Shown here piece by piece: positions 1 through 64,000 of a DNA stretch of 64,000 nucleotides. Numbering within the stretch: position 1 is the first letter of the stretch; every line of letters starts with the position of its first letter. The notes under the pieces were generated by a model. That model was not told where the DNA came from. It did no database searches and saw only the letters and a program-made list of their open reading frames with translations. Both the position numbers and the translations under genes were made by a program. The stretch is from a virus: the IMG/VR virus record IMGVR_UViG_3300028840_002524, positions 32,001 to 96,000 of that record. One strand, written 5' to 3'.

Positions 1-114
1 ATTCAAACCGACGCCGACCGTCTCAGGGAGGAGGCCAAGGAAGAGAAAGGCGAGGTTCGCCGCCGACTGGAACGCTCGCTCAGGTCCGTACCTCCGCCCA
101 GATATGTGGGTTAA
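1..114 (+). CDS. C-terminal end of probable neck / head-tail adaptor protein (partial)
   Basis: Frame 1 reads IQTDADRLREEAKEEKGEVRRRLERSLRSVPPPRYVG* (TAA 112-114); charged helix ending in a Pro/aromatic-Gly tail as in T4 gp13-like neck proteins; precedes structural genes. Confidence 0.5.
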   Translation: MQTDADRLREEAKEEKGEVRRRLERSLRSVPPPRYVG

Positions 115-147
115 ACAACGTAAACCGTTTGAGAGGAGGAAACTACT

Positions 148-882
148 ATGGGTCTCGACACTCTGACAAGGGAAGGAACCCCTTATGCACGCGGATCTTC
201 GTTCAACGCCCTGGTGCAGATCCTACAGAACGCGGGCATCGCCGTGGACAAAGGCGGCGCTGGCGTCGGATGGGTGCGGTTCGCCGCGCAGCCCCTCGCC
301 GACGACACCCTGACGATCAACGGGCGCGTCTACTGCTTCGATCCCACGGGCGGGGCCCCGGCCTACGACGTTGCCGTCACCATCGGCGCGGCCGTGACCA
401 ACACCATCGACAACCTTCTGGCGGAGATCAACGCCGACGCGGACACCCGCTGCCACGCAGCGAAGGGCGCGGGCGCGGTGGTCTGCATGCTCCAGTCCAC
501 GGACACGGGACCGACCTCGAACTTCGCCTTGGCGGAGTCCACGGCCGGTGTCCGGATGATCCTGAGCGCCGCAGCAGCGGTCGGCGGGGAAGCCAAGAAC
601 GCCATCCCCACCATCCGCAAGGCCACCTACGAGGTGACGGCCGCCGACGTGGCGTCCCTCGCAATCCCGGCCGAGCTGCCCGTCGCCACCTTCCCGGGAA
701 CCGTCGCCCCCACGGTCATCGTGGTGGGAGTCGTGACCTCGGCCGGTGTGGTGGTCCCGCTGACGGTCGCCATCACGCTCGTGTGGAGGCAGTTCAACTC
801 CGGATTCTGGACCCTGTGCATCCAGGACTCGGCAGCGGTGCTCACGGCCGCCGACGTGGTGTCCGTGCTGGTGATCTCGTAG
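148..882 (+). CDS. virion structural / decoration protein
   Basis: RBS GAGGA upstream; Ala/Thr/Val/Gly-rich, 'DTLTINGRVYCF' element typical of sheath/decoration domains; followed by terminator. Confidence 0.6.
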   Translation: MGLDTLTREGTPYARGSSFNALVQILQNAGIAVDKGGAGVGWVRFAAQPLADDTLTINGRVYCFDPTGGAPAYDVAVTIGAAVTNTIDNLLAEINADADTRCHAAKGAGAVVCMLQSTDTGPTSNFALAESTAGVRMILSAAAAVGGEAKNAIPTIRKATYEVTAADVASLAIPAELPVATFPGTVAPTVIVVGVVTSAGVVVPLTVAITLVWRQFNSGFWTLCIQDSAAVLTAADVVSVLVIS

Positions 883-900
883 GGACAACTTTTGCGTTCT

Positions 901-940
901 GAGGGGACGGGGGCGCTTCTGCGCCCCCTCCCTCTTTCGG
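901..940 (+). terminator. probable intrinsic terminator
   Basis: GGGGGCGC-TTCT-GCGCCCCC hairpin (extendable GAGGG/CCCTC) followed by TTTC, just after stop at 882. Confidence 0.6.
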
Positions 941-960
941 CTTGATACTTATGGCCGTCC

Positions 961-1518
961 ATGGAACTTCCCGTCTATTTTCCCGTCACCGAGGGGGACA
1001 TCAAACGGGGAATTCGCTCCCCGAACCTCGGCGGCCATAGCTTCCCGTGCAGCGCGACGAATGCGTTCTACGGGATTGAGCCCACAGATTCGATCAAGCA
1101 GGCTTTCGAGAAGCTCTTTCCCGGCGGCGGCCCGGGAACGGACGATGTTGAGTACATTTTTACCTCCACACGAAGCACACCCCAGGGCGGAATACTTTAT
1201 CTTGAAATAGGAAACGTCACCTGCATGCGTGCTGGTGTCACGGCCATTTCGGCCACGAACCTTACAGGAATCTCGGTGCGCGTAGACGCGGCCGATGGAG
1301 GACGGGATTTCGATTTCGAGGTGGTGACCGCCCCAAGCAGCGCCACCCCGACACCCATCGGGGCGCTGTCCCTCAGCGGCGCCCTGTCGAATCAAAGAGA
1401 CGACTTAAACGTAGCGATCCCGGCGGGAACCGAGTGGGGTGTTCGGGTTGTTCAAACGAGCGGTTCCGGACGCTCTTCTTTCCGTAAGATGGTAGTAGCA
1501 GTTCGACTGAGGAATTAA
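961..1518 (+). CDS. virion fibre-associated protein; C-terminal beta domain paralogous to the collagen protein head
   Basis: [12 protein letters not shown]...GVRVVQTSGSGRSSF matches [12 protein letters not shown]...[15 protein letters not shown] in 1522..3243. Confidence 0.7.
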   Translation: MELPVYFPVTEGDIKRGIRSPNLGGHSFPCSATNAFYGIEPTDSIKQAFEKLFPGGGPGTDDVEYIFTSTRSTPQGGILYLEIGNVTCMRAGVTAISATNLTGISVRVDAADGGRDFDFEVVTAPSSATPTPIGALSLSGALSNQRDDLNVAIPAGTEWGVRVVQTSGSGRSSFRKMVVAVRLRN

Positions 1519-1521
1519 CAC

Positions 1522-3243
<1,722 letters not shown>

Positions 3244-3244
3244 G

Positions 3245-4369
3245 GTGTCGATTGTTCTCGTGGTCAAAAATGAGGGCACAGAAGACGTTCTCATCGAGGA
3301 CCTCGGGTTCACTATTTCCGGAGAATCCCAGGAGCAGGTGAATGACCTGTTCGACATCCGGAGCTTTCTTCTCTCGGAGAATTTGCGGCAGTTTGCGCTG
3401 GCGGGAACGCTCAAGCTCAACGACGGGACATCCGACATCCCCGTTTCCGAGGTGGACGATTTCATTCAGTACCACAACACGGGCCCTGATCAGGCCCATG
3501 AGGTGGCGGTAGACGCAACCGAGTTCAGCGGCCATCTTGGAACCGGGGACAGCGACGTACAGGCGGCCCTGCGAACCCTCGATCAGCTCCCGATCTCCGG
3601 TGTGACGGGCCCCACGGGTCCGGACGTGCACAATGATCTCACCGGCCGAGACACCTACCCGGCCCACCCGGATAGCGCCCTCAGCCGTTCCGTGCAGAAC
3701 AAGTCCGACAATTACACAATGGTCCTGTCGGATTTCGGAACCACCCTGCGGTTCACGAACTCCACCCAGAAAACGCTCACCCTCTACTCCCTTTCGGGAA
3801 CCGAGACCGGGCGCGAGGTGGAGGTGATCCGGACAGGGACGGGGAGTCTCCTCCTGGCAGTCCCCTCGGGATATACGCTGTACTTCCTCGGCGTGCAGTA
3901 CACGGGGGCCGCGACGGTCGAGATCAACGAGCAATGGAGGCGCATTCAGCTTCGGGCGATCTCGGCGACGGAATGGGAGGCGAGCCTCGACGCCTTGGCG
4001 TTCAACGAGTGGAGCTCTGAGGTGTCCGATGACGGCGAGTCCACCACCACATCACAGACGTTGCAGACGAAGCTATCCCACACGACAGAGGAACTCCCGG
4101 CTGGAAAATACAGGGTGGGATATGGGTGTGAGTACGGGAATAACATCCAGAAAGCCACCGAGGTCACCGTCGAGGTCGAGGGTTCCACCGTCGCGCTCGT
4201 GCAATCGTCTGTCACCGAGGGGGATTACTGGAATCCGTTCGCAGGATTTTATTACTACGACCTTGCAGCCGACGGAACCATCACCGTTGATCTCAAATAT
4301 AGGAACCTTGACACCGGCGGAACCGCGAGGATTCGCTGCGCACGGATTGAGGTATGGAGGGTGGAGTAG
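3245..4369 (+). CDS. virion fibre protein sharing the N-terminal domain of the collagen protein
   Basis: LVVKNEG...IEDLGFTI...GTLKLNDGT...FIQYHNTG aligns with LVIKNGG...IPDLGFAI...GTLELNNGT...FMQYHDTG; 'DVQAALRTL' and 'HNDLTGRD' fibre motifs. Confidence 0.7.
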   Translation: MSIVLVVKNEGTEDVLIEDLGFTISGESQEQVNDLFDIRSFLLSENLRQFALAGTLKLNDGTSDIPVSEVDDFIQYHNTGPDQAHEVAVDATEFSGHLGTGDSDVQAALRTLDQLPISGVTGPTGPDVHNDLTGRDTYPAHPDSALSRSVQNKSDNYTMVLSDFGTTLRFTNSTQKTLTLYSLSGTETGREVEVIRTGTGSLLLAVPSGYTLYFLGVQYTGAATVEINEQWRRIQLRAISATEWEASLDALAFNEWSSEVSDDGESTTTSQTLQTKLSHTTEELPAGKYRVGYGCEYGNNIQKATEVTVEVEGSTVALVQSSVTEGDYWNPFAGFYYYDLAADGTITVDLKYRNLDTGGTARIRCARIEVWRVE

Positions 4370-5268
4370 TGGCGAACGCTTCGTACACGTACACGGTTCC
4401 CGGGTCGTTTCCGAACGGGAAGGTAGCGCCCGCCCGCTTGGACAAAGAGATCCGCGAGTCGGCCATCGTTACCGCCCTCGATGGAGTCTCCACCGGGGGG
4501 ACGACGTGCACCGTCACGTTCAAGGCACAGCTCTCCTCGACGGACAAGCAAATTCTCGACGGCGACCCGTCGCAGACGCCGAACCCCGCCACACCGTGCC
4601 CGGTCGGCAGCCTGATCGGGGACCATTCCGGTGAGCCTCTTTCCGAACAGGTCCCCATCCCCGTGCAGCCGGTGGACACGTCTGGGCTCGATCCCGAGAC
4701 GGCCCTCAACTGCACCGAGGGCCTGTACGTCCCGGTCGAGATCGGTGTAAATCCGTCTGTGCTGAACCAGACGTGGCCGTTCCCCATCGACGCAGTGGCC
4801 GCTCGGTACGTGTTCGACAACCCAGAGTGGGAGCTGGGTGACAAGTTCGACGCCTTCGGGATCGGCGCTGGCGATCCGTCCGTAGGCCCGGTGACGGCGC
4901 CCGTCGCGCAGGGTGGCCGCGTGATCCCTGTGTACCCCACGGTTTTCCAGTACGTGCGGCACGGCTTGTTCGTGAAGTTCGGGAACGAGGACAAGGAGTA
5001 CCGCGTGGCCTCCGAGGACCAGCAGGCCGGGACCATCACGATCATGGAGGACCTGGAGGTGGCGCTCAGCGGCGGGGAGGACGTGCGGCTGAGGCGGCCG
5101 TTCGCAATATCCGTCCCGGTCCACAAGGGGGTCCTCTACCCCATCGGCGACCTGACGGCCGGGTCCTCCCTTGTCAGCGCGGGGAACGTGCTGCGCATCC
5201 GGTACCACCACAAGACAGCGCCGCCGTCGGCCTACGAGATAGGAATGGCCCTAATAACCCTCTTTTGA
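4369..5268 (+). CDS. hypothetical structural protein
   Basis: GTG overlapping upstream TAG, GGAGG upstream; codon usage like neighbours. Confidence 0.6.
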   Translation: MANASYTYTVPGSFPNGKVAPARLDKEIRESAIVTALDGVSTGGTTCTVTFKAQLSSTDKQILDGDPSQTPNPATPCPVGSLIGDHSGEPLSEQVPIPVQPVDTSGLDPETALNCTEGLYVPVEIGVNPSVLNQTWPFPIDAVAARYVFDNPEWELGDKFDAFGIGAGDPSVGPVTAPVAQGGRVIPVYPTVFQYVRHGLFVKFGNEDKEYRVASEDQQAGTITIMEDLEVALSGGEDVRLRRPFAISVPVHKGVLYPIGDLTAGSSLVSAGNVLRIRYHHKTAPPSAYEIGMALITLF

Positions 5269-5278
5269 GGTAACGACG

Positions 5279-5875
5279 ATGCCCGACGGAAAGTACAACT
5301 ACGCCGACGGCCTCAAAGGCTGCCTCGGGTTTTCTCGCACGAAGGGCGGCGGGTTCGGCGGCTTCCTGTCCCGAGCCATCCGGATGTTCTCGGCCGGGGA
5401 ATGGAGCCACGTGTTCGTGGTCCTCGACCGGGTTCCGGACACAGGCGACTACTACATTATCGAGGCGGCCGAGGCGGGGGTGCAGATCAGCCTGTTCTCG
5501 GAGTACGCCGAGGACAAGAACATCGAGTTCGCCCTCTACAAGCCCAAGGTGTCCGAGGAGGCCATCGCCGAGGGGGTCAGGAAGATCCTCCCACTGAACG
5601 GCCGCGCCTACGGTTACCTCCAGTTCGTGGGGTTCATCCTCGTGTGGCCCTACTACATGGTGACCGGGAAGCGGAGACACAACCCGTTCGGTGGTGGTAT
5701 CATCTGCTCCGAGCTCGGACTCATCTACGCGAGGGGAACGCGGGTGAATCCGCCCGTGTTCGACAGGATGGACCTGAACCTCACGTCTCCCGAGGACCTG
5801 AACGACAACGCCGACACTGACCGTACGCACTGGCTTTTGAAGCTGACACACAAGGGGATTCCAGGATCACTATGA
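5279..5875 (+). CDS. permuted papain-like NlpC/P60 (YiiX/YaeF-type) amidase/peptidase
   Basis: His before Cys order: 'WSHVFVV...IIEA...GV' then 'GRAYGY...IICSEL...SPEDL'. Confidence 0.8.
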   Translation: MPDGKYNYADGLKGCLGFSRTKGGGFGGFLSRAIRMFSAGEWSHVFVVLDRVPDTGDYYIIEAAEAGVQISLFSEYAEDKNIEFALYKPKVSEEAIAEGVRKILPLNGRAYGYLQFVGFILVWPYYMVTGKRRHNPFGGGIICSELGLIYARGTRVNPPVFDRMDLNLTSPEDLNDNADTDRTHWLLKLTHKGIPGSL

Positions 5876-6870
5876 GCAACGTGATGCTACACGTGCACAA
5901 CGTCTGTATCTTGGGGGGAGTCCCTGCGTTCATCGCGGACCTCGCGGCGGCCTTTCCCCAGTTCACACACGTTGCCCTCCACGTGAAGGATCAGTCTGAG
6001 CGCAGTGCCGAGCAAATGCTGAACCATGACGGGATCACGGTAGCCCACGGTCCGTGCTCCGAGACCGTCATCGAGTCCTTTGACCCTGCCGTCCTCATCC
6101 TCCACAACATCTCAGGCTCCTCCGTAGAGGGGAAAGCTCCTTGGGGCTGGTTACGCCGGTGGCCGACGATATTCTGGCATCACAGCAGAGTACGCCCGGC
6201 CATCGCTGCCGACCTGCATGTATTCGTCTCCGAGCACCTTCGCCGAAGCTACGCCAACTTGCTTGATAGCATGTTCATAAAGCGGTGGAAGGTGGTGCCT
6301 CCGTGCATCCAGACGGGACGTTTCGCAAGGGTCAAGAGAACCACGGAGCGCACCATCGGGAAGCTCGCCACCCCAACGAGGCCAGAGAAATACCCGTTCG
6401 TCCTCCTCAAGGTGGCGAAGCGCGTGAACGCCCGCCTCGTGATGCCCGGGGCAAACAAGTTCTATCCGAACGAGAACGGGCGCCTCATGTCCCTCATCCC
6501 TTCGTGGCACAAGGTCCCGTGGTTCATGTCCAAGATGGGCGTTTTCGTCTACGTGAACGCGCCGAAGTTCGGCCCGGAGACGTGGTGCCGTGGGGTCACA
6601 GAGGCGCTCGCATCCGGGCTCCCTGTGGTGGCAGAGAACCGTGGAGGGATCGCCGAGCAGATCAAGGAGCGCAGTACGGGGTTCTTGGTCCCTCCGGATG
6701 ACGAATACCTCATCTGGGCCCGCGTGGCTGAGCTCTTCGAGAACCCTGACCTCGCCGAAAAGATGGGAGCGGCCGGTAGGAAGTGGGCGCAGGAGAACGC
6801 GGACATCAAGGTGCTGCAACGTGAGCTGACCGGCGACATCCTCGGGATGGTCACGGGGAGGCCCGTCTAA
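5872..6870 (+). CDS. glycosyltransferase, GT-B fold (GT4-like)
   Basis: N-terminal 'GGV', 'FVSEHL', C-terminal 'ETWCRGVTEALASGLPVVAENRGGIAEQI...TGFLVPP'. Confidence 0.9.
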   Translation: MSNVMLHVHNVCILGGVPAFIADLAAAFPQFTHVALHVKDQSERSAEQMLNHDGITVAHGPCSETVIESFDPAVLILHNISGSSVEGKAPWGWLRRWPTIFWHHSRVRPAIAADLHVFVSEHLRRSYANLLDSMFIKRWKVVPPCIQTGRFARVKRTTERTIGKLATPTRPEKYPFVLLKVAKRVNARLVMPGANKFYPNENGRLMSLIPSWHKVPWFMSKMGVFVYVNAPKFGPETWCRGVTEALASGLPVVAENRGGIAEQIKERSTGFLVPPDDEYLIWARVAELFENPDLAEKMGAAGRKWAQENADIKVLQRELTGDILGMVTGRPV

Positions 6871-7397
6871 TGCCCATCTCCTATCCCGACGCGCTGAGCA
6901 GGATCGGATGGAAGATCATCCAGGTGAAGCCCAAGTCCGTCCTTGACATCGGGTGTGGGTGCGGCCTGTACGGCGTTCTCGCCAGGGAATACACGGACAT
7001 TGACCAACGCAGGCTTGAGCCGTCCACGTGGCAGGCACGCATCGAGGCCGTCGAGGTTTTCCCGGCCTATGTTGGGGAGGTCCACGAGTGGGCCTACGAC
7101 CGGGTGTTCATCGGGGACGCGCTCGAAATACTGCCCGACCTTGGGCGCTACGATCTTATAATCTGTGCCGACGTGATCGAACATTTCTCCTTCGAGGATG
7201 GCTCGCGGCTGCTTGACACGATCCGCGACAAGTCCGACCACGCGATCCTGAGCACACCCGCGAAGTGGATCCCGCAGAAGGACGTATTCGGAAACGAGCA
7301 CGAGACGCATCGCCACCACTGGACCGGCGAGCAGCTCTCGCGGTGGGGAACCGTGGTCCAGATAGGAAGCACCCTTGTGCTGGAGATGAGCGCATGA
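6870..7397 (+). CDS. class I SAM-dependent methyltransferase
   Basis: Motif I 'VLDIGCGCG', 'YDLIICADVIEHF', 'ILSTP'. Confidence 0.9.
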   Translation: MPISYPDALSRIGWKIIQVKPKSVLDIGCGCGLYGVLAREYTDIDQRRLEPSTWQARIEAVEVFPAYVGEVHEWAYDRVFIGDALEILPDLGRYDLIICADVIEHFSFEDGSRLLDTIRDKSDHAILSTPAKWIPQKDVFGNEHETHRHHWTGEQLSRWGTVVQIGSTLVLEMSA

Positions 7398-7873
7398 CCA
7401 CCCCGACGAAAAAAGAACTACAGAAGATGTTCGGCCGCTCCTGGTCCTCGGGAGGGGAAACACCCTGCGGGCAGGGGTCTACCCTCGGTAACACCGTCGA
7501 GATGCGCGAGGGGCTGCGCGATTTCATCGTGAAATACGGGGTGGACAAAATTCGGGACTGCGGGTGCGGCTTCGAGGTGAAGGACGTGATCACGGAGCCC
7601 ATTGACGAGTGCGACCTGATCATCTGCAAGGACGTGTTCATTCACTGGACCAACGAGATGATCATGGACGCCATCGCCAATTTCAGGGACTACGGCCAGT
7701 ATCTCTTTGCCGAGAGCACCCCCGGCATCACCAATGCCGACCGCATGACGACAGGGGGAGGCTTCTCTCGTGTGAACCTGGAGGCGCTCCCGTTCAACCT
7801 CGGGGAGCCCATGGAAGTCATCCATGACAAGAAGTTCCGCCGGTACTATGGGTGGTGGGACCTGAACCCCTGA
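7394..7873 (+). CDS. methyltransferase-like protein (internally shortened)
   Basis: ATGA overlap start; 'CGQGS', 'IRDCGCG', 'DLIICKDVFIH', 'VNLEALPFNL'. Confidence 0.65.
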   Translation: MTTPTKKELQKMFGRSWSSGGETPCGQGSTLGNTVEMREGLRDFIVKYGVDKIRDCGCGFEVKDVITEPIDECDLIICKDVFIHWTNEMIMDAIANFRDYGQYLFAESTPGITNADRMTTGGGFSRVNLEALPFNLGEPMEVIHDKKFRRYYGWWDLNP

Positions 7874-7884
7874 GAGGGCGTACC

Positions 7885-8643
7885 ATGTTCTACAGGTTTG
7901 TAAAAAGCGGCGTTCGACTTCCCCTCGACCTGGACGATATGTACCAGGACGAGGCGTGCTTCATTGCGGGGGGCGCCCCCGTCCTGGAGGACTTCGCCAA
8001 GTTGCTCCACGGCCGCAGGCCGCCAATCCTCGCCATTAACAACGCCGCCACGACGGTGCCCGCCACGTTCTGGGTGGGCGGCGACAAACCGGATTGCATT
8101 GACCGCTCCATCCTCTGCGATCCAACCCTCTTGAAGTTCGGTGTGATCAGCAGAAGGGACTACGCCGTGGAGGGGCGCCCGTGGAAGCTGTGGCCCGGCA
8201 CCCTCTTCTTCGGGACCAAGGACGGATTCAACCAGCGGAACTTCCTCGACCGGCACCGCGATATGTGCTGGTGGAAGAACACGTTTTTTCTTGCTCTCCA
8301 GCTCGCCTACCGCCTGGGTTTCCGGACGGTATACCTCGTGGGCTGCGGCTTCAAAATGGAAAAGGAAAGTCAATACGCATGGAAAACCGCGTTGACCGAT
8401 GAAGAGGTGGCCTGGAACCAGCGCCTCTACAACAACTCCCTTATTCGTTTGAAGGAATTAAAACCTCTCTTTGAAAAAAAGGGACTTCGGGTCGTGAGCT
8501 CTACGCCGGGATCTCTGGCGAATGACATTCTGGAATATGTAGAACCGAGGGATGCGCTGCGCGAGTTCGAGCTTCCCGAGCCGAACACGGTAGTGCTCCC
8601 CCATAGTTCGAAGGTGTCGAAGCCCACGCCCCAGAGGGCATAA
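7885..8643 (+). CDS. Maf/DUF115 (MptE-like) GT-A-like glycosyltransferase
   Basis: 'CFIAGGAPVL', 'ILAINNA', 'ALQLAYRLGFRTVYLVGCGF' pattern. Confidence 0.75.
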   Translation: MFYRFVKSGVRLPLDLDDMYQDEACFIAGGAPVLEDFAKLLHGRRPPILAINNAATTVPATFWVGGDKPDCIDRSILCDPTLLKFGVISRRDYAVEGRPWKLWPGTLFFGTKDGFNQRNFLDRHRDMCWWKNTFFLALQLAYRLGFRTVYLVGCGFKMEKESQYAWKTALTDEEVAWNQRLYNNSLIRLKELKPLFEKKGLRVVSSTPGSLANDILEYVEPRDALREFELPEPNTVVLPHSSKVSKPTPQRA

Positions 8644-8685
8644 CCCCGCACGAGAAGCAGGATGAGATTGTGATGGAAGCAAAGC

Positions 8686-9018
8686 ATGGAAGTACCGACT
8701 CAAGCCATGAATACGCTCAGCGATACCGCGTGGGGTGCGCTCTTTGTCATGATGTGTACGACGATGGGATCGGCCATCGTGTACCTCATGCTTTACGTCC
8801 GTTCGCTCAATAGGAAGATCGAGGACCTCGGTGAGAAGCGGACACAGGATGCGAAAGACGATGCAGCCGAGGCTCAGAAGCTTGTGCGAGAGTCTCTGGA
8901 GGCCGTAAACAAGGCAACCCGGGCCATCGAGGAGCTTTCCCGTAAGGTTGGTGAGTGGCATTCGACTACTATGGATGAACTCGCAAACCTTCGACGCAGG
9001 CTCCCAGGAGGAGACTAA
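8686..9018 (+). CDS. single-TM membrane protein with coiled coil (holin-like)
   Basis: Hydrophobic 'WGALFVMMCTTMGSAIVYLMLYV' then heptad-like charged tail. Confidence 0.55.
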   Translation: MEVPTQAMNTLSDTAWGALFVMMCTTMGSAIVYLMLYVRSLNRKIEDLGEKRTQDAKDDAAEAQKLVRESLEAVNKATRAIEELSRKVGEWHSTTMDELANLRRRLPGGD

Positions 9019-9263
9019 TGATGGAAGCCCTCCGAAAATGGGTGAACGCGCTGTTCGGAAAGAACGGTTTCAGCGAGGAGAGCCACGAGATCGAGGTCAA
9101 GCGGATCAAGGAACGCAGGAATTTTCTGAACGATGAAACGCATGCGAACCTCGGTCGTATGGGAAAGGCTTACGAGGATCTCGACATCCCCGAGGCCCCG
9201 GCCTCCGAACCTGACTGCCTGGACTCCGACGCGCTGGACGCCCGAGGATGCGCGGGCCCGTAG
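9018..9263 (+). CDS. hypothetical protein
   Basis: TAATG coupling, GGAG RBS. Confidence 0.55.
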   Translation: MMEALRKWVNALFGKNGFSEESHEIEVKRIKERRNFLNDETHANLGRMGKAYEDLDIPEAPASEPDCLDSDALDARGCAGP

Positions 9264-9272
9264 GAGGTTCCC

Positions 9273-9500
9273 ATGACCACCGAGGAAGAGGTCCAGGAGA
9301 TGCTTGAGGCCGTTGTCCCTCCGGACCGGGCGGCCCAGGATACCTACGTCATCGCGGCGTACAAGGACAGCCCAACGGATGAGGGAGAGGTCGGGGTCCG
9401 ACAGGCGCTCATGACCAACGAGGAGCAGTTCGGTCTCGCCGAGGACGCCCTCGACGCCCTCTGGACGTACGTGGGTCTCGAACGCGGCTGGCCCTCGTAG
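9273..9500 (+). CDS. hypothetical acidic protein
   Basis: AGGAGG RBS, ATG 9273. Confidence 0.65.
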   Translation: MTTEEEVQEMLEAVVPPDRAAQDTYVIAAYKDSPTDEGEVGVRQALMTNEEQFGLAEDALDALWTYVGLERGWPS

Positions 9501-9507
9501 TTTTCCA

Positions 9508-9536
9508 TTGGACACCGGCACATCGACCCATAGAAT
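9508..9536 (+). promoter_or_regulatory. possible sigma70-type promoter
   Basis: TTGGAC(A)-16/17 bp-TAGAAT in intergenic gap. Confidence 0.4.
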
Positions 9537-9616
9537 GGGTGTATCCCATACCCGGGGGGTACCCGGGGGGCACGAACGGCGACCGTTATAGCTCGCTGGC
9601 GGCCCGGGGAGGAAAG

Positions 9617-9904
9617 ATGGCGACTCCGGAAGGGCTTGTTCGTAGATTCTACGGCTGGCTGCACAAGGTTGAGACCGACCTAAAGCGCGACCGAGGCGCG
9701 GCGCCCATCCTGCCGAAACTCCCCACCACACGGCCCACCTCTCTCACCGAAGTCTCGCGCCTGACCGTAGGCGTGTACGGTGCTCTCACCGGCACAAAGC
9801 ACGAGGAACGTGCGGCCTATTGGCGCGGCATCTTCGAGGGAATAGAGCGCGACGGTTGGCAGGATTCCGCGACTGTTGGTAGCGACAGTGGAGAAAAAAA
9901 TTGA
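9617..9904 (+). CDS. hypothetical protein
   Basis: GGAGG RBS before ATG 9617 (better start than 9539). Confidence 0.6.
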   Translation: MATPEGLVRRFYGWLHKVETDLKRDRGAAPILPKLPTTRPTSLTEVSRLTVGVYGALTGTKHEERAAYWRGIFEGIERDGWQDSATVGSDSGEKN

Positions 9905-10476
9905 CTTGGCCGACACGATACCCGGCGTACATTCGGACGGTGATGGGCGTGCAGGCAGAGCACGACATCCGCCGAATCCCCCGCCTGTGGTATTGGCGCT
10001 TCAACCTCGAAACGACCGACGAGGATACGGTCTATGGCGAGGCGGCCGAGACCCTTCGGAAATACCATGACCCCATCGGGGTGCACCTCCTTGTCCGCGA
10101 GTGGTCCAAGGAAGAGGGTCCCACGAAGATGGGGGTAGACAAGGACGTGGACCTCAAGCTCACCATCTCGCTCGCCGAGGTTGCCCGGCTCGGGCAGCAC
10201 TACGGCCTGGGCAACGAGGCCGAGGAAGGATACATCCCCCACGCCGACGACGTGTTCCAATGGCGCGGGGAACTCTATACGGTCACGGAGAGGCTCCGGA
10301 TCGAGAAGATGATCGGCCCCACCCGGTGGGTGGGACTCTACGCGGGCGCGGCCGTGAAGCTCGTACACGACTCGACCGACATGGACAAGCCGATCAGGGA
10401 ACTACCAGACGACCCACCGCAGCCGCCGTGGCCGGTGGAGATGAGGAAAGATGGCGTCAGTCAAGGTACACCATAG
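9901..10476 (+). CDS. neck / head closure protein (T4 gp14-like)
   Basis: 'DTVYGEA', 'KMGVD', 'IPHADDVFQWRGELYTV' pattern; position before tail completion genes. Confidence 0.6.
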   Translation: MTWPTRYPAYIRTVMGVQAEHDIRRIPRLWYWRFNLETTDEDTVYGEAAETLRKYHDPIGVHLLVREWSKEEGPTKMGVDKDVDLKLTISLAEVARLGQHYGLGNEAEEGYIPHADDVFQWRGELYTVTERLRIEKMIGPTRWVGLYAGAAVKLVHDSTDMDKPIRELPDDPPQPPWPVEMRKDGVSQGTP

Positions 10477-11071
10477 CGTGAAGGTCGGCGGCCGGGTCTA
10501 CAAGCTCCGGACGCGCAAACCCTTCATGACCACCTTGGTGGAGAGCGAGATTCGCGCCACGATACCGCAGATGCGTAACGTGGCGTGGGAGACTCGTGAC
10601 CTACTGATCGACAAGGCCCTCGCGGGAACCGCCCAGGGGCGCCAGAAGGTGCTAAGCCGTGGCGACTTCCCCCGCTCCAAGGCCCCCGGCGGGAGGAAGC
10701 AACGGCGCCCCTTCCCATTCGACCGCGACTCCAACCTACGCCTACAGCCTGACTACGTGGACTGGAAGGTCCGCAACGGCTACGACCCGAGGCCCCTGCT
10801 CGCCTCGGGAGGGTACCTTCGAAATCTCGACGTGTTCGAGTCCAGGACCAAGCAGGGCGTGACCTACGCGGTCCGTCTCAGGCGCGGCCGTTCCATCCGG
10901 ACAGGCATCCCCTACTCCATCCTGTGGCGGTGGCTCGAATTCGGGAACTCCACCACCAAGCCCCGTCCGCATTGGCGCCCCACGGCCCGGATCGTGAAGC
11001 GCCTCGTGAAGCGGATTCCAGATGACGCCAGGGCGCAGGCCGTCCGTGATGCTCTCAGGGAAGCAACATGA
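10451..11071 (+). CDS. tail completion / HK97 gp10-like basic protein
   Basis: Arg-rich; 'WLEFGNSTTKPRPHWRP' resembles the family LEFGT...PRP motif. Confidence 0.65.
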   Translation: MASVKVHHSVKVGGRVYKLRTRKPFMTTLVESEIRATIPQMRNVAWETRDLLIDKALAGTAQGRQKVLSRGDFPRSKAPGGRKQRRPFPFDRDSNLRLQPDYVDWKVRNGYDPRPLLASGGYLRNLDVFESRTKQGVTYAVRLRRGRSIRTGIPYSILWRWLEFGNSTTKPRPHWRPTARIVKRLVKRIPDDARAQAVRDALREAT

Positions 11072-11796
11072 TCCGACCGATAGACGAGGCCCTAAAGGGA
11101 TTCTTCGGCCGCCTCCTGTGGGGCGGGCGCTCGATCCCCGTGGTCTACGCCTCCCCGGATCGTGCGTATGGAGAGATCACCCGGTGGCTCGCCCAGAACA
11201 ATCGAATCAAGGTCGAGACGGCCGAAGAGCAGATCAGGGCCAAGAAGCTAAAAATCCCGATGCCCTTCTGCTCCGTCTGGACAGAGCCAATGGACTTCGA
11301 CGCGGAGCGGTTCAGCCCGGGGCGTATCCGTGGGTTCGACCTCGATGAGGAGGCGGGCACGGCGAAGGTCATGAAGGTGCCCAAGCCCGTGGTGGCAACC
11401 CTCCAGGCCGATTTCTGGATGAAGAATGTACACGAGGCCAAGATCCTCGAAACGCAACTTGAGCTGCAATTTTGGGACAACGAGCGGACAATTCCTGTTG
11501 ACTTTTCGGACGACAGGCACTATCAGCCGCCGTATGATGTGCTCGTGCACATGAAAGTTCTGGGGCGCACGAGATTCTGGATCAAAAAGACGGGACCGCT
11601 GACCGACAACAGCGACCTTGAAACCGAGGGGAAACTTCGAAGTATACGACGGACGTTTTCGGGAGAGGTAAGGGCTCAGATTCCTCACGTGCCGCAACTG
11701 CACAAGGTACTCAGGGACCTCACCTACTCCTTTATCGACGATAACACCCAGACCGAGCTCGAATCGCTCGACGTGCAAGTATCTGGAGGACCGTAG
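11068..11796 (+). CDS. tail terminator / sheath stabiliser (T4 gp15-like)
   Basis: 'IPVVYASPDR', 'IPMPFCSV', 'PKPV...FW'; directly before sheath. Confidence 0.65.
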   Translation: MIRPIDEALKGFFGRLLWGGRSIPVVYASPDRAYGEITRWLAQNNRIKVETAEEQIRAKKLKIPMPFCSVWTEPMDFDAERFSPGRIRGFDLDEEAGTAKVMKVPKPVVATLQADFWMKNVHEAKILETQLELQFWDNERTIPVDFSDDRHYQPPYDVLVHMKVLGRTRFWIKKTGPLTDNSDLETEGKLRSIRRTFSGEVRAQIPHVPQLHKVLRDLTYSFIDDNTQTELESLDVQVSGGP

Positions 11797-11798
11797 CA

Positions 11799-14700
11799 AT
11801 GGCGCAGAACGTGGCAGGCATCGACATTCGGGAAATCGACCTATCTCTATACGTCCCGACGGGCAGCAACGCCATCTTCGGCGTCGTGGGCCCCGCCACC
11901 AAGGGCGACACGGACGTGCTCGGGACCTACACGGACGAGGGAAACTTCGTGGCCGCACGCGGCCGTCCCGTGGACCGGCAGCACAGCGTCCGGGCAGGCA
12001 TCCGCTACCTGCGGAACGGCAATCAGCTCAAGCACGTGCGCGTGGCGGGGACGCTGCTCGACACGGCCGAGCTGACACTCCGGAACGCAACCCTGGACAA
12101 GGACATCGTGACCTTCACGGCCAAGTCGCCGGGCACCTGGGCGAACGGAAACGTCCAGATCGGGATCGTGCACAACGGTTCCCCCGCGACCTCCTACGAC
12201 GTTTACGTGTACTTCTACGGCGTGCGCGTGGACGGCGGGGCCTACACCAACATGACCAACGCCACGATCACCACGCTCATGGCGAATGACCCCTACGTGG
12301 ACGTGGCCCTCGACACAGGCGCCGGGACGGATTTCCCCGACGAAACCACCGACGCGGTGACGAGCCAGCTCACCCCCGAGTCCCTCGCAGGCGGCGAGGA
12401 CGGAGCATTCGCCTCGACGCGCTCCGACGACTCCTCGACCGGTGGCCTCGGCGAGCAGACCGCCTACTCGGGCGTCACCATCGCCACAGGCGACGGCGCC
12501 TCCACGACCCTGAGCGGGACCGTGAGCCCCGGAGCACCCATCACGCCGGGCACGTTCATCATCACGAGCCCCGGTCCTGTGGTGTGGACCGACGACGGTG
12601 AGGGCAATCTCGCCAGCGCCGGGCCCGATGCCGGGTTCATCAACTACCAGACGGGCGAGTTCGTCCTGGAATTCACCGCAGCCCCGGCCCTCGCGTCCCT
12701 GATCACGGCGGCATGGACAACCGGGTGGGGCGAGACGGCCGACACGGCCGTGGCCGCAACGCTCGCCTACAGCGGCACGCTCTCGCGGCCGGGCGTCTAT
12801 CCCGGGGCGGCAGCGGGCGCGAACAAGGTTCTCTTCACCCACCTCCTCACGCAGGCAGCGGCAGCCGTGGGCGGCGGTGCGGGAACCGTGAACTTCCTCG
12901 CCCTCTTCGGCGGGGCGGTCTACGTCTCGGATGACATCGAGATCAGCGCCACCATCGGCGCCGTCGTTCGGACGTTCACCTGGGACGGAACCCTGACGGC
13001 GGCCGGGCTCGTGAACGTCGCCTCGGACACAGGAGGCTACACGGCCACAATCGACCCCTCCAACGGGGACACCACATTCTCCACAGGCCCGGACAACGCC
13101 ACGAACATCGACATCGAGGCACGGCATCACGCCTCGGACGACGGCACCGGCGTGCTCACGGGTGTGAACGTGGCTTCCGGAACCATCAACTACCAGACGG
13201 GTGCGTGGACGCTGACCTTCACGGCACAGCCCACGGTGGGAGGCACCATCGACGCCTACTACCGCCACGCCACGATCCTCGGTACCGGTGACGGGTCCAC
13301 CAAGGACTACAGCGGCACCCTGGAGGAATACCCGGTTCGGCCGGGCACCGTGGTGGTCACGGACCTCACGGAAACCTTCACCGACAACGGCGACGGCACC
13401 CTCACGGGTGGCGCGGGCGGAACGGGAACCATCGACTACTGGACCGGTGTGATCTCGGTCTCCTTCTTCGCCAACGTCGCCCTCGGGGATGAGGTGATCG
13501 TGACGGCCGACCGCATCCTGGCCCACATGACCTCCATCCTCGGCGGCCCCATCGGCAACGAGCGCACGATCACCGGCGGCGTGATCACCGACGGCCTCTA
13601 CGCCATCCTCGATTCGGGATCCGTCTCGGGGCTGCGGTTCCGGGTGATGTTCGACAGCGCGGCCGTCGAGACCTACGACAACGTGGCCGACCTCGCCGCC
13701 CTGCTCACCACGGTGAACGGGGTTTCCGAGTACGTCACCCTGGAAAGCCTGATCACGACGGCCGAGCCCGACGTGACGGCGGCCCAGAACGTGGGCATGG
13801 CGGGGGCGTTCACCAACAGCGACGTGGTGGGGGCCAAGGTGGGCAGCACCTACACCGGCCTCCAGCTCTTCTCGAACCCGGACACGGTGCCCTGCCACTT
13901 CATCACCACCCCGGGCATCTTCCACCGGCAGGTCCAGGACGCCGGGATCACCCTGTGCTCCACCGGCGGCCGACGGTGCATCTGGATCCACTCCATGCCC
14001 GACTTCACGCCCCCGGAGCAGATGACCGACGATCTCCCGGGCGTAAACTCGGCCGATCCCGTGCAGGACATGATCGACTACTCGAACGGCTCCTACACGG
14101 CGGTCGCCAAGGTTCCGTACCCGCCCCTCTCGGCCTGGAACTCCTCCTTCGGGGCGGCCTTTGGAACGTGGCTGAACTACTACGACCAGTACACCGACGC
14201 GGACGTGTGGGAACCGCCCGAGGGCGACATCGGCTCCCTCGCCGCCTACACGGACAACAACGCCTATGCGTGGTACCCCATCGCGGGCGAGCAGCGCGGC
14301 GGCGTCCGGGACGTGAACACCATCCGGTACAGCCCGGACAAGAACGAGCGCAAGCTCATGGGCCCCACCACCTCGGTGAGCACGCCCAACGTGATCAACC
14401 CCCTGGTCCGGTTCGAGGGCCGGGGCATCTACCTGTACGGGCAGCGGACCACCCAGAGGAACGCGACCGCCTTGGACCGCATCAACGTGCGGTGGACCCT
14501 GAACGTCGTGGAGAACCAGATCGACGTGGTGTCCCGGGTGTTCCCCTTCGAGATCAACGACGACGTGCTGTGGCGCCAGATCGAAGCCGCCGTCCGGTCC
14601 ATCGTGGACCCCGTGGCCGAGCTCCGAGGGTTCACGGACGTTCGCGTGGTGTGCGACGAAACCACCACGCTCCCCACGGACATCGAGAACTACCGCGCCA

Positions 14701-14807
14701 TCTGCAAGGTGTTCATCAAGCCCGCGCTGGCGATGGAGGAGCTGGAATACCAGATGATCCTCACGCCGCAGGGCGTGGACTTCGACACGGTGGCCCCCGT
14801 CGGCTAA
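11799..14807 (+). CDS. contractile tail sheath protein
   Basis: N-term 'GIDIREIDLS...GPATKG'; C-term 'WYPIAGEQRG', 'INPL', 'YGQRT', 'DRINVR', 'FEIND', 'VVCDET', 'IKP'. Confidence 0.95.
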   Translation: MAQNVAGIDIREIDLSLYVPTGSNAIFGVVGPATKGDTDVLGTYTDEGNFVAARGRPVDRQHSVRAGIRYLRNGNQLKHVRVAGTLLDTAELTLRNATLDKDIVTFTAKSPGTWANGNVQIGIVHNGSPATSYDVYVYFYGVRVDGGAYTNMTNATITTLMANDPYVDVALDTGAGTDFPDETTDAVTSQLTPESLAGGEDGAFASTRSDDSSTGGLGEQTAYSGVTIATGDGASTTLSGTVSPGAPITPGTFIITSPGPVVWTDDGEGNLASAGPDAGFINYQTGEFVLEFTAAPALASLITAAWTTGWGETADTAVAATLAYSGTLSRPGVYPGAAAGANKVLFTHLLTQAAAAVGGGAGTVNFLALFGGAVYVSDDIEISATIGAVVRTFTWDGTLTAAGLVNVASDTGGYTATIDPSNGDTTFSTGPDNATNIDIEARHHASDDGTGVLTGVNVASGTINYQTGAWTLTFTAQPTVGGTIDAYYRHATILGTGDGSTKDYSGTLEEYPVRPGTVVVTDLTETFTDNGDGTLTGGAGGTGTIDYWTGVISVSFFANVALGDEVIVTADRILAHMTSILGGPIGNERTITGGVITDGLYAILDSGSVSGLRFRVMFDSAAVETYDNVADLAALLTTVNGVSEYVTLESLITTAEPDVTAAQNVGMAGAFTNSDVVGAKVGSTYTGLQLFSNPDTVPCHFITTPGIFHRQVQDAGITLCSTGGRRCIWIHSMPDFTPPEQMTDDLPGVNSADPVQDMIDYSNGSYTAVAKVPYPPLSAWNSSFGAAFGTWLNYYDQYTDADVWEPPEGDIGSLAAYTDNNAYAWYPIAGEQRGGVRDVNTIRYSPDKNERKLMGPTTSVSTPNVINPLVRFEGRGIYLYGQRTTQRNATALDRINVRWTLNVVENQIDVVSRVFPFEINDDVLWRQIEAAVRSIVDPVAELRGFTDVRVVCDETTTLPTDIENYRAICKVFIKPALAMEELEYQMILTPQGVDFDTVAPVG

Positions 14808-14848
14808 AGCCGGGGAACGCATGACGACCGACTATTAGGAGTAGAAAC

Positions 14849-15388
14849 ATGGCCCTCGCATATCGCTACACGGGCGGCCACCTGCGGCAGGCTCAAGGCA
14901 GGTGGAACGAGCAGAAGAGCAACATGGGGATGATCGAGCTCCACGTGGACACCCTCGGCATCCCCGGGGGGCAGGAAATCCTGTCCCTGTCCTTCTCGGA
15001 AGCGACCATCCCCGGCCGCAAGATCACCCGGGGGCAGATCGAGTACCTGAACGGCACGGTCTTCTACCCGCAGCGGCCCGAGCCCCTGGGCGAAATGCCC
15101 ATCATCTTCCGCGACTACATCGACTCGAACACACGGCTCACCATCGAGCGGTGGTTCGACAAGGTGTACGACGAGCGGACGGGGCTCATGACCGTCACGA
15201 ACCGGCTCAAGGTGTCGGGCCACCTCGTGCTCTTCGGCTCGGACGGCGTGACCGGGATTCGCACCTACACCCTCTTCGGCGTTTTCCCCATGGGCGAACC
15301 CGACATCCGGGTGGACCACAAGACCGGTGAGCAGATCCTCATGGAGATGAACCTCTCCGTGGACCTCATCCAGGGCAAGCGCGTGTAA
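14849..15388 (+). CDS. tail tube protein (T4 gp19-like)
   Basis: 179 aa directly after sheath; 'ATIPG', 'IERW', 'YTLFGVFP'. Confidence 0.85.
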   Translation: MALAYRYTGGHLRQAQGRWNEQKSNMGMIELHVDTLGIPGGQEILSLSFSEATIPGRKITRGQIEYLNGTVFYPQRPEPLGEMPIIFRDYIDSNTRLTIERWFDKVYDERTGLMTVTNRLKVSGHLVLFGSDGVTGIRTYTLFGVFPMGEPDIRVDHKTGEQILMEMNLSVDLIQGKRV

Positions 15389-15420
15389 AAGGAGTGGGGA
15401 CCTCCGGGGGTCCCCTTCCT
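15389..15420 (+). terminator. hairpin / possible terminator after tail tube
   Basis: AGGAG-T-GGGGACCT-CCG-GGGGTCCCC-TTCCT inverted repeat. Confidence 0.5.
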
Positions 15421-15447
15421 ATCCATCTATTCTGAAAGGGGCGAAGC

Positions 15448-16320
15448 ATGACCGACGACGCTGCACAGACGGAAGCGGCCGGGAACGGGCACCCGGCAGC
15501 GACCGCCGAGACCGCTGCACCGCCAGCGGCAGAAAAGGGCATCACCCTGCCATACGATCTCCCCTCCAGAGGGGTGTTCTACGGGGAGAAGCTCCCCAAC
15601 GGCACGGTGACCATGTTCCCCATTCGAGGGGAGCAAGAGGAACTCCTCGCCGGGGCCGGGGATGGTGTCGAAGCCACGCCGGTTTTCCGGTCCGTGGTAG
15701 CGCAACTCTCCGACCTCAAGGGCCTCGCTTACGAGGACCTCCTCCTGAGCGACTGGGTGGCCCTTCTCCTGAACCTTCTCGCGTTCTCGTACACGCCTAT
15801 CGTGCGCCTGCGGCCGCGATGCACCTACTGTCACAAGTTCTTCCCCAAGCACGTCAACATCGAGGAGATGCCGTGCACCGTGGTGAAGGATGAGGAACGA
15901 GACAAGTGGGCCTCGGCGTTCAAAACGGACCCTCTTCCGTTCAGCAAGGCCGTCGTGGAGTGGAAATTGCTCACACTCAGCGACATGATCCGGGCGGAGG
16001 AGTGGGCCGAGCAGCAGCAAAGCACCCAGATGACCCCGGGAAGCCCGCTGCACACGTACACCATCGCCCGCCACATCAAGACCATCAACGGCAAGGAGAC
16101 CAAGATTCTCCACGCCATCGACTGGGTGCGGCAGGCGTACGGGCGCGACCTTCGTGCGCTCTCCGAGGAGTTCCGGAAGTGGGAGACGGGCTACGACCTG
16201 ACTCCCAAGTTCAGATGCCCGCACTGTGGGGGCACGTTCCGACAGAAGCTTCCGCTGGACGGCAGCTTTTTTCGTGCGGTTCGTTCCGGACCTGGAGAAT
16301 CTCCGTCGCCAGAGGTTTGA
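15448..16320 (+). CDS. tail/baseplate hub assembly chaperone (T4 gp26-like) with Zn-ribbon CxxC pairs
   Basis: 'LPSRGVFY', 'EELL', CTYC and CPHC, 'LPLDGSFFR'; lies between tube and tape measure. Confidence 0.8.
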   Translation: MTDDAAQTEAAGNGHPAATAETAAPPAAEKGITLPYDLPSRGVFYGEKLPNGTVTMFPIRGEQEELLAGAGDGVEATPVFRSVVAQLSDLKGLAYEDLLLSDWVALLLNLLAFSYTPIVRLRPRCTYCHKFFPKHVNIEEMPCTVVKDEERDKWASAFKTDPLPFSKAVVEWKLLTLSDMIRAEEWAEQQQSTQMTPGSPLHTYTIARHIKTINGKETKILHAIDWVRQAYGRDLRALSEEFRKWETGYDLTPKFRCPHCGGTFRQKLPLDGSFFRAVRSGPGESPSPEV

Positions 16321-16477
16321 CATCATGGTCCATGGGAAGCAGCCCTACGAGTCGTGGGCTGCGATGACCTCTTGGCAGCGTGAGGATTTCGTGGCTCGGC
16401 TCGCGGACAAGTTCCGCGAGGAGAAAGCGAGACACGATGACGCGATGAGGAAAGCGCGTAGTGGCCGACGCGGTTGA
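16274..16477 (+). CDS. small tail chaperone (T4 gp51-like); may be reached by frameshift
   Basis: 'DLENLRRQRFDIMVHGKQPYESWAAMTSWQREDFVARL' resembles gp51-type helical chaperones; overlaps upstream gene in +1 frame. Confidence 0.65.
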   Translation: MRFVPDLENLRRQRFDIMVHGKQPYESWAAMTSWQREDFVARLADKFREEKARHDDAMRKARSGRRG

Positions 16478-18443
16478 GAATTTGGGGTTTGTTTTCTCCG
16501 CCAAGGACCTCGCCTCGGGTGTGGTCTCCAAGGCCGAGGAGAACATGGAGGCCGCCGTCACGACGGCCGAAGCCCACGTTACGGACCTCGCCGACGCTGC
16601 CGAGGACGCCACCCAGACCATCGGAACGAGTACCGATTCGGTTGTTTCGGCCATCCAAGGGGGCTTCAATCAGACCAATCTGATCCTACGCTCCCTCACG
16701 ATGGCCCTCACCACTTCCACGGATGAAATACTTGCGGCGACTGGCGCTGCCGCAGAGGGCCTCGGCGAGCTGGACACGGCCGCCGAGGACGCAAAGAAGG
16801 GAACCGACTCCCTCGCCAAGTCCTCGGAGGGACTCTTCGGCAAACTGAACTTCGTTCAAGGCGCCATCGGGTCCATCGTTAAGCTGGGCGGCATAGGGAT
16901 GATCTTCGGCGCCGGGTTCGGCCTGGGGATGAAGGGCATCACGGCCCTGATCAACCTGATCAGCGAGACTCTACAGCCCGCCCTGGAGATCCTCACCAAC
17001 GCTTTCAAGACGGCCTTTGCTCCCGTGTCGGAGGAGCTCTACAAGCTGGCCGTCCAGGTGGCTCCCCTCCTCACCAAGGCCATCATGCCGGTGGTGGATA
17101 TACTCACGGAGATCATTCCACACATCGGGAACTTTGTCGCCGACCTGACGGCAGGCGGCGGCATGATGGGGACAGTGTTCGGGGGGCTTAAAACCCTATT
17201 CGACAACCTACGCGCCCCGGTGATGACCATCGTGGAGACCCTCGGCAACCTCGCCAAGACGGTTCTCCCGGTCCTCCTCCGGGTGTTCAACATGATTGTG
17301 GAGTCGGCCGTCGTTCCCATCCTCACCAAGGTGGCGAACATCCTCGCGGCCGTGATCCAGCGCCTCGCTCCCATCATCGAGAAGCTCATCCTGAAGCTGG
17401 AGCCCATCTTCGGCCTTGTGATCGAGGCCGTAGCCGAGGTGGCTGACATCCTCCTCGACGCGCTGCTCCCGGCGATGGAGCCGATCCTGGACATGCTCGA
17501 CGAAATGCTCCCCGATCTCGTGCCTCTCCTCAAGGAAATGGTGGTGGCGTGGCTCGAAATGGCGAAAGCCCTGGTCCCCATCCTGCCGCCGCTCATCAAA
17601 CTGGTGGCGCTCCTCGTGGGGAAGGTCCTCGGACCCGTCGCGCTCAAGGCTCTGGGCATGTATATCAAGCTGTGGACGGAGGTTTACAAGCTCATCGCCA
17701 AGCTTCTCACCCCGGCAATCAAATGGGTGGCCCGGTTCCTCGCCGACATCGCCCGGGAGTGGGACAACATGGGCCTGTCTGCCAAGGAAACCCTCGATCT
17801 CATCTGGTGGGGGGTGAAGCAGGCGTGGGAATGGATCGTGGACAAGTCGAAGTGGCTGTCCGAGAAGGTGATTGGGTTCTTCACAGGCATTCCCGATATG
17901 CTGAAAGGGGCCTTTACCTCCTACATGGACTGGCTCAAGGGGGCTTACGAGTCCATTTTCAAGTTCCTGGGACTCGAATCGACCGGGAAAATAGCGGGGG
18001 CGTTCATTGATACCCTCAAAAACCTTGTCCTCGCCCCCATCGACACCATCAAAGCGATCATAAATGACACGATCATCGACACGATCAACACCATTCTCGC
18101 GTGGAAAGTGCCGGTGATCGGCGGGACGCTGGCGAAAAACCTCGGTTTGAACACACTCCCGTACCTCCAACAGGGCGGAATCGTCACAGAACCCACCGTG
18201 GCGACCCTTGTGGAGAAGGGAATCCCCGAGGCCGTGGTTCCGCTGGAGCCCACATACATCCAAAGATTCATGGCGAGCGTTATGCCGAGCCTCGGGGCGC
18301 AGGAAATGGGGCCTGTGGAGGTTCGGACGGACTCGGAACTCAAGGATCTTCTGCGCGAGGCCGTGGGTTTCCTCGCCAAGATCGCCACAAAACTCGATGA
18401 GGGCGAGCAGCGACGCGCCCCGTCCCTCGGTGGAGGCTTCTAA
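16461..18443 (+). CDS. tape measure protein
   Basis: 660 aa, helical Ala/Leu/Ile-rich with ~11-residue Pro-spaced repeats; C-term 'LQQGGIVTEPT...PEAVVPL'. Confidence 0.9.
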   Translation: MADAVENLGFVFSAKDLASGVVSKAEENMEAAVTTAEAHVTDLADAAEDATQTIGTSTDSVVSAIQGGFNQTNLILRSLTMALTTSTDEILAATGAAAEGLGELDTAAEDAKKGTDSLAKSSEGLFGKLNFVQGAIGSIVKLGGIGMIFGAGFGLGMKGITALINLISETLQPALEILTNAFKTAFAPVSEELYKLAVQVAPLLTKAIMPVVDILTEIIPHIGNFVADLTAGGGMMGTVFGGLKTLFDNLRAPVMTIVETLGNLAKTVLPVLLRVFNMIVESAVVPILTKVANILAAVIQRLAPIIEKLILKLEPIFGLVIEAVAEVADILLDALLPAMEPILDMLDEMLPDLVPLLKEMVVAWLEMAKALVPILPPLIKLVALLVGKVLGPVALKALGMYIKLWTEVYKLIAKLLTPAIKWVARFLADIAREWDNMGLSAKETLDLIWWGVKQAWEWIVDKSKWLSEKVIGFFTGIPDMLKGAFTSYMDWLKGAYESIFKFLGLESTGKIAGAFIDTLKNLVLAPIDTIKAIINDTIIDTINTILAWKVPVIGGTLAKNLGLNTLPYLQQGGIVTEPTVATLVEKGIPEAVVPLEPTYIQRFMASVMPSLGAQEMGPVEVRTDSELKDLLREAVGFLAKIATKLDEGEQRRAPSLGGGF

Positions 18444-19078
18444 TGCCCGAAGGTCCTCCAGTCATGTGCTCCCTGGTGCTCGAAGCCGACCCGCTGAACC
18501 GGCTCAACTTCGAGTCGTTCCCGTCCGAGGAGGGGATTCGGGAGCAATACCAGAGCAACTGGAAACCCGGCATCGAGGCGGGCGCCTCGGAACCCCTGTA
18601 CTGGACGTGGCAGGGGGGTGGTTGGGCAAACTGGACCCTCACCCTCAAGTTCCAGGCCGGGGCCACCGAGTCCGCGACCCCTGGAAAGACGGATGATCAG
18701 ATTCTCCAGGAGATGGAGCGCAAACTGCGATGGATCCAGGCGCTCGGGGCGCCCAGGGGGCGCAAGAGGCAGCCCTCGGAGCTCCGGACCAACGCCCGGC
18801 CGGGCGACCCGCCCTACATCCTGGTGGTGTTTGGCGGCTTCATGACGCTGAGGAACCTCTGCCTTGGTGCCTCCGTCCAATGGACCGGGCCGTATGACCC
18901 GGTGACGGCCCGGCCGCACGGGGCAAAGGCCGAGATCGCTCTACAGCGCGTATCTGGCTTCTACCCGGACTGGTACACCATCGCGGAAGGGAAAACAACG
19001 CTGACCGGGCCGAGCAACCCGGTGTTCCAGGCCACACCCGAAGGCCCTGCGGCCGGTGGGGTGGTCGCAGTGGGATAA
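18443..19078 (+). CDS. tail tube initiator / baseplate protein
   Basis: Position after TMP; 'EPLYWTWQGG', 'PPYILVVFG' typical of tube-initiator proteins of contractile tails. Confidence 0.7.
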   Translation: MPEGPPVMCSLVLEADPLNRLNFESFPSEEGIREQYQSNWKPGIEAGASEPLYWTWQGGGWANWTLTLKFQAGATESATPGKTDDQILQEMERKLRWIQALGAPRGRKRQPSELRTNARPGDPPYILVVFGGFMTLRNLCLGASVQWTGPYDPVTARPHGAKAEIALQRVSGFYPDWYTIAEGKTTLTGPSNPVFQATPEGPAAGGVVAVG

Positions 19079-19082
19079 AAGC

Positions 19083-19433
19083 ATGGCTTCTGACGGACAA
19101 TTCGAGCTGGACCTGCCTTTCACCTCTCCTTTCAAGGAGACACCCCTCTTCTTGAAGGACGGGAAGGCGTTTTTCGGCATCTGGAAGCCGCCTGCCATCC
19201 AGATCGACGGCGATGAGAAGCGGATCAAGGTGGATCTCGCCCACGAGGGCGACCTCACCAAGTACGCCGAGGAGGAATACGGCGATCCGAGCCTTTTCTG
19301 GGTGATCGGGCACGTGAACAAGATCAATTATCCGCCCCGGGACGTGGTGAACGGGCTCGTGATCATCATTCCCAAGGAGGAACACGTCATGGCGGCCCTC
19401 CAGGCGGCGCAGGAACGTAAACAAAATGTTTAG
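19083..19433 (+). CDS. baseplate wedge LysM-like protein (T4 gp53 / P2 X-like)
   Basis: 'DLTKYAEEEYGDPSLFWVIGHVNKI...IIIP'. Confidence 0.8.
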   Translation: MASDGQFELDLPFTSPFKETPLFLKDGKAFFGIWKPPAIQIDGDEKRIKVDLAHEGDLTKYAEEEYGDPSLFWVIGHVNKINYPPRDVVNGLVIIIPKEEHVMAALQAAQERKQNV

Positions 19434-20637
19434 CAAGCAGCTAAAGATCGAAATCCTGGACCCCACGACGGGCGCGAAGGACGCCACGCCGCTCGTGGAG
19501 TCTTTTTCGATCCTCCACAGCGCCTTTCGGCACGGCCGACAGTGGGAAATTCGGTTCGCGGATGAGGACTGGAACTTCTGGGAGCCCTACGTGGCTGGAA
19601 TCGACCCTCTGCGCGTTCGGCTGACCTTTTCGAAGAGCAACACCCAGGAGACCACAGGATGGCTCACACTCTACGTGGACGCTTCTGAGGCCGACTACAA
19701 CCGCTCCAGGCTGGACGGGACTCTCCGTGGCGGTGACGCGCTCCTAAAGATGGCCCTGGAGGACAGGACCAAGGCGTGGCCGCAACTCACCGTGGACGCC
19801 ATCCTGACCCAACTCGCAGCGAGCTACGGATTCGTCCCGGACACCACGGGCATGCTCGGGTCCCGCACGTGGTACCAGCTCGACGAAACCGACATTGACT
19901 ACCTCAAGTATCTCCTGGGGTTCGCCTCGACCACGGGCGGCCGGGGAGACGTGTGGCTGTGGTTCGACAATGGGACGCTGCACCTCAAGCCTTTCGACAC
20001 CAAGGCCCCTTCGAAGGACAAGTACCTCATCGGGGGGATCGACGACAGGCTCGCGCACGCCCCGGCGGGATTCTACGGGGGACAAGTGGACAGGGGCGGC
20101 GGGCGCCTATTCGACGCCATCGCCCACGACACGAGCACAAAAACGACGCTCAGTTTCACGGCCGGGGCGGTCTCGGCCGGTGGCCCGGCGCTCTCCACCT
20201 TCGTTCCGCGCATCCCGGCCCAGGGCCGACGGAGCGCCTACGTCACGGACGCGGACATCTCGCTCCTGCGGGCGGTCGCGCAAGCCCGGTGGGCCAAGTA
20301 CGCCATGCGGTACTTTGGGATCACCCTCGAAACGAAGGGTTCCCTGCGCACAACCGTGGGCGACATGATCGAGGTGGACTTCCTCAAGGAGTACCCGGAC
20401 AAGGGGGCTTTCGTTCGAGGGCGCTACCCCGTGTTCGAGGTGGAGCACAAGTACACCAGGGGCGTGTTTCGGACCAATATCACCGGCTACCGTCGGGAAG
20501 CGGAGGCCGGGGAGACCGCTGCGGCGGGCGCCAACGTGTCCTCCTCTCGCGGGCAGGACGCATACTTGACCGAGCTCAAGACCGGGCAGACCGGCCTCGG
20601 GCAGGGCACGAAAGTGACGGCGAGGGCTCTCGGATGA
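19426..20637 (+). CDS. baseplate hub protein (P2 gpD / Mu gp44 / gp27-like)
   Basis: 'WYQLDETDIDYL', 'GRYPVFEVEHKY'; precedes spike. Confidence 0.8.
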   Translation: MFSKQLKIEILDPTTGAKDATPLVESFSILHSAFRHGRQWEIRFADEDWNFWEPYVAGIDPLRVRLTFSKSNTQETTGWLTLYVDASEADYNRSRLDGTLRGGDALLKMALEDRTKAWPQLTVDAILTQLAASYGFVPDTTGMLGSRTWYQLDETDIDYLKYLLGFASTTGGRGDVWLWFDNGTLHLKPFDTKAPSKDKYLIGGIDDRLAHAPAGFYGGQVDRGGGRLFDAIAHDTSTKTTLSFTAGAVSAGGPALSTFVPRIPAQGRRSAYVTDADISLLRAVAQARWAKYAMRYFGITLETKGSLRTTVGDMIEVDFLKEYPDKGAFVRGRYPVFEVEHKYTRGVFRTNITGYRREAEAGETAAAGANVSSSRGQDAYLTELKTGQTGLGQGTKVTARALG

Positions 20638-21407
20638 ACCTGTGCAACGGCCTGTGGGCCGCCATCGTTGTTGACACCAAGGACCCCCTGGGGTCCAGGC
20701 GCGTGAAGGTCCGCGTGCCCGAGCTCCACGGGACCGTCCAGGATCAGACGATCAAGGACGTAAACCTGCCGTGGGCGCGGCCGTGCTTCCCGTACGGCGG
20801 CCCGACATACGGCGATGATTTCGTTCCGGGCCTCCAAGCGCAGGTGTGGGTGGCATTCGAGCACGGGGACCCGCAATCCCCTATATGGGTCGGATGCGTC
20901 TACGCCAGCGGCGAGGGGCCTGCCCCGGAGTTCGCCCAGGTCGGCCCGGCGAACCAGCAGCCCAAGGGGAACTACCGCCGCACAGAGGGCGGGTGGTTCG
21001 TGGGCGTGATCGAGAGCGCCTCGACCAAGGTGTACCGGGCCAAGTCGCCCACGGGGATGCTCGTGGAGGTCGATGAGTCGGCCAAGAAGGTGACCGTCCA
21101 GACGGCCACGGGGTTCAAGCTGGAACTCGATGAGAGTTCGAGTACCGTGGTCCTCCAGGACGCGACCGGGAACAAGATTGAACTCAAGACCACCGACGGC
21201 GGTATCACCCACGCGGTCAAGGCCCTCCTCGAAGCGCCATTGATCGCCCTTGGGCAGGCAGCAGCCGAACCCGTCGTGAAGGGGACCAGTTTTCTCGCGG
21301 CGTTCATCGGGCATACGCACCCGGGCGTAACGTCGGGACCGGCCTCGACAGGCCCGGCCACCCCACTACCGCCCTCGATCCTTTCCTCTAAGGTGTTTAC
21401 GGAATGA
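20634..21407 (+). CDS. baseplate central spike (gp5/gpV, OB-fold, beta-helix, HxH tip)
   Basis: True start ATG 20634 (ATGA overlap); 'DPLGSRRVKVRVP', 'LPWARP', 'VWVAFEHGDPQSPIWVG', 'GHTHPG'. Confidence 0.92.
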   Translation: MNLCNGLWAAIVVDTKDPLGSRRVKVRVPELHGTVQDQTIKDVNLPWARPCFPYGGPTYGDDFVPGLQAQVWVAFEHGDPQSPIWVGCVYASGEGPAPEFAQVGPANQQPKGNYRRTEGGWFVGVIESASTKVYRAKSPTGMLVEVDESAKKVTVQTATGFKLELDESSSTVVLQDATGNKIELKTTDGGITHAVKALLEAPLIALGQAAAEPVVKGTSFLAAFIGHTHPGVTSGPASTGPATPLPPSILSSKVFTE

Positions 21408-21817
21408 GCCTCGACCTCAGCCCTATCAGCGGCGTTTGGACCGGCCCGGCGTTCCCCTTCCGCCACGGGGTGGCAGGGGTGCTCGGCCCGAAGTCCGATG
21501 ATGATGTGCTCGCCACGGCGATCCAGATCACGCTCAAGACCCGGAAAGGGTCCTGGAAGCCTGATCCGAGCTTCGGTTCGTTCGTCTGGGACCTCCTCTT
21601 CGAGCCCCTCGATCCGATCACCGAGCAACTTGTCAAGTATTACACCGTGAAAGACATCACGGATCAGATACCCTATGTGGAAGTCACGAGCGTGTCGGTG
21701 GCTTCGTTCCCGGATGACCACCTCGTGGAAGTGAAAATCGCCTACAAGCGGCAGAGCGATGCCACCGACAGCATCAAGCAGACTGCCGTTGTTTTTGACA
21801 AGCAAAGGGCGGCGTGA
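21404..21817 (+). CDS. baseplate wedge gp25 / gpW
   Basis: 'AFPF', 'TRKGSWKPDPSFGSFVWDLLFEP'. Confidence 0.9.
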   Translation: MSLDLSPISGVWTGPAFPFRHGVAGVLGPKSDDDVLATAIQITLKTRKGSWKPDPSFGSFVWDLLFEPLDPITEQLVKYYTVKDITDQIPYVEVTSVSVASFPDDHLVEVKIAYKRQSDATDSIKQTAVVFDKQRAA

Positions 21818-24732
21818 TGGCTCTACCCGAAGTCACCCACACGGAGCGCACACAGGACGCGGTTCTCCGGGCCCTGAATAGCCTTGTGCGCGTCCGGTTC
21901 CCGGCAGATTTCAAGGACGTGTTCAAGGCGGGCGTCTCGCAGGGGTGCCTGTCGGCCCTCGCCTGGATGCACGCGCAGCGGTCCTTCTACTACAACCGCC
22001 TTTCCATCAATGCGTTCCTGGAATCCTGCGACGAACGGGAAGCGTGCCGGGCCCTGTGCAAGGCGCTCGGGTACACCATGCGCCCGGCGTCGAGCGCCTC
22101 GGTGGCCGTACGCGCTTACCCCGACCCGCCCCAGACCGTTCCGGTCACGCTTCGCCAGGGCGAGCAAGTCCTCGTGGGCGACCTGATCTTTGAGGTCCCC
22201 ACCGACTACACCATCCCGGCCGGGAAATCCGTGTGGCCCGACGATACGACCGACAACATCATCTCCCTGGTTGAGGGCTCGACGGCCGAGGACGAGTTCG
22301 TCGGCGACGGGTCCGCGTTCCAGGAGTTCGAGGTGTCCAAGGACGGCGTGATCGACGGTAGCGTGGTCGTGACGATTGCGGGGGAAGTCTGGGACATCGT
22401 GGAATCGGTGATTTTCACCGAGGGTGACGGCTACGGCCGGGACATTTACGAGGGGGACGGCCTCGACAACCAGACGTACGACCTCGCCCTTCTCTACGCG
22501 ATCATAGACCCCGACAGCGAGGACGCCCCCATCATCCTGGTGGACGGCACGCGGTGGCTCCTCGTTAGCTCCTTCACAGGTGCGGCCGAGGAAGTGACGG
22601 TCACGCAGACTGTGGACGGCTTGTCCACCGTGGCTTTCGGTCTCGCGGCCGACGGCTCGGCCCCCGTGAACGGGGCACAGATCGACGTGATCTACCAGAT
22701 CAGCGGGCCGCAGCAGCGGGTGGAGCTCAAGTACGACGATGACGACCGGGCCACGGTTGTGGCAGGAGACGGCGATTCGGGGCTCATCCCGGCCACCGGC
22801 GCGGCCGTTGTGGTCTCCTACCGCGTGGGCGGCGGCACACAGGGCAACATCGACATCGGGGCCCTGGACACCACGATTCGGGGGTATCTCCCGGACGGAA
22901 AGCAAATCAACGTGCGGCTGTACAACTATGAGCCCGGGAGCGGCGGCGAGGATCGAGAGACCCTCGACCACGCCAAGTTCTACGCCCCTCGGGTGGCGAA
23001 GAGCAATGACCGGGCCGTCCGCAAGGAGGACTACGACGCCCTGGGCTCGACCTACATCGACGCGCTCTACGGCGCCCCGGCCTACGCTTCGGCGAAGCTC
23101 AAGCAGGACAAGCCCGAGCGAAACGAGGTCGAGGTGGCTGTCTGGAGCCGGGACGCCAACGGGCGACTCGCCACGGCACAGGACGCGCTCAAGGAGGCCC
23201 TCCGGGGGTACCTCCTCACCAAGCGGGTGGAAACCGTCTACATCACCATGGTGGACGGGACCGTGCTCTACTTCGATGTGGAACTCGGGGTGTCCCTCTA
23301 CACGGGGTATTACTCCGACACGGTGTTCTCCTCCATTCAGACGGCGCTTCAAACCTTTTTCAACTCGGCCCTCGTGAAGCCCGGGGATGACCTGTCGATC
23401 TCGCAGCTCTACGAAGTCCTCCAACAGGTGGAGGGCGTCTATCGGGTGGTGATCTACAACCTCACCGGGACCCTCCAGATGCTCCTGGAGCTGACAGGGG
23501 ATGGCACCACGCAGGCGTTCACGGATCGACTCGTGAAGCCCGACGGCCTCGACATCCAGGGGAACTCGGTCCAGATCAAGACACCGAATCAGGCCAGCCC
23601 GACCCAGACCGTCACGGATGACGGCGACGGGGCGCTCATCGGCGACGTGGACCCCCTCGGCACCAACACGATCAACTACGACACGGGCGAGTTCACGGTC
23701 ACCTTCGGGACGGCCCCCGACTCGGGTGCGGCCATCTACGTCGAAGCCCGCTATGTGTCGAACCTGGAATGGGAGGAGACCCTCGACTCATCCGACGGCG
23801 CCCTCTCCTCCATCGACGTGATCTCGGAGTATTTCCCCATCACCAAGACGCCCCCGAGAGGGGTGGCGTTCGGGCAGACTGTCCAGTTCACCGTCCCCGA
23901 GGAGCTCCAGCCCGTGGTTCCTGGGCGCCTGTTCCTCATCGGGGGATACGGAACCGGCGAGCTCATCGCCTACGACGACGGCGCGGGGAACATCGCGGGC
24001 GACGTGGATGGCACCTACACCAACGAGATCGACTACGAGACCGGTCTCGTGTCCTTCCGCTGGAACGCGGTGCCCCCGGACTCGGGCGGAATTGGCACCA
24101 CCATCACAGTGAGCCCGGTCCCGGACGGGGTTACCACCTCGTTTACCTGGACAGCGGCCGCCATCGGGTGGGCGGCCATTCTGGCAACCGGTCTGTACGA
24201 GGGGCGCCTCAAGATCGACTTCTCGACGGCCTGGGCAGCGTCCGGATTCCGGGATGCGTTCGACAACTGGCAGGGGCGTCTCGACGGCCTGGACCTGGAC
24301 CACTTCGAAATCCCGACCATCGACTACGCGGCCGGTACCGGCACCCTCAAGTTCTTGTCGGCCCCGCAGGCCGGGGAGCCCGCTGTGGTGCCCATCACCC
24401 TCGCGCCCGTCACGGTAATGCTGTACTCGAACTTCGTGTGGTACGTGAAAACGCTGGCGGCGGCCGGTCACGACCATTTCCTCTACGCGGACAACGAGGG
24501 GCGGCTCTGGGGGCAGCCTGCGGCGTCTTATCCGACGAACCAACTCATCCACGCCACAGGCCACCTCATCGCCGACCTCGCCTCCGGGCCGGTGGTCTCG
24601 GGACGTACCCCGATCATCTCCTACGACGCATGGAGGCAGTCGAACAAGCGCGACATCCCGGTGGACTCCCTGGAGATCGGCGGCCTCGGCACCGTTCTCT
24701 CCGAGGAGCTTGAGAAGGAGATCGACCTCTAA
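21817..24732 (+). CDS. baseplate wedge protein J / gp6-like, extended
   Basis: 'ALGY...ASSAS', 'VSYRVGGGTQGNI', 'GSGGEDRET...RAVRKEDY', 'VEGV'. Confidence 0.9.
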   Translation: MALPEVTHTERTQDAVLRALNSLVRVRFPADFKDVFKAGVSQGCLSALAWMHAQRSFYYNRLSINAFLESCDEREACRALCKALGYTMRPASSASVAVRAYPDPPQTVPVTLRQGEQVLVGDLIFEVPTDYTIPAGKSVWPDDTTDNIISLVEGSTAEDEFVGDGSAFQEFEVSKDGVIDGSVVVTIAGEVWDIVESVIFTEGDGYGRDIYEGDGLDNQTYDLALLYAIIDPDSEDAPIILVDGTRWLLVSSFTGAAEEVTVTQTVDGLSTVAFGLAADGSAPVNGAQIDVIYQISGPQQRVELKYDDDDRATVVAGDGDSGLIPATGAAVVVSYRVGGGTQGNIDIGALDTTIRGYLPDGKQINVRLYNYEPGSGGEDRETLDHAKFYAPRVAKSNDRAVRKEDYDALGSTYIDALYGAPAYASAKLKQDKPERNEVEVAVWSRDANGRLATAQDALKEALRGYLLTKRVETVYITMVDGTVLYFDVELGVSLYTGYYSDTVFSSIQTALQTFFNSALVKPGDDLSISQLYEVLQQVEGVYRVVIYNLTGTLQMLLELTGDGTTQAFTDRLVKPDGLDIQGNSVQIKTPNQASPTQTVTDDGDGALIGDVDPLGTNTINYDTGEFTVTFGTAPDSGAAIYVEARYVSNLEWEETLDSSDGALSSIDVISEYFPITKTPPRGVAFGQTVQFTVPEELQPVVPGRLFLIGGYGTGELIAYDDGAGNIAGDVDGTYTNEIDYETGLVSFRWNAVPPDSGGIGTTITVSPVPDGVTTSFTWTAAAIGWAAILATGLYEGRLKIDFSTAWAASGFRDAFDNWQGRLDGLDLDHFEIPTIDYAAGTGTLKFLSAPQAGEPAVVPITLAPVTVMLYSNFVWYVKTLAAAGHDHFLYADNEGRLWGQPAASYPTNQLIHATGHLIADLASGPVVSGRTPIISYDAWRQSNKRDIPVDSLEIGGLGTVLSEELEKEIDL

Positions 24733-26756
24733 TGGCTCTTGCGCATCCTATCTTTGTCCCGCTGTATACAAGCGGTACGCCTGTTGGAATCCTCAAGGTG
24801 GTGCAGAGCGGGTTCTCTACCATCTTCGGGAATGAGAACGGGAACTCGAACATCTCTCTTCCAAGCATCATGACGAAGAATGTGTTTGTCTGGGACGGCA
24901 ACATCATTCTTCCCGTGGGGCATTTCTCCACATCGGCACAGGGCGGTGTTCGATTCAACCCAAAAACGGGCACGTTCAACTTTGGGGATCTATACACGTG
25001 GGCCGCGCAGCGTATCCCCCTTGGGGACCGCATCGGGTTCATCAATACTTCCTGGTTCCAGAGCGGGCCATCTCCCCGCTACAGGGATCACGCCGGTGGG
25101 AGCGGTCCCGCAACAACGCCAAATGAGTGGGCGGTGCTCGGGGATACCGTCCACGTGATCGGTAGCTCGCTCGCAATACAGTGGGCGTACCCCTTCACAA
25201 CCACCCCCGGATCGGTCTCGCTCACGGTGAAGAAGCTTTGTCCCTATAAGGGGTTCATGTACGCCTTGGAGTTCCATGGCGGGGGAGCGAGGCTTGCGAA
25301 GTACAATTCTGGGTGGTCGTGGGTCGCCGCCATACAGCCGATCACGGACCAGGGCGACCTACAAGCCAACGGTGCTGGAGCGGCTTTCTTCGAGGCGGGA
25401 GGAAAGCTGTGGTTCTTCGCCTCGTACAACAACGGAGGAACGCAGTGGCACCGCATCTTCGAGGTGGACGAAACGGCCGGGACGTTCACAGAGGACAACA
25501 CCCTCATTCCCTCGGGGTGGAAAGGGGTCCCGACGAACACTACGCGCCGGTGCTTCGACGTGATCGACGACACGGGTGCATCTCGCCTCGTGTACCTCTT
25601 CGCGCACAATGACGCTGGAGCCGGGTGGGATTGCTACGAGTTCGACGGGGTGAACCCCATGAACGATGGCTCGGGCGGCGATGCCCCTGTTTCGAGCGGC
25701 GGCCACCGACTCGGGGCGACGGCCGGGGCTATCTGGGACGAATCCGCCGCTGGATGCCATGTGGAGCAGTCTTTCGACTCGGTGCCGTCCGAGTACGCCA
25801 CAATCAAACACCGTACCTACGACATCGGCGCCAACGCCCCGGCAGACGTGGACCTTCGGTACGAGGACCTGAGCGACCCCACGAGCCGTCCCGTGTTCCC
25901 TGTCTGCTCCGAGAAGACCGGCGTGGGGAGCGAGGGGAAAACCAACCTCATCACGAAACCGGCCGGGATCACAACCCTCGCCGACCTGAACGATGATTTT
26001 TCGGACGACGTGATCGACCCTATCCTGTGGGAGATTGTTAACCCATCTATCCGAGAATCATCCTATGACTTCGGCGGCGGTTCTACGGCAGGCACGCGCA
26101 TCTTCTACTCCATCGTAGAGGGGAGTGGCGAGATCAGGTTCGGCGCGAGCGCACCGACCCCGGCGGTGCAAGCAAATAATGGAATCGGTCTCAAGAGCAG
26201 ATGGGGCATGACGGGGGCTTTCACGGTTCGCGCCAGGATCGCCAACCTCGCAGCTCTGCTCACGCAAGCGAGCCGGTGGTACAAGATGGTCCTCATGGTG
26301 AAGGAGGCCACCAACCAGGGGTACGGAATCTTCTTCTGGCGGAACACGAACGTGTACGCCAAGGCGTTCTCCATGTCCCCCAACAACGTGATCTCCGTGG
26401 GCGCTGACGGCGCCACCCTGATCACGGACGGGATGGACATGGACATATCCCGCGACGCCCTGGGGAATTTCACCATGACGGTGGACGCCAACGGGACTCC
26501 CGAGGTGCTCGCGTCTCCGGGAACGCTCCCTCTCTACACGGGTGAGATGCAGGCTTGGATCGCCGCCTTTACTGAGACCTCCAGCCAGTGGACAGGTTCG
26601 CCCCAGGGACCGGGGTTCTCCGATTTCCAGGTATTCGGCGCGGGCGGCATCGGGCTGTTCGAGGGCGGAGTACAGCATGATTTCATGTGGGATCATGTCC
26701 TGGACCTCGGCGTGGGCCAGAACCTCTCCGCTGTCATTCACGCTGATACGGATTAA
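24732..26756 (+). CDS. baseplate-attached receptor-binding/structural protein (beta-rich)
   Basis: Trp/Gly/Thr-rich; 'DDFSDDVIDPILW' lectin-like start; located among baseplate genes. Confidence 0.55.
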   Translation: MALAHPIFVPLYTSGTPVGILKVVQSGFSTIFGNENGNSNISLPSIMTKNVFVWDGNIILPVGHFSTSAQGGVRFNPKTGTFNFGDLYTWAAQRIPLGDRIGFINTSWFQSGPSPRYRDHAGGSGPATTPNEWAVLGDTVHVIGSSLAIQWAYPFTTTPGSVSLTVKKLCPYKGFMYALEFHGGGARLAKYNSGWSWVAAIQPITDQGDLQANGAGAAFFEAGGKLWFFASYNNGGTQWHRIFEVDETAGTFTEDNTLIPSGWKGVPTNTTRRCFDVIDDTGASRLVYLFAHNDAGAGWDCYEFDGVNPMNDGSGGDAPVSSGGHRLGATAGAIWDESAAGCHVEQSFDSVPSEYATIKHRTYDIGANAPADVDLRYEDLSDPTSRPVFPVCSEKTGVGSEGKTNLITKPAGITTLADLNDDFSDDVIDPILWEIVNPSIRESSYDFGGGSTAGTRIFYSIVEGSGEIRFGASAPTPAVQANNGIGLKSRWGMTGAFTVRARIANLAALLTQASRWYKMVLMVKEATNQGYGIFFWRNTNVYAKAFSMSPNNVISVGADGATLITDGMDMDISRDALGNFTMTVDANGTPEVLASPGTLPLYTGEMQAWIAAFTETSSQWTGSPQGPGFSDFQVFGAGGIGLFEGGVQHDFMWDHVLDLGVGQNLSAVIHADTD

Positions 26757-27746
26757 ATGAGCGACTACCAGACAACTCGGGGGAACAACCTCGGTATTCA
26801 AACCGAGTACAAGTATGGGCCGTCCCATAGCAAGACGCTCGGGATCTACGAGCTCAATGCCTACGGACCCGCGCTCGCAGCCGAGGTCGGGGTGGACTCT
26901 CGGAACACCACGTACATTCGGATTCTGACCGCGACGCAGCGCCCCTCCACCAACATCCTCGACGTGAGCGGCCTGATCTACGATGACCAGGGCCTCGTGA
27001 TGACCCTCAAAAAGGTCCAGTACGGCCCGTCCGAGAGCGGCCCGTGGACGGATGGAACGATCCTGTCGGCCGACCCGGGCTACAATTTCCCGCCGGGCGC
27101 CGTTCCTGCCGGGACGCCGTACAACGTGCCTGTGGACATCCTCGGCGCCGCCAGCGGCGACAAGTGGTTCCGGATCGAGATGGACTACGATTCGACGACC
27201 ACGGAGCACGTTCAAGGGCCTTTCCCCTTCACGGCCTTTGCGCCGGTGCCGGGGCTTCCCGATTTCCTCACGGTGCCCGAAACAAGCAGGACGGGGGACT
27301 ACCGCATCGAGTGGGGAGCGGGCATCCTCACCGATTACTACGAGCTCGAAGAGGCCACAAACGAGGATTTCACCGACGCCCACCTCGTGGCGACGGGCGT
27401 GGTGTTCGAGTACGAAGTGACCGACAAACCGGACGGGGAGTATTACTACCGCGTCCGTGGGGTGAATGCTTTCAACGTCGGGCCGTGGCTCGTAGGGGAC
27501 AACCCGGTGCAGGTCCTCCCGCCCGAGCCTCCGTCGCTGTTGACGGTGCCCGAGCAGTCCACCACGGGGGCCTACCGTATCTCCTGGACGCCTTCCGAGG
27601 CGGCCGAGTGGTACGAGGTCCAGGAGGACAAGAACCAGTCCTTCCCGAACCCCACTCAAATCTACAGGGGGGAAGGGCTTTTCGTTGACGTGACCGGCCG
27701 CACGGACGGCCGATATTACTACCGCGTGCGGGCAGGGAGAGGCTAA
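26757..27746 (+). CDS. fibronectin type III domain virion protein
   Basis: Two FN3 repeats: 'YRIEW...YELEE...YYYRVRG' and 'YRISW...YEVQE...YYYRVRA'. Confidence 0.85.
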   Translation: MSDYQTTRGNNLGIQTEYKYGPSHSKTLGIYELNAYGPALAAEVGVDSRNTTYIRILTATQRPSTNILDVSGLIYDDQGLVMTLKKVQYGPSESGPWTDGTILSADPGYNFPPGAVPAGTPYNVPVDILGAASGDKWFRIEMDYDSTTTEHVQGPFPFTAFAPVPGLPDFLTVPETSRTGDYRIEWGAGILTDYYELEEATNEDFTDAHLVATGVVFEYEVTDKPDGEYYYRVRGVNAFNVGPWLVGDNPVQVLPPEPPSLLTVPEQSTTGAYRISWTPSEAAEWYEVQEDKNQSFPNPTQIYRGEGLFVDVTGRTDGRYYYRVRAGRG

Positions 27747-28972
27747 TGGGAAGCGTAAGCGCATGGGCCTCTGGAACGAACTCCTGTGAGGTACGGCTCA
27801 CACCCGTTCCGGACCTCTACAACCTCCTCCCCCGCGAGATCATCGAGCGAGATCAGGAGACGGGACACGTCACCTACCTCGACTACTGGGATGATCCCGA
27901 GGAGAGCGGGGTCGAGATATGGGATGACGCCGGGGCCATCTGGGACCGGACCGGATACAAGCCCGTGCTCGAATCCCTGTTCTGGGTGATGGAGCAGGAG
28001 AGCCGCGAGGACCTCATCGCCCTGGAGGACCTGGAGGATCTTCGGGACCCGGACAAGTGCCCGGCCGAGTTCCTCCCGGTCTGGATGCGCTCCCTCGGCC
28101 ACGCCGTCGAGGAGGGCCTCTCGGAGACCGCGCAGCGCGAGACTCTCAAGGCCATCATTCCCCTGAACAAGATCCGGGGAAAACCCCTCTCGTACGTGAT
28201 TTTCTTCCGCATGATCGGCTACCGGATCGTCCAGTGGCCCCTGTGGAAAAAGGAGATTCACGAGGCCCAGGACCGCTACGCCCGCTCCCGCTACGAGACG
28301 GTGACGGCCGTGACGGGGGAAGTTCTCGCCACCATCCCGGTGGGGGCGACGGCCCAGTCACCCATCCGCCCTACCTCCTTCCGCTGCACCGATGGCGTGG
28401 AGACATTCCGGGACGATGGAGAGGGGAACCTGATCGGGAACCAGGGCGGCGACGGCTCTATCATTTACGCCACGGGGGTGTACAGGATAAACTTCGATGC
28501 TGGACCGGCGGGCGCCGTCACGGCCGACTACGACCGCGTGGACGATGAGTACCCCTACCACGCGGCCCGAATCGACCTGGACGTGTACATCACCCCGATC
28601 TCGGGACCGCCGCCCACGGTGGTGGACGCCTCCTTCGTGAAGCAAGTGCTGGACCGCCTCGATGAGGTGAACCCCATCCACGTGCTTCTGAGGAACCTGT
28701 CCTTCATCCTCGAAGAATCGGACGAGCTAATCAACTTCGCCAACGACGCGATGATGTGCGGGCCGCACATGGCCGAGGAGGTCATTTCTACTGAGTGGAA
28801 CTTCTTCACGGGAGACCTCGGAGCCGAGGGGGAGGACTCCCATCTGATCATTGATCAGAGCAACGGGTTCCGCTTCTGTATCCTCGACGATCTCGCCAAT
28901 ATCGTGTGCCCGGCGAGCGATATAATGGAAATCACCAGCACCCCCGCGCAGCCGCATGATGGGGTCTGGTAG
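27746..28972 (+). CDS. baseplate wedge / P2 gpI-like tail protein
   Basis: 'LYNLLP', 'DPDKCPAEFLP...LG', 'KIRGK...IGY', 'VNPIHV'. Confidence 0.8.
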   Translation: MGSVSAWASGTNSCEVRLTPVPDLYNLLPREIIERDQETGHVTYLDYWDDPEESGVEIWDDAGAIWDRTGYKPVLESLFWVMEQESREDLIALEDLEDLRDPDKCPAEFLPVWMRSLGHAVEEGLSETAQRETLKAIIPLNKIRGKPLSYVIFFRMIGYRIVQWPLWKKEIHEAQDRYARSRYETVTAVTGEVLATIPVGATAQSPIRPTSFRCTDGVETFRDDGEGNLIGNQGGDGSIIYATGVYRINFDAGPAGAVTADYDRVDDEYPYHAARIDLDVYITPISGPPPTVVDASFVKQVLDRLDEVNPIHVLLRNLSFILEESDELINFANDAMMCGPHMAEEVISTEWNFFTGDLGAEGEDSHLIIDQSNGFRFCILDDLANIVCPASDIMEITSTPAQPHDGVW

Positions 28973-28980
28973 GAGGGACC

Positions 28981-29442
28981 ATGGCAATATCGACAGCGAC
29001 ACCTGAGTACACATTCGACATCCCGGCGACCAAGGCCGCCCTCCTGTCGGCGCTCGTGCGGCAGAACTTCAACGCTCTCGGGAGCCTGAACCTTACGACG
29101 GACGCGGCCTACCCGCCGAATCCTCGCCAGGGGCTCCCGCGCATCCTCGCCACCGACATCACAAACGTGAAGCTCCAGCTTTACTTGAATGGCGCGTGGA
29201 CGGACATTATCCAGCACCTTGAGTCCACGGACCCGGTGCCTCACAAGGTAATCGTGGCTGTCGCCGCCCCCGGCGCGGCCGCGTGGACCATAGACCACAA
29301 CATCGGGAGCAGAGTCATCGCCCAGGCGTATGACGGTGCTTGGAACCTCCTCAGTCCCACGGCCGTGCAGCAGCCGACCGTGAATAGGGTTACATTCAAC
29401 TTCGCCGGGGCTCAGTGGGGCTTCGCCGTCTGCATCGGATAG
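28981..29442 (+). CDS. tail fibre-associated protein
   Basis: GGAGG RBS; 'WTIDHNIG', 'VTFNF...G' module common in fibres. Confidence 0.6.
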   Translation: MAISTATPEYTFDIPATKAALLSALVRQNFNALGSLNLTTDAAYPPNPRQGLPRILATDITNVKLQLYLNGAWTDIIQHLESTDPVPHKVIVAVAAPGAAAWTIDHNIGSRVIAQAYDGAWNLLSPTAVQQPTVNRVTFNFAGAQWGFAVCIG

Positions 29443-29451
29443 GAGAATGAG

Positions 29452-30315
29452 ATGAGCGACAAGGCACGCAACCGGCTCGCACGGGGCCTCCTGGCCCGGG
29501 TAAAACCGGCCCAACCGAGCAGGCCGAAAGCGGGGAAAAATCTCTTCACGCACGGGGAATCTTCCGATCTCGGACCCACAGCCCGTGGGGAGGTTCGGAT
29601 CACAGCCATCCCGGTGGACCCTGAGACGGGAAAGCCCGTGGGGAAGCCCGAGGTGCTCCACGAGGACAAGAACCTCGTCGTGACGCAGGCCCGTGACCTC
29701 ATGGCTGCGATGGCGGCCGGGGTCGCCAACAGTGCCTTGAATTACATCGAGCTGGGCGATCCCTCCCCCGCAGCAGCCCCGGCCCTGTCAGACACCAACC
29801 TCCAGCAGACCACGGGGCAGCGCAAGGCGTCGGCCCTGGTAGTCACGGGGAACGCGGTCAAGGCCACGTCTCTCTGGCTCGCGGGCGAGGGCAACGGGCT
29901 GACCTACACCGAGGCAGGGCTGTTCACCGGACCCTTCGGCGCAGGCACGATGTTTGCCCGGAAATCCGGGTTCTCCATCGCCAAGACAGCGAGCTTCCAG
30001 CTCCAATTCGAATGGACGATCATCTTCGACGTGCAGGACGCCACGAACTCCGGGTGCACCGGCGTGGCCCTCACGGGTGCTTCCGACCCTGAGCAGCGGT
30101 ACATCTTCATCGGGGCGGGCGGGGAGTCCCAGGTCGTGGTCCCCATTGACTTCGTGATCGGTTCATACCGCCTGGAATTCTTCCTGAACGGCCAGAGGAT
30201 GGTGCCCACCCGGCAGTACAACGAGGCCGCCATCGGGGCGAACAAGGGTGTCAACTTGATCGCGTTCACCCTGAACCTGAACGACGTGTGTTATTTCCGG
30301 TACATCCGGTCGTAG
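29452..30315 (+). CDS. tail fibre proximal / collar protein
   Basis: 'KNLVVTQARDLMA', 'YIELGD', 'GNG..YTEAGLF', 'MFARK...KT...EWTI'; C-term 'FFLNGQR'. Confidence 0.75.
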   Translation: MSDKARNRLARGLLARVKPAQPSRPKAGKNLFTHGESSDLGPTARGEVRITAIPVDPETGKPVGKPEVLHEDKNLVVTQARDLMAAMAAGVANSALNYIELGDPSPAAAPALSDTNLQQTTGQRKASALVVTGNAVKATSLWLAGEGNGLTYTEAGLFTGPFGAGTMFARKSGFSIAKTASFQLQFEWTIIFDVQDATNSGCTGVALTGASDPEQRYIFIGAGGESQVVVPIDFVIGSYRLEFFLNGQRMVPTRQYNEAAIGANKGVNLIAFTLNLNDVCYFRYIRS

Positions 30316-30324
30316 GAGTAAGCC

Positions 30325-31827
30325 ATGGCACTCGACGATATTCCGCGCAGACAACTCGACATCGCTTTCGCCTCCTGGTTCGAGGTCGAGCCCGAGAGCT
30401 CGGCCCCGTTCAATCAGGTGGAAGTACAGGCCGGGGTGTTCTTCAACCTCGCCACCAAGACGCCGTACGTCATGGCTGCCCAGACCTCGGGCGCGTTCGC
30501 CGTGGTCACGGCTCCGGGACGCTACCGCTACGACCTCGTGTACCTCGACCAGACCGGTGTGGTGCAGATCCAGCAAGGGAACGAGCAGGTCGGCGTCGCC
30601 ACCCCATACACAGGCGCCCCCGGCGACGGCGCGGGCCCGGCCATCGTGGGCACGAGTTTCCCACTGGCCTACGTCCTCATCGAGGAGGACGTGACCGTAG
30701 ACATTCAGTCGGGCGACATCACCGACCTGCGGGGGGTGTTCCAGAACACCCTCAACATGGACGCGACGAACCCGGCCGACGTGGACCTTGCAGCGGCGCC
30801 CGGCTCGGCCGAGATCGCTGCCCGGCGGGATCACGTCCACCAACTCAGCGCAGCCCTCCAGACGGCCCTCGCGGCGCCCTACGACAAGGGGAGCACCCTG
30901 TTCTGGACCATCCGGACGGACCTCCCTGGAAACATCAACGCCCGGAGCATGCACTGGATCCTCCACAAGTTCCAGGGCAGGGCGGCCAACGACCCAAACG
31001 TGTGGTTCAACCTGAACGTGGGCACCGAGGAGGTGCTGGAGCTGTGGCCGGTGGACTTCGGTGGGACCGGGAACAACATTGGCCTCGGGTTCGCCGACGA
31101 CACGGACCCTCTCACCGCCGTTTTCCAGAACGGGTGGGTGTACGTGTACCTGATCGGAAACCCGACCAGCGGCGCGGCCGCGCTCGTGTACTCGACCAAC
31201 GGCCCGAGCGTGGGGCCCGGCCTCACGGACCCCGCATTCGCCGGGTACACCGTGTGGCGTCTGATCACCTGTATCGAGGGCGACGCCGCTGGCGGCGACC
31301 CCGTTGCGATCCCGGCCATGAAGATGGACAACATGGTCATCAAGCAGACGGCCACGGGGGCCACCGGCAGCGGAACGAACGTGGGCGGCCACGTCGAGGG
31401 GCTGCTCTGGACGGCCGGGCTTGTGCCGACGCCTATCAGTGTTGCGGAGCACGTATCACCCATCGGAATCGCTGTGTTCTTCAACCTGTGGGCCTATGCG
31501 GAGAACAATACAGGGGCCGGTACCGGCACTGTCGTGGCGAAGTTCCAACCCGATTTCACAACACCCACTCCCGTTGTCCCGCATCTTGCGTCCATCACGG
31601 ACTGGAATGATGCGTTCAAGCAAATCGAGGTGGTGGCGAACTCGAATGGCAGCTTCAGTGACGAGCACTACGTGTACGACGGATTCTGGATGACCCTCTC
31701 CGAGCTGCGCACGTTCCTCCTGGACATCAACATCAACGGGATCGGCACCGAGGCACTGGGGCTGTCCGTCCTTGCGTACATCGAGGTGAATGACCACGAC
31801 CTGATCGACTTCGACTACACCCTGTAG
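30325..31827 (+). CDS. tail fibre protein
   Basis: 'RYDLVYLD..G', 'PLAYV', 'ITDLR', 'AARRDHVH' fibre motifs. Confidence 0.7.
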   Translation: MALDDIPRRQLDIAFASWFEVEPESSAPFNQVEVQAGVFFNLATKTPYVMAAQTSGAFAVVTAPGRYRYDLVYLDQTGVVQIQQGNEQVGVATPYTGAPGDGAGPAIVGTSFPLAYVLIEEDVTVDIQSGDITDLRGVFQNTLNMDATNPADVDLAAAPGSAEIAARRDHVHQLSAALQTALAAPYDKGSTLFWTIRTDLPGNINARSMHWILHKFQGRAANDPNVWFNLNVGTEEVLELWPVDFGGTGNNIGLGFADDTDPLTAVFQNGWVYVYLIGNPTSGAAALVYSTNGPSVGPGLTDPAFAGYTVWRLITCIEGDAAGGDPVAIPAMKMDNMVIKQTATGATGSGTNVGGHVEGLLWTAGLVPTPISVAEHVSPIGIAVFFNLWAYAENNTGAGTGTVVAKFQPDFTTPTPVVPHLASITDWNDAFKQIEVVANSNGSFSDEHYVYDGFWMTLSELRTFLLDININGIGTEALGLSVLAYIEVNDHDLIDFDYTL

Positions 31828-31837
31828 GAGCAGGCAG

Positions 31838-32029
31838 ATGCCCGAGAAAAAGAAAGTTCCGCAGCGAAGCAACTCAAAGGCAGAGCTCAAGAAGAGGAGA
31901 AAACTCGTGGAGGACAAGCAGGGCGCCAAGGCCCTGGAAGCCATCGCCATCGCGCAGGGGAAGCGCCCGCGAAAATGTGCCAGCCTCGCGGTGCCTCCCA
32001 TGGCCCCTCCACCCGAAGAGGAGGAGTAG
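31838..32029 (+). CDS. small basic hypothetical protein
   Basis: GGAG RBS; fills gap. Confidence 0.5.
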   Translation: MPEKKKVPQRSNSKAELKKRRKLVEDKQGAKALEAIAIAQGKRPRKCASLAVPPMAPPPEEEE

Positions 32030-32031
32030 CC

Positions 32032-32589
32032 TTGAGGCAGGCGGTACTATTGCTGCTCTTGTTCGCCGTGGGGTGCTCGTGCGAGATTCGGGAGCCTTTC
32101 CTGAAACTCCACAAGGAGTTCCTCCAGAAGACCTATAACTGGGTTCCTGCCGACAACGAGGCAAGCAAGTACCGCGACCGAGAGGAGGCCGCGAGGGCCT
32201 ACCTCCAGGAACAGCGGGCCGTCTTGAATCCGTACGCGATCTCGACGCGCCTCAAAGATGACGGGTTCCATTGGCACAAGGAGAGCTTCGACTTCACCTC
32301 CTACGACTGGGTGACCGTCGCAAGGAAAAGGGGCGATTGCGACGATTTCATGGTCCTCTGGGAGTCCATCCTCAAATACCAGGGCGACGTGATCCGGGTC
32401 ACGGTTCGCTCTACCGAGGGGCGCGGCCACGCCATGCTCCTCTTCTACCCCAAGGGCTCCGGGCACGTGTACCTCCTCTCGAACGTGGGCGTACGGGGGA
32501 TGGCCCCCAAGGGGGAGGAAGATGCGCTCATCCGCCTGTTCTATGGGGAGAAAACAGACTGCTATGTGACCTACAAGGGCATCGAGTAA
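32032..32589 (+). CDS. lipoprotein with transglutaminase-like Cys protease domain
   Basis: GAGGAG RBS before TTG 32032; signal/lipobox 'LLLLLFAVGC'; 'GDCDDF...GHAML...LSN'. Confidence 0.75.
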   Translation: MRQAVLLLLLFAVGCSCEIREPFLKLHKEFLQKTYNWVPADNEASKYRDREEAARAYLQEQRAVLNPYAISTRLKDDGFHWHKESFDFTSYDWVTVARKRGDCDDFMVLWESILKYQGDVIRVTVRSTEGRGHAMLLFYPKGSGHVYLLSNVGVRGMAPKGEEDALIRLFYGEKTDCYVTYKGIE

Positions 32590-32605
32590 CGCTTCGGAGG
32601 CAATC

Positions 32606-33028
32606 ATGGAAGGACTCGACTGGGGGGCAATCATTCAGTTCCTCATCACATCGGGGATCGCTGCGGCCGTCCTCGCGGGCCTGATCAAGTTCGGGACCGG
32701 CGCGGTGGGGAAGCAACTCGGGTGGGACGAAAAAAAGCAGACGGCCTGGAAAGAGCGCCTGGACGGGTGGGCTGCGACCGGCATTCACTACGCCGAGGAA
32801 GCCGCCAAGCACAAGGTGTTCTCCTCGAAGGACGCTCAGGCCCGGTTCAAGGAAGGATTAGCTGTGGACTTCGTTTCCCGTCAGATGGGGATCGAGGAGG
32901 GGCTTGCAAAGGCGGCCGTCCGGGCGGCCTTCTCGCTCTCGCCCCTGGCGAAACCCGTCAAGCACGACGAGGCGGCGAAGTTCGAGGACAAGGATGCAGA
33001 GGCTCTGATCGAAGAGCAAGGAGGCTAA
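32606..33028 (+). CDS. holin (LL-H-like)
   Basis: One N-terminal TM; 'GIHYAEE...K..AVDFV...AAVRAA' pattern. Confidence 0.65.
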   Translation: MEGLDWGAIIQFLITSGIAAAVLAGLIKFGTGAVGKQLGWDEKKQTAWKERLDGWAATGIHYAEEAAKHKVFSSKDAQARFKEGLAVDFVSRQMGIEEGLAKAAVRAAFSLSPLAKPVKHDEAAKFEDKDAEALIEEQGG

Positions 33029-33029
33029 C

Positions 33030-33296
33030 ATGAGGCGTACAACACTGCTCATGCTTGTCCTCGCGCTCGTGGTCGGGCTGTCCGGGTGCTGCACGATCTC
33101 CCAGGAGGTCAAGGATGAGGTGCACCTGAGCTACCTGCGGCAGGGCAAGTACATCTCCCTCATGGAAGAGGGGAAAACGACGCCCGAGCAGGACCAAAGA
33201 ATGCTCAAGGCCAACCTCAAGGTATTCGCGGCACTGGACCTCAAGATCAACGAGAACGAGGACGCCAAAGAGGACGCAGGGAAGGAGGACCCATGA
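33030..33296 (+). CDS. small lipoprotein (possible spanin-like)
   Basis: 'MRRTTLLMLVLALVVGLSGC' lipobox; GGAGG RBS. Confidence 0.7.
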   Translation: MRRTTLLMLVLALVVGLSGCCTISQEVKDEVHLSYLRQGKYISLMEEGKTTPEQDQRMLKANLKVFAALDLKINENEDAKEDAGKEDP

Positions 33297-33688
33297 CCGT
33301 CGAAAAGCTGGCGGGCGAGTGGTTCGACAAACTCATCTCCGAGGCGGAAAGTCGCCTCGACGGCGTGGCAAGCAACTCGGGACGCCAAGCCGGGATGGGT
33401 GCCCTCAAGGTCCTCTCCGACAACAAGGACGGCCTGATAGCCCTGGGCAAGGACAACGTGATGGAGTTCCTCGGAATGGTCGGTCGTGGCGACAGCAAAG
33501 AGGCACGGAAGTTCTTCATCGCCAAGACCGAGGACCCGGACGCCCTGATCAAGGACATGGAAGCGGGCGCGGACCGGATCAACGATGCCCCCGATCTCAA
33601 CTGGGCCGAAGTGGTCGAGAAGATCGTCATCGGCCTGGGCGAGGTGGGAGCCAAGGTGGCCCTCGCCGCCCTCGTGGGACTCCTGTAA
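33293..33688 (+). CDS. hypothetical protein with hydrophobic C-terminus
   Basis: GGAGG RBS, ATGA overlap. Confidence 0.65.
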   Translation: MTVEKLAGEWFDKLISEAESRLDGVASNSGRQAGMGALKVLSDNKDGLIALGKDNVMEFLGMVGRGDSKEARKFFIAKTEDPDALIKDMEAGADRINDAPDLNWAEVVEKIVIGLGEVGAKVALAALVGLL

Positions 33689-33722
33689 GCCCGAAGCGTT
33701 GCTGTCAAGCGACGCCCCACCT

Positions 33723-33770
33723 GAGCCCCGGCGGCCCGGACCTGTCGGGGCTCTTATTTTCTTTATTTTA
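33723..33770 (+). terminator. intrinsic terminator ending the late operon
   Basis: GAGCCCCGGC...GTCGGGGCTC stem followed by TTATTTTCTTTATTTT. Confidence 0.8.
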
Positions 33771-33772
33771 GT

Positions 33773-33801
33773 TTGACAATCCGGACGTGATAGCGTATGA
33801 T
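33773..33801 (+). promoter_or_regulatory. sigma70-type promoter (probably leaderless transcript)
   Basis: TTGACA-17 bp-TATGAT; ATG at 33808 sits at expected +1. Confidence 0.85.
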
Positions 33802-33807
33802 ACGACC

Positions 33808-34641
33808 ATGAAATACACCGTATTGCGGTACGAATACGACGCCGACGGGGAGACAAAGCGCAAGACGGCCATCTTGCCCGGGTTTTTTGGGCCGGGGAGT
33901 CCGCTCCTCGCCGCGTACCTGAAACGGGTACACCCCGAATACATTCCCCGGAGGCCGTCGGTGCGCCTCATGCAGTTCGACGACACGGTGCCGTCGTTCT
34001 ATGACCTATTCGGGTACTGGAGTGCGTGCTCGGACTGCTCCCTCGGCGAGACGGCCAACAAGCGGGCCTTTTACAGGGGTCCCCTCACGGCCGAGATCAT
34101 GTGCATCGGAGAGGCCCCTGGCGCCGAAGAGGACCGCGTGGGGCTACCGTTCATTGGGAGGGCCGGTGACTTCCTCAACTGGCTCCTGGAACAGGCTGGA
34201 ATCGACCCTGACGCCGTTTTGATCGCCAACACGACCCTCTGCCGCCCCACAGGGCCCTCGGGGAAGGACCGGCCTCCTACGCCCACCGAGGTGGGGGCCT
34301 GCATCAAACACCTTCGGGACCTCCTGCACGTCGTAAAGCCGAGGGTCGTGGTCCTCATGGGCGCAACGGCCCGGGATGCGTTCACGCGCTCGAAAATCGA
34401 CTGGGAAACGCGGTTCAGCCTGGACATCCCCACCACATTCGGCCTCATCCATCACCCCGCGTGGTTCCTGCGGAGCGGCGGGAAGGAGGCCAAGGAGGTT
34501 TCCAAGGCGACCGCGCTCCTGTATTCCCTCAAGGTGGCGGCCGAGCGAGGCCGTAAGCGCCTACGGCCCGAGGTTGAATGGGAGAACCTGTTGTGGCCCT
34601 CTGTCGAGCGGGCCATCAAGCACTGCAAGGGGGATCAATGA
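33808..34641 (+). CDS. uracil-DNA glycosylase family 4 (Fe-S)
   Basis: 'CSDCSL', 'IGEAPG..ED..G.PFIGRAG', 'N..LCRP', 'C', 'HHPAW'. Confidence 0.92.
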   Translation: MKYTVLRYEYDADGETKRKTAILPGFFGPGSPLLAAYLKRVHPEYIPRRPSVRLMQFDDTVPSFYDLFGYWSACSDCSLGETANKRAFYRGPLTAEIMCIGEAPGAEEDRVGLPFIGRAGDFLNWLLEQAGIDPDAVLIANTTLCRPTGPSGKDRPPTPTEVGACIKHLRDLLHVVKPRVVVLMGATARDAFTRSKIDWETRFSLDIPTTFGLIHHPAWFLRSGGKEAKEVSKATALLYSLKVAAERGRKRLRPEVEWENLLWPSVERAIKHCKGDQ

Positions 34642-36857
34642 GCAAGAAGCCGAGCCCGGCCGCGATCCGGAAGGAAATCCTCAAGCGTACGGACATAGAC
34701 ATGCCCTATGACCCCAACCCGATCCAGTGCGCCGGGTGGCAGGTTCTCCCGGACCACGAGGAGAATATCGTGGTGGCGACGCAGGCGTCCACCGGAAAGA
34801 CCTTCTTCCTGGAGATGGCGCTCGCCCTGGGCGGCGGAGGCGTCTACGTGACCCCCACCAAGGCCCTGTGCGAGCAGAAACACGACGATTGGACCAAGGA
34901 CGGCCACCCCTTCGGGCAGTCCATCGTGGTCAAGACAGGGGATCACCCGAGCGACAACGCCAAACTGCTCTCGAAACGCAAGTTCAAGCTCATGACGCCC
35001 GAGGCGTTCGGGTCTGCCACGCGCAACCTGAATACGAACCTGTGGCTCAAGGACCTTCGAGCCCTCTGCCTGGACGAAATACACCATTTCGGGAGCGACG
35101 GCCGGGGCCACAAGCTCGAAGCGGGCCTCGTGGACTTCTTCAATTCGTTCCAGAATTGCCGTGTGATCGCCGCCAGCGCCACGTTGCCCAACGCCAAGGA
35201 GATCGGAACGTGGCTCACGCGCCTGAACGGCCGTGAAACATTCGTGATCGAGAGTCCGTGGCGCCCGCAGCCCCTCTACAAGCATTTTATCCCCTTCACC
35301 TACCTCCTCGGGAGCGGCTCCTACTACGTGAACGAGGTGGAGATGGTGAGCAACGCGGCCCAGCTCGCCATGAGCAAGCCCGACGAGAAGTACATCTGCT
35401 TCGTGCACACGAAGAATGCCGGGTGGAAGCTGAAAAAGGCCCTCGAAGAGGCTGGAGAGCAGCCCGAATTCCACAATGCCGACCTGAACCTCGCCAAGCG
35501 CAAGGACCTGGAAGAGCGTTTCACGGCCGGGGACATCCGGGTCCTGATCGCTACCTCGACGGTGGCCGCCGGGTGTAACTTCCCGGCCCGAAACGTGGTG
35601 GTATGCGGGGTGTTCCGGGGGAAATCCGACGTGGACCCTCGGGACCTCATCCAGATGGGCGAGCGGGCAGGGCGCCCAGGCTTCGATCCGAAGGGGGACG
35701 CCTACTACCTCCTCCCGTCCCACGAAGTGGACAAGTGGAAGGAACTCCTCGCGTCACCCCCTCCCATCGCGTCCAAGATCAACGAGATTTCGAACCTCGC
35801 GTTCCACCTGATCGCGGGGATTGCCAAGGGCCGAGTGACCAATGAGGCCGAGCTGGAGACGTGGTTCTCGAAAACCTTCGCTTTCCACACCGGCGAGCCG
35901 GTCACGGAGGCCAAGCACATCATCGACCGGCTCATGCGGGCCAAGGCCGTGGTGGTCGAGGACGGAAAGTGGGAAGCGACGGCCCTGGGACGTGCGGCCG
36001 CCAATTTCTACTACGATCCGTTCGACATCTTTGCTTGGCACGCCAACCTCCTGCGGCTCAAGGCCGTGGGGATGAAGGACCCGGAACGCATCCCCGACAT
36101 CGTTCTCGCGTGGGTGTTCGGGAACGCCCCCTCCGGGTCCTCGGATTTCATCACAAAGGACTGCCAACCGTTCGTGGATATGGTCCGAAACCGGCTCGAA
36201 CACGTGTCGATGCAGCTCGGTCTTGGTCTCCAGCCCATGAACACCATGATGGGCATCTCGGCGGCCTACGCGGCGCTGCAAGATCCCGAAGAGCACCCGG
36301 ATGATGGGTTCCCCGGGGGCATCCGGTTCGGAATGTTCAACCTCCAGGGCGACGCCGAGCGCATTGCGGCCGTTATGTGCTTCGTGAACGACAGCACCAA
36401 GCTCGGGATGCGCGACGTGATCGAGAAAACCCTCATCCGGATGAAATACAGGGTGCCCTACGAGGCCGTGGCCCTGTGCCAGATCAAGCACGTAGGCGGC
36501 TCGCGGGCCATGGCCCTCCTGCGGCGCGGGATTAGGACACCGGCCGACGTGGTGGACAATGCCGACCGGGTGTCGGAGATGTTCGGCAAGCCGGGCGCCT
36601 GGATCGTGGATGATGCCGAGCGCCTCGCGCACAAGTCGGGGCATTCCAACCCCAAGTTCGCGGCCCACTCCTGGGCCACCAAGAAGAAGGAGGAGAAGAG
36701 CGCCCCGGCCAAGAAAAAGGGTGTCCCAAAGAAGAAGGGAATCAAAAAGGGAGTGAAGAAGGGAGTAAAAAAGGGAGTGAAGAAGGGCGTCAAAAAGGCC
36801 GTAAAGGGCCGAAAGAAGGGTGTCAAGAAGAAAATTAAACCCAAGAAAAAGGCGTGA
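34638..36857 (+). CDS. Ski2/Hel308-like SF2 helicase with Lys-rich tail
   Basis: Q motif 'PNPIQ', 'TGKT', 'PTKAL', 'DEIH', 'SATLPN', 'TSTVAAGCNFPA', 'QMGERAGRP', 'ATALG', HhH 'IKHVGGSRA'. Confidence 0.9.
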   Translation: MSKKPSPAAIRKEILKRTDIDMPYDPNPIQCAGWQVLPDHEENIVVATQASTGKTFFLEMALALGGGGVYVTPTKALCEQKHDDWTKDGHPFGQSIVVKTGDHPSDNAKLLSKRKFKLMTPEAFGSATRNLNTNLWLKDLRALCLDEIHHFGSDGRGHKLEAGLVDFFNSFQNCRVIAASATLPNAKEIGTWLTRLNGRETFVIESPWRPQPLYKHFIPFTYLLGSGSYYVNEVEMVSNAAQLAMSKPDEKYICFVHTKNAGWKLKKALEEAGEQPEFHNADLNLAKRKDLEERFTAGDIRVLIATSTVAAGCNFPARNVVVCGVFRGKSDVDPRDLIQMGERAGRPGFDPKGDAYYLLPSHEVDKWKELLASPPPIASKINEISNLAFHLIAGIAKGRVTNEAELETWFSKTFAFHTGEPVTEAKHIIDRLMRAKAVVVEDGKWEATALGRAAANFYYDPFDIFAWHANLLRLKAVGMKDPERIPDIVLAWVFGNAPSGSSDFITKDCQPFVDMVRNRLEHVSMQLGLGLQPMNTMMGISAAYAALQDPEEHPDDGFPGGIRFGMFNLQGDAERIAAVMCFVNDSTKLGMRDVIEKTLIRMKYRVPYEAVALCQIKHVGGSRAMALLRRGIRTPADVVDNADRVSEMFGKPGAWIVDDAERLAHKSGHSNPKFAAHSWATKKKEEKSAPAKKKGVPKKKGIKKGVKKGVKKGVKKGVKKAVKGRKKGVKKKIKPKKKA

Positions 36858-36859
36858 CC

Positions 36860-36889
36860 TTGACGGTCGCTCCGCCATCAAGATAAGCT
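36860..36889 (+). promoter_or_regulatory. possible promoter
   Basis: TTGACG-18 bp-TAAGCT before ATG 36899. Confidence 0.4.
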
Positions 36890-36898
36890 GAGACTTGT

Positions 36899-37855
36899 AT
36901 GTCCTCCAGAAAGCTCATCGACCGGTTCCCAGCTCTATTCTGGTCCCCCGAGGAGTTCGACTCCCCGGACACCGGCGCTGTAATTGCACCGACGGCCACC
37001 GTTCTGCGCCGTGAGGACCTCCCCCCGGCCGCTGCTAAGGTGGACACGGCCGCATACCTTCGTGATTTCTTCAAGGCCAAGCTCGGCGAGGAAGTAAGCG
37101 ACCCTCCCAAGCCGGTAACCGGAGACGTTCTCGTGGTGGGCGGCGAGGACGGGGAGCCCGAGATCAGCATCGGCAAGGTGGGAAACGACCTTATTAAGTC
37201 TTTGAACGCATACGCCGAAGAAAAGATCGACAAGAGTTTATTCGTTTCCACCCCCCTCATCGGGGGGCCTAACCTCCTCAAGCTCTTCGGCATCAAACCC
37301 GAGGACGTGCCGCAGGCCGAGGAGTCAGAGGGATTCGTCAAGTTTGAGGATCTTGAACTCACGCATGGAGAGTTCAAACAACTCACGGCGCTGGCGAAAG
37401 AAATCGAGAAAAAAACGGGCCACAAGCCCGACATCGTGGCCCTTGGGAAGTCTGCCAAGGAGGGCACGCCGTACCACCATGAGACCGCCGACGGTCCGAT
37501 CAACGTGGACATTCAGAAGGTGGGCGGTAAGAGCACCTTTGCCGAGGATGTGGAGTGGGTGCAGAAGAAGCTCATGGAGGGCCTCCAGCTCACGCCAGAG
37601 ATGCTCGGTACCGCGTGCGTAGGAACAGGCAAGTCCATGATGGCGTTCGAGGCCGCAGCAAACGCCGCCAAGAACGCGAAGAATGGGAAGTGCTCGGAGT
37701 GTTTCTGGTTCGAGCACGCCATCATGGACCCCCTTTCCGGGAAGCCCGTGCACGTGGAGTGCACGCACGAGAAGGTGAGCGTGGAGTTCGCTACCGAGAA
37801 GTTCATTGTCGGGAACAAGGTTCCCTGTTTCGGATTCGAGGATGCAAGCGACTGA
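36899..37855 (+). CDS. hypothetical protein, C-terminal Cys/His cluster
   Basis: Long ORF; 'CSEC...CTH...C'. Confidence 0.65.
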   Translation: MSSRKLIDRFPALFWSPEEFDSPDTGAVIAPTATVLRREDLPPAAAKVDTAAYLRDFFKAKLGEEVSDPPKPVTGDVLVVGGEDGEPEISIGKVGNDLIKSLNAYAEEKIDKSLFVSTPLIGGPNLLKLFGIKPEDVPQAEESEGFVKFEDLELTHGEFKQLTALAKEIEKKTGHKPDIVALGKSAKEGTPYHHETADGPINVDIQKVGGKSTFAEDVEWVQKKLMEGLQLTPEMLGTACVGTGKSMMAFEAAANAAKNAKNGKCSECFWFEHAIMDPLSGKPVHVECTHEKVSVEFATEKFIVGNKVPCFGFEDASD

Positions 37856-38396
37856 GGCCCACATCCTGAAAACGCTCTTGTCGTTCGAGTTCATCCCCCG
37901 CCATGCCGGGGAGGAGCCCGTCATCGACACTGTGCACGACGCGACCTGGAAGTGCACCGTCTACCACATCGTATTCCCGGTCCAGCTATCCCTCGACGGG
38001 TCGCTCATCGTGATCACCAACATCGACCGCGAGACGGGGGAGCCCACGCGGCCGTACATGATCGTCATGTTCGAGCATCCGTCTGGTGCCCTCTCCATGA
38101 AGGTGAACAGGAACTCTGTGTGGAGGCGCGAGCTCCGCAAGGCTGTGGGCTTTGCGATCTCGCTTTCCAGGGAACTCCTCTTCAACAAGCCCAAGGTCAC
38201 CGACTATCCGGATGATCAGACGTGGGCGCAGGCCGCGAATGACGCCAGCGGCTTTAACAAGGCGCAATACGACAGAGCTCGTGCCCGGTTCAGGGCCTAC
38301 GAGAAGGTACAAGAGAAGAAGGTTGTTCGGGGGCTCAAGAGGGGGTGCCCCGTTCGTGGTTCGGAGGCCGTAGCAGCATGGCTCAAGTCCGCGTAG
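37842..38396 (+). CDS. hypothetical protein
   Basis: ATG 37842 overlapping upstream gene end; typical codon usage. Confidence 0.6.
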   Translation: MQATEAHILKTLLSFEFIPRHAGEEPVIDTVHDATWKCTVYHIVFPVQLSLDGSLIVITNIDRETGEPTRPYMIVMFEHPSGALSMKVNRNSVWRRELRKAVGFAISLSRELLFNKPKVTDYPDDQTWAQAANDASGFNKAQYDRARARFRAYEKVQEKKVVRGLKRGCPVRGSEAVAAWLKSA

Positions 38397-38911
38397 GAAT
38401 GGACCTGTGGCAACACGGGATCAAGGCGCTCGCCGGGAGCAAAAACCGCCTCTACAGGTCATGCCGTCCGGGGTATCCCCTCTCGGACGTGTCCGTCGAG
38501 GGCATAGACTCCTACATCAAGGACTGGGCCAAGCACAAGATCACCCACGTCCTTTGCCTCCTCACCGACGGGGAACAGCTCTGGTACTACGGCCGGGACC
38601 TCCTTGGCTTCTACAGGCGCCGGGGATTCAAGGTCATCAAGATGCCCATTCCCGACCATGGGTCGATGCGGATGGAGCACGCCAAGCGCACGTGCGAACA
38701 GGTCGCCAAGGCGCTCGGGGAAAAGGGAACCCGCGTTCTCGTTCACTGTTCGGCAGGGATGGGGCGCACAAGCATGGTGTTAGGTTGTGTAGCAGCATAC
38801 ATGAGTGTCTGTGGTCCACTTCGCGGGGTGAAGGGAACGGGCATCCCACAAACCCATTCCCAGGAACAGCTCATCTCGGAATACCGGAAGTGGATCACGG
38901 GAGGCAAATAG
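38378..38911 (+). CDS. protein-tyrosine / dual-specificity phosphatase
   Basis: 'PIPDH' acid loop, P-loop 'HCSAGMGRT', 'QT..Q'. Confidence 0.92.
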   Translation: MAQVRVGMDLWQHGIKALAGSKNRLYRSCRPGYPLSDVSVEGIDSYIKDWAKHKITHVLCLLTDGEQLWYYGRDLLGFYRRRGFKVIKMPIPDHGSMRMEHAKRTCEQVAKALGEKGTRVLVHCSAGMGRTSMVLGCVAAYMSVCGPLRGVKGTGIPQTHSQEQLISEYRKWITGGK

Positions 38912-38924
38912 CACAGGAGGACCA

Positions 38925-40016
38925 ATGCACAGCGAGGACTCTCTCCCTCTGAGTCAGCAGTTCAGGGAATCCGCCTATTTCAAGGACACGATACGCCCAG
39001 ACGGGGCGTTCCTCTACGCCACCCTGCGACGCATCGCCCTGCGCGAGGCCCTCCCGGCCGACGTGCGGGCCACCCTCGGGCGAGGGTGCATCGCGGCCTG
39101 CGTGACCATCCCCGCCCTCTCGGCCCAGGTGGGCCGGTCGAAGAACACGGTACGCGCAAAACTCCAAGTTCTGGAGGACGCCGGGTGGATCCAGCGCAAG
39201 GAGCGCATCGGCCTCCCGTCCGCGTATGTTCTGGCCGACAGCTCGGGGTATTTCGCCGACAAAGTAATGCTCGCCATGGGCGAAGGACCCGTCTGTTCCG
39301 ACGGGACCCCTCCAAAAATTGGAGGGGTGGCGAGAAAGGAAGCTACGCCAAAACGTAAGCGAGGGCGGAAGAAAGGTGTTCGCAAGCTGTCCGGAAGCTG
39401 CGGCGCAAGCTGCGCCGAGGCCGAGGATTATGGCGTATGCGGCAGCTTTCCGGAAGCTTTGGCCGTTTCAGACCCCTCCAAAAATTGGAGGGGTGGCGAA
39501 AACAATAATATAGGTAGATATATAGCTTCTTTAGATACTAATAATAGCTCTCCTCTTTTTGTTCACGCCACCCCTCCAAAAATTGGAGGGGTTCAAAACC
39601 CTCTCGAAAAACGCAAGCGCGGTTGGGAGAAGCTCCCGGTTGATCGGTGGGGGCACACGACCCTCTGGGCGATGATCTCCGACCGCCTCCTCGAAACAGG
39701 AATCGCACCGCTAACCTTGGACACGAAATCCCGGGCTTCCATGCGGTCCCTTGCCAAGACCTACCCGATGGATGAGCTCCAGAGGGTGGGCGAGTTCTTC
39801 GCCGAGCACTACCGCGAGCTACGGAACGTGTACGACTGGCGGGGCTCCCCTCGGGGCGGCCTATTCGCCGGGTGGTATACGACGATCCGGGAGCACGCCG
39901 ACGGCCGCGCCATCACGAAGCGCGGAGCGAAGGAGAGCAAGGAACGGGGATCACAGAGCATGGACGAAATCCCGAGGATTCGAAAGTTCAAGGGGAGCAA
40001 GCATGCGACGCCGTGA
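38925..40016 (+). CDS. replication initiator (wHTH, lambda O-like) containing the origin
   Basis: HTH 'TIPALSAQVGRSKNTVRAKLQVLEDAGWI'; internal palindromic repeats; directly upstream of DnaC and DnaB. Confidence 0.75.
   Translation: MHSEDSLPLSQQFRESAYFKDTIRPDGAFLYATLRRIALREALPADVRATLGRGCIAACVTIPALSAQVGRSKNTVRAKLQVLEDAGWIQRKERIGLPSAYVLADSSGYFADKVMLAMGEGPVCSDGTPPKIGGVARKEATPKRKRGRKKGVRKLSGSCGASCAEAEDYGVCGSFPEALAVSDPSKNWRGGENNNIGRYIASLDTNNSSPLFVHATPPKIGGVQNPLEKRKRGWEKLPVDRWGHTTLWAMISDRLLETGIAPLTLDTKSRASMRSLAKTYPMDELQRVGEFFAEHYRELRNVYDWRGSPRGGLFAGWYTTIREHADGRAITKRGAKESKERGSQSMDEIPRIRKFKGSKHATP
39306..39592. repeat. three 23-bp palindromic iterons ACCCCTCCAAAAATTGGAGGGGT plus AT-rich tract; probable replication origin
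   Basis: Copies at 39306-39328, 39472-39494, 39570-39592; AT-rich stretch ~39499-39562. Confidence 0.85.
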
Positions 40017-40623
40017 ACTCAAACCCGAGTCGGTGGCCTCCGTCACCGAGGACATGCTGATCAATTCGGGTGTGCCCAGGAAATTCTGGAACGCCCAGCT
40101 TGGCGCCGTCGATGGCGATCCCGAGTTCAAGAGCCTCATCCGCGAGTTCATGCGGGACATTCACGAGCACGCCAAGGACGGTATGGGGCTGCTCCTCCGG
40201 GGCTCGTACGGGAGTGGCAAAACGTCCCTGGCGGTGACGCTCCTCAAGGTGGCGATACAGCGCGGGGGCCTCGCCCACTTCGTGCAGTCCCGCGACCTCC
40301 CGGCAGTCTATTTCGACGACGCCACCATTGATCGGTCCTTCGAAGAGCCCATCGTGATCAAGGACCGCCTGCGCACGTGCAACCTTATCGTGATCGACGA
40401 TCTCGGCGCGGAGTCTTTCGACACCCACGGGAACGCCGGTGCGCTGATCGAGGGGGTTCTCCGGGACGCCTACAACGAGGAGCAGATCGTGGTGGTCACG
40501 ACAAACTGCAACGAGGGGGAACTCCGGTCCAGGTTCAACAAGGGGGTGATCAGTCTCCTCCACCGCATGACCACGGCAGTCGAAATCAATTCCGACCAGT
40601 GGCAGAAACACGATGAGGATTAG
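40003..40623 (+). CDS. dnaC: DnaC/IstB-like helicase loader ATPase
   Basis: 'GLLLRGSYGSGKTSLA', 'LIVIDDLGAE', 'VVTTN'. Confidence 0.9.
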   Translation: MRRRELKPESVASVTEDMLINSGVPRKFWNAQLGAVDGDPEFKSLIREFMRDIHEHAKDGMGLLLRGSYGSGKTSLAVTLLKVAIQRGGLAHFVQSRDLPAVYFDDATIDRSFEEPIVIKDRLRTCNLIVIDDLGAESFDTHGNAGALIEGVLRDAYNEEQIVVVTTNCNEGELRSRFNKGVISLLHRMTTAVEINSDQWQKHDED

Positions 40624-41907
40624 ATGGACATAGATTCATATTTCATTGGAACCCTCCTCGCCGAGGGGGACCCCACACAACTCAAGGGGATCAAGCAGGA
40701 CCTCTTCGACGATGAGTGGCAGGACGTGTACGAGTACGTCGTGGGGTTTCTCAAGAAGTACGGCCGCCTCCCCCGCATCGAGACCGTGACGGCCCAGAAG
40801 GGGGTCGAGATCGAGGCGGGCAGCGAGCCGATGCGGTACTACGCCGACGAGCTCCGAAACCGGTCCATCCGAAATGCCCTGTCCAACGGCCTGCGAGAGA
40901 AGGTGTTTGCATCCCTCGACCAGGACAACGTGCCCGAGGCGTTCAAGGGGCTCAAGCACGTGGTGGCCGACCTGTCCAGGCGATACTACAACCGCGAGGA
41001 AACAGGTTCGGTGTCCATGCGCGAGGGCGTCAAGGATAGGGTGGCCTACTACCGGGAGCGCAAGGCGGCGAAGGGGGTCCTCGGGCTCCCCACCCCGTGG
41101 CCCACCCTCACCCGGGTGACGGCCGGTTTCCAGGGCGGCGACGTGATCGTGATCACGGCAAGGCCAGAGATCGGGAAAAGTTGGCTCGCCCTGATCATCT
41201 CCGTTTTCCTGACCCTCGCGGGGTATCGGGTGGTGTTCTCCTCCATGGAGATGAAACCCAAGAAGGTGGGCATTCGGATGGACGCCATCGGTTCCCGCAT
41301 CTCATCGGACCGCTTCCGCCGGGGCGTCCTCACGGCCGAGGAAGAGGCCCGGCTCAAGGTGTGGTACAAGCGGTGCCTGAACGATGAGAGCATGGGCGAG
41401 TTCTTCGCCTACGGGTCCTCGGACGTGGAGACCGTTGTGGACCTCGAACTCAAGGTCCTTGAGGACAAGCCCGACATCGTGGTGTGGGACTCTTTCTACC
41501 TCGCCAGCGAATCGCCCGACTGGAAAGACATGGCCCAGCTCACGCGGGATTGCAAGAGGCTCGCCGAGCGACCGGACATCGACGTGCCGATCATCCTGAT
41601 CACCCAGCTTAGGCGCACGGTAAAGAAAACGGACCGCAAGGCCGACACAGCCGACCTCGCATTTACACAGAGTATTGTCAATGACGCCGACGTGATCCTC
41701 AGCCTCTTTAGGACCTCCGACATGGAGAACCTGAACGAGATGCTCATCCGGTCCATCAAGATCAGGGACGGCGTGAAGCTCAAGGAACTCCTGATCCAGT
41801 GGAACCTGGACACCATGGACTTCTCTGAGATTTATGCCAAGTTCACCGGCGGCACGAGCGGCCAGAAGTTCGACGAACACAAGGAGTCCAAGAAGGATGA
41901 AGATTAA
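40624..41907 (+). CDS. dnaB: replicative DNA helicase
   Basis: 'ARPEIGKS', 'SMEM', 'VWDSF', 'TQLRR', 'SIVNDADVI', 'KIRDG'. Confidence 0.93.
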   Translation: MDIDSYFIGTLLAEGDPTQLKGIKQDLFDDEWQDVYEYVVGFLKKYGRLPRIETVTAQKGVEIEAGSEPMRYYADELRNRSIRNALSNGLREKVFASLDQDNVPEAFKGLKHVVADLSRRYYNREETGSVSMREGVKDRVAYYRERKAAKGVLGLPTPWPTLTRVTAGFQGGDVIVITARPEIGKSWLALIISVFLTLAGYRVVFSSMEMKPKKVGIRMDAIGSRISSDRFRRGVLTAEEEARLKVWYKRCLNDESMGEFFAYGSSDVETVVDLELKVLEDKPDIVVWDSFYLASESPDWKDMAQLTRDCKRLAERPDIDVPIILITQLRRTVKKTDRKADTADLAFTQSIVNDADVILSLFRTSDMENLNEMLIRSIKIRDGVKLKELLIQWNLDTMDFSEIYAKFTGGTSGQKFDEHKESKKDED

Positions 41908-42424
41908 CGCGGCAATCTATTGCGACGGCTCGTGCCCCATGAACGCGGGCTCCTCTCCGGAAACCCCGGCCGGGTGGGGTTTCGTCGTGGTGAAGCGGGA
42001 TGACATCTTCGAGCACACGCCGGGCAGGGAGTGGGTGGCGGAGTACGGCGCCGTCGTGGTGGACCCACGCGGGGCCGGGTACGAGGGTGCGGAGCACGGC
42101 TCGAACCAGACGGCCGAGCTCACGGCCGCCATCAAAGCCCTCGCGTGGGCGTACCACCGCCGGGACGCCATCGGCCGACTCGCCCTGTTCACGGATTCGA
42201 AGTACGTCAAGAACCTCCTTCTGCGGCAATGGAAGTGGGATGACAACGGGGAGATGGACAACAAGGCCCTCGTGCTCAGGGCCCGGGACCTCCAGGATGA
42301 TGTGGATGCGCGGGTTCGGTGGGTGAAGGGCCACTCCGGGATCTACTGGAACGAGCGTGCCGACGGCCTTGCTCGGGAGGGCCTCCTCGTGGCGAAGCAG
42401 AAGATGAAATCGAGGAAGGGCTGA
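41897..42424 (+). CDS. rnhA: ribonuclease HI
   Basis: 'YCDGSC', 'NQTAEL', 'TDSKYV', 'WVKGHSG..WNERADGLA'. Confidence 0.95.
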   Translation: MKINAAIYCDGSCPMNAGSSPETPAGWGFVVVKRDDIFEHTPGREWVAEYGAVVVDPRGAGYEGAEHGSNQTAELTAAIKALAWAYHRRDAIGRLALFTDSKYVKNLLLRQWKWDDNGEMDNKALVLRARDLQDDVDARVRWVKGHSGIYWNERADGLAREGLLVAKQKMKSRKG

Positions 42425-42431
42425 AATCGGC

Positions 42432-43439
42432 ATGGATCGAGAGAGCATCCTCAAGTTGGCCGGTCTCCTCGGGATCAAGGCAGCGAGGGGGCGTGGAGCT
42501 AACATTCTGTTACAGTGCCCCTTCGCCGAAATCACCGGAGGCCACGCGAGCGCCGACGATGCGCGGCCGTCCTTCTCGGTGCTCGTGGACGATGCAGGTC
42601 CCTCGGCCTGCAACTGTTTCGGCTGCGGAACCCGGGGAACCCTTGTCTCGGTGCTGGCGAAAGCGGCACGGAAGCACGACGGGTTCGATGAGGCCCTCGC
42701 GTTTGCCAAGCGCGTCGAGAAGTACGACTTGGAGCGCGGCCTGGAGCGTGCCCTCCACCACGGCCCGAGAATTAGGGAGCGCGAGGGGGAGGGGGCGGCG
42801 TTATCGCGTACGCTCGCCCGATTCGTCCGGGCCTGCCAAGTCCACGTGCCCGGCTACGCCCTGGAGCGGGGCCTCACGCGCCACGAGATCGAGCGGTGGA
42901 ACGTCGGCCTCGACGTGTTCGAGTACAGGGTGACCTTCCCGGTGTGGGACCGCGATGGCTCTCTCGTTGGGGTAATGGGGCGCACGGTCGTGGAGGGGGT
43001 CGAGCCGAAATACCTCGCCTACCACCAGTTCTCCACCGGTGAGCATTTCTACGGGGAGCACGATCTCGACATGACCGTGGATGAGGCCGTGATCGTCGAG
43101 GGCGGCCTCGACACCATCGTGACGCGCCGATTCCACCCCAACGCCCTCGGACTCCTCGGCCTGCGGCTCACCCCGGAGAAGCGAAAGAAGCTCAAGAAGT
43201 GGTTTTCCTCCGTGACGCTCCTGCTCGATTCCGACGCGGCCGGGACGGTCCAGGCCCTCTCCGAGGACGTGTTCACGATTCGGATGGGTCTCTGGCTGTC
43301 CAAGGTCATGCGGCTGTACGTCGCTATGCTCCCGTCCGGTGAAGATCCTGCGAGCGCCCCGGATGCCGTCCCGACGGCCTTAAAAAATCGAGTGCTTTGG
43401 GACTCTCTGGGACTCGACAAGTCGAAACTGATATGCTAA
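42432..43439 (+). CDS. DNA primase (Zn finger + TOPRIM)
   Basis: 'CPF...H...PSF...CFGCG', 'PKYL', 'VEGGLD', 'DSDAAG', 'DP'. Confidence 0.92.
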   Translation: MDRESILKLAGLLGIKAARGRGANILLQCPFAEITGGHASADDARPSFSVLVDDAGPSACNCFGCGTRGTLVSVLAKAARKHDGFDEALAFAKRVEKYDLERGLERALHHGPRIREREGEGAALSRTLARFVRACQVHVPGYALERGLTRHEIERWNVGLDVFEYRVTFPVWDRDGSLVGVMGRTVVEGVEPKYLAYHQFSTGEHFYGEHDLDMTVDEAVIVEGGLDTIVTRRFHPNALGLLGLRLTPEKRKKLKKWFSSVTLLLDSDAAGTVQALSEDVFTIRMGLWLSKVMRLYVAMLPSGEDPASAPDAVPTALKNRVLWDSLGLDKSKLIC

Positions 43440-43442
43440 GAT
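43414..43442 (+). promoter_or_regulatory. sigma70-type promoter for SSB
   Basis: TCGACA-17 bp (ending TGATATGC)-TAAGAT. Confidence 0.65.
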
Positions 43443-43455
43443 ATGAATCATTGGA

Positions 43456-43488
43456 AGCCTCATAGTAGGTTCAGAGCCTCATAGTAGG
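43456..43488 (+). repeat. 14-bp direct repeat AGCCTCATAGTAGG x2 in SSB leader
   Basis: Exact copies at 43456-43469 and 43475-43488. Confidence 0.85.
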
Positions 43489-43510
43489 CACAAGTTTGGA
43501 GGACACAGGT

Positions 43511-44407
43511 ATGGGATTCGCAACACGCGGGATGGGGGAGGCGAACAACGTCCCTTCCTCATCGAGGGTCAAGCCGCAGTTCGAAAAGCGTCTCTTCCTT
43601 CGCCCTGGGGATGAGATGGACATCGTTCTGCTGGACGACAATTCATTCAACATCTGGGAACACGGGATGTTCCTCAAGGGCGACAAGCAGGCGTCCAAGA
43701 TCAAGGTCACCTGCCCCGACGGCACGGCCGACGGCGACCCCAAGGAGTGCCGAATCTGCAACGCCATGATTCGCCACGACCTCATCGGCCGCAACTGGAG
43801 AGGGTTCCTCACCGTCGTGGACCTGTCCAAGCGCACCTGGAGAGGCAAGACGTACGTTGACGTGAAGAAGCTTCTCCCGCTGGACAAAAAGACGGCCATG
43901 ATCCTGGAGCGCAAGCGGGACAAGCGCGGATCCCTGGTGGGGGCGCAGATGCACCTCTACCGCACGGACGGGAACTCCAGCTCCGTGGGCGACGACTGGG
44001 AGCTCGTGGACATCGAGGACCCCAAGAAGCGGTTCAAGAACTCCCCCCAGATCGAGCGTACCATCGACTGGGCCAAGAAGAAGGACGGCACGATCCTGAC
44101 GCGCAGTCAGGCCCTCGCCGTGTTCTGCTCCCCTTACGACTACAACGAGGTTCTCGCCCCCGATGCCAAGAAGGTCCGGTACTTCCTGGCCTACATGGGA
44201 ATCGACGATAGCGTCCAGGGCGGCGAGGAGGAGCGCGAGGAGGAGAACAACACCGTCGAGTACGGCAATCCCGAAACGCCCCCGGACGATGGAGTCGAGG
44301 AGGGGGGAGAAGAACGCCAGCGGGCGCCTGCCAAGAAAGCCGGGAAGAAAAAGGGTGTCAAGAAGAAGGGCGTCAAGAAGAAGGGTGTCAAGAAAAAGGG
44401 ACGCTGA
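43511..44407 (+). CDS. single-stranded DNA-binding protein (gp32-like, Zn-binding)
   Basis: GGAGG RBS; 'LFLRPGD', 'EH', 'CP...CRIC'; acidic C-terminal region then KKGV tail; between primase and polymerase. Confidence 0.7.
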   Translation: MGFATRGMGEANNVPSSSRVKPQFEKRLFLRPGDEMDIVLLDDNSFNIWEHGMFLKGDKQASKIKVTCPDGTADGDPKECRICNAMIRHDLIGRNWRGFLTVVDLSKRTWRGKTYVDVKKLLPLDKKTAMILERKRDKRGSLVGAQMHLYRTDGNSSSVGDDWELVDIEDPKKRFKNSPQIERTIDWAKKKDGTILTRSQALAVFCSPYDYNEVLAPDAKKVRYFLAYMGIDDSVQGGEEEREEENNTVEYGNPETPPDDGVEEGGEERQRAPAKKAGKKKGVKKKGVKKKGVKKKGR

Positions 44408-44415
44408 TCAACGCT

Positions 44416-44439
44416 GCGGTCCCCCTCACGGGGGGCCGC
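44416..44439 (+). other. GC-rich hairpin between SSB and tRNA-like RNA
   Basis: GCGGTCCCC-CTCACG-GGGGGCCGC inverted repeat, no U tract. Confidence 0.5.
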
Positions 44440-44443
44440 GTAG

Positions 44444-44579
44444 CGCCCGGTAGCTCAGCGGAAGAGCACCCTCTCGCCTTGGACGATGCGCCGTACTTGG
44501 CGGGGCAGCCGTGGAGGTCGTGCACACCGAAGCGGTCGAGCGAGGTCGGTCAGGGGTTCGAATCCTCTCCGGGCGTCCA
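44444..44579 (+). ncRNA. tRNA-like RNA with expanded anticodon arm
   Basis: Acceptor CGCCCGG/CCGGGCG-T-CCA; T8A9; D arm GCTC-AGCGGAA-GAGC; T arm AGGGG-TTCGAAT-CCTCT; ~68 nt instead of a 7-nt anticodon loop. Confidence 0.85.
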
Positions 44580-44580
44580 G

Positions 44581-46791
44581 ATGGACGATATAGCAGAGAA
44601 AATCCTGAGTTCGCCGTGGGTCGCGGTCGATACCGAGACCGACGACGATGAGCTCATCCCGGCCTGCAAGAAGTCCCTCTATGGGGTTTCGCTCGCGTGG
44701 GGTAACCCCGAGCACCCTGTCGGGGACTATTGGTCCTTTCAGGAGGACGCGCAGGCGTTCAAGACGTTCAAGAAGCGCATCCTCGGACCGCTCTTCGAGC
44801 GAGAGGATGTGAATCTCGCGTGGTGGAACTACAAGTTTGACGCGCAGGTGCTCGGGGCCCGGGGCCTCCAGGCCAAGGGAAAGATCCACGACGGGATGCT
44901 CCTCTCGTACCTGATCGACGAAAACAACCGGCACGCCCTCAAGGCATGCGCGAAGCGGAGCCTCGGCGTTACCACGGCCCTCACATACAAGGAGTCACAG
45001 CGAGAGATCGAGGCCATCTGGAATCGCGGCCAGAAGGTCATCAAGAAGATGATCGCCACGGCGTGGAACCTCTACAGGGACCACAGAAAGACCTCGCAGG
45101 TGATCGAGGCGTTCGTGGACCCGAAGTGGCCGCTGGCGAAGCGGGCAGCATTCATGCAGCCGCCGGGGCTCAAGAAAGCGGAGGTGACGCCCCTCATAGA
45201 TAAGTTTGTACGGCCGAAGGTCGAGGTGAAAGCCGACATTGATCGGAAGAACCTCTTCGAGACGTACGCCACCCATGACGCGATATGGACCCTCCAGCTC
45301 GTGAACCTGTACCTCAAGGAGGTGGAAGAGCTGGGGCTCCTGGACGTGTTCTTCAACCTCGAAGTGCCCGTCGTGGAGGCCGTCGTTGACATAGAAACCC
45401 GGGGCGTTCGCATGGACGTGGACATCCTCCGGGACCTCAAGCGCATGTACGGCGAGGAGATCGCCAAGATCAGGTCCTCAATCGAGAAGGAATGGGGCGA
45501 ATGGTTCAACCCCGGCTCCCCTGATCAGCTCCGTCAGATTTTCTGGGGGTACTACGGTATCGAGCCCCCAGATTGGGCGATCAACAAGAAGAACAAGAAG
45601 AAGGGGAACACGGACCCCATCAAATACGCCTCGACGGACAAGCGGGTCCTCGAATGGCTCGAAGAGAACCACGACATCCCGCTCATCGGACAGGTGACCC
45701 GGCTTCGGAAGCTGGAGAAGATCAAAGGCACGTACATCGACAACCTCCTGGAGCGGGCCGAGGCCGACGGAGAGCACCGTATCCACTGCTCGTTCAACCC
45801 GACCGGAACGGTCAATGATCGGTGGTCCTCGAACAACCCGAACCTCCAGAACCAACCCCGGCCGGGAACGACCGAGGGCGTGATCAGCACGGTTTTCGAT
45901 CCGCAGACAGGAGAGGAGAGAAAGGTCCCGACGATCCGCCGGGCCTACATCCCGAGGGACGGGTACAAGTTCATCAATGCCGATTTCTCCCAGATCGAGC
46001 TCCGCTTCCTGGCCCACATCACGCAGGACCCGGCGCTCCTCAAGGCGTACCGGACATGGATGTGCCACACGTGCGGCGCCGAGGGGGAGACGGATATATC
46101 CATGCACCACTGCCCACACTGTTGGGCGGATGAGGTGGAGGCCAAGGGCCACGAGTCCATCGAAGAGGGCTTTGTCCTGGGCGAGGACATCCATTGGCTC
46201 ACCGCCGTGGCGACTGGACTCGTGGACACCTACGGCCCTGTGGAGGGGCGCTACAAAGCGAAAAACGTCAATTTCGGACTGATCTACGGGATGTTCCCGA
46301 AGCTCCTCGCGTCCATGATCGGGGTGTCCAAGGAAGAGGCCGAAGAGGTTCACGCGAGGTTCTTCCTCAAGTACCAGAAGGTGCGCAATTTCCACCACTG
46401 GGTGCGCAACACGCTGGACGACGAGGGCCGCTTCAAACTCTATAACGGCCGCTGGCGGAATTTCACCAAGGAGCGCAACCTCTGGCACGCGGGCAGGATG
46501 GAGGAGTGGCTGTGGCACGGGGTCGTGCGAGAGGCCACGAACTCGATCATCCAGGGCGGCGCTGCCCAGCTCATGAAGATGGTGGTGCGCGACCTGAGCC
46601 GGGACTTCCGCACAGGCGACTACGGAGACACCGGAATCGTCCTCCAGGTGCACGACGAAATCCTCGTGGAGTACCCGGAGGAGCGGGAAGAGCAGGTTAA
46701 AAAGCAGATCGTGGAGCGGATGGAGCGCGTAGCGAACATCGGTGTCCCGATCATCACGGACCCGGAGATCAAGACTGCATGGGCAGCGTAA
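44581..46791 (+). CDS. polA: family A DNA polymerase with 3'-5' exonuclease
   Basis: Exo 'DTET', 'NYKFD', 'YATHD'; 'SSNNPNLQN', motif A 'ADFSQIELR', B 'RYKAKNVNFGLIYG', C 'VHDE'. Start ATG 44581, not 44479. Confidence 0.95.
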   Translation: MDDIAEKILSSPWVAVDTETDDDELIPACKKSLYGVSLAWGNPEHPVGDYWSFQEDAQAFKTFKKRILGPLFEREDVNLAWWNYKFDAQVLGARGLQAKGKIHDGMLLSYLIDENNRHALKACAKRSLGVTTALTYKESQREIEAIWNRGQKVIKKMIATAWNLYRDHRKTSQVIEAFVDPKWPLAKRAAFMQPPGLKKAEVTPLIDKFVRPKVEVKADIDRKNLFETYATHDAIWTLQLVNLYLKEVEELGLLDVFFNLEVPVVEAVVDIETRGVRMDVDILRDLKRMYGEEIAKIRSSIEKEWGEWFNPGSPDQLRQIFWGYYGIEPPDWAINKKNKKKGNTDPIKYASTDKRVLEWLEENHDIPLIGQVTRLRKLEKIKGTYIDNLLERAEADGEHRIHCSFNPTGTVNDRWSSNNPNLQNQPRPGTTEGVISTVFDPQTGEERKVPTIRRAYIPRDGYKFINADFSQIELRFLAHITQDPALLKAYRTWMCHTCGAEGETDISMHHCPHCWADEVEAKGHESIEEGFVLGEDIHWLTAVATGLVDTYGPVEGRYKAKNVNFGLIYGMFPKLLASMIGVSKEEAEEVHARFFLKYQKVRNFHHWVRNTLDDEGRFKLYNGRWRNFTKERNLWHAGRMEEWLWHGVVREATNSIIQGGAAQLMKMVVRDLSRDFRTGDYGDTGIVLQVHDEILVEYPEEREEQVKKQIVERMERVANIGVPIITDPEIKTAWAA

Positions 46792-48170
46792 AGACAAAGC
46801 GCAAGGCATGGCTCGACCGGATGATCCGCGTACGGAAGGACGCCCTCCCCAAGGGGGCGATGGAGCGGATCCGGGAGACTCTCACCCTCGAAAAGAAGAA
46901 GTTCGGCGGTGAGCCCGAGATCATCCCCATCTATCGAAAGAGCGGCGCGTTCATCTGGCTGCCCAGGTTCTACGGGGTCCGGGTCCTTCGCCGGTACGGG
47001 TTCGAGATAGAGGACAGCCGGTCCGACGGGTTCCAGTTCAACATGGCCTTTCGGGGCCAGCTCGGCTCTCCGCCGTTCCCGTCGGGGCAGCCCAAGTTTG
47101 TGGAGGACATCCTCGCCGGGATCCGCGAGAACGGCCTGGGCGGCTTTGGCGTCGCGGATTGCGGAATGGGAAAGACCGTCATGGGCTCGGCCATCGCGGC
47201 CGCCCTCGGCCGTTCGACCCTCGTGCTTGTGCACCGGTCTCCCCTCGTGTCCCAGTGGCGCGAGAGCTTCCGACGGCACATCCGGGTCAACGGAAAGGCC
47301 CCGGCCGTGGGACTCGTGCAGGGGGACAGGTGTGACTTCGGACCGGAACGGCCGCTGTCGGTCGCCATGGTCCAGTCTCTCAGCGCCCGGGAGTACCCGA
47401 AGGATTTCTATCGGGCCTGGGGGCTCGTTCTCATTGACGAAACGCACCATATCCCGGCAAGAACGTGGCAGGAGGCCGTCACCAACTTTTCGTCGAGGTA
47501 CGTGGTGGGGCTGACAGCAACGCTTCGGCGAAAAGACGGCCTCCAGCCCGTTTTTACTCATGCACTGGGCAACGTGTTGGCGCACCTCCATCGGGACAAC
47601 GTGCAGGCCGACGCCCAGTTCTATGGGGTGCATTTCCTGGGGGGCGTCAAGAGCATGCAGACGTTCGGCTCGATGAACCGCACCCTCGTGGAGAAGCGCC
47701 TCGCCGTGATGCCCGGCCGAAACGAGATCATCGTGGCGGAGATCGAGAAAGCCGTGCAGGCCGGTCGCCAGCGCATCATGGTGTTTTCGGGCGTCCGGAG
47801 CCACCTCGCGGAGCTCTACGAACTTCTTCCCGTGGAGCTCAAGCGAAAGACAGGGTTCTATGTTGGGCAGCGAAAACAGGAGCAACTCGACCGCGTGACG
47901 AAAAAGACCGTTATCCTTGCCACCTACGGGATGGCGGATGAGGGCCTTGACATCGGCGACATCGACGCGGTGTTCTTGGCGACGCCCAGGCCCGACGTGG
48001 AACAGCCCGTGGGGCGGGCGCTCAGGTTTTACGTCCAGAAGATGCCGCCGATCATCGTGGATTTCGTTGACAAAATTAAGCAACTCGTAGGATGGGCGCA
48101 CCGCAGGCGTGCGCAGTACATCCGGATGGGAATCCGCCTCAGAAATGACGTTCCGGAGGCGAGGAGGTAG
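46779..48170 (+). CDS. SF2 helicase (UvsW/XPB-like)
   Basis: 'CGMGKT', 'DETHH', 'GLTATLRRKDG', 'EGLDI', 'QPVGRALR'. Confidence 0.92.
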   Translation: MGSVKTKRKAWLDRMIRVRKDALPKGAMERIRETLTLEKKKFGGEPEIIPIYRKSGAFIWLPRFYGVRVLRRYGFEIEDSRSDGFQFNMAFRGQLGSPPFPSGQPKFVEDILAGIRENGLGGFGVADCGMGKTVMGSAIAAALGRSTLVLVHRSPLVSQWRESFRRHIRVNGKAPAVGLVQGDRCDFGPERPLSVAMVQSLSAREYPKDFYRAWGLVLIDETHHIPARTWQEAVTNFSSRYVVGLTATLRRKDGLQPVFTHALGNVLAHLHRDNVQADAQFYGVHFLGGVKSMQTFGSMNRTLVEKRLAVMPGRNEIIVAEIEKAVQAGRQRIMVFSGVRSHLAELYELLPVELKRKTGFYVGQRKQEQLDRVTKKTVILATYGMADEGLDIGDIDAVFLATPRPDVEQPVGRALRFYVQKMPPIIVDFVDKIKQLVGWAHRRRAQYIRMGIRLRNDVPEARR

Positions 48171-48172
48171 AG

Positions 48173-48835
48173 ATGGCGAAGAAGAAAAAAGGACGCGGCA
48201 GGCCACCGAAGCACAAGTCTGAAAAGGCTCGGAGCAAGCATCGCCGTGAGCACGGTCTCCAGTATTACCAGGACAACAAGGAGGAGATCAGCAAGAAGCG
48301 GGCGAAGCGGTGGAAGGATGACCCGGAGTACCGGGAGCGTGTCCGCAAGCGCGGGGAGGAGGAACGTGCGCTCCAACGGGCCAAGAAGCACGAGGAGCGT
48401 CTGGGGGAGGACAAGATCAAGAGCGAGCAGTATTGGAAAGGGCGCCGCACGCTCACCCCTCGCGTGGTGATGCTCGGCGGCAAAGAGGCGACCGTTTTCT
48501 CCTCCGGGGTCCTCGGCCGTGCGGTCTACCGAACGATGCCCACAGTCCGACGGTGGATCGTCAACCGCGTGCTGCCCGGCTATTCGTGGCAGGACGAACA
48601 CGGCCGGTACTGGTTCACCAGGGAGTTCTGCCAAGCGGCCCGAAGGGCCATCGAGAAGGTGTACCTGTACGACGGGCGCCGGGGCGAGACCGTGACGAGG
48701 CAGCTCCTCATCGAGGAGCTCACGAGCGCAGGCATTACTTGGAGCCCCTTCGATGAGCCAGCCAAGAAAAAAGGGCGTAAGAAAAAAGGCCGTAAAAAAG
48801 GCGCCGGGAAGAAAGCGGGAAGTAAGTCTCGGTGA
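48173..48835 (+). CDS. basic DNA-binding protein (AT-hook-like N-terminus, MerR-like HTH)
   Basis: 'KGRGRPPK'; 'FSSGVLGRAVYRTMPTVRRWI...LP...GRYWFT'. Confidence 0.7.
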   Translation: MAKKKKGRGRPPKHKSEKARSKHRREHGLQYYQDNKEEISKKRAKRWKDDPEYRERVRKRGEEERALQRAKKHEERLGEDKIKSEQYWKGRRTLTPRVVMLGGKEATVFSSGVLGRAVYRTMPTVRRWIVNRVLPGYSWQDEHGRYWFTREFCQAARRAIEKVYLYDGRRGETVTRQLLIEELTSAGITWSPFDEPAKKKGRKKKGRKKGAGKKAGSKSR

Positions 48836-49145
48836 GATCGGGGAGGTCCTGCGCCTCGACACCCGCGTGGTCCGGACAAAGCATACCGGCGAGGATGCCC
48901 GGGTTGACGATGGCGTGGAGACCGTGATCTTCCCGCCCGGCATCCCCATCGCGCAGGTGGGGGTCGAGGTGAACCGTTCCATGGAGATCACGGGAAACCA
49001 CTGGTTTTCCTGCAAGGTGATCACAACCCGCAACGTGGTGGACACGGCCCCGGCCGTCACCGCGATGCGCGAGGAGCTCTATGAAGAGTCCCTCGAATTC
49101 ATCGACAACAAGGTGAAAGAAGCCATCGAGGAGGTGAGCACGTGA
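48753..49145 (+). CDS. hypothetical protein
   Basis: Overlaps upstream gene by 83 nt; GTGA coupling to next gene. Confidence 0.6.
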   Translation: MSQPRKKGVRKKAVKKAPGRKREVSLGEIGEVLRLDTRVVRTKHTGEDARVDDGVETVIFPPGIPIAQVGVEVNRSMEITGNHWFSCKVITTRNVVDTAPAVTAMREELYEESLEFIDNKVKEAIEEVST

Positions 49146-49450
49146 GTATCTGGATGCCCAGGAGGGCGCGTGAGCTCAAGGCCATGGAAGAGGCCCGGAG
49201 GCAGCGCGGCGGGGATATGTCCCAGGTCATCAAGGCCGAGGGGCAGGGCTGGAAACAGCTCGATGACAAGGACACGGGCGAGCTCGTGAACGTGTGGCAA
49301 TTCACACACACCAAGGGGTACGGCTTCGTGACCCTGGTGGAGGGTAGCTACAACTGGGAGGCCAACCGGGGCGACCGGCCGCCCGACCGTGGCAAATGCA
49401 GCAGCCTCGACGACGCGAAGCGCAAGGTGAATCAGCTCGTAGCGGGATAG
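49142..49450 (+). CDS. hypothetical protein
   Basis: GGAGGT RBS, GTG start. Confidence 0.6.
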   Translation: MSIWMPRRARELKAMEEARRQRGGDMSQVIKAEGQGWKQLDDKDTGELVNVWQFTHTKGYGFVTLVEGSYNWEANRGDRPPDRGKCSSLDDAKRKVNQLVAG

Positions 49451-49458
49451 GAGACACC

Positions 49459-50937
49459 ATGGCGAAAGCAAAGCGTGACCTGGGGGGCTCCCCCGAGAAA
49501 GGCCGTGAGCGCATCCGCGTGGCCTCCGAGATCATCAACAAGAAGTACGGCACCCACACGGCCCTCCCTTTGAACGTGGCGGCCGTCGCCGACGTGGAGC
49601 GCCTCCCTTTCGGCGTGCTGTCCCTGGACTGGAAAACGCGGGGAGGGATCGTCGTGGGCCGGGTGAACCGGCTGTGGGGGAAGAAGAGCACCCTCAAGAC
49701 AACCCTGTGCCTCCGGGCCGTCGCGCAGGCGCAGCGGCACTGCCGCCACTGCAAGGCCCCCATCGTGCAGGACCCGGTGACCGAGAAGCGGAATTGCCGG
49801 TGCCCGAACCCGAGATTCACCATGGCGAACCCGGAGCAGTTCAGCCTGCTCACCCAGGAGCAAACGATCCAGACGCGCTACGGCATCCTCCCGGGCCCGG
49901 CCACGCTGAAAAATCCCTGGGTCACGGTCAAGAACAGTAGCGGAAAGAACATCAAGGTGCTGTTCGAGGAGACGGACCGGAACGAGCCGTGGCGCTGCAT
50001 TTTCATCGACACCGAGCGCACCATCGACAAGAAGTGGGCCCAGAACAACGGCGTGGACACCTCCCTCGTGGCCCTCGTGGGCGGCAAGTGGGCCGAGATG
50101 GTCCTGGACACTACCGAGGAGCTCATCCTCACGGGCGACTTCGACCTCATCGTGATCGACTCTCTTGCCATGCTCACCCCCGAGGACGAGGTGAGCAAGT
50201 CCCACCGGGAGAACCCCAAGGTGGCCGGGCAGGCCGGGGTCATGACGCGGGCAGTCAAGAAGTGGCTCAGCGCCATGAACGAAGAGGGGCTCATGAATCG
50301 CTACGCCCCCACCATCCTGTGCACCGATCAGGTACGCATGAAGGGGATCGGCTACGGGCAGCACGCCCATCTCGCGCCAGCGGCGTCGAACGCCATCGAC
50401 CACTCCCTCTCCCTCGACATCGGGATGCGGGCCGGGGGCTACGAGTTCGACGGGGACGTTGCCAAGTACGGGACCTTCGACTACACGGTGGACAAGAACA
50501 AGGCCGGTGGATCTCCCAAGGTGAAAGGGTCCTTCCGATTCTGGCTCAAGCCCACACGCGGCCGGGCCGTCGGTGACGTGGAGGACATGAAGGTCGTGAT
50601 GGCGGAGGCCCGCAGCCTCGGGATCATCGAGGACGGCAAGGGCAAGTACACCCTCCTGTCCGAGTACCTGGAGGAGGGGGAAGAGACCTTCAAGACCCTC
50701 AAGGCCCTCACGGCATTCCTCGAAAATAACCCGACCGTCTACGCCGATGTGCGTGCCCGGACCCTCCAATGCCTCATCATGAAGGATGAGGAGGGCGAGA
50801 TCGTGCTCGGTTCAGAGGCCGAGAAGAAGGTCGAAGAGAAGCCTGTTGAGGCTGTCGAGAAGCCGAAGCGCAAGCAGGGCAAGAAAAAGGGTGTCAAGAA
50901 GAGCGAGAACCCTCTCACCCAGAAGTTCAAGGTGTGA
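49459..50937 (+). CDS. recA: RecA/UvsX-like recombinase with Cys-rich insertion
   Basis: 'G.LSLD...GGI..GR', Walker A variant 'GKKSTLKTT', 'FIDTE', 'LIVIDSLAMLTP', 'QVRMK', 'KNK'. Confidence 0.9.
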   Translation: MAKAKRDLGGSPEKGRERIRVASEIINKKYGTHTALPLNVAAVADVERLPFGVLSLDWKTRGGIVVGRVNRLWGKKSTLKTTLCLRAVAQAQRHCRHCKAPIVQDPVTEKRNCRCPNPRFTMANPEQFSLLTQEQTIQTRYGILPGPATLKNPWVTVKNSSGKNIKVLFEETDRNEPWRCIFIDTERTIDKKWAQNNGVDTSLVALVGGKWAEMVLDTTEELILTGDFDLIVIDSLAMLTPEDEVSKSHRENPKVAGQAGVMTRAVKKWLSAMNEEGLMNRYAPTILCTDQVRMKGIGYGQHAHLAPAASNAIDHSLSLDIGMRAGGYEFDGDVAKYGTFDYTVDKNKAGGSPKVKGSFRFWLKPTRGRAVGDVEDMKVVMAEARSLGIIEDGKGKYTLLSEYLEEGEETFKTLKALTAFLENNPTVYADVRARTLQCLIMKDEEGEIVLGSEAEKKVEEKPVEAVEKPKRKQGKKKGVKKSENPLTQKFKV

Positions 50938-51030
50938 CACCGCTCAAGAGTCAGGGGTGGCTCGTTCCCGTTCCGGTCTCATGGCCGGGACGGGGTGATT
51001 AACAGAATTGGACGAGAGTAAGGAGGAATC

Positions 51031-51216
51031 GTGAAAAAGAAAATGTTCAAAATAAGATACGACGGGAGCCATTGCACCTTCGATAGCATGGAAGGGGCAT
51101 TGGAAGAGATCAAGGTTTTCATGCGCGAGCAAGACGAACCGTCCATGATTGCTCTCGAATTAGTCGAGATGACGCAGGAAGAATACGACGCACTGCCCGA
51201 ATTTACCGGGTGGTAG
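51031..51216 (+). CDS. small acidic hypothetical protein
   Basis: AAGGAGG RBS; ends 'EMTQEEYDALPEFTGW', a motif seen in small phage proteins. Confidence 0.75.
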   Translation: MKKKMFKIRYDGSHCTFDSMEGALEEIKVFMREQDEPSMIALELVEMTQEEYDALPEFTGW

Positions 51217-51238
51217 CAGATTCGGAAGAATGTGAAGA

Positions 51239-51433
51239 GTGATGAAGTATTCTTGCGCCATTCACCGTGTGGGAAAGCAAGCAAAGAAAGGCGAAAAGTT
51301 TTGCCTTTCGAACCACAGGGGATCGCTTCTGTTTTGCACCAGAGCAGAGGGCCACAAAGGCGACCACGTTGCGCACGGTGTCGGCGGCAAACCGTTGAAG
51401 AGATGGCGAAACCCTTGGAAGAAAAAGAATTAA
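51239..51433 (+). CDS. small Cys/His (metal-binding) protein
   Basis: 'FCLS...FCTRAEGHKGDHVAH' C-x4-GH-x-G-x-H pattern. Confidence 0.55.
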   Translation: MMKYSCAIHRVGKQAKKGEKFCLSNHRGSLLFCTRAEGHKGDHVAHGVGGKPLKRWRNPWKKKN

Positions 51434-51458
51434 CAAACTCGATCATCTGGGAGGGGCA

Positions 51459-52241
51459 ATGAAAGAGATCAGGAAAAAGGAATTCGCCAACGGCTCCGTC
51501 TACGCCCTCGAAACGCACGATGGCTATCCGGTCGAGGTTACTGATACCTTTTTGCCGTTCTACACGAAAGACGCAATCGGCAGGCGGCAAAACGCCCTGA
51601 ACACGCATGATCTTGGCAGCAGGGCGGAGCGATGGATGATAGGCGTTTCTGTGATGAGCGGTTGCCCTGTTGGTTGTCGCTTCTGCGCCACAGGACAACT
51701 ACCGAGGTGGAGGCGACTTGGTGCGGGTGAAATCATAGACCAAATCCGGTTTGTCCTTGAGCGAAGAGATGAACGATTCGAGGACGCGAAGGAATACAAG
51801 ATCAATTATACGAGGATGGGGGAACCATTCTTAAACACCGAACAAGTCAAACTCGCTGTTTTATGGGCAGACCTTGCTACTCCAGGCGTTCACCAGTACA
51901 TCTCAACCATTGGCATTGAAGGATCGGACTTTTCATGGATCAGGAATGACGCAACCCTTCAAATTTCCCTGCATTCATGCGACGAAAAGAAAAGGGACTG
52001 GCTTATCCCATACAAGCGGAAAATGAGCATTGCCGATCTTGGGAAGATTCGAACAGAAAGCAATCTGAAAACCACCTTGAATCTGACTTTGGTGGATGAG
52101 CAGGATTTTGATATTCGTATTCTGAAGGACCATTTTCCAAAAGAAGAATTCTTCGTGAAACTCAGTCCTATAAACCGTAACGCGATCTCTGATTCCCACG
52201 GCCTTGGAGGCGGGGCAATCAGGACCGCAAACCTGATTTAG
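51459..52241 (+). CDS. RlmN/Cfr-like radical SAM protein, lacking N-terminal domain, resolving Cys and C-terminal AACGQL segment
   Basis: 'VSVMSGCPVGCRFCATG', 'R.L.AGEIIDQI', 'MGEPFLN', 'IST.G', 'QISLHS..EKKR.WLIP'. Confidence 0.9.
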   Translation: MKEIRKKEFANGSVYALETHDGYPVEVTDTFLPFYTKDAIGRRQNALNTHDLGSRAERWMIGVSVMSGCPVGCRFCATGQLPRWRRLGAGEIIDQIRFVLERRDERFEDAKEYKINYTRMGEPFLNTEQVKLAVLWADLATPGVHQYISTIGIEGSDFSWIRNDATLQISLHSCDEKKRDWLIPYKRKMSIADLGKIRTESNLKTTLNLTLVDEQDFDIRILKDHFPKEEFFVKLSPINRNAISDSHGLGGGAIRTANLI

Positions 52242-52249
52242 GGGGCGTT

Positions 52250-52369
52250 ATGGAAGAGATCATCAGGGATCTCGAAAGTTCCGGTTACGACTATGCAGTG
52301 GCGATTGCCACCAAGGCAGAAGTCGAAGCCGGGGCGGCTTGTGGACAACTGTCGGTTGTCTGCGAGTAG
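52250..52369 (+). CDS. 39-aa peptide carrying the RlmN/Cfr methyl-carrier motif AACGQL
   Basis: Translated by hand: MEEIIRDLESSGYDYAVAIATKAEVEAGAACGQLSVVCE*; AGGGGG RBS; absent from the ORF track (<60 aa). Confidence 0.85.
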   Translation: MEEIIRDLESSGYDYAVAIATKAEVEAGAACGQLSVVCE

Positions 52370-52378
52370 GAAAACGTA

Positions 52379-52409
52379 GCGGCTGGCCGGGGAAACCCGG
52401 CTATGCCGC
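52379..52409 (+). terminator. strong hairpin after the radical SAM pair
   Basis: GCGGC-TGGCCGGG-GAAA-CCCGGCTA-T-GCCGC (GNRA loop); weak U tract. Confidence 0.6.
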
Positions 52410-52438
52410 TAACACTCTCGATCAACTGTAAATTTATG

Positions 52439-52467
52439 TTGACAATCGCCTCATGATATGCTATACT
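52439..52467 (+). promoter_or_regulatory. sigma70-type promoter
   Basis: TTGACA-17 bp (ending TGATATGC)-TATACT with AT-rich upstream. Confidence 0.85.
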
Positions 52468-52495
52468 ATACACGGTCAATGGAAAGGTGTGAAGC

Positions 52496-52774
52496 ATGCC
52501 AGAGGCAATGATCGAGTACAAGGATTGCGCGGGTCCGTGGCAGCCCTGGGCGATCCGAGTGGGCACCAGGAAGCAGATCGAGGAATCGGCCCGGAGTCTC
52601 CTTGAGGAGATCAAAGAGGAATACCCTCGCGGGCAGGTGTCCCTCGTGGACGGCCGTGGGAAGCGGCGTGGAGTGCGGCTGAATGGCAGAGAAACCGAGG
52701 CGCAGGAGGACCGAGAACGTCCGAGAGCCGTCACCACGCCGTTCTCGCAAGAGTTCGAGAACCCCCTGGGATGA
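52496..52774 (+). CDS. hypothetical protein
   Basis: First ORF after promoter, AAGGT RBS; overlaps next gene by 92 nt. Confidence 0.5.
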   Translation: MPEAMIEYKDCAGPWQPWAIRVGTRKQIEESARSLLEEIKEEYPRGQVSLVDGRGKRRGVRLNGRETEAQEDRERPRAVTTPFSQEFENPLG

Positions 52775-53138
52775 TCAGGAGCGGGACCACGCTAAGTCAT
52801 TCGGCCGCCAACAGGCCGGGTCCGGGTGCGGGTCCTGCAACAAGGGGGACATCCTCGGCGACGTGCTCCTTCTCGAAGAGTGCAAGACCACATCGGCCGA
52901 GACCCTCCAGATCCCCAAGGGCGTCACCATGAAGATATGCCGGGAGGCCCGCGCAATCGGCCGCACCCCGGCGCTCGGGTTCGGGTACGCCGACATGCCT
53001 CACGGGTTCCCACAGGAGTGGGTGGCCCTCCCCAAGGACGTGCAGGAAGTTTTGTACAGGATCGCCGCGTGCGCTGGCAGCAACCTTGACGATCCGAAGG
53101 TACGAGAGGAGATCAGGGAATGGGCAGCGAGACTGTAG
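52683..53138 (+). CDS. PD-(D/E)XK nuclease (Holliday junction resolvase-like)
   Basis: 'E...A..FG...GSG....KGDI....LLEECKTT'. Confidence 0.75.
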   Translation: MAEKPRRRRTENVREPSPRRSRKSSRTPWDDQERDHAKSFGRQQAGSGCGSCNKGDILGDVLLLEECKTTSAETLQIPKGVTMKICREARAIGRTPALGFGYADMPHGFPQEWVALPKDVQEVLYRIAACAGSNLDDPKVREEIREWAARL

Positions 53139-54088
53139 ACCTCCCCTTCGCGGGCGATAAGACGTGGAACCGTGTCGAGAGGTACCTCGACGTGCGCCCC
53201 AACCGGCGCCCGCGCCACGCCGATTCATTCTTTCACGCCTCCCAGATTCGACGCATGTGCCCCATCTTCGAATACTGGAACCGGACGTGGCTCAAGCAGA
53301 TGAAAAAGGCTCGTGGCAAGAACCGGGAGAAACTCCAGAAGAAGGTGCACGCCTGTCTCTACGCCGACAGGCCGAAAGCCTCTCTCCAGTCCATTTTCGA
53401 CCTGGGAACGGTGCTGCACACCAAGATCCAGTACTACTACGGGGTCATCGGCCTCCTCGTGGGGACGTGGCGGTGCCCCATCTGCGGACACGTCGAGGGG
53501 GACCCGGACGAAAAGCCTATAAAGATGCCAAGGGAAGCGGTGATCAGCGCCAGCGGCCACAAGATATACGACTTCGCCATCTGCCCCAAGTGCAAGAAGA
53601 ATCACAAGACGTGGCCCCACTGGGAGTACGTCGAGCCCTTTGCCATTGACGTATCGGACAGGATTGCGGGGTCCACGGACGGCTTCATCGACTACCGGTA
53701 CGATGGGAAACTGTACCAGGGCATCCTCGAAGTCAAGAGCATCAACGAGAACGGCTTCAATGAGAAGTACGGCGAGCCCCTCCCCAAGGCAGACCACGTG
53801 TTCCAGGCGTCCATCTACATGCACCTCTTCGGCCGCGAGTGGGCCCTCATCCTCTACTACAACAAGAACAAGTCCCAGGTGAAGGAATTCCTCGTTCCGA
53901 AGGACCCCAACGCCTGGACGTACTCCGTGCGCCGGTCTCGGGCCACCACGCAGGCCCTCAAGAAGCAGAAGCCACCCTCCGACGACTGGAGGACGTGCCA
54001 GAAGATCAAGGACCCGGCCGCACGCTCCTGCCCGGCCGCATTCGAGTGTTGGGGCGAGCACCCTCCTGAGAATTTTATGAGCGCGTGA
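53120..54088 (+). CDS. Cas4-like PD-(D/E)XK exonuclease with Cys clusters
   Basis: 'HASQI..MCP', 'GTVLH', 'GSTDG', 'EVKS', 'QASIY', C-terminal C..C...C; CPIC/CPKC insert. Confidence 0.85.
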   Translation: MGSETVDLPFAGDKTWNRVERYLDVRPNRRPRHADSFFHASQIRRMCPIFEYWNRTWLKQMKKARGKNREKLQKKVHACLYADRPKASLQSIFDLGTVLHTKIQYYYGVIGLLVGTWRCPICGHVEGDPDEKPIKMPREAVISASGHKIYDFAICPKCKKNHKTWPHWEYVEPFAIDVSDRIAGSTDGFIDYRYDGKLYQGILEVKSINENGFNEKYGEPLPKADHVFQASIYMHLFGREWALILYYNKNKSQVKEFLVPKDPNAWTYSVRRSRATTQALKKQKPPSDDWRTCQKIKDPAARSCPAAFECWGEHPPENFMSA

Positions 54089-54135
54089 TCCGCTTTTCTG
54101 GTATGCTGTAAACACACAGATACAGAGAGCGGAAT

Positions 54136-54393
54136 ATGGCGGCTACTCGTACATCCAAGAAAAAACAGCGCACACGCAAGCCAGCCCGGCGCGTTCCCAC
54201 GCGGAAAGCGGTAGAAGGGGCCATCAAGAAGCTCGGCTACAAGTCCTTTGACGCCTACCTGTTCGACCGAGCCGGTAAAACCCTTGCCAATATGGCCGAC
54301 GAGCTTGGGGTCCCGCGTCCGTCGTTTACAGCCGAGCACCGGAGGCACATGCTCGAACGGGCCGGTGAGGCCGACCCTTTCAGCTCCGCTTGA
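54136..54393 (+). CDS. small basic HTH protein
   Basis: 'KTLANMADELGVPRPSF'. Confidence 0.65.
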   Translation: MAATRTSKKKQRTRKPARRVPTRKAVEGAIKKLGYKSFDAYLFDRAGKTLANMADELGVPRPSFTAEHRRHMLERAGEADPFSSA

Positions 54394-54418
54394 CACCTGG
54401 GGAAACGCGCTGTAGCTT
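54390..54418 (+). promoter_or_regulatory. possible sigma70-type promoter
   Basis: TTGACA-17 bp-TAGCTT, upstream of GGAGGT RBS and ATG 54449. Confidence 0.55.
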
Positions 54419-54448
54419 ATGCCCTGTCCAAGGTGGAGGTTTCAGCGT

Positions 54449-55222
54449 ATGGACCTGTTCTCCGAGAAAGCAATTCGGAAACTCACACCGGGCGAGATCA
54501 GGCTCCAAGTGGAGTCGATTGCGTCCGGAATTCACCAGAACAACTACGCCCTGGGGGGCTTCATTCAGCGGGTCCGGTCCGACGGCCTGTGGAAGAAGTG
54601 GGGAAAGAGGACCTTCCAGTCCTTCGGCGACTGGTGTTGGGCCATCCTGGGGTTCAAGGATCGAAAGGCCGAGGAGCTCTCCAAGATCCACGGGCGCCTC
54701 CAGGAACTCGAAGTCTCCGGGAAGGTCAAAAGCGAGCTCGTGAATCAGGGATGGACCAAGCTCCGGTTCCTCTCCCGGGTTGTGGATGAGGACAACGCAA
54801 AGGAGTGGCTCGACAAGTCGAAGATGCTCTCCTCGCGTGCCCTCGAAGCGGAGGTCCGCATCGCCAGCGGCGACCCCGATCCCGATACCGAGGACGGCGA
54901 CGATCCTGACCCGGAGCCGAAGCCCAAGCGCGTCCGCATGGGCCTGGAGTTCGACCACCCCGACGACTTCCGCTTCGTGACTGATATTATGGCGGTAATC
55001 GAGCGCCGCACCGGGGAGCGCAGCAACGGTCGTATTATCTCCATGATGGCGACAGCCTACGCGGCCATGCACGTCCGGGACGATGAGGGTGGCATGGCGG
55101 TCGAGGTCGAGCGGATGCTCCAGGCCATGGAGCGCGACTACGGCATCCAGCTCGGCATCATGAACCCGGTGCACAAAAAGGGCAGGAAAAAGGGCGTGAA
55201 GAAGAAAGTCAAGAAAGCGTGA
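54449..55222 (+). CDS. hypothetical DNA-associated protein (DUF3102-like N-terminus)
   Basis: GGAGGT RBS; 'LG..I..V....LW......FGDWC...LGF..R.A'; KKGV tail. Confidence 0.65.
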   Translation: MDLFSEKAIRKLTPGEIRLQVESIASGIHQNNYALGGFIQRVRSDGLWKKWGKRTFQSFGDWCWAILGFKDRKAEELSKIHGRLQELEVSGKVKSELVNQGWTKLRFLSRVVDEDNAKEWLDKSKMLSSRALEAEVRIASGDPDPDTEDGDDPDPEPKPKRVRMGLEFDHPDDFRFVTDIMAVIERRTGERSNGRIISMMATAYAAMHVRDDEGGMAVEVERMLQAMERDYGIQLGIMNPVHKKGRKKGVKKKVKKA

Positions 55223-55509
55223 CCGAGCAGGAACTCATCGCCGAAGCAGACGCCGCGTGTCCCTTCGACGGGAACGATAGGAAGGTGTGGCTCGCCGCTG
55301 TTCGCATGCTCGTGCGAAACGGGGCTGTCCTCTGCCCCACCGTCACGAGCGTCAGGTTCCCGGTCCGCAAGCACGAGGCGCATCGAATCATCAACAGGGC
55401 CGTCGTTCGGGTTCGCATGCTCCTGGACGCGGCCCTCGGTACTGACATCGGGATCGAGGAGGCAGGAGACCGTGGCACCCTCGCGCACAAAGTTTATGCC
55501 ATGCGCTGA
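55219..55509 (+). CDS. hypothetical protein
   Basis: GTGA overlap with upstream stop. Confidence 0.55.
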   Translation: MTEQELIAEADAACPFDGNDRKVWLAAVRMLVRNGAVLCPTVTSVRFPVRKHEAHRIINRAVVRVRMLLDAALGTDIGIEEAGDRGTLAHKVYAMR

Positions 55510-55912
55510 GAACACCGGGGCGGTGGTCTTGGCGCTCTCGGCATTCGACCCGGGCCACTGGGTGGTTCCGCTCCTCCTGTCGGAACTCACCCCCGAGGAG
55601 GCGTTCCGGGTCCTTCGCCTGTGCAGTGGCCTCACGTTCCCCATACACTCCATGCGCGGGGAAGAGGGAATCGAGGAGGAACTCCGGGAGATTCTCAGCG
55701 ACGAAAAGGCCGACGCCATTCTCTCCCTGGGGGACACGCAAACCGTCGATTTCCAGCATTTCCGCGAGCTCCACAAGACCATCGAGACGGCACGCTGCTT
55801 CACATTCGCCCGTGCCCTGGGTCCGGTGAAAGCGGCCGAGCGCCTCGGACTCCCGAAAACAACCGTCCGAGCCCGACGAGCGTACGTGTACCGAAAGCTG
55901 AACGGAGGATAG
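55472..55912 (+). CDS. hypothetical protein with C-terminal HTH
   Basis: 'VKAAERLGLPKTTVR'; start uncertain. Confidence 0.6.
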   Translation: MAPSRTKFMPCAENTGAVVLALSAFDPGHWVVPLLLSELTPEEAFRVLRLCSGLTFPIHSMRGEEGIEEELREILSDEKADAILSLGDTQTVDFQHFRELHKTIETARCFTFARALGPVKAAERLGLPKTTVRARRAYVYRKLNGG

Positions 55913-56335
55913 GTGCAGGCGACCGAGGCCATAGAGGCTGAGAAGAGCTCGACCGGCAAGGACCCGAAGATCCTGGTTCTCTTGCAGCAGAGCATGGAAC
56001 TCCAGCGCATCGTGTCCGTGTGGCCGAGCGTCCCCAAGGACATCGAGAAGCTGTTCGAGAACGTAGAGGCCCCTGTGGACCGGCGGCAGCGGTGGGAGTG
56101 GCTCTGGGGGCGTATCGAAGTGGACAGGGCCGAGTGGCTCCGCCTCGCGTTGCTGGCGAACAATCCGTTCAATCGGGACCTTATCGAGCGGGCCATCACG
56201 CTGAGGATGGTATTCCCGGACGGCTCCCTGCACGGGTGGGTGGACCGCTACGTCTCGTTTATGGCCGTCGGGGTGTTCGCCGGGAAGGGAAAGAAGGGCA
56301 AGAAGGACGATATTCCCCACGTAGCAGAGGGATGA
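55913..56335 (+). CDS. hypothetical protein
   Basis: GGAGG RBS, GTG start immediately after stop. Confidence 0.65.
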   Translation: MQATEAIEAEKSSTGKDPKILVLLQQSMELQRIVSVWPSVPKDIEKLFENVEAPVDRRQRWEWLWGRIEVDRAEWLRLALLANNPFNRDLIERAITLRMVFPDGSLHGWVDRYVSFMAVGVFAGKGKKGKKDDIPHVAEG

Positions 56336-56336
56336 G

Positions 56337-57128
56337 ATGGCGAAACAGGACGGGAAAGTGCAGTGTGCCTTGTGCGGTCGGCTGTTTAAGCAAATTACAG
56401 TGACCCACCTCAAGCAGATGCACCCCGAGATCACCCTTGAGAAATACAAGGAGATTTACGGCCCCACCACGCAGAAAACGAAAGCCCTCGCCACCATCCC
56501 CGAGGAGTCCATGACTCCCATCGCCAAGCAGCTCGTCCACCAGATCATGTCCGACGAAACCCTCGTGAAGGACCTCACCGCCAAGATCGGGGACGGCCTT
56601 TTCGGACAGGCAATGCGCGGCACGACGGCCAAGGCCCTCCTGACCGTCTTGCAGACCCGGATGGCGGCCCTCGAACGGGCGGCCCAGAACGTGGGGAAGG
56701 TGAACTCCGAGCTCTTCTCCGACTGGCGACTCAACAGCGGCCGGGATGACGGCGGCCCCACTCCCACGCACGAGCTGATCAAGATCGCCCAGGTCGGGCA
56801 GACCGAGCTCAGGGACATCGCAGAGATGATCCTGCGCACCGGACAGATGACGGTCCTTGACGGCCAGAGAAACATGGGGCCGAATGTGCAAATCCAGATG
56901 TTCTCAGGGGAGCACGCGAAGGTAACCCTCCCGGAAGGGCTCACCCCGCAGCGCCGAGAGGACATGCGTAGGCTCGCCGAGCGGTACACGCGGCCCAAAA
57001 CAGACATCGACGCCGTGATTGCCAAGGCACGAGCCCTCCGTGACGGCGCGGACGCCGTTCCGGTCCAGGTGGAAGTGAGTGATGCAGCATCCGAATCCGA
57101 AGGAGATAGCGGCGGCTCCTCTGAGTGA
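56337..57128 (+). CDS. C2H2 zinc-finger protein, probable terminase small subunit
   Basis: 'CALC...HLKQMH...Y...YG'; directly upstream of large terminase. Confidence 0.6.
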   Translation: MAKQDGKVQCALCGRLFKQITVTHLKQMHPEITLEKYKEIYGPTTQKTKALATIPEESMTPIAKQLVHQIMSDETLVKDLTAKIGDGLFGQAMRGTTAKALLTVLQTRMAALERAAQNVGKVNSELFSDWRLNSGRDDGGPTPTHELIKIAQVGQTELRDIAEMILRTGQMTVLDGQRNMGPNVQIQMFSGEHAKVTLPEGLTPQRREDMRRLAERYTRPKTDIDAVIAKARALRDGADAVPVQVEVSDAASESEGDSGGSSE

Positions 57129-59091
57129 GGGGGAGATCGAGGCTATCTACTCCGACCTCGAAAAGGGCAGCGAGAAGCTGTTCTCCAGGCTGAGCCCGGA
57201 GCAGCGCGACTGGTTTATCAACCTCTTCGAGCGCCTTTCCGAGGGGGATGAGGCCATGCTCGAAGCCCTCTATGCCCAGGACTACGACCACATTCCTGTG
57301 TCCCCCGAGGTGTTTTTCACCGAGACCGACTACCTCGGGCACATGGGGAAGGACCTTTATCGGGCGTGGTGGCCCCACGTTCTCAACATCTGCGACCCGC
57401 AGAAGAACGTCTCCGAGGTGATTTTCACGGGGGCAATCGGGTTCGGGAAGTCATTCGTGGCGAATGCGTTCCTCATCCCCTACAAAATCTACTGGCTCTC
57501 CTGCCTGCGGAACCCGGCGCGGTACTTCGGCCTCGCGGACAACACCAAGATCGTGTTCGGTATCTACGCCATCACAAAGGACCACGCGGAGGAAATCGGA
57601 TTCTACGACCTCCGGGATCAGGCCCTCGACAACAGCCCGTACTTCCGCTACGTGTTCCCCCGTGTGCCCGGTGAAGGGACCCTGATTAGCTTTGACAAGG
57701 GAATCCGGGTCCTTCTCGGGTCGAAAGAACTCCACGCCATCGGCCACAACCTGTTCGCCATCTCCCTCGATGAGCTGAACTTCTACGAGCAGGGCAAGAA
57801 CACAAAGAACAAGGCCCACGACCTCGTGGCGGCCGTCTCGCGCCGTACCGAGTCCCGGTTCAGGACGGAATCCGGGGCCGTGGCCGGGTTCGTGGTACTC
57901 ATCTCCTCGAAGCGCACAGAGACCGACTTCCTGGAAGAGCGCCTGCGGAAGGTCCGACGGCTCCCTGGCGTTTACGTCGTTGACGCCGCGTTCTGGGAAT
58001 TTGACGAAAAGACGATCTACAGCGGCAAGAAGTTCCGGGTGCAGCTCGGGGATGAATTCCGGGACGCGGCCGTGCTCGATGAGGTCCTCTTCGACACCGA
58101 TGGGGTCGATGTGCTGGACATCCGGGCCGTCGGAACCGAGGACGATACGGCCGAAACAATCGTGGTGCCCGTCGAGCACTACAAGGCTTTCGTCGAGGAC
58201 CTCAGCGGGTCGATCCGCGACGTGGCCGGGCGCAGCACCAGGGGGTTCAACCCCTTTTTCGGGAACAAGCAGATCGTCCACGACATGGTGGACCCGTCCC
58301 TCCCGGCCGCGTTCGACGCCGAGAGAATCCCCATTTACGTGGACGACAACCGGCAGCTCGTGGAGGCCCTCAGCGTGAAGCGCCTCTGCCGGGTGAACAT
58401 GAACCGGTGGATCCCGCTCAGGCATCCGGGGGCGCCTCGGTACATCCACATCGACCTCGCCAAGAACAAGGACGCCTGCGGGATCGCCATGATCCACCCC
58501 TCCAGCCACTACATCACCAAGGAAGAGGATGAGGAGGGACGGCTCCGCGAGGAGGATGGGGTCCCGATCATCACGGTGGTGAAGGAAATCGAGATCGACT
58601 TCGCCCTCGCCGTGACGGCCGGTCCCCGTGGGGAGGAGATCGACTTCCAGAAAATCCGTAACTTCGTGCTCTTTCTGCGCAGCATCGGGTTCTGGATTCG
58701 GGAGGTGACCTACGATTCCTGGGAGTCCGTGGACAGCATCCAGCTCCTGCGCGGCGCGTCCATCACGGCCGACGTGCAGTCCGTGGACCGCACGGCCGTC
58801 CCGTACAAGACCCTGCGACGTGCCCTCGCCGAGCGGCGCGTCCGAGGGGCGCCCAACGAACTCCTTCGCACGGAGCTCATAGGCTTGGAACATGACGTGG
58901 AAGCGGATAAGGTGGACCACAGGGAGGGCGAGTCGAAAGACGTTGCGGATGCCACGTGCGGCTCGACTTACCGCTGCCTCATCGACAAGATTAAGCCGGG
59001 TGACGTGCCTCCGGAACACCGGGGGCAGACCACAAAAACACGGGATTCGAAGTACGACAAGTACCTCGACCAGATCAAGGGGATTGTGTGA
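57082..59091 (+). CDS. terL: terminase large subunit
   Basis: Walker A 'GAIGFGKS', Walker B 'SLDELN', 'ISS', nuclease 'HIDLA...D', 'VTYDSW', 'KVDH....SKDVADA'. Confidence 0.92.
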   Translation: MQHPNPKEIAAAPLSEGEIEAIYSDLEKGSEKLFSRLSPEQRDWFINLFERLSEGDEAMLEALYAQDYDHIPVSPEVFFTETDYLGHMGKDLYRAWWPHVLNICDPQKNVSEVIFTGAIGFGKSFVANAFLIPYKIYWLSCLRNPARYFGLADNTKIVFGIYAITKDHAEEIGFYDLRDQALDNSPYFRYVFPRVPGEGTLISFDKGIRVLLGSKELHAIGHNLFAISLDELNFYEQGKNTKNKAHDLVAAVSRRTESRFRTESGAVAGFVVLISSKRTETDFLEERLRKVRRLPGVYVVDAAFWEFDEKTIYSGKKFRVQLGDEFRDAAVLDEVLFDTDGVDVLDIRAVGTEDDTAETIVVPVEHYKAFVEDLSGSIRDVAGRSTRGFNPFFGNKQIVHDMVDPSLPAAFDAERIPIYVDDNRQLVEALSVKRLCRVNMNRWIPLRHPGAPRYIHIDLAKNKDACGIAMIHPSSHYITKEEDEEGRLREEDGVPIITVVKEIEIDFALAVTAGPRGEEIDFQKIRNFVLFLRSIGFWIREVTYDSWESVDSIQLLRGASITADVQSVDRTAVPYKTLRRALAERRVRGAPNELLRTELIGLEHDVEADKVDHREGESKDVADATCGSTYRCLIDKIKPGDVPPEHRGQTTKTRDSKYDKYLDQIKGIV

Positions 59092-60827
59092 TGAACGACA
59101 TGCTGGAAATGGTGCTATTTCCGTGGTCATCCTTGGCCCGGATCCAGGGCTTGCAGCGGCGCCCCGAGATGGGTCGCAGCTACCCCATGCCGCAGCCCAG
59201 GGACAAGGCACGCTCCCGCGACCCCATCGAGAGGGGCAGCCGGTCCGGTGACTGGGTGGACCAGATCATCGGGACCCAGAGGCAGTACACCCGGCTCGAA
59301 CTCTACGCAATATACCGCGAGATGGACATGGACCCGCTCATCATGACGGTCCTGGATGCCTACGCGGAGGACGCCACCCAGAGGGACTTCGAGAGCGGCC
59401 GCACGGTCTGGGCCACGGCCAAGAACCCCGAGGTGCGCAAGATCGTGACGCAGTGTCTCGAACGCATGGAGATCGAGGACGTGGCATTCGCCATCGTGCG
59501 CTCCATGGCGAAGTTCGGCGACGAGTTCGAGCGCGTCGTGGCCGCCCAGAACGCGGGAATCCTCCACATCCGAGGGTACGACCCGTGGGACATCGCCCGG
59601 ATCGAGGACGAGCACGGGCGCCTGGAGGCGTTTTCTCCGTGCGATGCCGAGGGACGGCCTACCAACGTGCAGAGCAATTCGGTGCCCTTCTACAAGGCGC
59701 TCCATTTCCGCCTGCGTGGTATCAGGCGAAACGACATCTACGGCGGCTCCATCCTGTGGGGCTCCCGCGAGAAGTGGCGGCAGCTTCAGCTCATCGAGGA
59801 CCAGATCGTCATGCAGCGCCTCCTTCGGCGCCCCGACCGTCTCCTGATCCTCATGGACGTAGGCGGCATGCCGCTGGCGGAAGCGTATGAGGCGTGCAAA
59901 GAGTGGGAGGACCGGATCTACAAGGAGCACAATGTGGACCCGGTGAGCGGTATTTTCACGTCCCAGGGCACCCCCCTCCACGAGGCCCGGGACCTGATCC
60001 TCCCCCTCGGGCAGGACAACAATACGCGCATCGAGAACCTTCCCGCCACGACGGGGAACGATCTCTTCCGGGACTTCGAGATCATCCTCGGCCGTCTCCT
60101 GGGCGGCCTGCGGATGCCCAAGGGCTACTTCGGCTTCGAGGGCGCCTACGAGCCCAACATGAGCCTCGGGAAGCAAGACGTGAGGTTCGCCAAGACGGCC
60201 ACGAGGATCCAGCGGGCATTCCTGGGGGAACTCGTGCGGGCGTGCATGATCGACCTCGCGTTCCACAACCTGGACCCGTTCCGGGATGAGAACGCTTTCG
60301 ACCTCCACATGGCCCCCGTGAGCGCATTCGCCGAGATCGAGCGGGCCGAGCTCCTCCAGATGCGCGTGGACCTCATGGACCGCCTTGCCCGGCTCGGGGA
60401 GGATATGGGCTTCAACAAGGAGGCGTGGATTCCTTACGTCCTCGAAGAGGTCGGTCGGGTGCCCAAGGACCTCGTTGACAAGCTCACCGCCCAGGGCGAG
60501 GGGGCGGCGGCCGAGGCCGTCGAGGCCCTTTCCGAGGACCCCAAGGCCCTCGCCGGTCTCGCGCTCATCCAGGAGGGCCTCCCGACGATCAGTTCCCGCA
60601 GCAAGCGCGGGGGCATGAAGGGCGGCGTGGAAGAGGCGCAGCAGGCCCTCAGCGAGGCCGTCAAGCGCCTCAAGGAGTCGGGCGCTGAGGATGAGAAAAC
60701 CTGGGCCCCGCTCAAGACCATCCCGGCCGGGTCGGACGCCGTGCGTGCCATGCACACGGAGAGGGCAGAGCGCCGTCTCCAGGTGATCCGTGGCCTTTCC
60801 AATGTTCCGGAGAGGGCAGCATCGTGA
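59091..60827 (+). CDS. portal protein (T4 gp20-like)
   Basis: 'YREMDMDP', 'LHFRL', 'GSIL', 'QLQLIED..VMQRL.R.PDR....DVG.MP', 'IENLP', 'QDVRFAK'. Confidence 0.92.
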   Translation: MNDMLEMVLFPWSSLARIQGLQRRPEMGRSYPMPQPRDKARSRDPIERGSRSGDWVDQIIGTQRQYTRLELYAIYREMDMDPLIMTVLDAYAEDATQRDFESGRTVWATAKNPEVRKIVTQCLERMEIEDVAFAIVRSMAKFGDEFERVVAAQNAGILHIRGYDPWDIARIEDEHGRLEAFSPCDAEGRPTNVQSNSVPFYKALHFRLRGIRRNDIYGGSILWGSREKWRQLQLIEDQIVMQRLLRRPDRLLILMDVGGMPLAEAYEACKEWEDRIYKEHNVDPVSGIFTSQGTPLHEARDLILPLGQDNNTRIENLPATTGNDLFRDFEIILGRLLGGLRMPKGYFGFEGAYEPNMSLGKQDVRFAKTATRIQRAFLGELVRACMIDLAFHNLDPFRDENAFDLHMAPVSAFAEIERAELLQMRVDLMDRLARLGEDMGFNKEAWIPYVLEEVGRVPKDLVDKLTAQGEGAAAEAVEALSEDPKALAGLALIQEGLPTISSRSKRGGMKGGVEEAQQALSEAVKRLKESGAEDEKTWAPLKTIPAGSDAVRAMHTERAERRLQVIRGLSNVPERAAS

Positions 60828-61144
60828 CCGAAGAGGTACGAACCTCCAGCAAGGAGATGATGCGCAGGATCGCCCGGCGCACAAAGATTCCCCAGAAAAC
60901 GGTGGCGAGCGTGATGACAGCCTTTGCCGAGGAGGTGGGGAACGCCCTGCTCCAGGGGGAGGTGGTCATCGTACGGGGAGTGGGGCGCCTGCGGCGGAAG
61001 TGCTACACGGCACGAAACTGCCCCACCCTATCGGGGAAGCGTGTCACCATAGTTAGGCACGGTGTCGCCCTCAAGACCTCGGGAGCTCTCCTGAACAGGC
61101 TCAAGGAGGGGAAGGATATTTTCGATGAAGTCGAGCAGCTCTGA
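60824..61144 (+). CDS. HU/IHF-family DNA-binding protein
   Basis: 'KEMMRRIA', 'LLQGEVVIVRGVGRL', 'ARNCP..SGKRV.I', 'LK'. Confidence 0.8.
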   Translation: MTEEVRTSSKEMMRRIARRTKIPQKTVASVMTAFAEEVGNALLQGEVVIVRGVGRLRRKCYTARNCPTLSGKRVTIVRHGVALKTSGALLNRLKEGKDIFDEVEQL

Positions 61145-61301
61145 CGACACCCGAATCATCGTGGCCTACAAGTCCGAGTGCCCCATGGCGAAGGACGGCA
61201 AGCACGAGTGGAAGATGGGGAGCGGCGACGCGGGCAACATGCCCTCCCTGGAGTGCGCCCTCTGCGGCCAGCTCACAACCCAGAGGAAGCTGTGCGACTG
61301 A
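61125..61301 (+). CDS. small zinc-finger protein (58 aa)
   Basis: Hand translation MKSSSSDDTRIIVAYKSECPMAKDGKHEWKMGSGDAGNMPSLECALCGQLTTQRKLCD*; C-x7-H...CxxC; fills gap. Confidence 0.6.
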   Translation: MKSSSSDDTRIIVAYKSECPMAKDGKHEWKMGSGDAGNMPSLECALCGQLTTQRKLCD

Positions 61302-62344
61302 TCGAACTCGACCAGCTTTTCCTCGTGCTTGAGGATGACCCAGGGATCGGCGACATATCGGACCCCTTCTCTGGGATCGGCGCCCAGGCGCGTGAGGACA
61401 TCGCCCCGGCCCTCGAAGCGTATCGACGGTGGGAGAAAGACCAGCTCCTATCGTGGTCCATCGCGGAGAGCAAGGCTGTGGGGAGCGTCGCGTACGAGCC
61501 CTTTTCGAGGGGGCGCGAGTTTGCCAGCATCGCGGCTCGGCGCCCCTCCTACGCCCGCGAAATCCGCTACGAACTCTCCTCAGCCAGGAAGATATTCAAC
61601 CGTATCCAGGCCGATCTCAGCGCCAAGCTCTTGCGCCTGACCCGCGAATTCTCCGATGGGGAATACACGGCGGCCGAGTACCAGCGCCTCTCCGCCGAGA
61701 TGCTCACGGACTACTACGAACGGGCGTTCAATGCGGGACGAAAGGCTTCGGGCCTCCCCAAGTTCATGCCGAAGCAGACGCAGCCCACGCAGTGGGAGCG
61801 GTCCTGGTTCCGCTCGGCCGTTCGACAGGAGCTCGCGTTCTGGAACAATTTCGTGGCCGATCTCGCGGCCGGGCGCGTCCAGTTCGCCCCGAAAGACATC
61901 AACGTGCTCCCGAGACCCCCGGCGCGTCCCTACTTCGCCGAGGAGCGCATCGGGATGTTTGTCAAGTCCCTGGAGTCCATGTTCGACTCGGCCCGGGTCA
62001 CCGGCCTCCCCGAGAACGTCCTCATCTACTGGAGCGGCCCCGGCCTCACGGACAAACGAATCTGTGCCGGGTGCGCGTACATCGTGGAGAGGCAGCCCTT
62101 CCCCAAGGACCTTGTACCGGCGGTACCCCGTGCGGGGATGACGCCCTGCCTAACAAACTGTAGGCACCGTCTCCTGGTACGCAAGGCCACCTCGAAGGAG
62201 ATCACGCAGCGAAAGCGGGCCCTCCCGAAGAGGGCGTCCATGGTGGCCGGGCTGGAGAAGATCATGAAGGAGCGTCGCGGCGGGGGCCGTAGGCGCTTAC
62301 GCAAGCCCCGGGGCGCCCTCACGAATCCGTGGGGGAACAAGTAG
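61292..62344 (+). CDS. head morphogenesis protein (SPP1 gp7 / MuF-like)
   Basis: GTG 61292 after GAGGA; 'YW......RICAGC', 'P......CLTNCRHRL'; near portal. Confidence 0.7.
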   Translation: MRLIELDQLFLVLEDDPGIGDISDPFSGIGAQAREDIAPALEAYRRWEKDQLLSWSIAESKAVGSVAYEPFSRGREFASIAARRPSYAREIRYELSSARKIFNRIQADLSAKLLRLTREFSDGEYTAAEYQRLSAEMLTDYYERAFNAGRKASGLPKFMPKQTQPTQWERSWFRSAVRQELAFWNNFVADLAAGRVQFAPKDINVLPRPPARPYFAEERIGMFVKSLESMFDSARVTGLPENVLIYWSGPGLTDKRICAGCAYIVERQPFPKDLVPAVPRAGMTPCLTNCRHRLLVRKATSKEITQRKRALPKRASMVAGLEKIMKERRGGGRRRLRKPRGALTNPWGNK

Positions 62345-62877
62345 TGTATCTCCTTGCCCTGGACCTCGGCGTGGCCGGTTGTGGCGCGTGTCTCTACAAC
62401 ATCCGAACGGGTGACCTGGACCGCGTGAGCGGTGTCACCACCAAGAAGAACGGCAAGTTGACTGCCACGGTGGATGACTTCCGGAGAATGGGAGAGGTCC
62501 TCGACTTCTTGCAGGAGTTTCGGGATGAGCCCGTGGTGGGGGTGGCTTTCGAGGCACCGGCGGGGGCGAAGAGCGCCGACGCGGCCAAGAGCCTCGCCAC
62601 GGGGCGCACGATGGCCTACATGATCGCTCGGGAGGACAAGCTGCCCTGGCGAGCGTACACCGTAGGCGCTTGCAAAAAGGCTGTGGGGCTCAAAGGGAAC
62701 GCCAAAGCGGACAAGTCGATCACCCAAAAAGCGGTGATGGACCGGTGGCCCATGGCGCTGTGGCCCCTGGGGCAGAAGCATTTCGAGGACGCGGCCGACT
62801 CTGCGGCCGTGGTGTTGGCGGCCGAGAAAGACGGCTTTATTGAGGCACTGAAAGAGCGATGGAAACACCTCCTGTAA
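62329..62877 (+). CDS. ruvC: RuvC-like Holliday junction resolvase
   Basis: 'LALDLG..GCG', 'AFEAP', 'KKAV...GNAK..K', 'DAADSAAV'. Confidence 0.85.
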   Translation: MGEQVVYLLALDLGVAGCGACLYNIRTGDLDRVSGVTTKKNGKLTATVDDFRRMGEVLDFLQEFRDEPVVGVAFEAPAGAKSADAAKSLATGRTMAYMIAREDKLPWRAYTVGACKKAVGLKGNAKADKSITQKAVMDRWPMALWPLGQKHFEDAADSAAVVLAAEKDGFIEALKERWKHLL

Positions 62878-63161
62878 GCAAGATCATGCTCGAAATCGAC
62901 GGCCTGTTCTATCCCCAGACCGTTTTCGACGCCATGCTCAACAAGGTCATGGAGGAGGTCCTCCAGGGGATCATCAACCGTTCAAAGTCTCCCCGGCGCA
63001 CCGTGCTGCGCCTCAAGGCCCTCAGATCGACGGCCGTACGCGACCGCGTGTACAGAGAGGCCATGAAGCGTACCAAGGATTCCGTGCCCGGTCTCAGGCC
63101 CAAAGAGATCGACGATTCCTATACCCTCCTTTCTCGAAAAACATCCCAGAAATCCGCTTGA
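62859..63161 (+). CDS. hypothetical protein
   Basis: Fills gap, typical codon usage. Confidence 0.55.
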   Translation: METPPVSKIMLEIDGLFYPQTVFDAMLNKVMEEVLQGIINRSKSPRRTVLRLKALRSTAVRDRVYREAMKRTKDSVPGLRPKEIDDSYTLLSRKTSQKSA

Positions 63162-63186
63162 CAATCCGTTCGTGATAGCATAAGAT
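63158..63186 (+). promoter_or_regulatory. sigma70-type promoter, near copy of 33773 promoter
   Basis: TTGACA-ATCCGTTCGTGATAGCA-TAAGAT. Confidence 0.85.
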
Positions 63187-63210
63187 TCAAGCATTCGAAC
63201 GTGATTGGAG

Positions 63211-63810
63211 ATGCACATGGATGACGAAAAACGGGCCCTTCTCCACGAGGCCATCATGCTCAAGGGGAAGCTTGACTTCTTCGAGAAGAAGTACAAGGAG
63301 ACCAAGGCGGCCCTCCGGATGCTCATGGAGGAGGACGGCGATGCTTTCCTCGACACGGAGGACGGCAGGGCGTTCTACAAGAGCGGATCGGCCACCATGC
63401 TGACCGATGACGGCGCCACCATCGCCCGTCTCCTGCACAAGGACGAGCTCGTGGACCTCATCGCCGGGAAGAAGCTCACGAAGGGGGATGCAAATTTCCT
63501 CCTCACGGTCACCACCGGCCGCAACATCTCCAAGCTCCTCACCGAGGTTCCCTCGCGCTCCTTCACCGCCGAGAAAGCCCGTACCAAGGCCGAGAAAGCC
63601 CGTATGCAGGCGGCCATCGACGCGGAAGCCGAGGAGGCCATGAAGGACCTCCGCGAGCGCGTGAACCGCTTCCGCAAGCGCCTGGGCCTGGGGCGTAGCG
63701 AGCGCCTCGGGGAGCCGAAGGGCAGAGCGGCCGCGTACAGCGGAAAGGGGCGCCCGAGGAAGGGCGGAAAGCCCGCGAAGAAAAAGGCCGCGAAAGCGAA
63801 AAAGAAGTAA
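63211..63810 (+). CDS. hypothetical protein with histone-like Lys/Ala tail
   Basis: GGAG RBS; ends KGRPRKGGKPAKKKAAKAKKK. Confidence 0.7.
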   Translation: MHMDDEKRALLHEAIMLKGKLDFFEKKYKETKAALRMLMEEDGDAFLDTEDGRAFYKSGSATMLTDDGATIARLLHKDELVDLIAGKKLTKGDANFLLTVTTGRNISKLLTEVPSRSFTAEKARTKAEKARMQAAIDAEAEEAMKDLRERVNRFRKRLGLGRSERLGEPKGRAAAYSGKGRPRKGGKPAKKKAAKAKKK

Positions 63811-63856
63811 ATAAACCCCGCATTTCCACCGATATGAAGTATGGAGGATTTCCCCG

Positions 63857-64000
63857 ATGGCAAAACTTTCCCTGAACGACCTTGTGTCGAGGATTCGGGA
63901 GCTCATCCCAGAGGGGTGTTCCCTGGTCATCGACCACAGCCGGGTCCTGACAGTGGGCACCCCCAAAGAGGAACCGCCGAAAAAGGAGGAACCGCCCGCG
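63857..64000 (+). CDS. hypothetical protein (partial, runs off window)
   Basis: GGAGG RBS; MAKLSLNDLVSRIRELIPEGCSLVIDHSRVLTVGTPKEEPPKKEEPPA open to the end. Confidence 0.55.
   Translation, partial: MAKLSLNDLVSRIRELIPEGCSLVIDHSRVLTVGTPKEEPPKKEEPPA

Follow-up and report, generated by a model that had tools for sequence, protein, structure and literature searches.

The window, a 64-kb stretch of phage DNA, has a tRNA-framed RNA gene on the + strand directly before polA, the gene for a family A DNA polymerase, in a replication module with helicase, RNase H, primase, polA and RecA genes. The same element is found before polA in a complete 131-kb phage genome (G001; locus L001), whose PolA is 72% identical. 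The features of the locus in the window are the following:

43496-44407, + strand: upstream gene of 303 aa with a Lys-rich KKKGV tail (ORF list; no Pfam match)
44416-44439, + strand: GC-rich hairpin of 10 bp, GCGGTCCCCC-TCAC-GGGGGGCCGC, without a U tract, outside the tRNA-like RNA
44444-44579, + strand: gene for the tRNA-framed RNA, 136 nt with its encoded CCA (ARAGORN intron mode; model R1)
44444-44450, + strand: acceptor stem 5' strand CGCCCGG, paired with CCGGGCG at 44569-44575 (7/7 Watson-Crick)
44453-44467, + strand: D arm GCTC-AGCGGAA-GAGC (direct sequence reading)
44469-44473, + strand: anticodon-stem 5' strand CCCTC, partner at 44542-44546
44474-44541, + strand: insert of 68 nt that replaces the anticodon loop, putative three-way junction
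44474-44503, + strand: helix Pa, UCGCC (44474-44478) with GGCGG (44499-44503), with a variable tip; kept in both phages
44499-44511, + strand: invariant 13-nt core GGCGGGGCAGCCG, identical in the window and the relative
44508-44536, + strand: helix Pb, GCCGU (44508-44512) with GCGGU (44532-44536), inner GGU/ACC and a 7-nt loop CGUGCAC
44542-44546, + strand: anticodon-stem 3' strand GAGGT (direct sequence reading)
44547-44568, + strand: variable loop CGGTC (5 nt; 44547-44551) and T arm AGGGG-TTCGAAT-CCTCT (44552-44568)
44569-44579, + strand: acceptor 3' strand, discriminator U44576 and encoded CCA (44577-44579)
44581-46791, + strand: polA, family A DNA polymerase of 736 aa with a 3'-5' exonuclease domain (Pfam PF00476, PF01612)

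The cloverleaf body is complete, with a 7-bp acceptor stem, a D arm and a T arm with a GTTCRANNC loop, and reading of the sequence bears out the architecture described in the earlier note (7-bp acceptor stem, D and T arms, 5-nt variable loop, U73, CCA and 68-nt insert). U8 and A9 come directly after the acceptor 5' strand, an extra G-U pair (G44443 with U44576) can extend the acceptor stem, and the anticodon stem in the window has four pairs and one C-U mismatch. The start proposed by that note, 44416, stands only in part: the 10-bp hairpin is real but separate from the element and absent in the relative. The hairpin (44416-44439) was not called as a terminator. Among the ARAGORN and Rfam searches, only ARAGORN in intron mode detects the element, giving exactly one such gene in the 64 kb at the default threshold; default ARAGORN and Rfam at gathering thresholds had no match to it in the window. 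A permissive Rfam search (E up to 10, positions 44350-44650) gave chance-level matches to symR, YrlA and RsmY, but neither a group I intron nor any other ribozyme. The model R1, built from the element, scores 154 bits in the window and 138 bits in the relative genome, and it also matches ordinary tRNAs at 40-61 bits.

The covariation test used a two-sequence alignment of the window and the relative, in which the proposed structure has 97% of its cells paired and six pairs have changed on both sides and still pair, versus 0-2 in slid controls. Pairs changed on both sides are found in the acceptor stem (three), the anticodon stem (one) and the T stem (one); pair 30:40 is U:A in the window and C:G in the relative. 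The D and T loops are intact and the CCA, the position and the length of the element are kept in both phages, while the discriminator and pair 1:72 are not conserved (U73 with C1:G72 in the window, G73 with A1-C72 in the relative). Because of the compensatory pair changes and the identical 13-nt core, the RNA is taken to be under selection and not decaying; the decaying tRNA with an unconserved insert that homologues might have revealed is not what the relative has, its helices being kept with compensatory changes and its core invariant. By this comparison the element is a genuine gene under selection, and its product is a non-coding RNA with a tRNA frame. A PolA search gave three close relatives; when metagenomes were scanned with the PolA alignment, the only matches were PolA relatives at ≤32% identity. 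With the core pattern, a viral scan gave 26 stretches, of which only the known relative is real, and a scan of genome contigs gave 28 chance matches with no tRNA body. The sequence family of the element in these scans has two members, the window phage and this relative.

The helices of the insert common to both phages are YCGCC/GGCGG (44474-44478 with 44499-44503) and GCCGK/SCGGY (44508-44512 with 44532-44536). The sub-hairpins drawn previously, CGCCG-TACT-TGGCG and ACCG-AAG-CGGT, are present in the window but not kept in the relative. The tip of Pa is 29% identical between the phages and still forms a hairpin in the relative; Pb is a perfect 12-bp hairpin in the relative and weak in the window. 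The core is identical at 13 of 13 positions, versus 57% at polA third codon positions, a figure that the identity of the whole insert (62%) only slightly exceeds. The spacing from the core to the T loop is 43 nt, without indels between the phages. Judged by this comparison the insert is under some constraint, and the folding models indicate that it is probably a three-way junction. In the relative the minimum-energy fold with the tRNA body constrained is exactly this junction; in the window the junction lies ~5 kcal/mol above the constrained minimum in a flat landscape, and the insert of the window folds no better than shuffled sequences. Since there are only two sequences, the fold of the insert is weakly determined. 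As a guess, the insert with its core could be a putative protein-binding site. An antisense role of the core was rejected, since complementary sites are not overrepresented in the phage genome. Part of the sequence, GGACGATGCGCCGTAC, resembles a guanidine-III riboswitch; this assignment was also rejected, as the motif is not conserved in the relative and has no Rfam match.

The element does not have the 7-nt anticodon loop with U33 and a purine at position 37 of a canonical decoding tRNA, and because a domain of ~68 nt replaces the anticodon loop, it is not expected to decode. In the canonical register, positions 32-38 of the window are TCGCCTT, with C33, the triplet GCC and U37, as had been read before; C33 and a pyrimidine at position 37 are found in both phages (C37 in the relative). 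When all single excisions were enumerated, none left a 5-bp stem with U33 and a purine at 37 in the window or in the relative, and none of those in the relative has U33 plus a purine at 37. The sole near-canonical excision in the window, UU-CGA-GC (ARAGORN), becomes CC-GGA-GA in the relative. The lack of a canonical excision in either phage, C33 with a pyrimidine at 37, and the unconserved discriminator and pair 1:72 support the earlier view that this is not a decoding tRNA, and the element probably cannot read codons.

The polA ATG (44581) is located 1 nt after the CCA in the window, without a Shine-Dalgarno sequence, which agrees with the earlier note, and 2 nt after it in the relative. No GGAGG-like motif was found upstream of this ATG; of 31 further gene starts listed in the same phage, about a dozen have such a site. 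The N-terminus of PolA can be aligned with its relatives from residue 1, and the possibility that polA extends N-terminally through the element was rejected, since the relative has no usable in-frame upstream start and such an extension is not conserved. In a more distant relative (L109; PolA 47%), where no tRNA-like element is present, polA likewise starts without a Shine-Dalgarno sequence, so the element by itself does not explain why this sequence is missing. Between the upstream gene and polA, nothing resembling a promoter or a terminator was found on the + strand, and we infer that the upstream gene is most likely co-transcribed with the element.

The phage looks bacterial, having DnaB and RecA, a median pI of 6.4 and a class II tRNA-Leu with encoded CCA, the only match in a search of its own genome with RF00005; an archaeal host was rejected on the proteome pI and gene set. 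The relatives of its UDG indicate no single phylum for the host. No genes for RtcB, RNA ligase or a CCA-adding enzyme were found in the phage genome, and there was no Ro60/TROVE match in the record, which is 85% complete (control genomes match).

Several known RNA classes share parts of this architecture. The Y RNAs of the YrlA type (RF02553; PMC4201824) also mimic the acceptor, D and T arms, and in M. smegmatis YrlA is an RNase P substrate that acquires a CCA (PMC4201824). However, the ends of the YrlA RNA are on the anticodon side, while those of the element are at the acceptor stem, and the element has no GNCGAA motif. RF02553 scores 14.8 and 12.9 bits at the element versus a gathering threshold of 69, and an assignment to YrlA or other bacterial Y RNAs was rejected on this score and for lack of a TROVE partner gene. 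A tmRNA consists of a tRNA-like domain, a tag reading frame and pseudoknots; it was rejected here, with an empty ARAGORN tmRNA search, no Rfam tmRNA match and a length of only 136 nt. No paper was found that describes the element or phage tRNAs with short inserts.

Other viruses also have tRNA-framed RNAs. In the phiC31 family (phiC31, phiBT1, Vash, Lilbooboo and others), a tRNA-like element is located between gp13 and gp14; its architecture was obtained from an alignment of the elements of seven Streptomyces phages. Its D arm GCTCAGCGGAAGAGC and T loop are identical to those of the window element, and it likewise has a perfect acceptor stem and a 4-bp "anticodon" stem that covaries and encloses a domain other than an anticodon. 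In contrast, its insert is ~24 nt long (AAYCCGG, a GNRA-capped hairpin and CAC) and cannot be aligned with that of the window, no CCA is encoded, and the start of the next gene, which has a ribosome-binding site of its own, lies ~38 nt further on. Membership of the window element in this family was rejected, as its insert has 68 nt with other helices and the two share just the D arm and the T loop. Default ARAGORN misses the phiC31-family element at the Vash locus, and six of the seven records, including both with the same architecture other than Lilbooboo, carry no annotation for it. Viral contigs contain many tRNA-framed RNAs with a replaced anticodon domain, usually not adjoining an ORF, as well as many tRNA genes with inserts of 40-80 nt that have perfect anticodon arms after removal. 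In our own sample, 3 of 153 expanded and 5 of 138 normal-length viral tRNA-like genes abut an ORF start, and a rule that expanded tRNA-like genes do so is unsupported. In one further family (L477), the apparent "discriminator then ATG" proved to be a long extended stem formed by CCATCATC and GATGATGG. A relationship between the insert and those of the GC-rich expanded tRNA-like genes L198, L194, L221, L255 and L268 was also rejected, since the model skips their inserts.

Here it is tentatively proposed, with slightly less than an even chance of being right, that the element is a tRNA-framed RNA that does not decode, and that tRNA-processing enzymes excise it and leave a nearly leaderless polA message. 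This processing reading is the most economical, and the mechanism would most likely be tRNA punctuation as in mitochondria, including the t-elements of plant mitochondria. The parts that such enzymes would recognise are kept, namely the 7-bp acceptor stem stacked on the T arm, the D arm and the 3' NCCA. The element would most likely be part of a single transcript from the upstream gene to polA, RNase P would cut at its 5' end, and the 3'-end pathway for host tRNAs would cut at or just after the CCA, releasing a stable RNA of 136 nt and leaving a polA message with its 5' end at the AUG or 1-2 nt before. In E. coli, cutting by RNase E has been reported 1-3 nt downstream of an encoded CCA (PMC2190699). 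The spacing of 1-2 nt and the absence of a Shine-Dalgarno sequence fit the earlier suggestion of a processing signal that generates a leaderless polA mRNA, from which the cleavage and the leaderless translation themselves are inferred; with UDG relatives that indicate no single host phylum, efficient leaderless translation cannot be assumed.

Punctuation of animal mitochondrial transcripts by tRNAs was reportedly described by Ojala et al. in 1981. In tRNA punctuation and t-elements, the cuts of tRNA processing define an mRNA end, with little or no leader (PMC1920247). At the polA junction, as in those systems, a tRNA shape, most likely within a polycistronic transcript, adjoins a coding region that has no leader or ribosome-binding site of its own. 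Those cases are organellar and were mapped experimentally, whereas the element belongs to a bacterial-type phage and is known from sequence; unlike t-elements, it has a full cloverleaf body, an encoded CCA and a conserved 68-nt domain. This conserved insert would not be needed for a pure processing signal and argues against that form of the reading.

The invariant core and the kept helices, which exceed the needs of a processing signal, favour instead a trans-acting tRNA mimic, in which the released RNA would inhibit tRNA-targeting host defences (e.g., anticodon nucleases) or act as a decoy for them, or would be a scaffold whose insert is bound by a host or phage protein, and the adjacency to polA would reflect tight gene packing only. 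This explanation is considered possible and rather unlikely. The viral RNAs described above, with replaced anticodon domains and usually not abutting an ORF (e.g., the phiC31 family), are in line with it, as are RNAC and RNAD of T4 (species 1 and 2), stable RNAs from the tRNA region whose role is unknown (PMC3014915). Like the RNA proposed here, they are small phage RNAs that do not decode; they are produced together with tRNAs or beside them, and lie inside a tRNA cluster and not before a DNA polymerase gene. Against a trans-acting mimic, no partner is apparent in a genome without Ro60/TROVE, RtcB, RNA ligase or CCA-adding genes, sites complementary to the core are not in excess, and the abutment to polA at 1-2 nt is kept in both phages. 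The mimic and the processing readings are mutually compatible.

The gp43 of T4 binds its own mRNA as a translational operator, and the element could similarly act in cis, as an uncut folded RNA that controls the translation of polA, for instance as a binding site for the polymerase itself or for a replication protein. The location in the replication module and the polA AUG, 4 nt downstream of a stable helix and without a Shine-Dalgarno sequence, speak for such an operator. It is nevertheless judged improbable, because a complete tRNA body, the NCCA and compensatory changes in the acceptor stem exceed what an operator needs.

A tRNA with a new short intron, which would become a decoding tRNA, was given a still smaller probability. 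ARAGORN proposes a tRNA-Ser(CGA) with a 61-nt intron, the loop of which (UU-CGA-GC) has U33 and G37 in the window, the homologous cut in the relative gives GGA, also a serine anticodon, and viral tRNA genes with removable inserts of 40-80 nt exist. On the other side, the relative has C33 and no excision with U33 and a purine at 37, and U73 versus G73 and the unconserved 1:72 pair do not fit. Bacterial tRNA-Ser has a long variable arm, unlike the 5-nt variable loop found here. The bodies of intron-containing tRNAs, which have group I introns in bacteria and phages and bulge-helix-bulge introns in archaea, are also interrupted in the anticodon region, but the insert of the element is too small, with no group I intron and no consistent bulge-helix-bulge. 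The catalytic core of group I introns is typically >200 nt; such an intron was rejected with an insert of only 68 nt and no Intron_gpI match. An archaeal or eukaryal tRNA intron has two 3-nt bulges around a 4-bp helix at its splice sites and requires the splicing endonuclease and ligase of an archaeal or eukaryotic host. It was rejected for the bacterial-type gene set and proteome and after a hand test for the bulge-helix-bulge: the relative has a CCGC/GCGG helix of 4 bp and a 3-nt AGA bulge with no outer helix, while in the window the motif forms only with mismatches or with a bulge of 6 nt; the products would have C33. The lack of a ribozyme match, the bacterial type of the phage and its lack of RNA ligase and RtcB count against the short intron as well.

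Very unlikely is a variant in which the insert is a new small intervening RNA, removed by phage or host machinery or by self-processing to give a working tRNA or a released small RNA. Its tRNA would have an unusual loop with the anticodon CGA (window) or GGA (relative), both serine, and the splicing route, if real, is not known in bacteria. An equally low probability was assigned to a decaying tRNA pseudogene with a functionless junk insertion: the insert identity of 62%, only slightly above that of polA third positions, and the fold of the window insert, no better than that of shuffles, are compatible with decay, but the pairs changed on both sides and still paired in the acceptor, anticodon and T stems are not, nor are the D and T loops, CCA, core, position and length kept between phages with PolA at only 72% identity. 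Some tRNAs are RlmN substrates, methylated at A37, and the suggestion that the element is a dedicated substrate of the split RlmN/Cfr-like radical-SAM enzyme of the phage (51459-52241 of the window, 7 kb apart in the same genome) is scarcely credible, since the complete relative genome keeps the element and has no homologue of this enzyme, the query matching its own genome as a control.

Gene finders and Rfam miss tRNA-framed RNAs of this kind, and even the classic phage phiC31 has one. If the processing reading is true, the phage would free the message of its DNA polymerase with a tRNA-shaped punctuation mark, and the output of a replication enzyme would be tied to the tRNA-maturation enzymes of the host, a mitochondrion-like logic in a bacterial virus.

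A tRNA body with all of its outer parts present was read from the sequence at window 44444-44579 (+), directly before the DNA polymerase gene polA. Its parts and the gene that follows are listed here.

Acceptor stem (+): CGCCCGG with CCGGGCG
U8 and A9, then the D arm (+): GCTC-AGCGGAA-GAGC
'Anticodon stem' of five positions (+): CCCTC with GAGGT, four pairs and a C-U
44474-44541 (+): insert of 68 nt between the anticodon-stem halves
Variable loop (+): CGGTC
T arm (+): AGGGG-TTCGAAT-CCTCT
3' end of the element (+): discriminator U, then the encoded CCA
ATG at 44581 (+), one base past the CCA: family A DNA polymerase, 736 aa (PF00476 and PF01612)

The tRNA-shaped body, the insert of about 68 nt and the polA ATG one base past the CCA, all claimed in the earlier note, were confirmed in the sequence. 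The extent from 44416 was not, the hairpin at 44416-44439 being a separate feature outside the element, and the sub-hairpins named in the insert are not conserved in L001, the polA locus of a related phage. The proposed check with ARAGORN (default) and Rfam (gathering thresholds) gave no report anywhere in the 64-kb window; only with introns allowed, at its default threshold, did ARAGORN find exactly one gene in the window, the element, labeled 'tRNA-Ser(cga) with a 61-nt intron'.

Three close relatives of the PolA were found in a large protein collection, at 72%, 71% and 47-48% identity. The first is encoded in G001, a 131-kb genome that is complete and has terminal repeats, where L001 has the same element in the same place, its end reading ...GCCA-GC-ATG. 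Presence was compared at L001 (PolA 72%) and at the locus of a more distant relative, L109 (PolA 47%), which has a 16-bp terminator-like hairpin in the element's place (2900-2990). Searching IMG/VR and 185,579 species genomes with the conserved-core pattern gave no further family member, and a covariance model from the two sequences, with 154 bits on the window element and 138 bits on that of L001, scored no higher than 61 bits, which is where ordinary tRNAs score, on the 100 loci searched (L187-L286); the known sequence family thus has two members.

In the two-sequence alignment, standard pairs occupy 97% of the proposed-structure cells, and six pairs changed on both sides yet are still paired, versus 0-2 in slid controls. 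The acceptor stem has three of the six; the anticodon stem, the insert helix Pb and the T stem have one apiece. Identity between the window and L001 is 57% at polA third codon positions, 84% in the D arm, 77% in the variable loop and T arm, 62% over the whole insert, 29% at the insert hairpin tip and 93% around GGCGGGGCAGCCG, where the core itself is identical at 13/13 nt. No indel interrupts the 43 nt between the core and the T loop. As judged from this comparison, the element is under selection, and the compensatory pairs, the identity pattern and the indel-free stretch rule out the decaying tRNA with an unconserved insert that had been considered. In the insert, the comparison with this one homologue shows a compensatory pair in Pb and a diverged tip.

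When the tRNA body is constrained, the L001 element folds at minimum energy into a three-way junction seated on the anticodon stem. It consists of helix Pa (CCGCC...GGCGG, 5-bp tip), the 4-nt GGCA joiner, a Pb hairpin of 12 bp and a joiner of 4-5 nt. These helices can also be drawn for the window sequence, and RNAalifold recovers Pb and a shifted Pa; in the window the junction lies ~5 kcal/mol above the constrained minimum, with >1000 structures within 3 kcal/mol. Alternatively, YCGC pairs with the second GCGG to give a single long arm. Both are proposed as predicted folds, between which two sequences cannot decide.

Compensatory selection maintains the acceptor and T helices, and NCCA is kept; these are the parts that RNase P and the 3' tRNA nucleases read. 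No promoter-like or terminator-like sites were found on the plus strand between the upstream gene, the element and polA. Of 31 further gene starts listed for the phage, about a dozen carry a GGAGG-like site, and the polA start carries none; the CCA-to-ATG spacing is 1 nt in the window and 2 nt in L001. Cutting by Escherichia coli RNase E 1-3 nt past the encoded CCA is reported (PMC2190699). Here it is proposed that tRNA-processing enzymes would cut the element out of the transcript, and that an RNase E-like cut 1-3 nt past the CCA would leave a polA mRNA whose 5' end lies at the AUG or right beside it, to be translated leaderless. This composite reading of an excised element and a near-leaderless polA message, in which we infer the cleavages and the leaderless translation, is tentative and has somewhat less than an even chance. 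The 1-2 nt spacing and the missing Shine-Dalgarno sequence fit the processing signal suggested earlier; however, the polA of L109, which has no element, also lacks a Shine-Dalgarno sequence, so the lack of a ribosome-binding site is not due to the element alone. Conservation of the insert suggests that the element may also, or instead, act in trans, which is rather unlikely, or as an operator, which is distinctly improbable.

A decoding role after splicing has even less in its favor. All single excisions were enumerated (5-bp stem, 7-nt loop with U33 and R37, 4-5 nt variable loop), and none with a 5-bp stem, U33 and R37 exists in either phage. A 4-bp stem gives UU-CGA-GC in the window, which is ARAGORN's call, and cutting L001 at the homologous place yields CC-GGA-GA, with C33; the canonical register is YC-GCC-Y in both. 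Since the discriminator (U in the window, G in L001) and pair 1:72 (C:G and A-C) are not the same, the two phages share no aminoacylation identity. Models of group I introns and other ribozymes had no match to the element region at E up to 10, a bulge-helix-bulge is partial in L001 and does not form in the window, and RtcB, RNA ligase, CCA-adding enzyme and Ro60 were not found in the genome (record 85% complete). Together, these results make decoding very unlikely, in line with the earlier view that this is not a decoding tRNA and has neither a bulge-helix-bulge nor a group I intron. Also, the radical-SAM (RlmN/Cfr-like) gene at 51459-52241, detected by its own query in the whole record, lacks a homologue in G001, a complete genome where the element is retained; the element therefore does not depend on that enzyme, which argues against the element being the enzyme's substrate. 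Absent from the closest relative, this gene is accessory to the source phage's lineage.

The source record, a 116-kb IMG/VR virus (85% complete; the window is its 32001-96000), encodes a DnaB-type helicase, RNase H, DnaG-type primase, PolA, RecA, a family-4/5-type UDG and P2/T4-type baseplate proteins. This gene set, the non-acidic proteome (median pI 6.4) and the second tRNA in the genome, an ordinary class II tRNA-Leu(TAG) with encoded CCA, point to a bacterial tailed phage; the UDG relatives have names from several phyla. The tRNA-Leu(TAG) lies outside the window (G000:C1:112536-112627), and the ATG 24 nt later has a GGGAGG ribosome-binding site, so within this genome only polA shows tRNA abutment. 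A Lys-rich repeat (KKKGVKKKGVKKKGVKKKGR, window 44300-44407; KKGLKKGLKKKGK, L001:2790-2856) stands at the end of the gene upstream of the element.

A 25-nt identity led to a tRNA-like element in Streptomyces phage Vash, then in phiC31, phiBT1 and others (L338-L344), including Lilbooboo, RemusLoopin and Heather. In phiC31, it lies between gp13 and gp14 (L339:251-340, AJ006589.3 31423-31512). Its D arm and T loop are the same as in the polA element and its acceptor stem is perfect, and a covarying 4-bp stem (CCCC/GGGG, CCGC/GCGG, CCAC/GTGG, TCCC/GGGA) closes AAYCCGG, a GNRA-capped hairpin and CAC. Of the six records, five leave it unannotated and that of Lilbooboo calls it tRNA-Gly; AbbeyMikolon (L344) has a looser form, annotated tRNA-OTHER.

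Pattern scans of IMG/VR gave well over 100 tRNA genes with 30-90 extra nt between the D and T arms (6-7/7 acceptor pairs). Among 63 candidates of the first scan, about half acquire a canonical anticodon arm once a single stretch is excised; the rest, like the polA element, do not. Mostly AT-rich viral tRNA genes (L196, minus strand, reverse-complement position 4351; L202, L214:1499, L215, L222, L232, L234, L235:12977, L237, L249, L264, L270, L284, L306) have an insert of 43-69 nt after anticodon-stem base 2 (position 28/29), and only its removal gives a perfect 5-bp Watson-Crick stem and canonical loop. Their anticodons are GTT, TTT, TGT, GCT and CCT, and many inserts end ...GTTACTTC or include ACAGCAA. 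To our knowledge, no phage intron class occurs at this position. GC-rich tRNA-likes (L477:1718, L479, L449:11620, L467, L471) have eight additional acceptor pairs (CCATCATC with GATGATGG), a triloop 'anticodon' hairpin, ~49 nt between variable loop and T stem, and a GGGGTCGCGCCC motif in common with L001 hairpin loops. The anticodon region of L223:3501-3635, L226 and L296 holds an apparent second, circularly permuted tRNA (T arm, then D arm). Another recurrent viral tRNA (L377:1281, L414, L410, L418, L387, L399, L345, L366, L383, L352, L430) combines the anticodon loop YTTATAN (anticodon TAT) with a long variable arm that bears a CCAGATWAG loop, which is unusual where the anticodon is of isoleucine type.

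A tRNA-framed RNA with a replaced anticodon domain is not new as a kind, and few published cases have a known role; Rfam and the searchable literature contain no match to this family, to its insert or to its placement before polA. If the element is excised as proposed, the end of the polA mRNA would be formed by the same logic as in mitochondrial tRNA punctuation and plant t-elements (PMC1920247).

Follow-up and report, generated by a model that had tools for sequence, protein, structure and literature searches.

An RlmN/Cfr-type radical SAM enzyme of phages encoded by two genes, with its presumed methyl-carrier cysteine on a separate 39-residue peptide and glycine at the position of the resolving cysteine

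A family of phage proteins related to the RlmN/Cfr class of radical SAM methylases is encoded in two pieces: one of the two catalytic cysteines has moved to a separate 39-residue peptide and the other has been lost, the second loss being shared with natural fused relatives. Judged from sequence comparisons, the split is ancient, family-wide and selected, and the two-piece design is common to thousands of phages, including gut (crAss-like), soil, aquatic and giant phages. We regard it as an even call whether the two genes specify a single two-chain enzyme able to complete its reaction with no equivalent of RlmN Cys118. Either a Cys118-independent way of resolving the cross-link exists or a covalent adduct is the product, and in both cases the textbook account of class A radical SAM methylases would have to be revised. 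To our knowledge, RlmN and Cfr are the sole characterised members of that class, and their mechanism uses two cysteines on one chain. A literature search turned up no publication that describes a split RlmN-like phage enzyme.

The window analyzed here is a 64,000-nucleotide stretch of a viral genome, and all features described lie on its plus strand. The ORF listing placed the core subunit (260 aa) at 51459..52241 and the peptide subunit (39 aa, with the C-terminal end GAACGQLSVVCE) at 52250..52369, in a different frame and after a gap of 8 nt. Inspection of the sequence revealed a Shine-Dalgarno-like GGAGGGG (51450..51456) 2 nt upstream of the core ATG and a G-rich, Shine-Dalgarno-like AGGGGG (52240..52245) that overlaps the TAG stop codon of the core and ends 4 nt before the peptide ATG. 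Both the coordinates and the separate ribosome-binding site of the peptide were thus found as given in a preliminary description of this locus. A strong hairpin (52377..52411; RNA fold -31 kcal/mol, z = -4.5) directly 3' of the peptide stop codon is the probable end of the transcription unit, though no U-run follows it, and a sigma-70-like promoter (TTGACA-17-TATACT, 11/12 with TG; 52439..52467) opens the next unit and marks the boundary of the pair. In the window, the two genes, each with its own Shine-Dalgarno-like site, probably close a transcription unit.

By homology in sequence and predicted fold, the core is an RlmN/Cfr-type radical SAM domain with a beta-extension. It matched TIGR00048 over profile positions 102-244 of 355 (E 3e-17) with 62.5 bits, well below the curated cut-off of 290 bits, and reached 40.8 bits against TIGR04432 (Cfr), for which the cut-off is 550 bits. 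PDB chains of both RlmN and Cfr were matched by the core sequence, and the AF2 model of the core (pLDDT 90.9) had RlmN structures as its top Foldseek matches (E 5e-10 to 3e-7, TMq ~0.67). RlmN, the C2-methyl synthase for 23S rRNA A2503 and tRNA A37 (TIGR00048; PDB 3RF9/3RFA, 4PL1, 5HR6/5HR7, 6FZ6), was the best match in both sequence and fold, and it shares with the phage protein the radical SAM core with beta-extension and the CxxxCxxC, MGEP, STxG, SLH and PxN motifs; the class A hallmarks originally noticed by eye in the 260-aa ORF are thereby substantiated. The likeness to Cfr, the 23S rRNA A2503 C8-methyltransferase (TIGR04432; PDB 9P0P), was weaker (E 1e-5 by sequence and 2e-5 by fold); Cfr shares the fold and serves as a template for the two-SAM methyl-cysteine mechanism. 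The closest structures were of RlmN, not Cfr, and nothing here points to action on A2503 or to an antibiotic-resistance function.

The phage system differs from RlmN in being phage-encoded, in consisting of two chains, in having Gly for the essential Cys118 and in the absence of the N-terminal HhH2 domain. Alignments of the core begin at RlmN residue 112 (TIGR00048 position 102), and only 56 residues, which correspond to the beta-extension, precede the aligned part, compared with ~111 in E. coli RlmN; the HhH2 domain is therefore missing, as had been supposed. The core also stops before the position of the methyl-carrier xxCGQL loop, which is not on this chain. Among the best 120 of 2224 core homologues, the cluster cysteines Cys69, Cys73 and Cys76 (CxxxCxxC, 51663..51686, located by homologue alignment) are invariant and are the sole conserved cysteines of the core, and MGEP is conserved. 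A PHROGs search matched the core to the unnamed family phrog_24834 only and gave zero matches for the peptide.

Profile alignment to 3rf9 and 9p0p showed that Gly62 of the core (GGC codon, 51642..51644) falls on Cys118 of E. coli RlmN and Cys105 of Cfr, the resolving cysteine. The preliminary description had remarked on this glycine in the one protein, and it turned out to be invariant in 120/120 of the closest homologues (best 120 of 2224). Apart from the cluster cysteines and the carrier Cys31 of the peptide, neither chain has a conserved cysteine. Two candidates for a replacement were considered and rejected: Cys65 of the core is present in only 54/120 cores and is Val in this window, and the second cysteine of the peptide (VVCE), which had been suggested to resolve the cross-link, occurs in a minority of peptides and is not conserved.

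The 39-aa peptide is acidic and comprises a helix, a beta-strand (YDYAVAIAT) and a GAACGQL loop. On alignment it is a homologue of the last alpha/beta unit of RlmN together with the methyl-carrier cysteine loop, so that the C-terminal helix, strand and AACGQL loop of RlmN have their counterpart on a separate chain. Cys31 of the peptide (codon 52340..52342, by alignment of the GAACGQL motif) corresponds to RlmN Cys355 and Cfr Cys338. In an alignment of 31 peptides, L8, G12, A16, A18, A20, T21, E24, A30, C31, G32, Q33 and L34 were invariant. The dN/dS of the peptide gene is 0.04-0.14, which demonstrates strong purifying selection.

A peptide gene on the same strand as the core gene was found in 79/80 related viral loci (IMG/VR), at 0-2.7 kb downstream of the core and in all three relative frames, and the pair was kept even where 0.3-2.7 kb or a homing-endonuclease-like gene separated its members. 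Each locus had one peptide gene per core. In one record (L041; 113 kb, 90% complete) the core was intact, the peptide was absent and the gene after the core was truncated; we take it to be a single locus in decay and not a variant that does without the peptide. Of the 2224 core homologues, the best 120 are nearly all 260-265 aa long, and all 120 carry the glycine. The homologue lengths, with the same stop position in nearly all of these 120, and the 79/80 loci with their three frames and 0-2.7 kb spacings exclude the notion that a sequencing error or decay has frameshifted a once-fused gene to leave an artefact or pseudogene, against which the peptide's own ATG, Shine-Dalgarno-like run and low dN/dS also speak; of the earlier caveat on this point, the open frame upstream of the peptide was indeed found (~21 codons), but the frameshift itself did not withstand comparison with related loci.

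Natural fused relatives exist. P0198 (347 aa) and P0201 (337 aa) are uncharacterised metagenome proteins that group with the split family in one clade (SH-aLRT 93) and are rare, being found on one to four short contigs. Each is a single chain with a long C-terminal helix beyond the Cys loop and is collinear with the core, a 9-residue linker and the peptide; the split pair has no such linker. The tail of P0198 is 44% identical to the window's peptide, which, with the GAACGQL alignment, supports the original identification of the peptide as the C-terminal methyl-carrier segment of RlmN. An AF2 model of P0198 (pLDDT 87, pTM 0.85) gave RlmN structures as its best matches (E ~1e-14, TM ~0.65). Its tail was modelled as a helix (281-293), a strand (296-299), a short helix and the Cys loop, and the helix and strand between the core and the Cys loop had pLDDT 91-92.

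At the position of Gly62, seven residues before the first cluster cysteine (-7), P0198 and P0201 have Thr instead of the Gly of the split family; P0201 carries a Cys at -5. Among phages, two large fused families, one with 'GSNCGQ' (~300 aa) and one with 'RITCGNA' (~330 aa, e.g. Bacteroides phage Versailles ON453897), resemble the split enzyme in having the RlmN-like core, the Cys loop, no N-terminal domain and no Cys at -7. They differ from it in being single chains with I, N, T or V at -7 and in that adjacent NAD genes are much rarer; they, too, are uncharacterised. Since P0198, P0201 and both of these families are also without Cys118, its loss is not tied to the split, and on sequence grounds finishing the reaction without it appears to be normal in this part of the family. 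A further family, from CPR/DPANN metagenome genomes, has Gly at -7 and no Cys loop; it was absent from IMG/VR, and no CGQ peptide was found within 5 kb at 14 of its genome loci. This family shows that relatives can lose the methyl-carrier entirely, but it gives no clue to the target.

In the two-chain enzyme that we propose, the 260-aa core would bind the [4Fe-4S] cluster and SAM, and the peptide would dock through its helix and beta-strand, supplying the final alpha/beta unit of the partial barrel and bringing the cysteine of its GAACGQL loop to the active site. If the chemistry follows that of RlmN, one SAM would methylate Cys31 of the peptide, and a second would yield a 5'-deoxyadenosyl radical and, from it, a Cys-S-CH2 radical that would attack the substrate at an sp2 carbon. 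With Gly where RlmN has the Cys118 base, and other residues there in fused relatives, either the adduct would need a different way of being resolved or the reaction would depart from that of RlmN at the resolution step; we infer that the assembled enzyme turns over catalytically. Consistent with this proposal, the tails of P0198 and P0201 align collinearly with the peptide apart from the 9-residue linker, and the P0198 model predicts a confident helix, strand and Cys loop. The co-occurrence of the genes in 79/80 loci even when they lie apart, the single peptide gene per core and the commonness of fused phage families that retain the Cys loop without a Cys at -7 also favor it. Against it, the Cys118/Cys105 base is indispensable in RlmN and Cfr, where the C118A and C105A mutants, respectively, remain in stable cross-links (PMC9692996; Cfr preprint 10.64898/2026.02.27.707579). 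In addition, a two-chain enzyme of this kind gives no reason for keeping the split in thousands of phages.

With respect to the target, the candidates are an adenine of tRNA or rRNA, by analogy with RlmN, or an NAD-type nucleotide, as the neighborhoods in other phages may indicate. As the family is abundant in the phage groups named above, the identity of the target matters for phage-host biology. Culturable carriers of the pair are Kehishuvirus 'tikkala', Pectobacterium phage Arno162/Wc4, Yersinia phage P778 and Moorella phage MTATph1. A NAPRTase-family gene (NAMPT/NAPRT, Pfam-confirmed) was present in 18/37 phage records with the split enzyme and in 7/14 of those that are at least 90% complete; in 15/18 it lay within 3 kb of the core, with contigs reaching 476 kb and the order of the genes varying. 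A related fused phage family had this gene in only 5/49 records (Fisher p = 1.4e-4), and NARP2 occurs in ~1.1% of sequenced phage genomes (10.1101/2024.02.11.579819). NMNAT-Nudix is a neighbor of the split enzyme in 10/39 lineages, and NAD kinase and Macro genes are also neighbors. This tight NAMPT/NMNAT linkage suggests an undescribed component or companion of phage NAD+ reconstitution, which counters NAD-depleting immunity, and a literature search brought up no publication in which NARP2 has a radical SAM partner.

It is accordingly possible, although we hold this only tentatively, that the pair is an accessory of NAD+ reconstitution and acts on an NAD-type nucleotide (NAD+, NMN, ADP-ribose or ATP, at the adenine or pyridinium ring) rather than on a large RNA. 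This idea concerns the target, would allow either methylation or an adduct as the outcome, and overlaps both with a two-chain enzyme and with a peptide that is consumed. Besides the neighborhoods, it would fit the missing RNA-binding HhH2 domain, the replacement of the basic VRKTRG loop of RlmN by the acidic ATxAEIE in the phage peptide, and the charge of core plus peptide, which is about neutral to acidic, whereas RlmN/Cfr-like long forms average +9.9. However, half of the carrier records lack an NAD-salvage gene, and none was found in the window's phage (116 kb, 85% complete), which thus has no NARP2 module (Nampt and Nmnat) beside the pair. Accessory genes of large phages also cluster for reasons other than shared function, and we know of no radical SAM chemistry on NAD. 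tRNA genes near the split enzyme (11/39 lineages) and RNA-repair genes (6/39) would fit an RNA target; the window's phage has none of the NAMPT/NAPRT, tRNA-gene or RNA-repair-gene partners.

The peptide might instead be consumed: its methyl-cysteine radical would add to an adenine, whether of RNA, DNA or a nucleotide, the link would never be resolved, and the target-bound peptide would leave the core so that a fresh one could bind. This is compatible with the invariant Gly at the Cys118 position and the lack of any other conserved cysteine in either chain, with the stable cross-links of RlmN C118A and Cfr C105A, with an ancient and selected split, and with the end of the peptide, which extends 5-15 residues beyond the cysteine where fused relatives have the long C-terminal helix. 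On the other hand, P0198, P0201 and the two fused phage families are also without Cys118 and cannot shed their Cys loop. The hydrophobic strand and the helix, which are confident structural elements in the P0198 model, would be expected of a subunit and favor tight binding over exchange, there is just one peptide gene per locus, and it is not evident what a phage would gain from a 39-aa adduct on ribosomes, tRNA or phage DNA. We therefore consider a consumed peptide unlikely, and a permanent peptide-nucleic acid adduct as the purpose of the split, as put forward in the preliminary description, is weakened by the sequence comparisons and the P0198 model. Its combination with the NAD neighborhoods, in which the split enzyme would be a new arm of phage NAD+ counter-defence with the peptide methylene-bridged to the adenine or pyridinium ring of an NAD-type nucleotide and not to RNA, is in our view very unlikely; if true, the product would be a peptide-nucleotide conjugate, for instance one that decoys or inhibits the immune enzymes with which hosts degrade NAD.

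Highly improbable, finally, is a RiPP-like system in which the peptide itself is what is ultimately modified, on or through its cysteine, by the core and, where they are encoded between the two genes, by a second radical SAM enzyme and a small methyltransferase as well. A generic radical SAM gene was present in 12/39 lineage loci, often between core and peptide and sometimes with a 148-aa methyltransferase gene, and such loci have the 'enzymes then peptide' layout; RiPP leader peptides also dock by strand addition to a sheet. However, the fused relatives indicate that the whole peptide is homologous to the catalytic tail of an enzyme, Pfam gave Radical_SAM alone for the core with neither a SPASM nor an RRE (PqqD-like) domain, no recurrent protease or exporter was found nearby, and the pair is alone in the window and in most loci.

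A second radical SAM protein was also considered as an obligate partner and rejected for this window, as the generic radical SAM proteins encoded between core and peptide elsewhere have no homologue in this genome. Outside the window, the genome has just one other radical SAM gene (L086, 1417-2520); it is of an unrelated type and lies beside capsid-like and ParB-like genes.

The NrdA of phage Aeh1 is an enzyme split by the mobE homing endonuclease gene, the pieces of which reassemble. The phage RlmN-like enzyme resembles it in that one enzyme is encoded by two genes and its assembly is presumed. It differs in that the split is ancient and family-wide, in that the small piece is only 39 aa long and carries a catalytic residue, and in that most loci have no endonuclease gene. 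In one locus (L007), the homing-endonuclease-like gene between core and peptide had a GIY-YIG-like motif by eye and a weak, sub-threshold match to NUMOD1.

The core-peptide pair lies on the plus strand of a 116,195 bp IMG/VR virus record (63% G+C, estimated completeness 85%; the window covers its bases 32001-96000). The core ORF (51459..52241, 260 aa) and the peptide ORF (52250..52369, 39 aa) each have a G-rich Shine-Dalgarno-like run and occupy different frames, with 8 nt between them. The peptide stop codon is followed by a very stable hairpin without a U-run (52377-52411; -31 kcal/mol, z = -4.5) and, 28 nt past it, by a near-consensus sigma-70-type promoter (52439-52467; TTGACA-17-TATACT with an extended TG). 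Therefore, the pair closes a transcription unit, and positions 52377-52467 form a clean unit boundary in this G+C-rich phage. The surrounding genes serve DNA transactions: a helicase, a UvsX-like recombinase, a Holliday-junction resolvase and a Cas4-like exonuclease. Directly 5' of the core are two overlapping small candidate ORFs, one of 76 aa (51232-51462) whose terminal ATGA overlaps the core start codon, and one of 64 aa (51239-51433) with Cys/His pairs and a KKKN tail. At 52496-52774, a 92-aa ORF for which no family match was found runs ~90 nt into the beginning of the resolvase-like gene (52683-53138), in another frame.

The RlmN/Cfr models covered only the radical SAM core of the 260-aa protein (TIGR00048: E 3e-17, a score of 62.5 bits where the cut-off is 290, aligned over positions 102-244 of the 355-position profile), which was also matched by PDB chains of RlmN and Cfr. 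An AF2 model (pLDDT 90.9) had RlmN as its top structure matches (E 5e-10 to 3e-7, TMq ~0.67), with Cfr next. Only 56 residues lie upstream of the aligned core and, therefore, the HhH2 domain is absent, in agreement with the preliminary description, which had reported the loss of the RlmN N-terminal domain. It had also placed a Gly where RlmN has its resolving Cys; by profile alignment, Gly62 does coincide with E. coli RlmN Cys118 and Cfr Cys105, and it is invariant in the 120 closest homologues. In the same set, the only invariant Cys residues of the core are the three cluster ligands, and position 65, Val in the window, carries Cys in 54 of the 120.

When 5.8 billion proteins were searched, 2224 core homologues came up, and the best 120 were nearly all 260-265 aa long and 61-69% identical, with a shared end point among those aligned. 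In 79 of 80 IMG/VR loci the peptide gene was found downstream of the core on the same strand, in all three frames relative to it, directly adjoining it in ~45 loci and 0.3-2.7 kb away in the rest; the peptide consensus was M..IK.QLE..GYDYAVAIAT..EIE.GAACGQL.II.E. The dN/dS of the peptide gene was ~0.04 for comparisons inside one gut lineage and 0.14 for those across lineages. The homologue lengths, the co-occurrence, the use of three frames and the low dN/dS together exclude a frameshift artefact, the origin of the split that the preliminary description had kept in play, and the enzyme is genuinely in two parts. In Pectobacterium phage Arno162, the core is only 33% identical and the peptide gene lies two genes downstream. 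One contig (L041, 90% complete) has the core and no peptide gene, and looks like a decayed locus. At another locus (L007), bordered by NMNAT and NAMPT genes, a 271-aa gene (4789-5604) lies precisely between the core gene and the peptide gene; it has a GIY-YIG-like N-terminal motif by eye and a weak, sub-threshold NUMOD1 match (E 0.0014).

When 1.84 billion representatives were searched with a profile, two naturally fused relatives were recovered. P0198 (347 aa) and P0201 (337 aa) are each collinear with the core and the peptide, which a 9-residue linker joins. The P0198 tail shares 44% identity with the window's peptide and, in an AF2 model (pLDDT 87, pTM 0.85), forms a helix (281-293), a strand (296-299), a short helix, the Cys loop and then a long C-terminal helix; the top match of the whole model was RlmN (E ~1e-14, TM ~0.65). 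This collinearity and the modelled tail identify the 39-aa product as the counterpart of the last alpha/beta unit of RlmN plus the mobile methyl-carrier loop, as its first alignment to RlmN had indicated. In P0201, Trp replaces a Gly conserved in all relatives (MWEP for MGEP, WFSYAYA for GFAYAYA); in its source, TGA probably encodes Gly (SR1/Gracilibacteria-type code), and the translation rendered it as Trp.

RlmN and Cfr work through a methyl-Cys radical that attacks adenine C2 or C8; Cys118/Cys105 then takes a proton and sets off C-S fragmentation, and mutants without this Cys remain cross-linked (PMC9692996; 10.64898/2026.02.27.707579). The likeliest reading, to which we give an even chance, is that the pair is a two-chain RlmN-type radical SAM enzyme, in which the peptide would dock on the core as a catalytic subunit and the reaction would be completed without Cys118. 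Another group might replace Cys118, the substrate might make it needless, or the adduct might persist. The second Cys of the peptide (VVCE), earlier put forward as a resolver, is not conserved. By our own reading of the alignment, polar positions with which Cfr binds the RNA backbone stay polar or basic in the core (Lys114, Asn116, Tyr147, Thr166, Gln168, Asn208, Thr210, Asn239/241), which would fit a phosphate-bearing substrate, and by homology an adenine in tRNA or rRNA would be the default target. Whereas RlmN has a basic VRKTRG before the Cys, the peptide of the split family has AT.AE.E there. Net charge averages -4.6 in the peptides, which are acidic, and the cores are near neutral (+1.9, versus +9.9 for the RlmN/Cfr-like long forms).

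Independently of mechanism, an NAD-type nucleotide might be the target in place of RNA, which we consider possible but doubtful. Clustering of 162 loci at 80% core identity gave 39 lineages, in which we scored neighbours within 4-5 kb of the core. NAD genes, with representatives confirmed by Pfam, were present in 15-16 lineages (NAMPT in 12, NMNAT-Nudix in 7-10, NAPRT in 3, NAD kinase in 2), tRNA genes in 11 and RNA-repair genes (two RNA ligase types, RtcB, Tpt1) in 6. Another 12 counts came from an additional, generic radical SAM gene: 12 lineages had one, in many cases located between core and peptide and in some accompanied by a 148-aa methyltransferase. Among whole records with the split enzyme, 18 of 37 carried a NAPRTase-family gene (7 of 14 among those with a completeness of 90% or more). 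In 15 of these 18, the gene was no more than 3 kb from the core, across contigs as long as 476 kb and with several different gene arrangements. In the control, a fused phage family with the Cys loop RITCGNA, the gene was present in 5 of 49 records (Fisher p = 1.4e-4) and in none of the 10 that were complete; in 4 of these 5 records it also lay within ~6 kb of the enzyme by our coordinate comparison. The NAD link is thus the strongest functional lead, as an association only. NARP2 (Nampt + Nmnat) reportedly occurs in ~1.1% of sequenced phage genomes (10.1101/2024.02.11.579819); neither that study nor one of jumbo-phage NAD genes mentions a radical SAM gene, and we found no paper on a split RlmN-like phage family. 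None of the NAD, tRNA, RNA-repair or radical SAM partner genes of the relatives was found in the window's own genome. Its other radical SAM gene (367 aa, CGHSCLYC; G000:C1:28345-29448, or L086 1417-2520), outside the window between capsid-like and ParB-like ORFs, is unrelated to those partners. On two giant phage contigs (L036, L140), the split enzyme shares an island with NAMPT, NAD kinase, a Macro domain protein, two RNA ligases and a DUF7768 protein, and locus L001 has a Tpt1/KptA RNA 2'-phosphotransferase; this mix of NAD and RNA-repair genes is reminiscent of tRNA splicing and repair chemistry.

The preliminary description had proposed that loss of the resolving Cys leaves a disposable peptide permanently bound to adenine. 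We sorted the 150 best representatives by the residue seven before the first cluster Cys and by an in-chain CGQ loop. With Cys there (RlmN/Cfr-like long forms and compact ~300-aa forms, e.g. Stenotrophomonas phage BUCTxx99), the loop was nearly always in the same chain; with Gly, it never was. The fused relatives commonly lack this Cys: a fused clade with the loop GSNCGQ has I/N/T/V, P0198 and P0201 have Thr, and so has the ~330-aa RITCGNAILSG family (268 relatives in IMG/VR). Therefore, the loss cannot be read as an adaptation workable only with a disposable peptide, which weakens the permanent adduct and makes it improbable. A RiPP-like modification of the peptide, an alternative once considered, is unlikely.

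A quick maximum-likelihood tree (short search, midpoint-rooted), which does not fix the order of events, placed the split family, P0198/P0201, a few split-like variants (N/H/A at this position) and a family with Gly and no Cys loop in one clade (SH-aLRT 93), sister to all forms with Cys (SH-aLRT 99); the GSNCGQ clade fell outside it. The family without a Cys loop (260-285 aa, Gly at the Cys118 position), from CPR/DPANN metagenome genomes, retains the last helix and strand in its own chain and ends short of the loop, and no CGQ peptide was found within 5 kb of its genes (L087-L100). This family has the appearance of an RlmN-like radical SAM enzyme without either catalytic Cys. In BUCTxx99 (OR529408), the compact single-chain RlmN-like protein (319 aa; L083:2974-3933) has both catalytic Cys residues and is encoded inside a tRNA gene array; its annotation, 'prohibitin family protein', looks like a mis-annotation.
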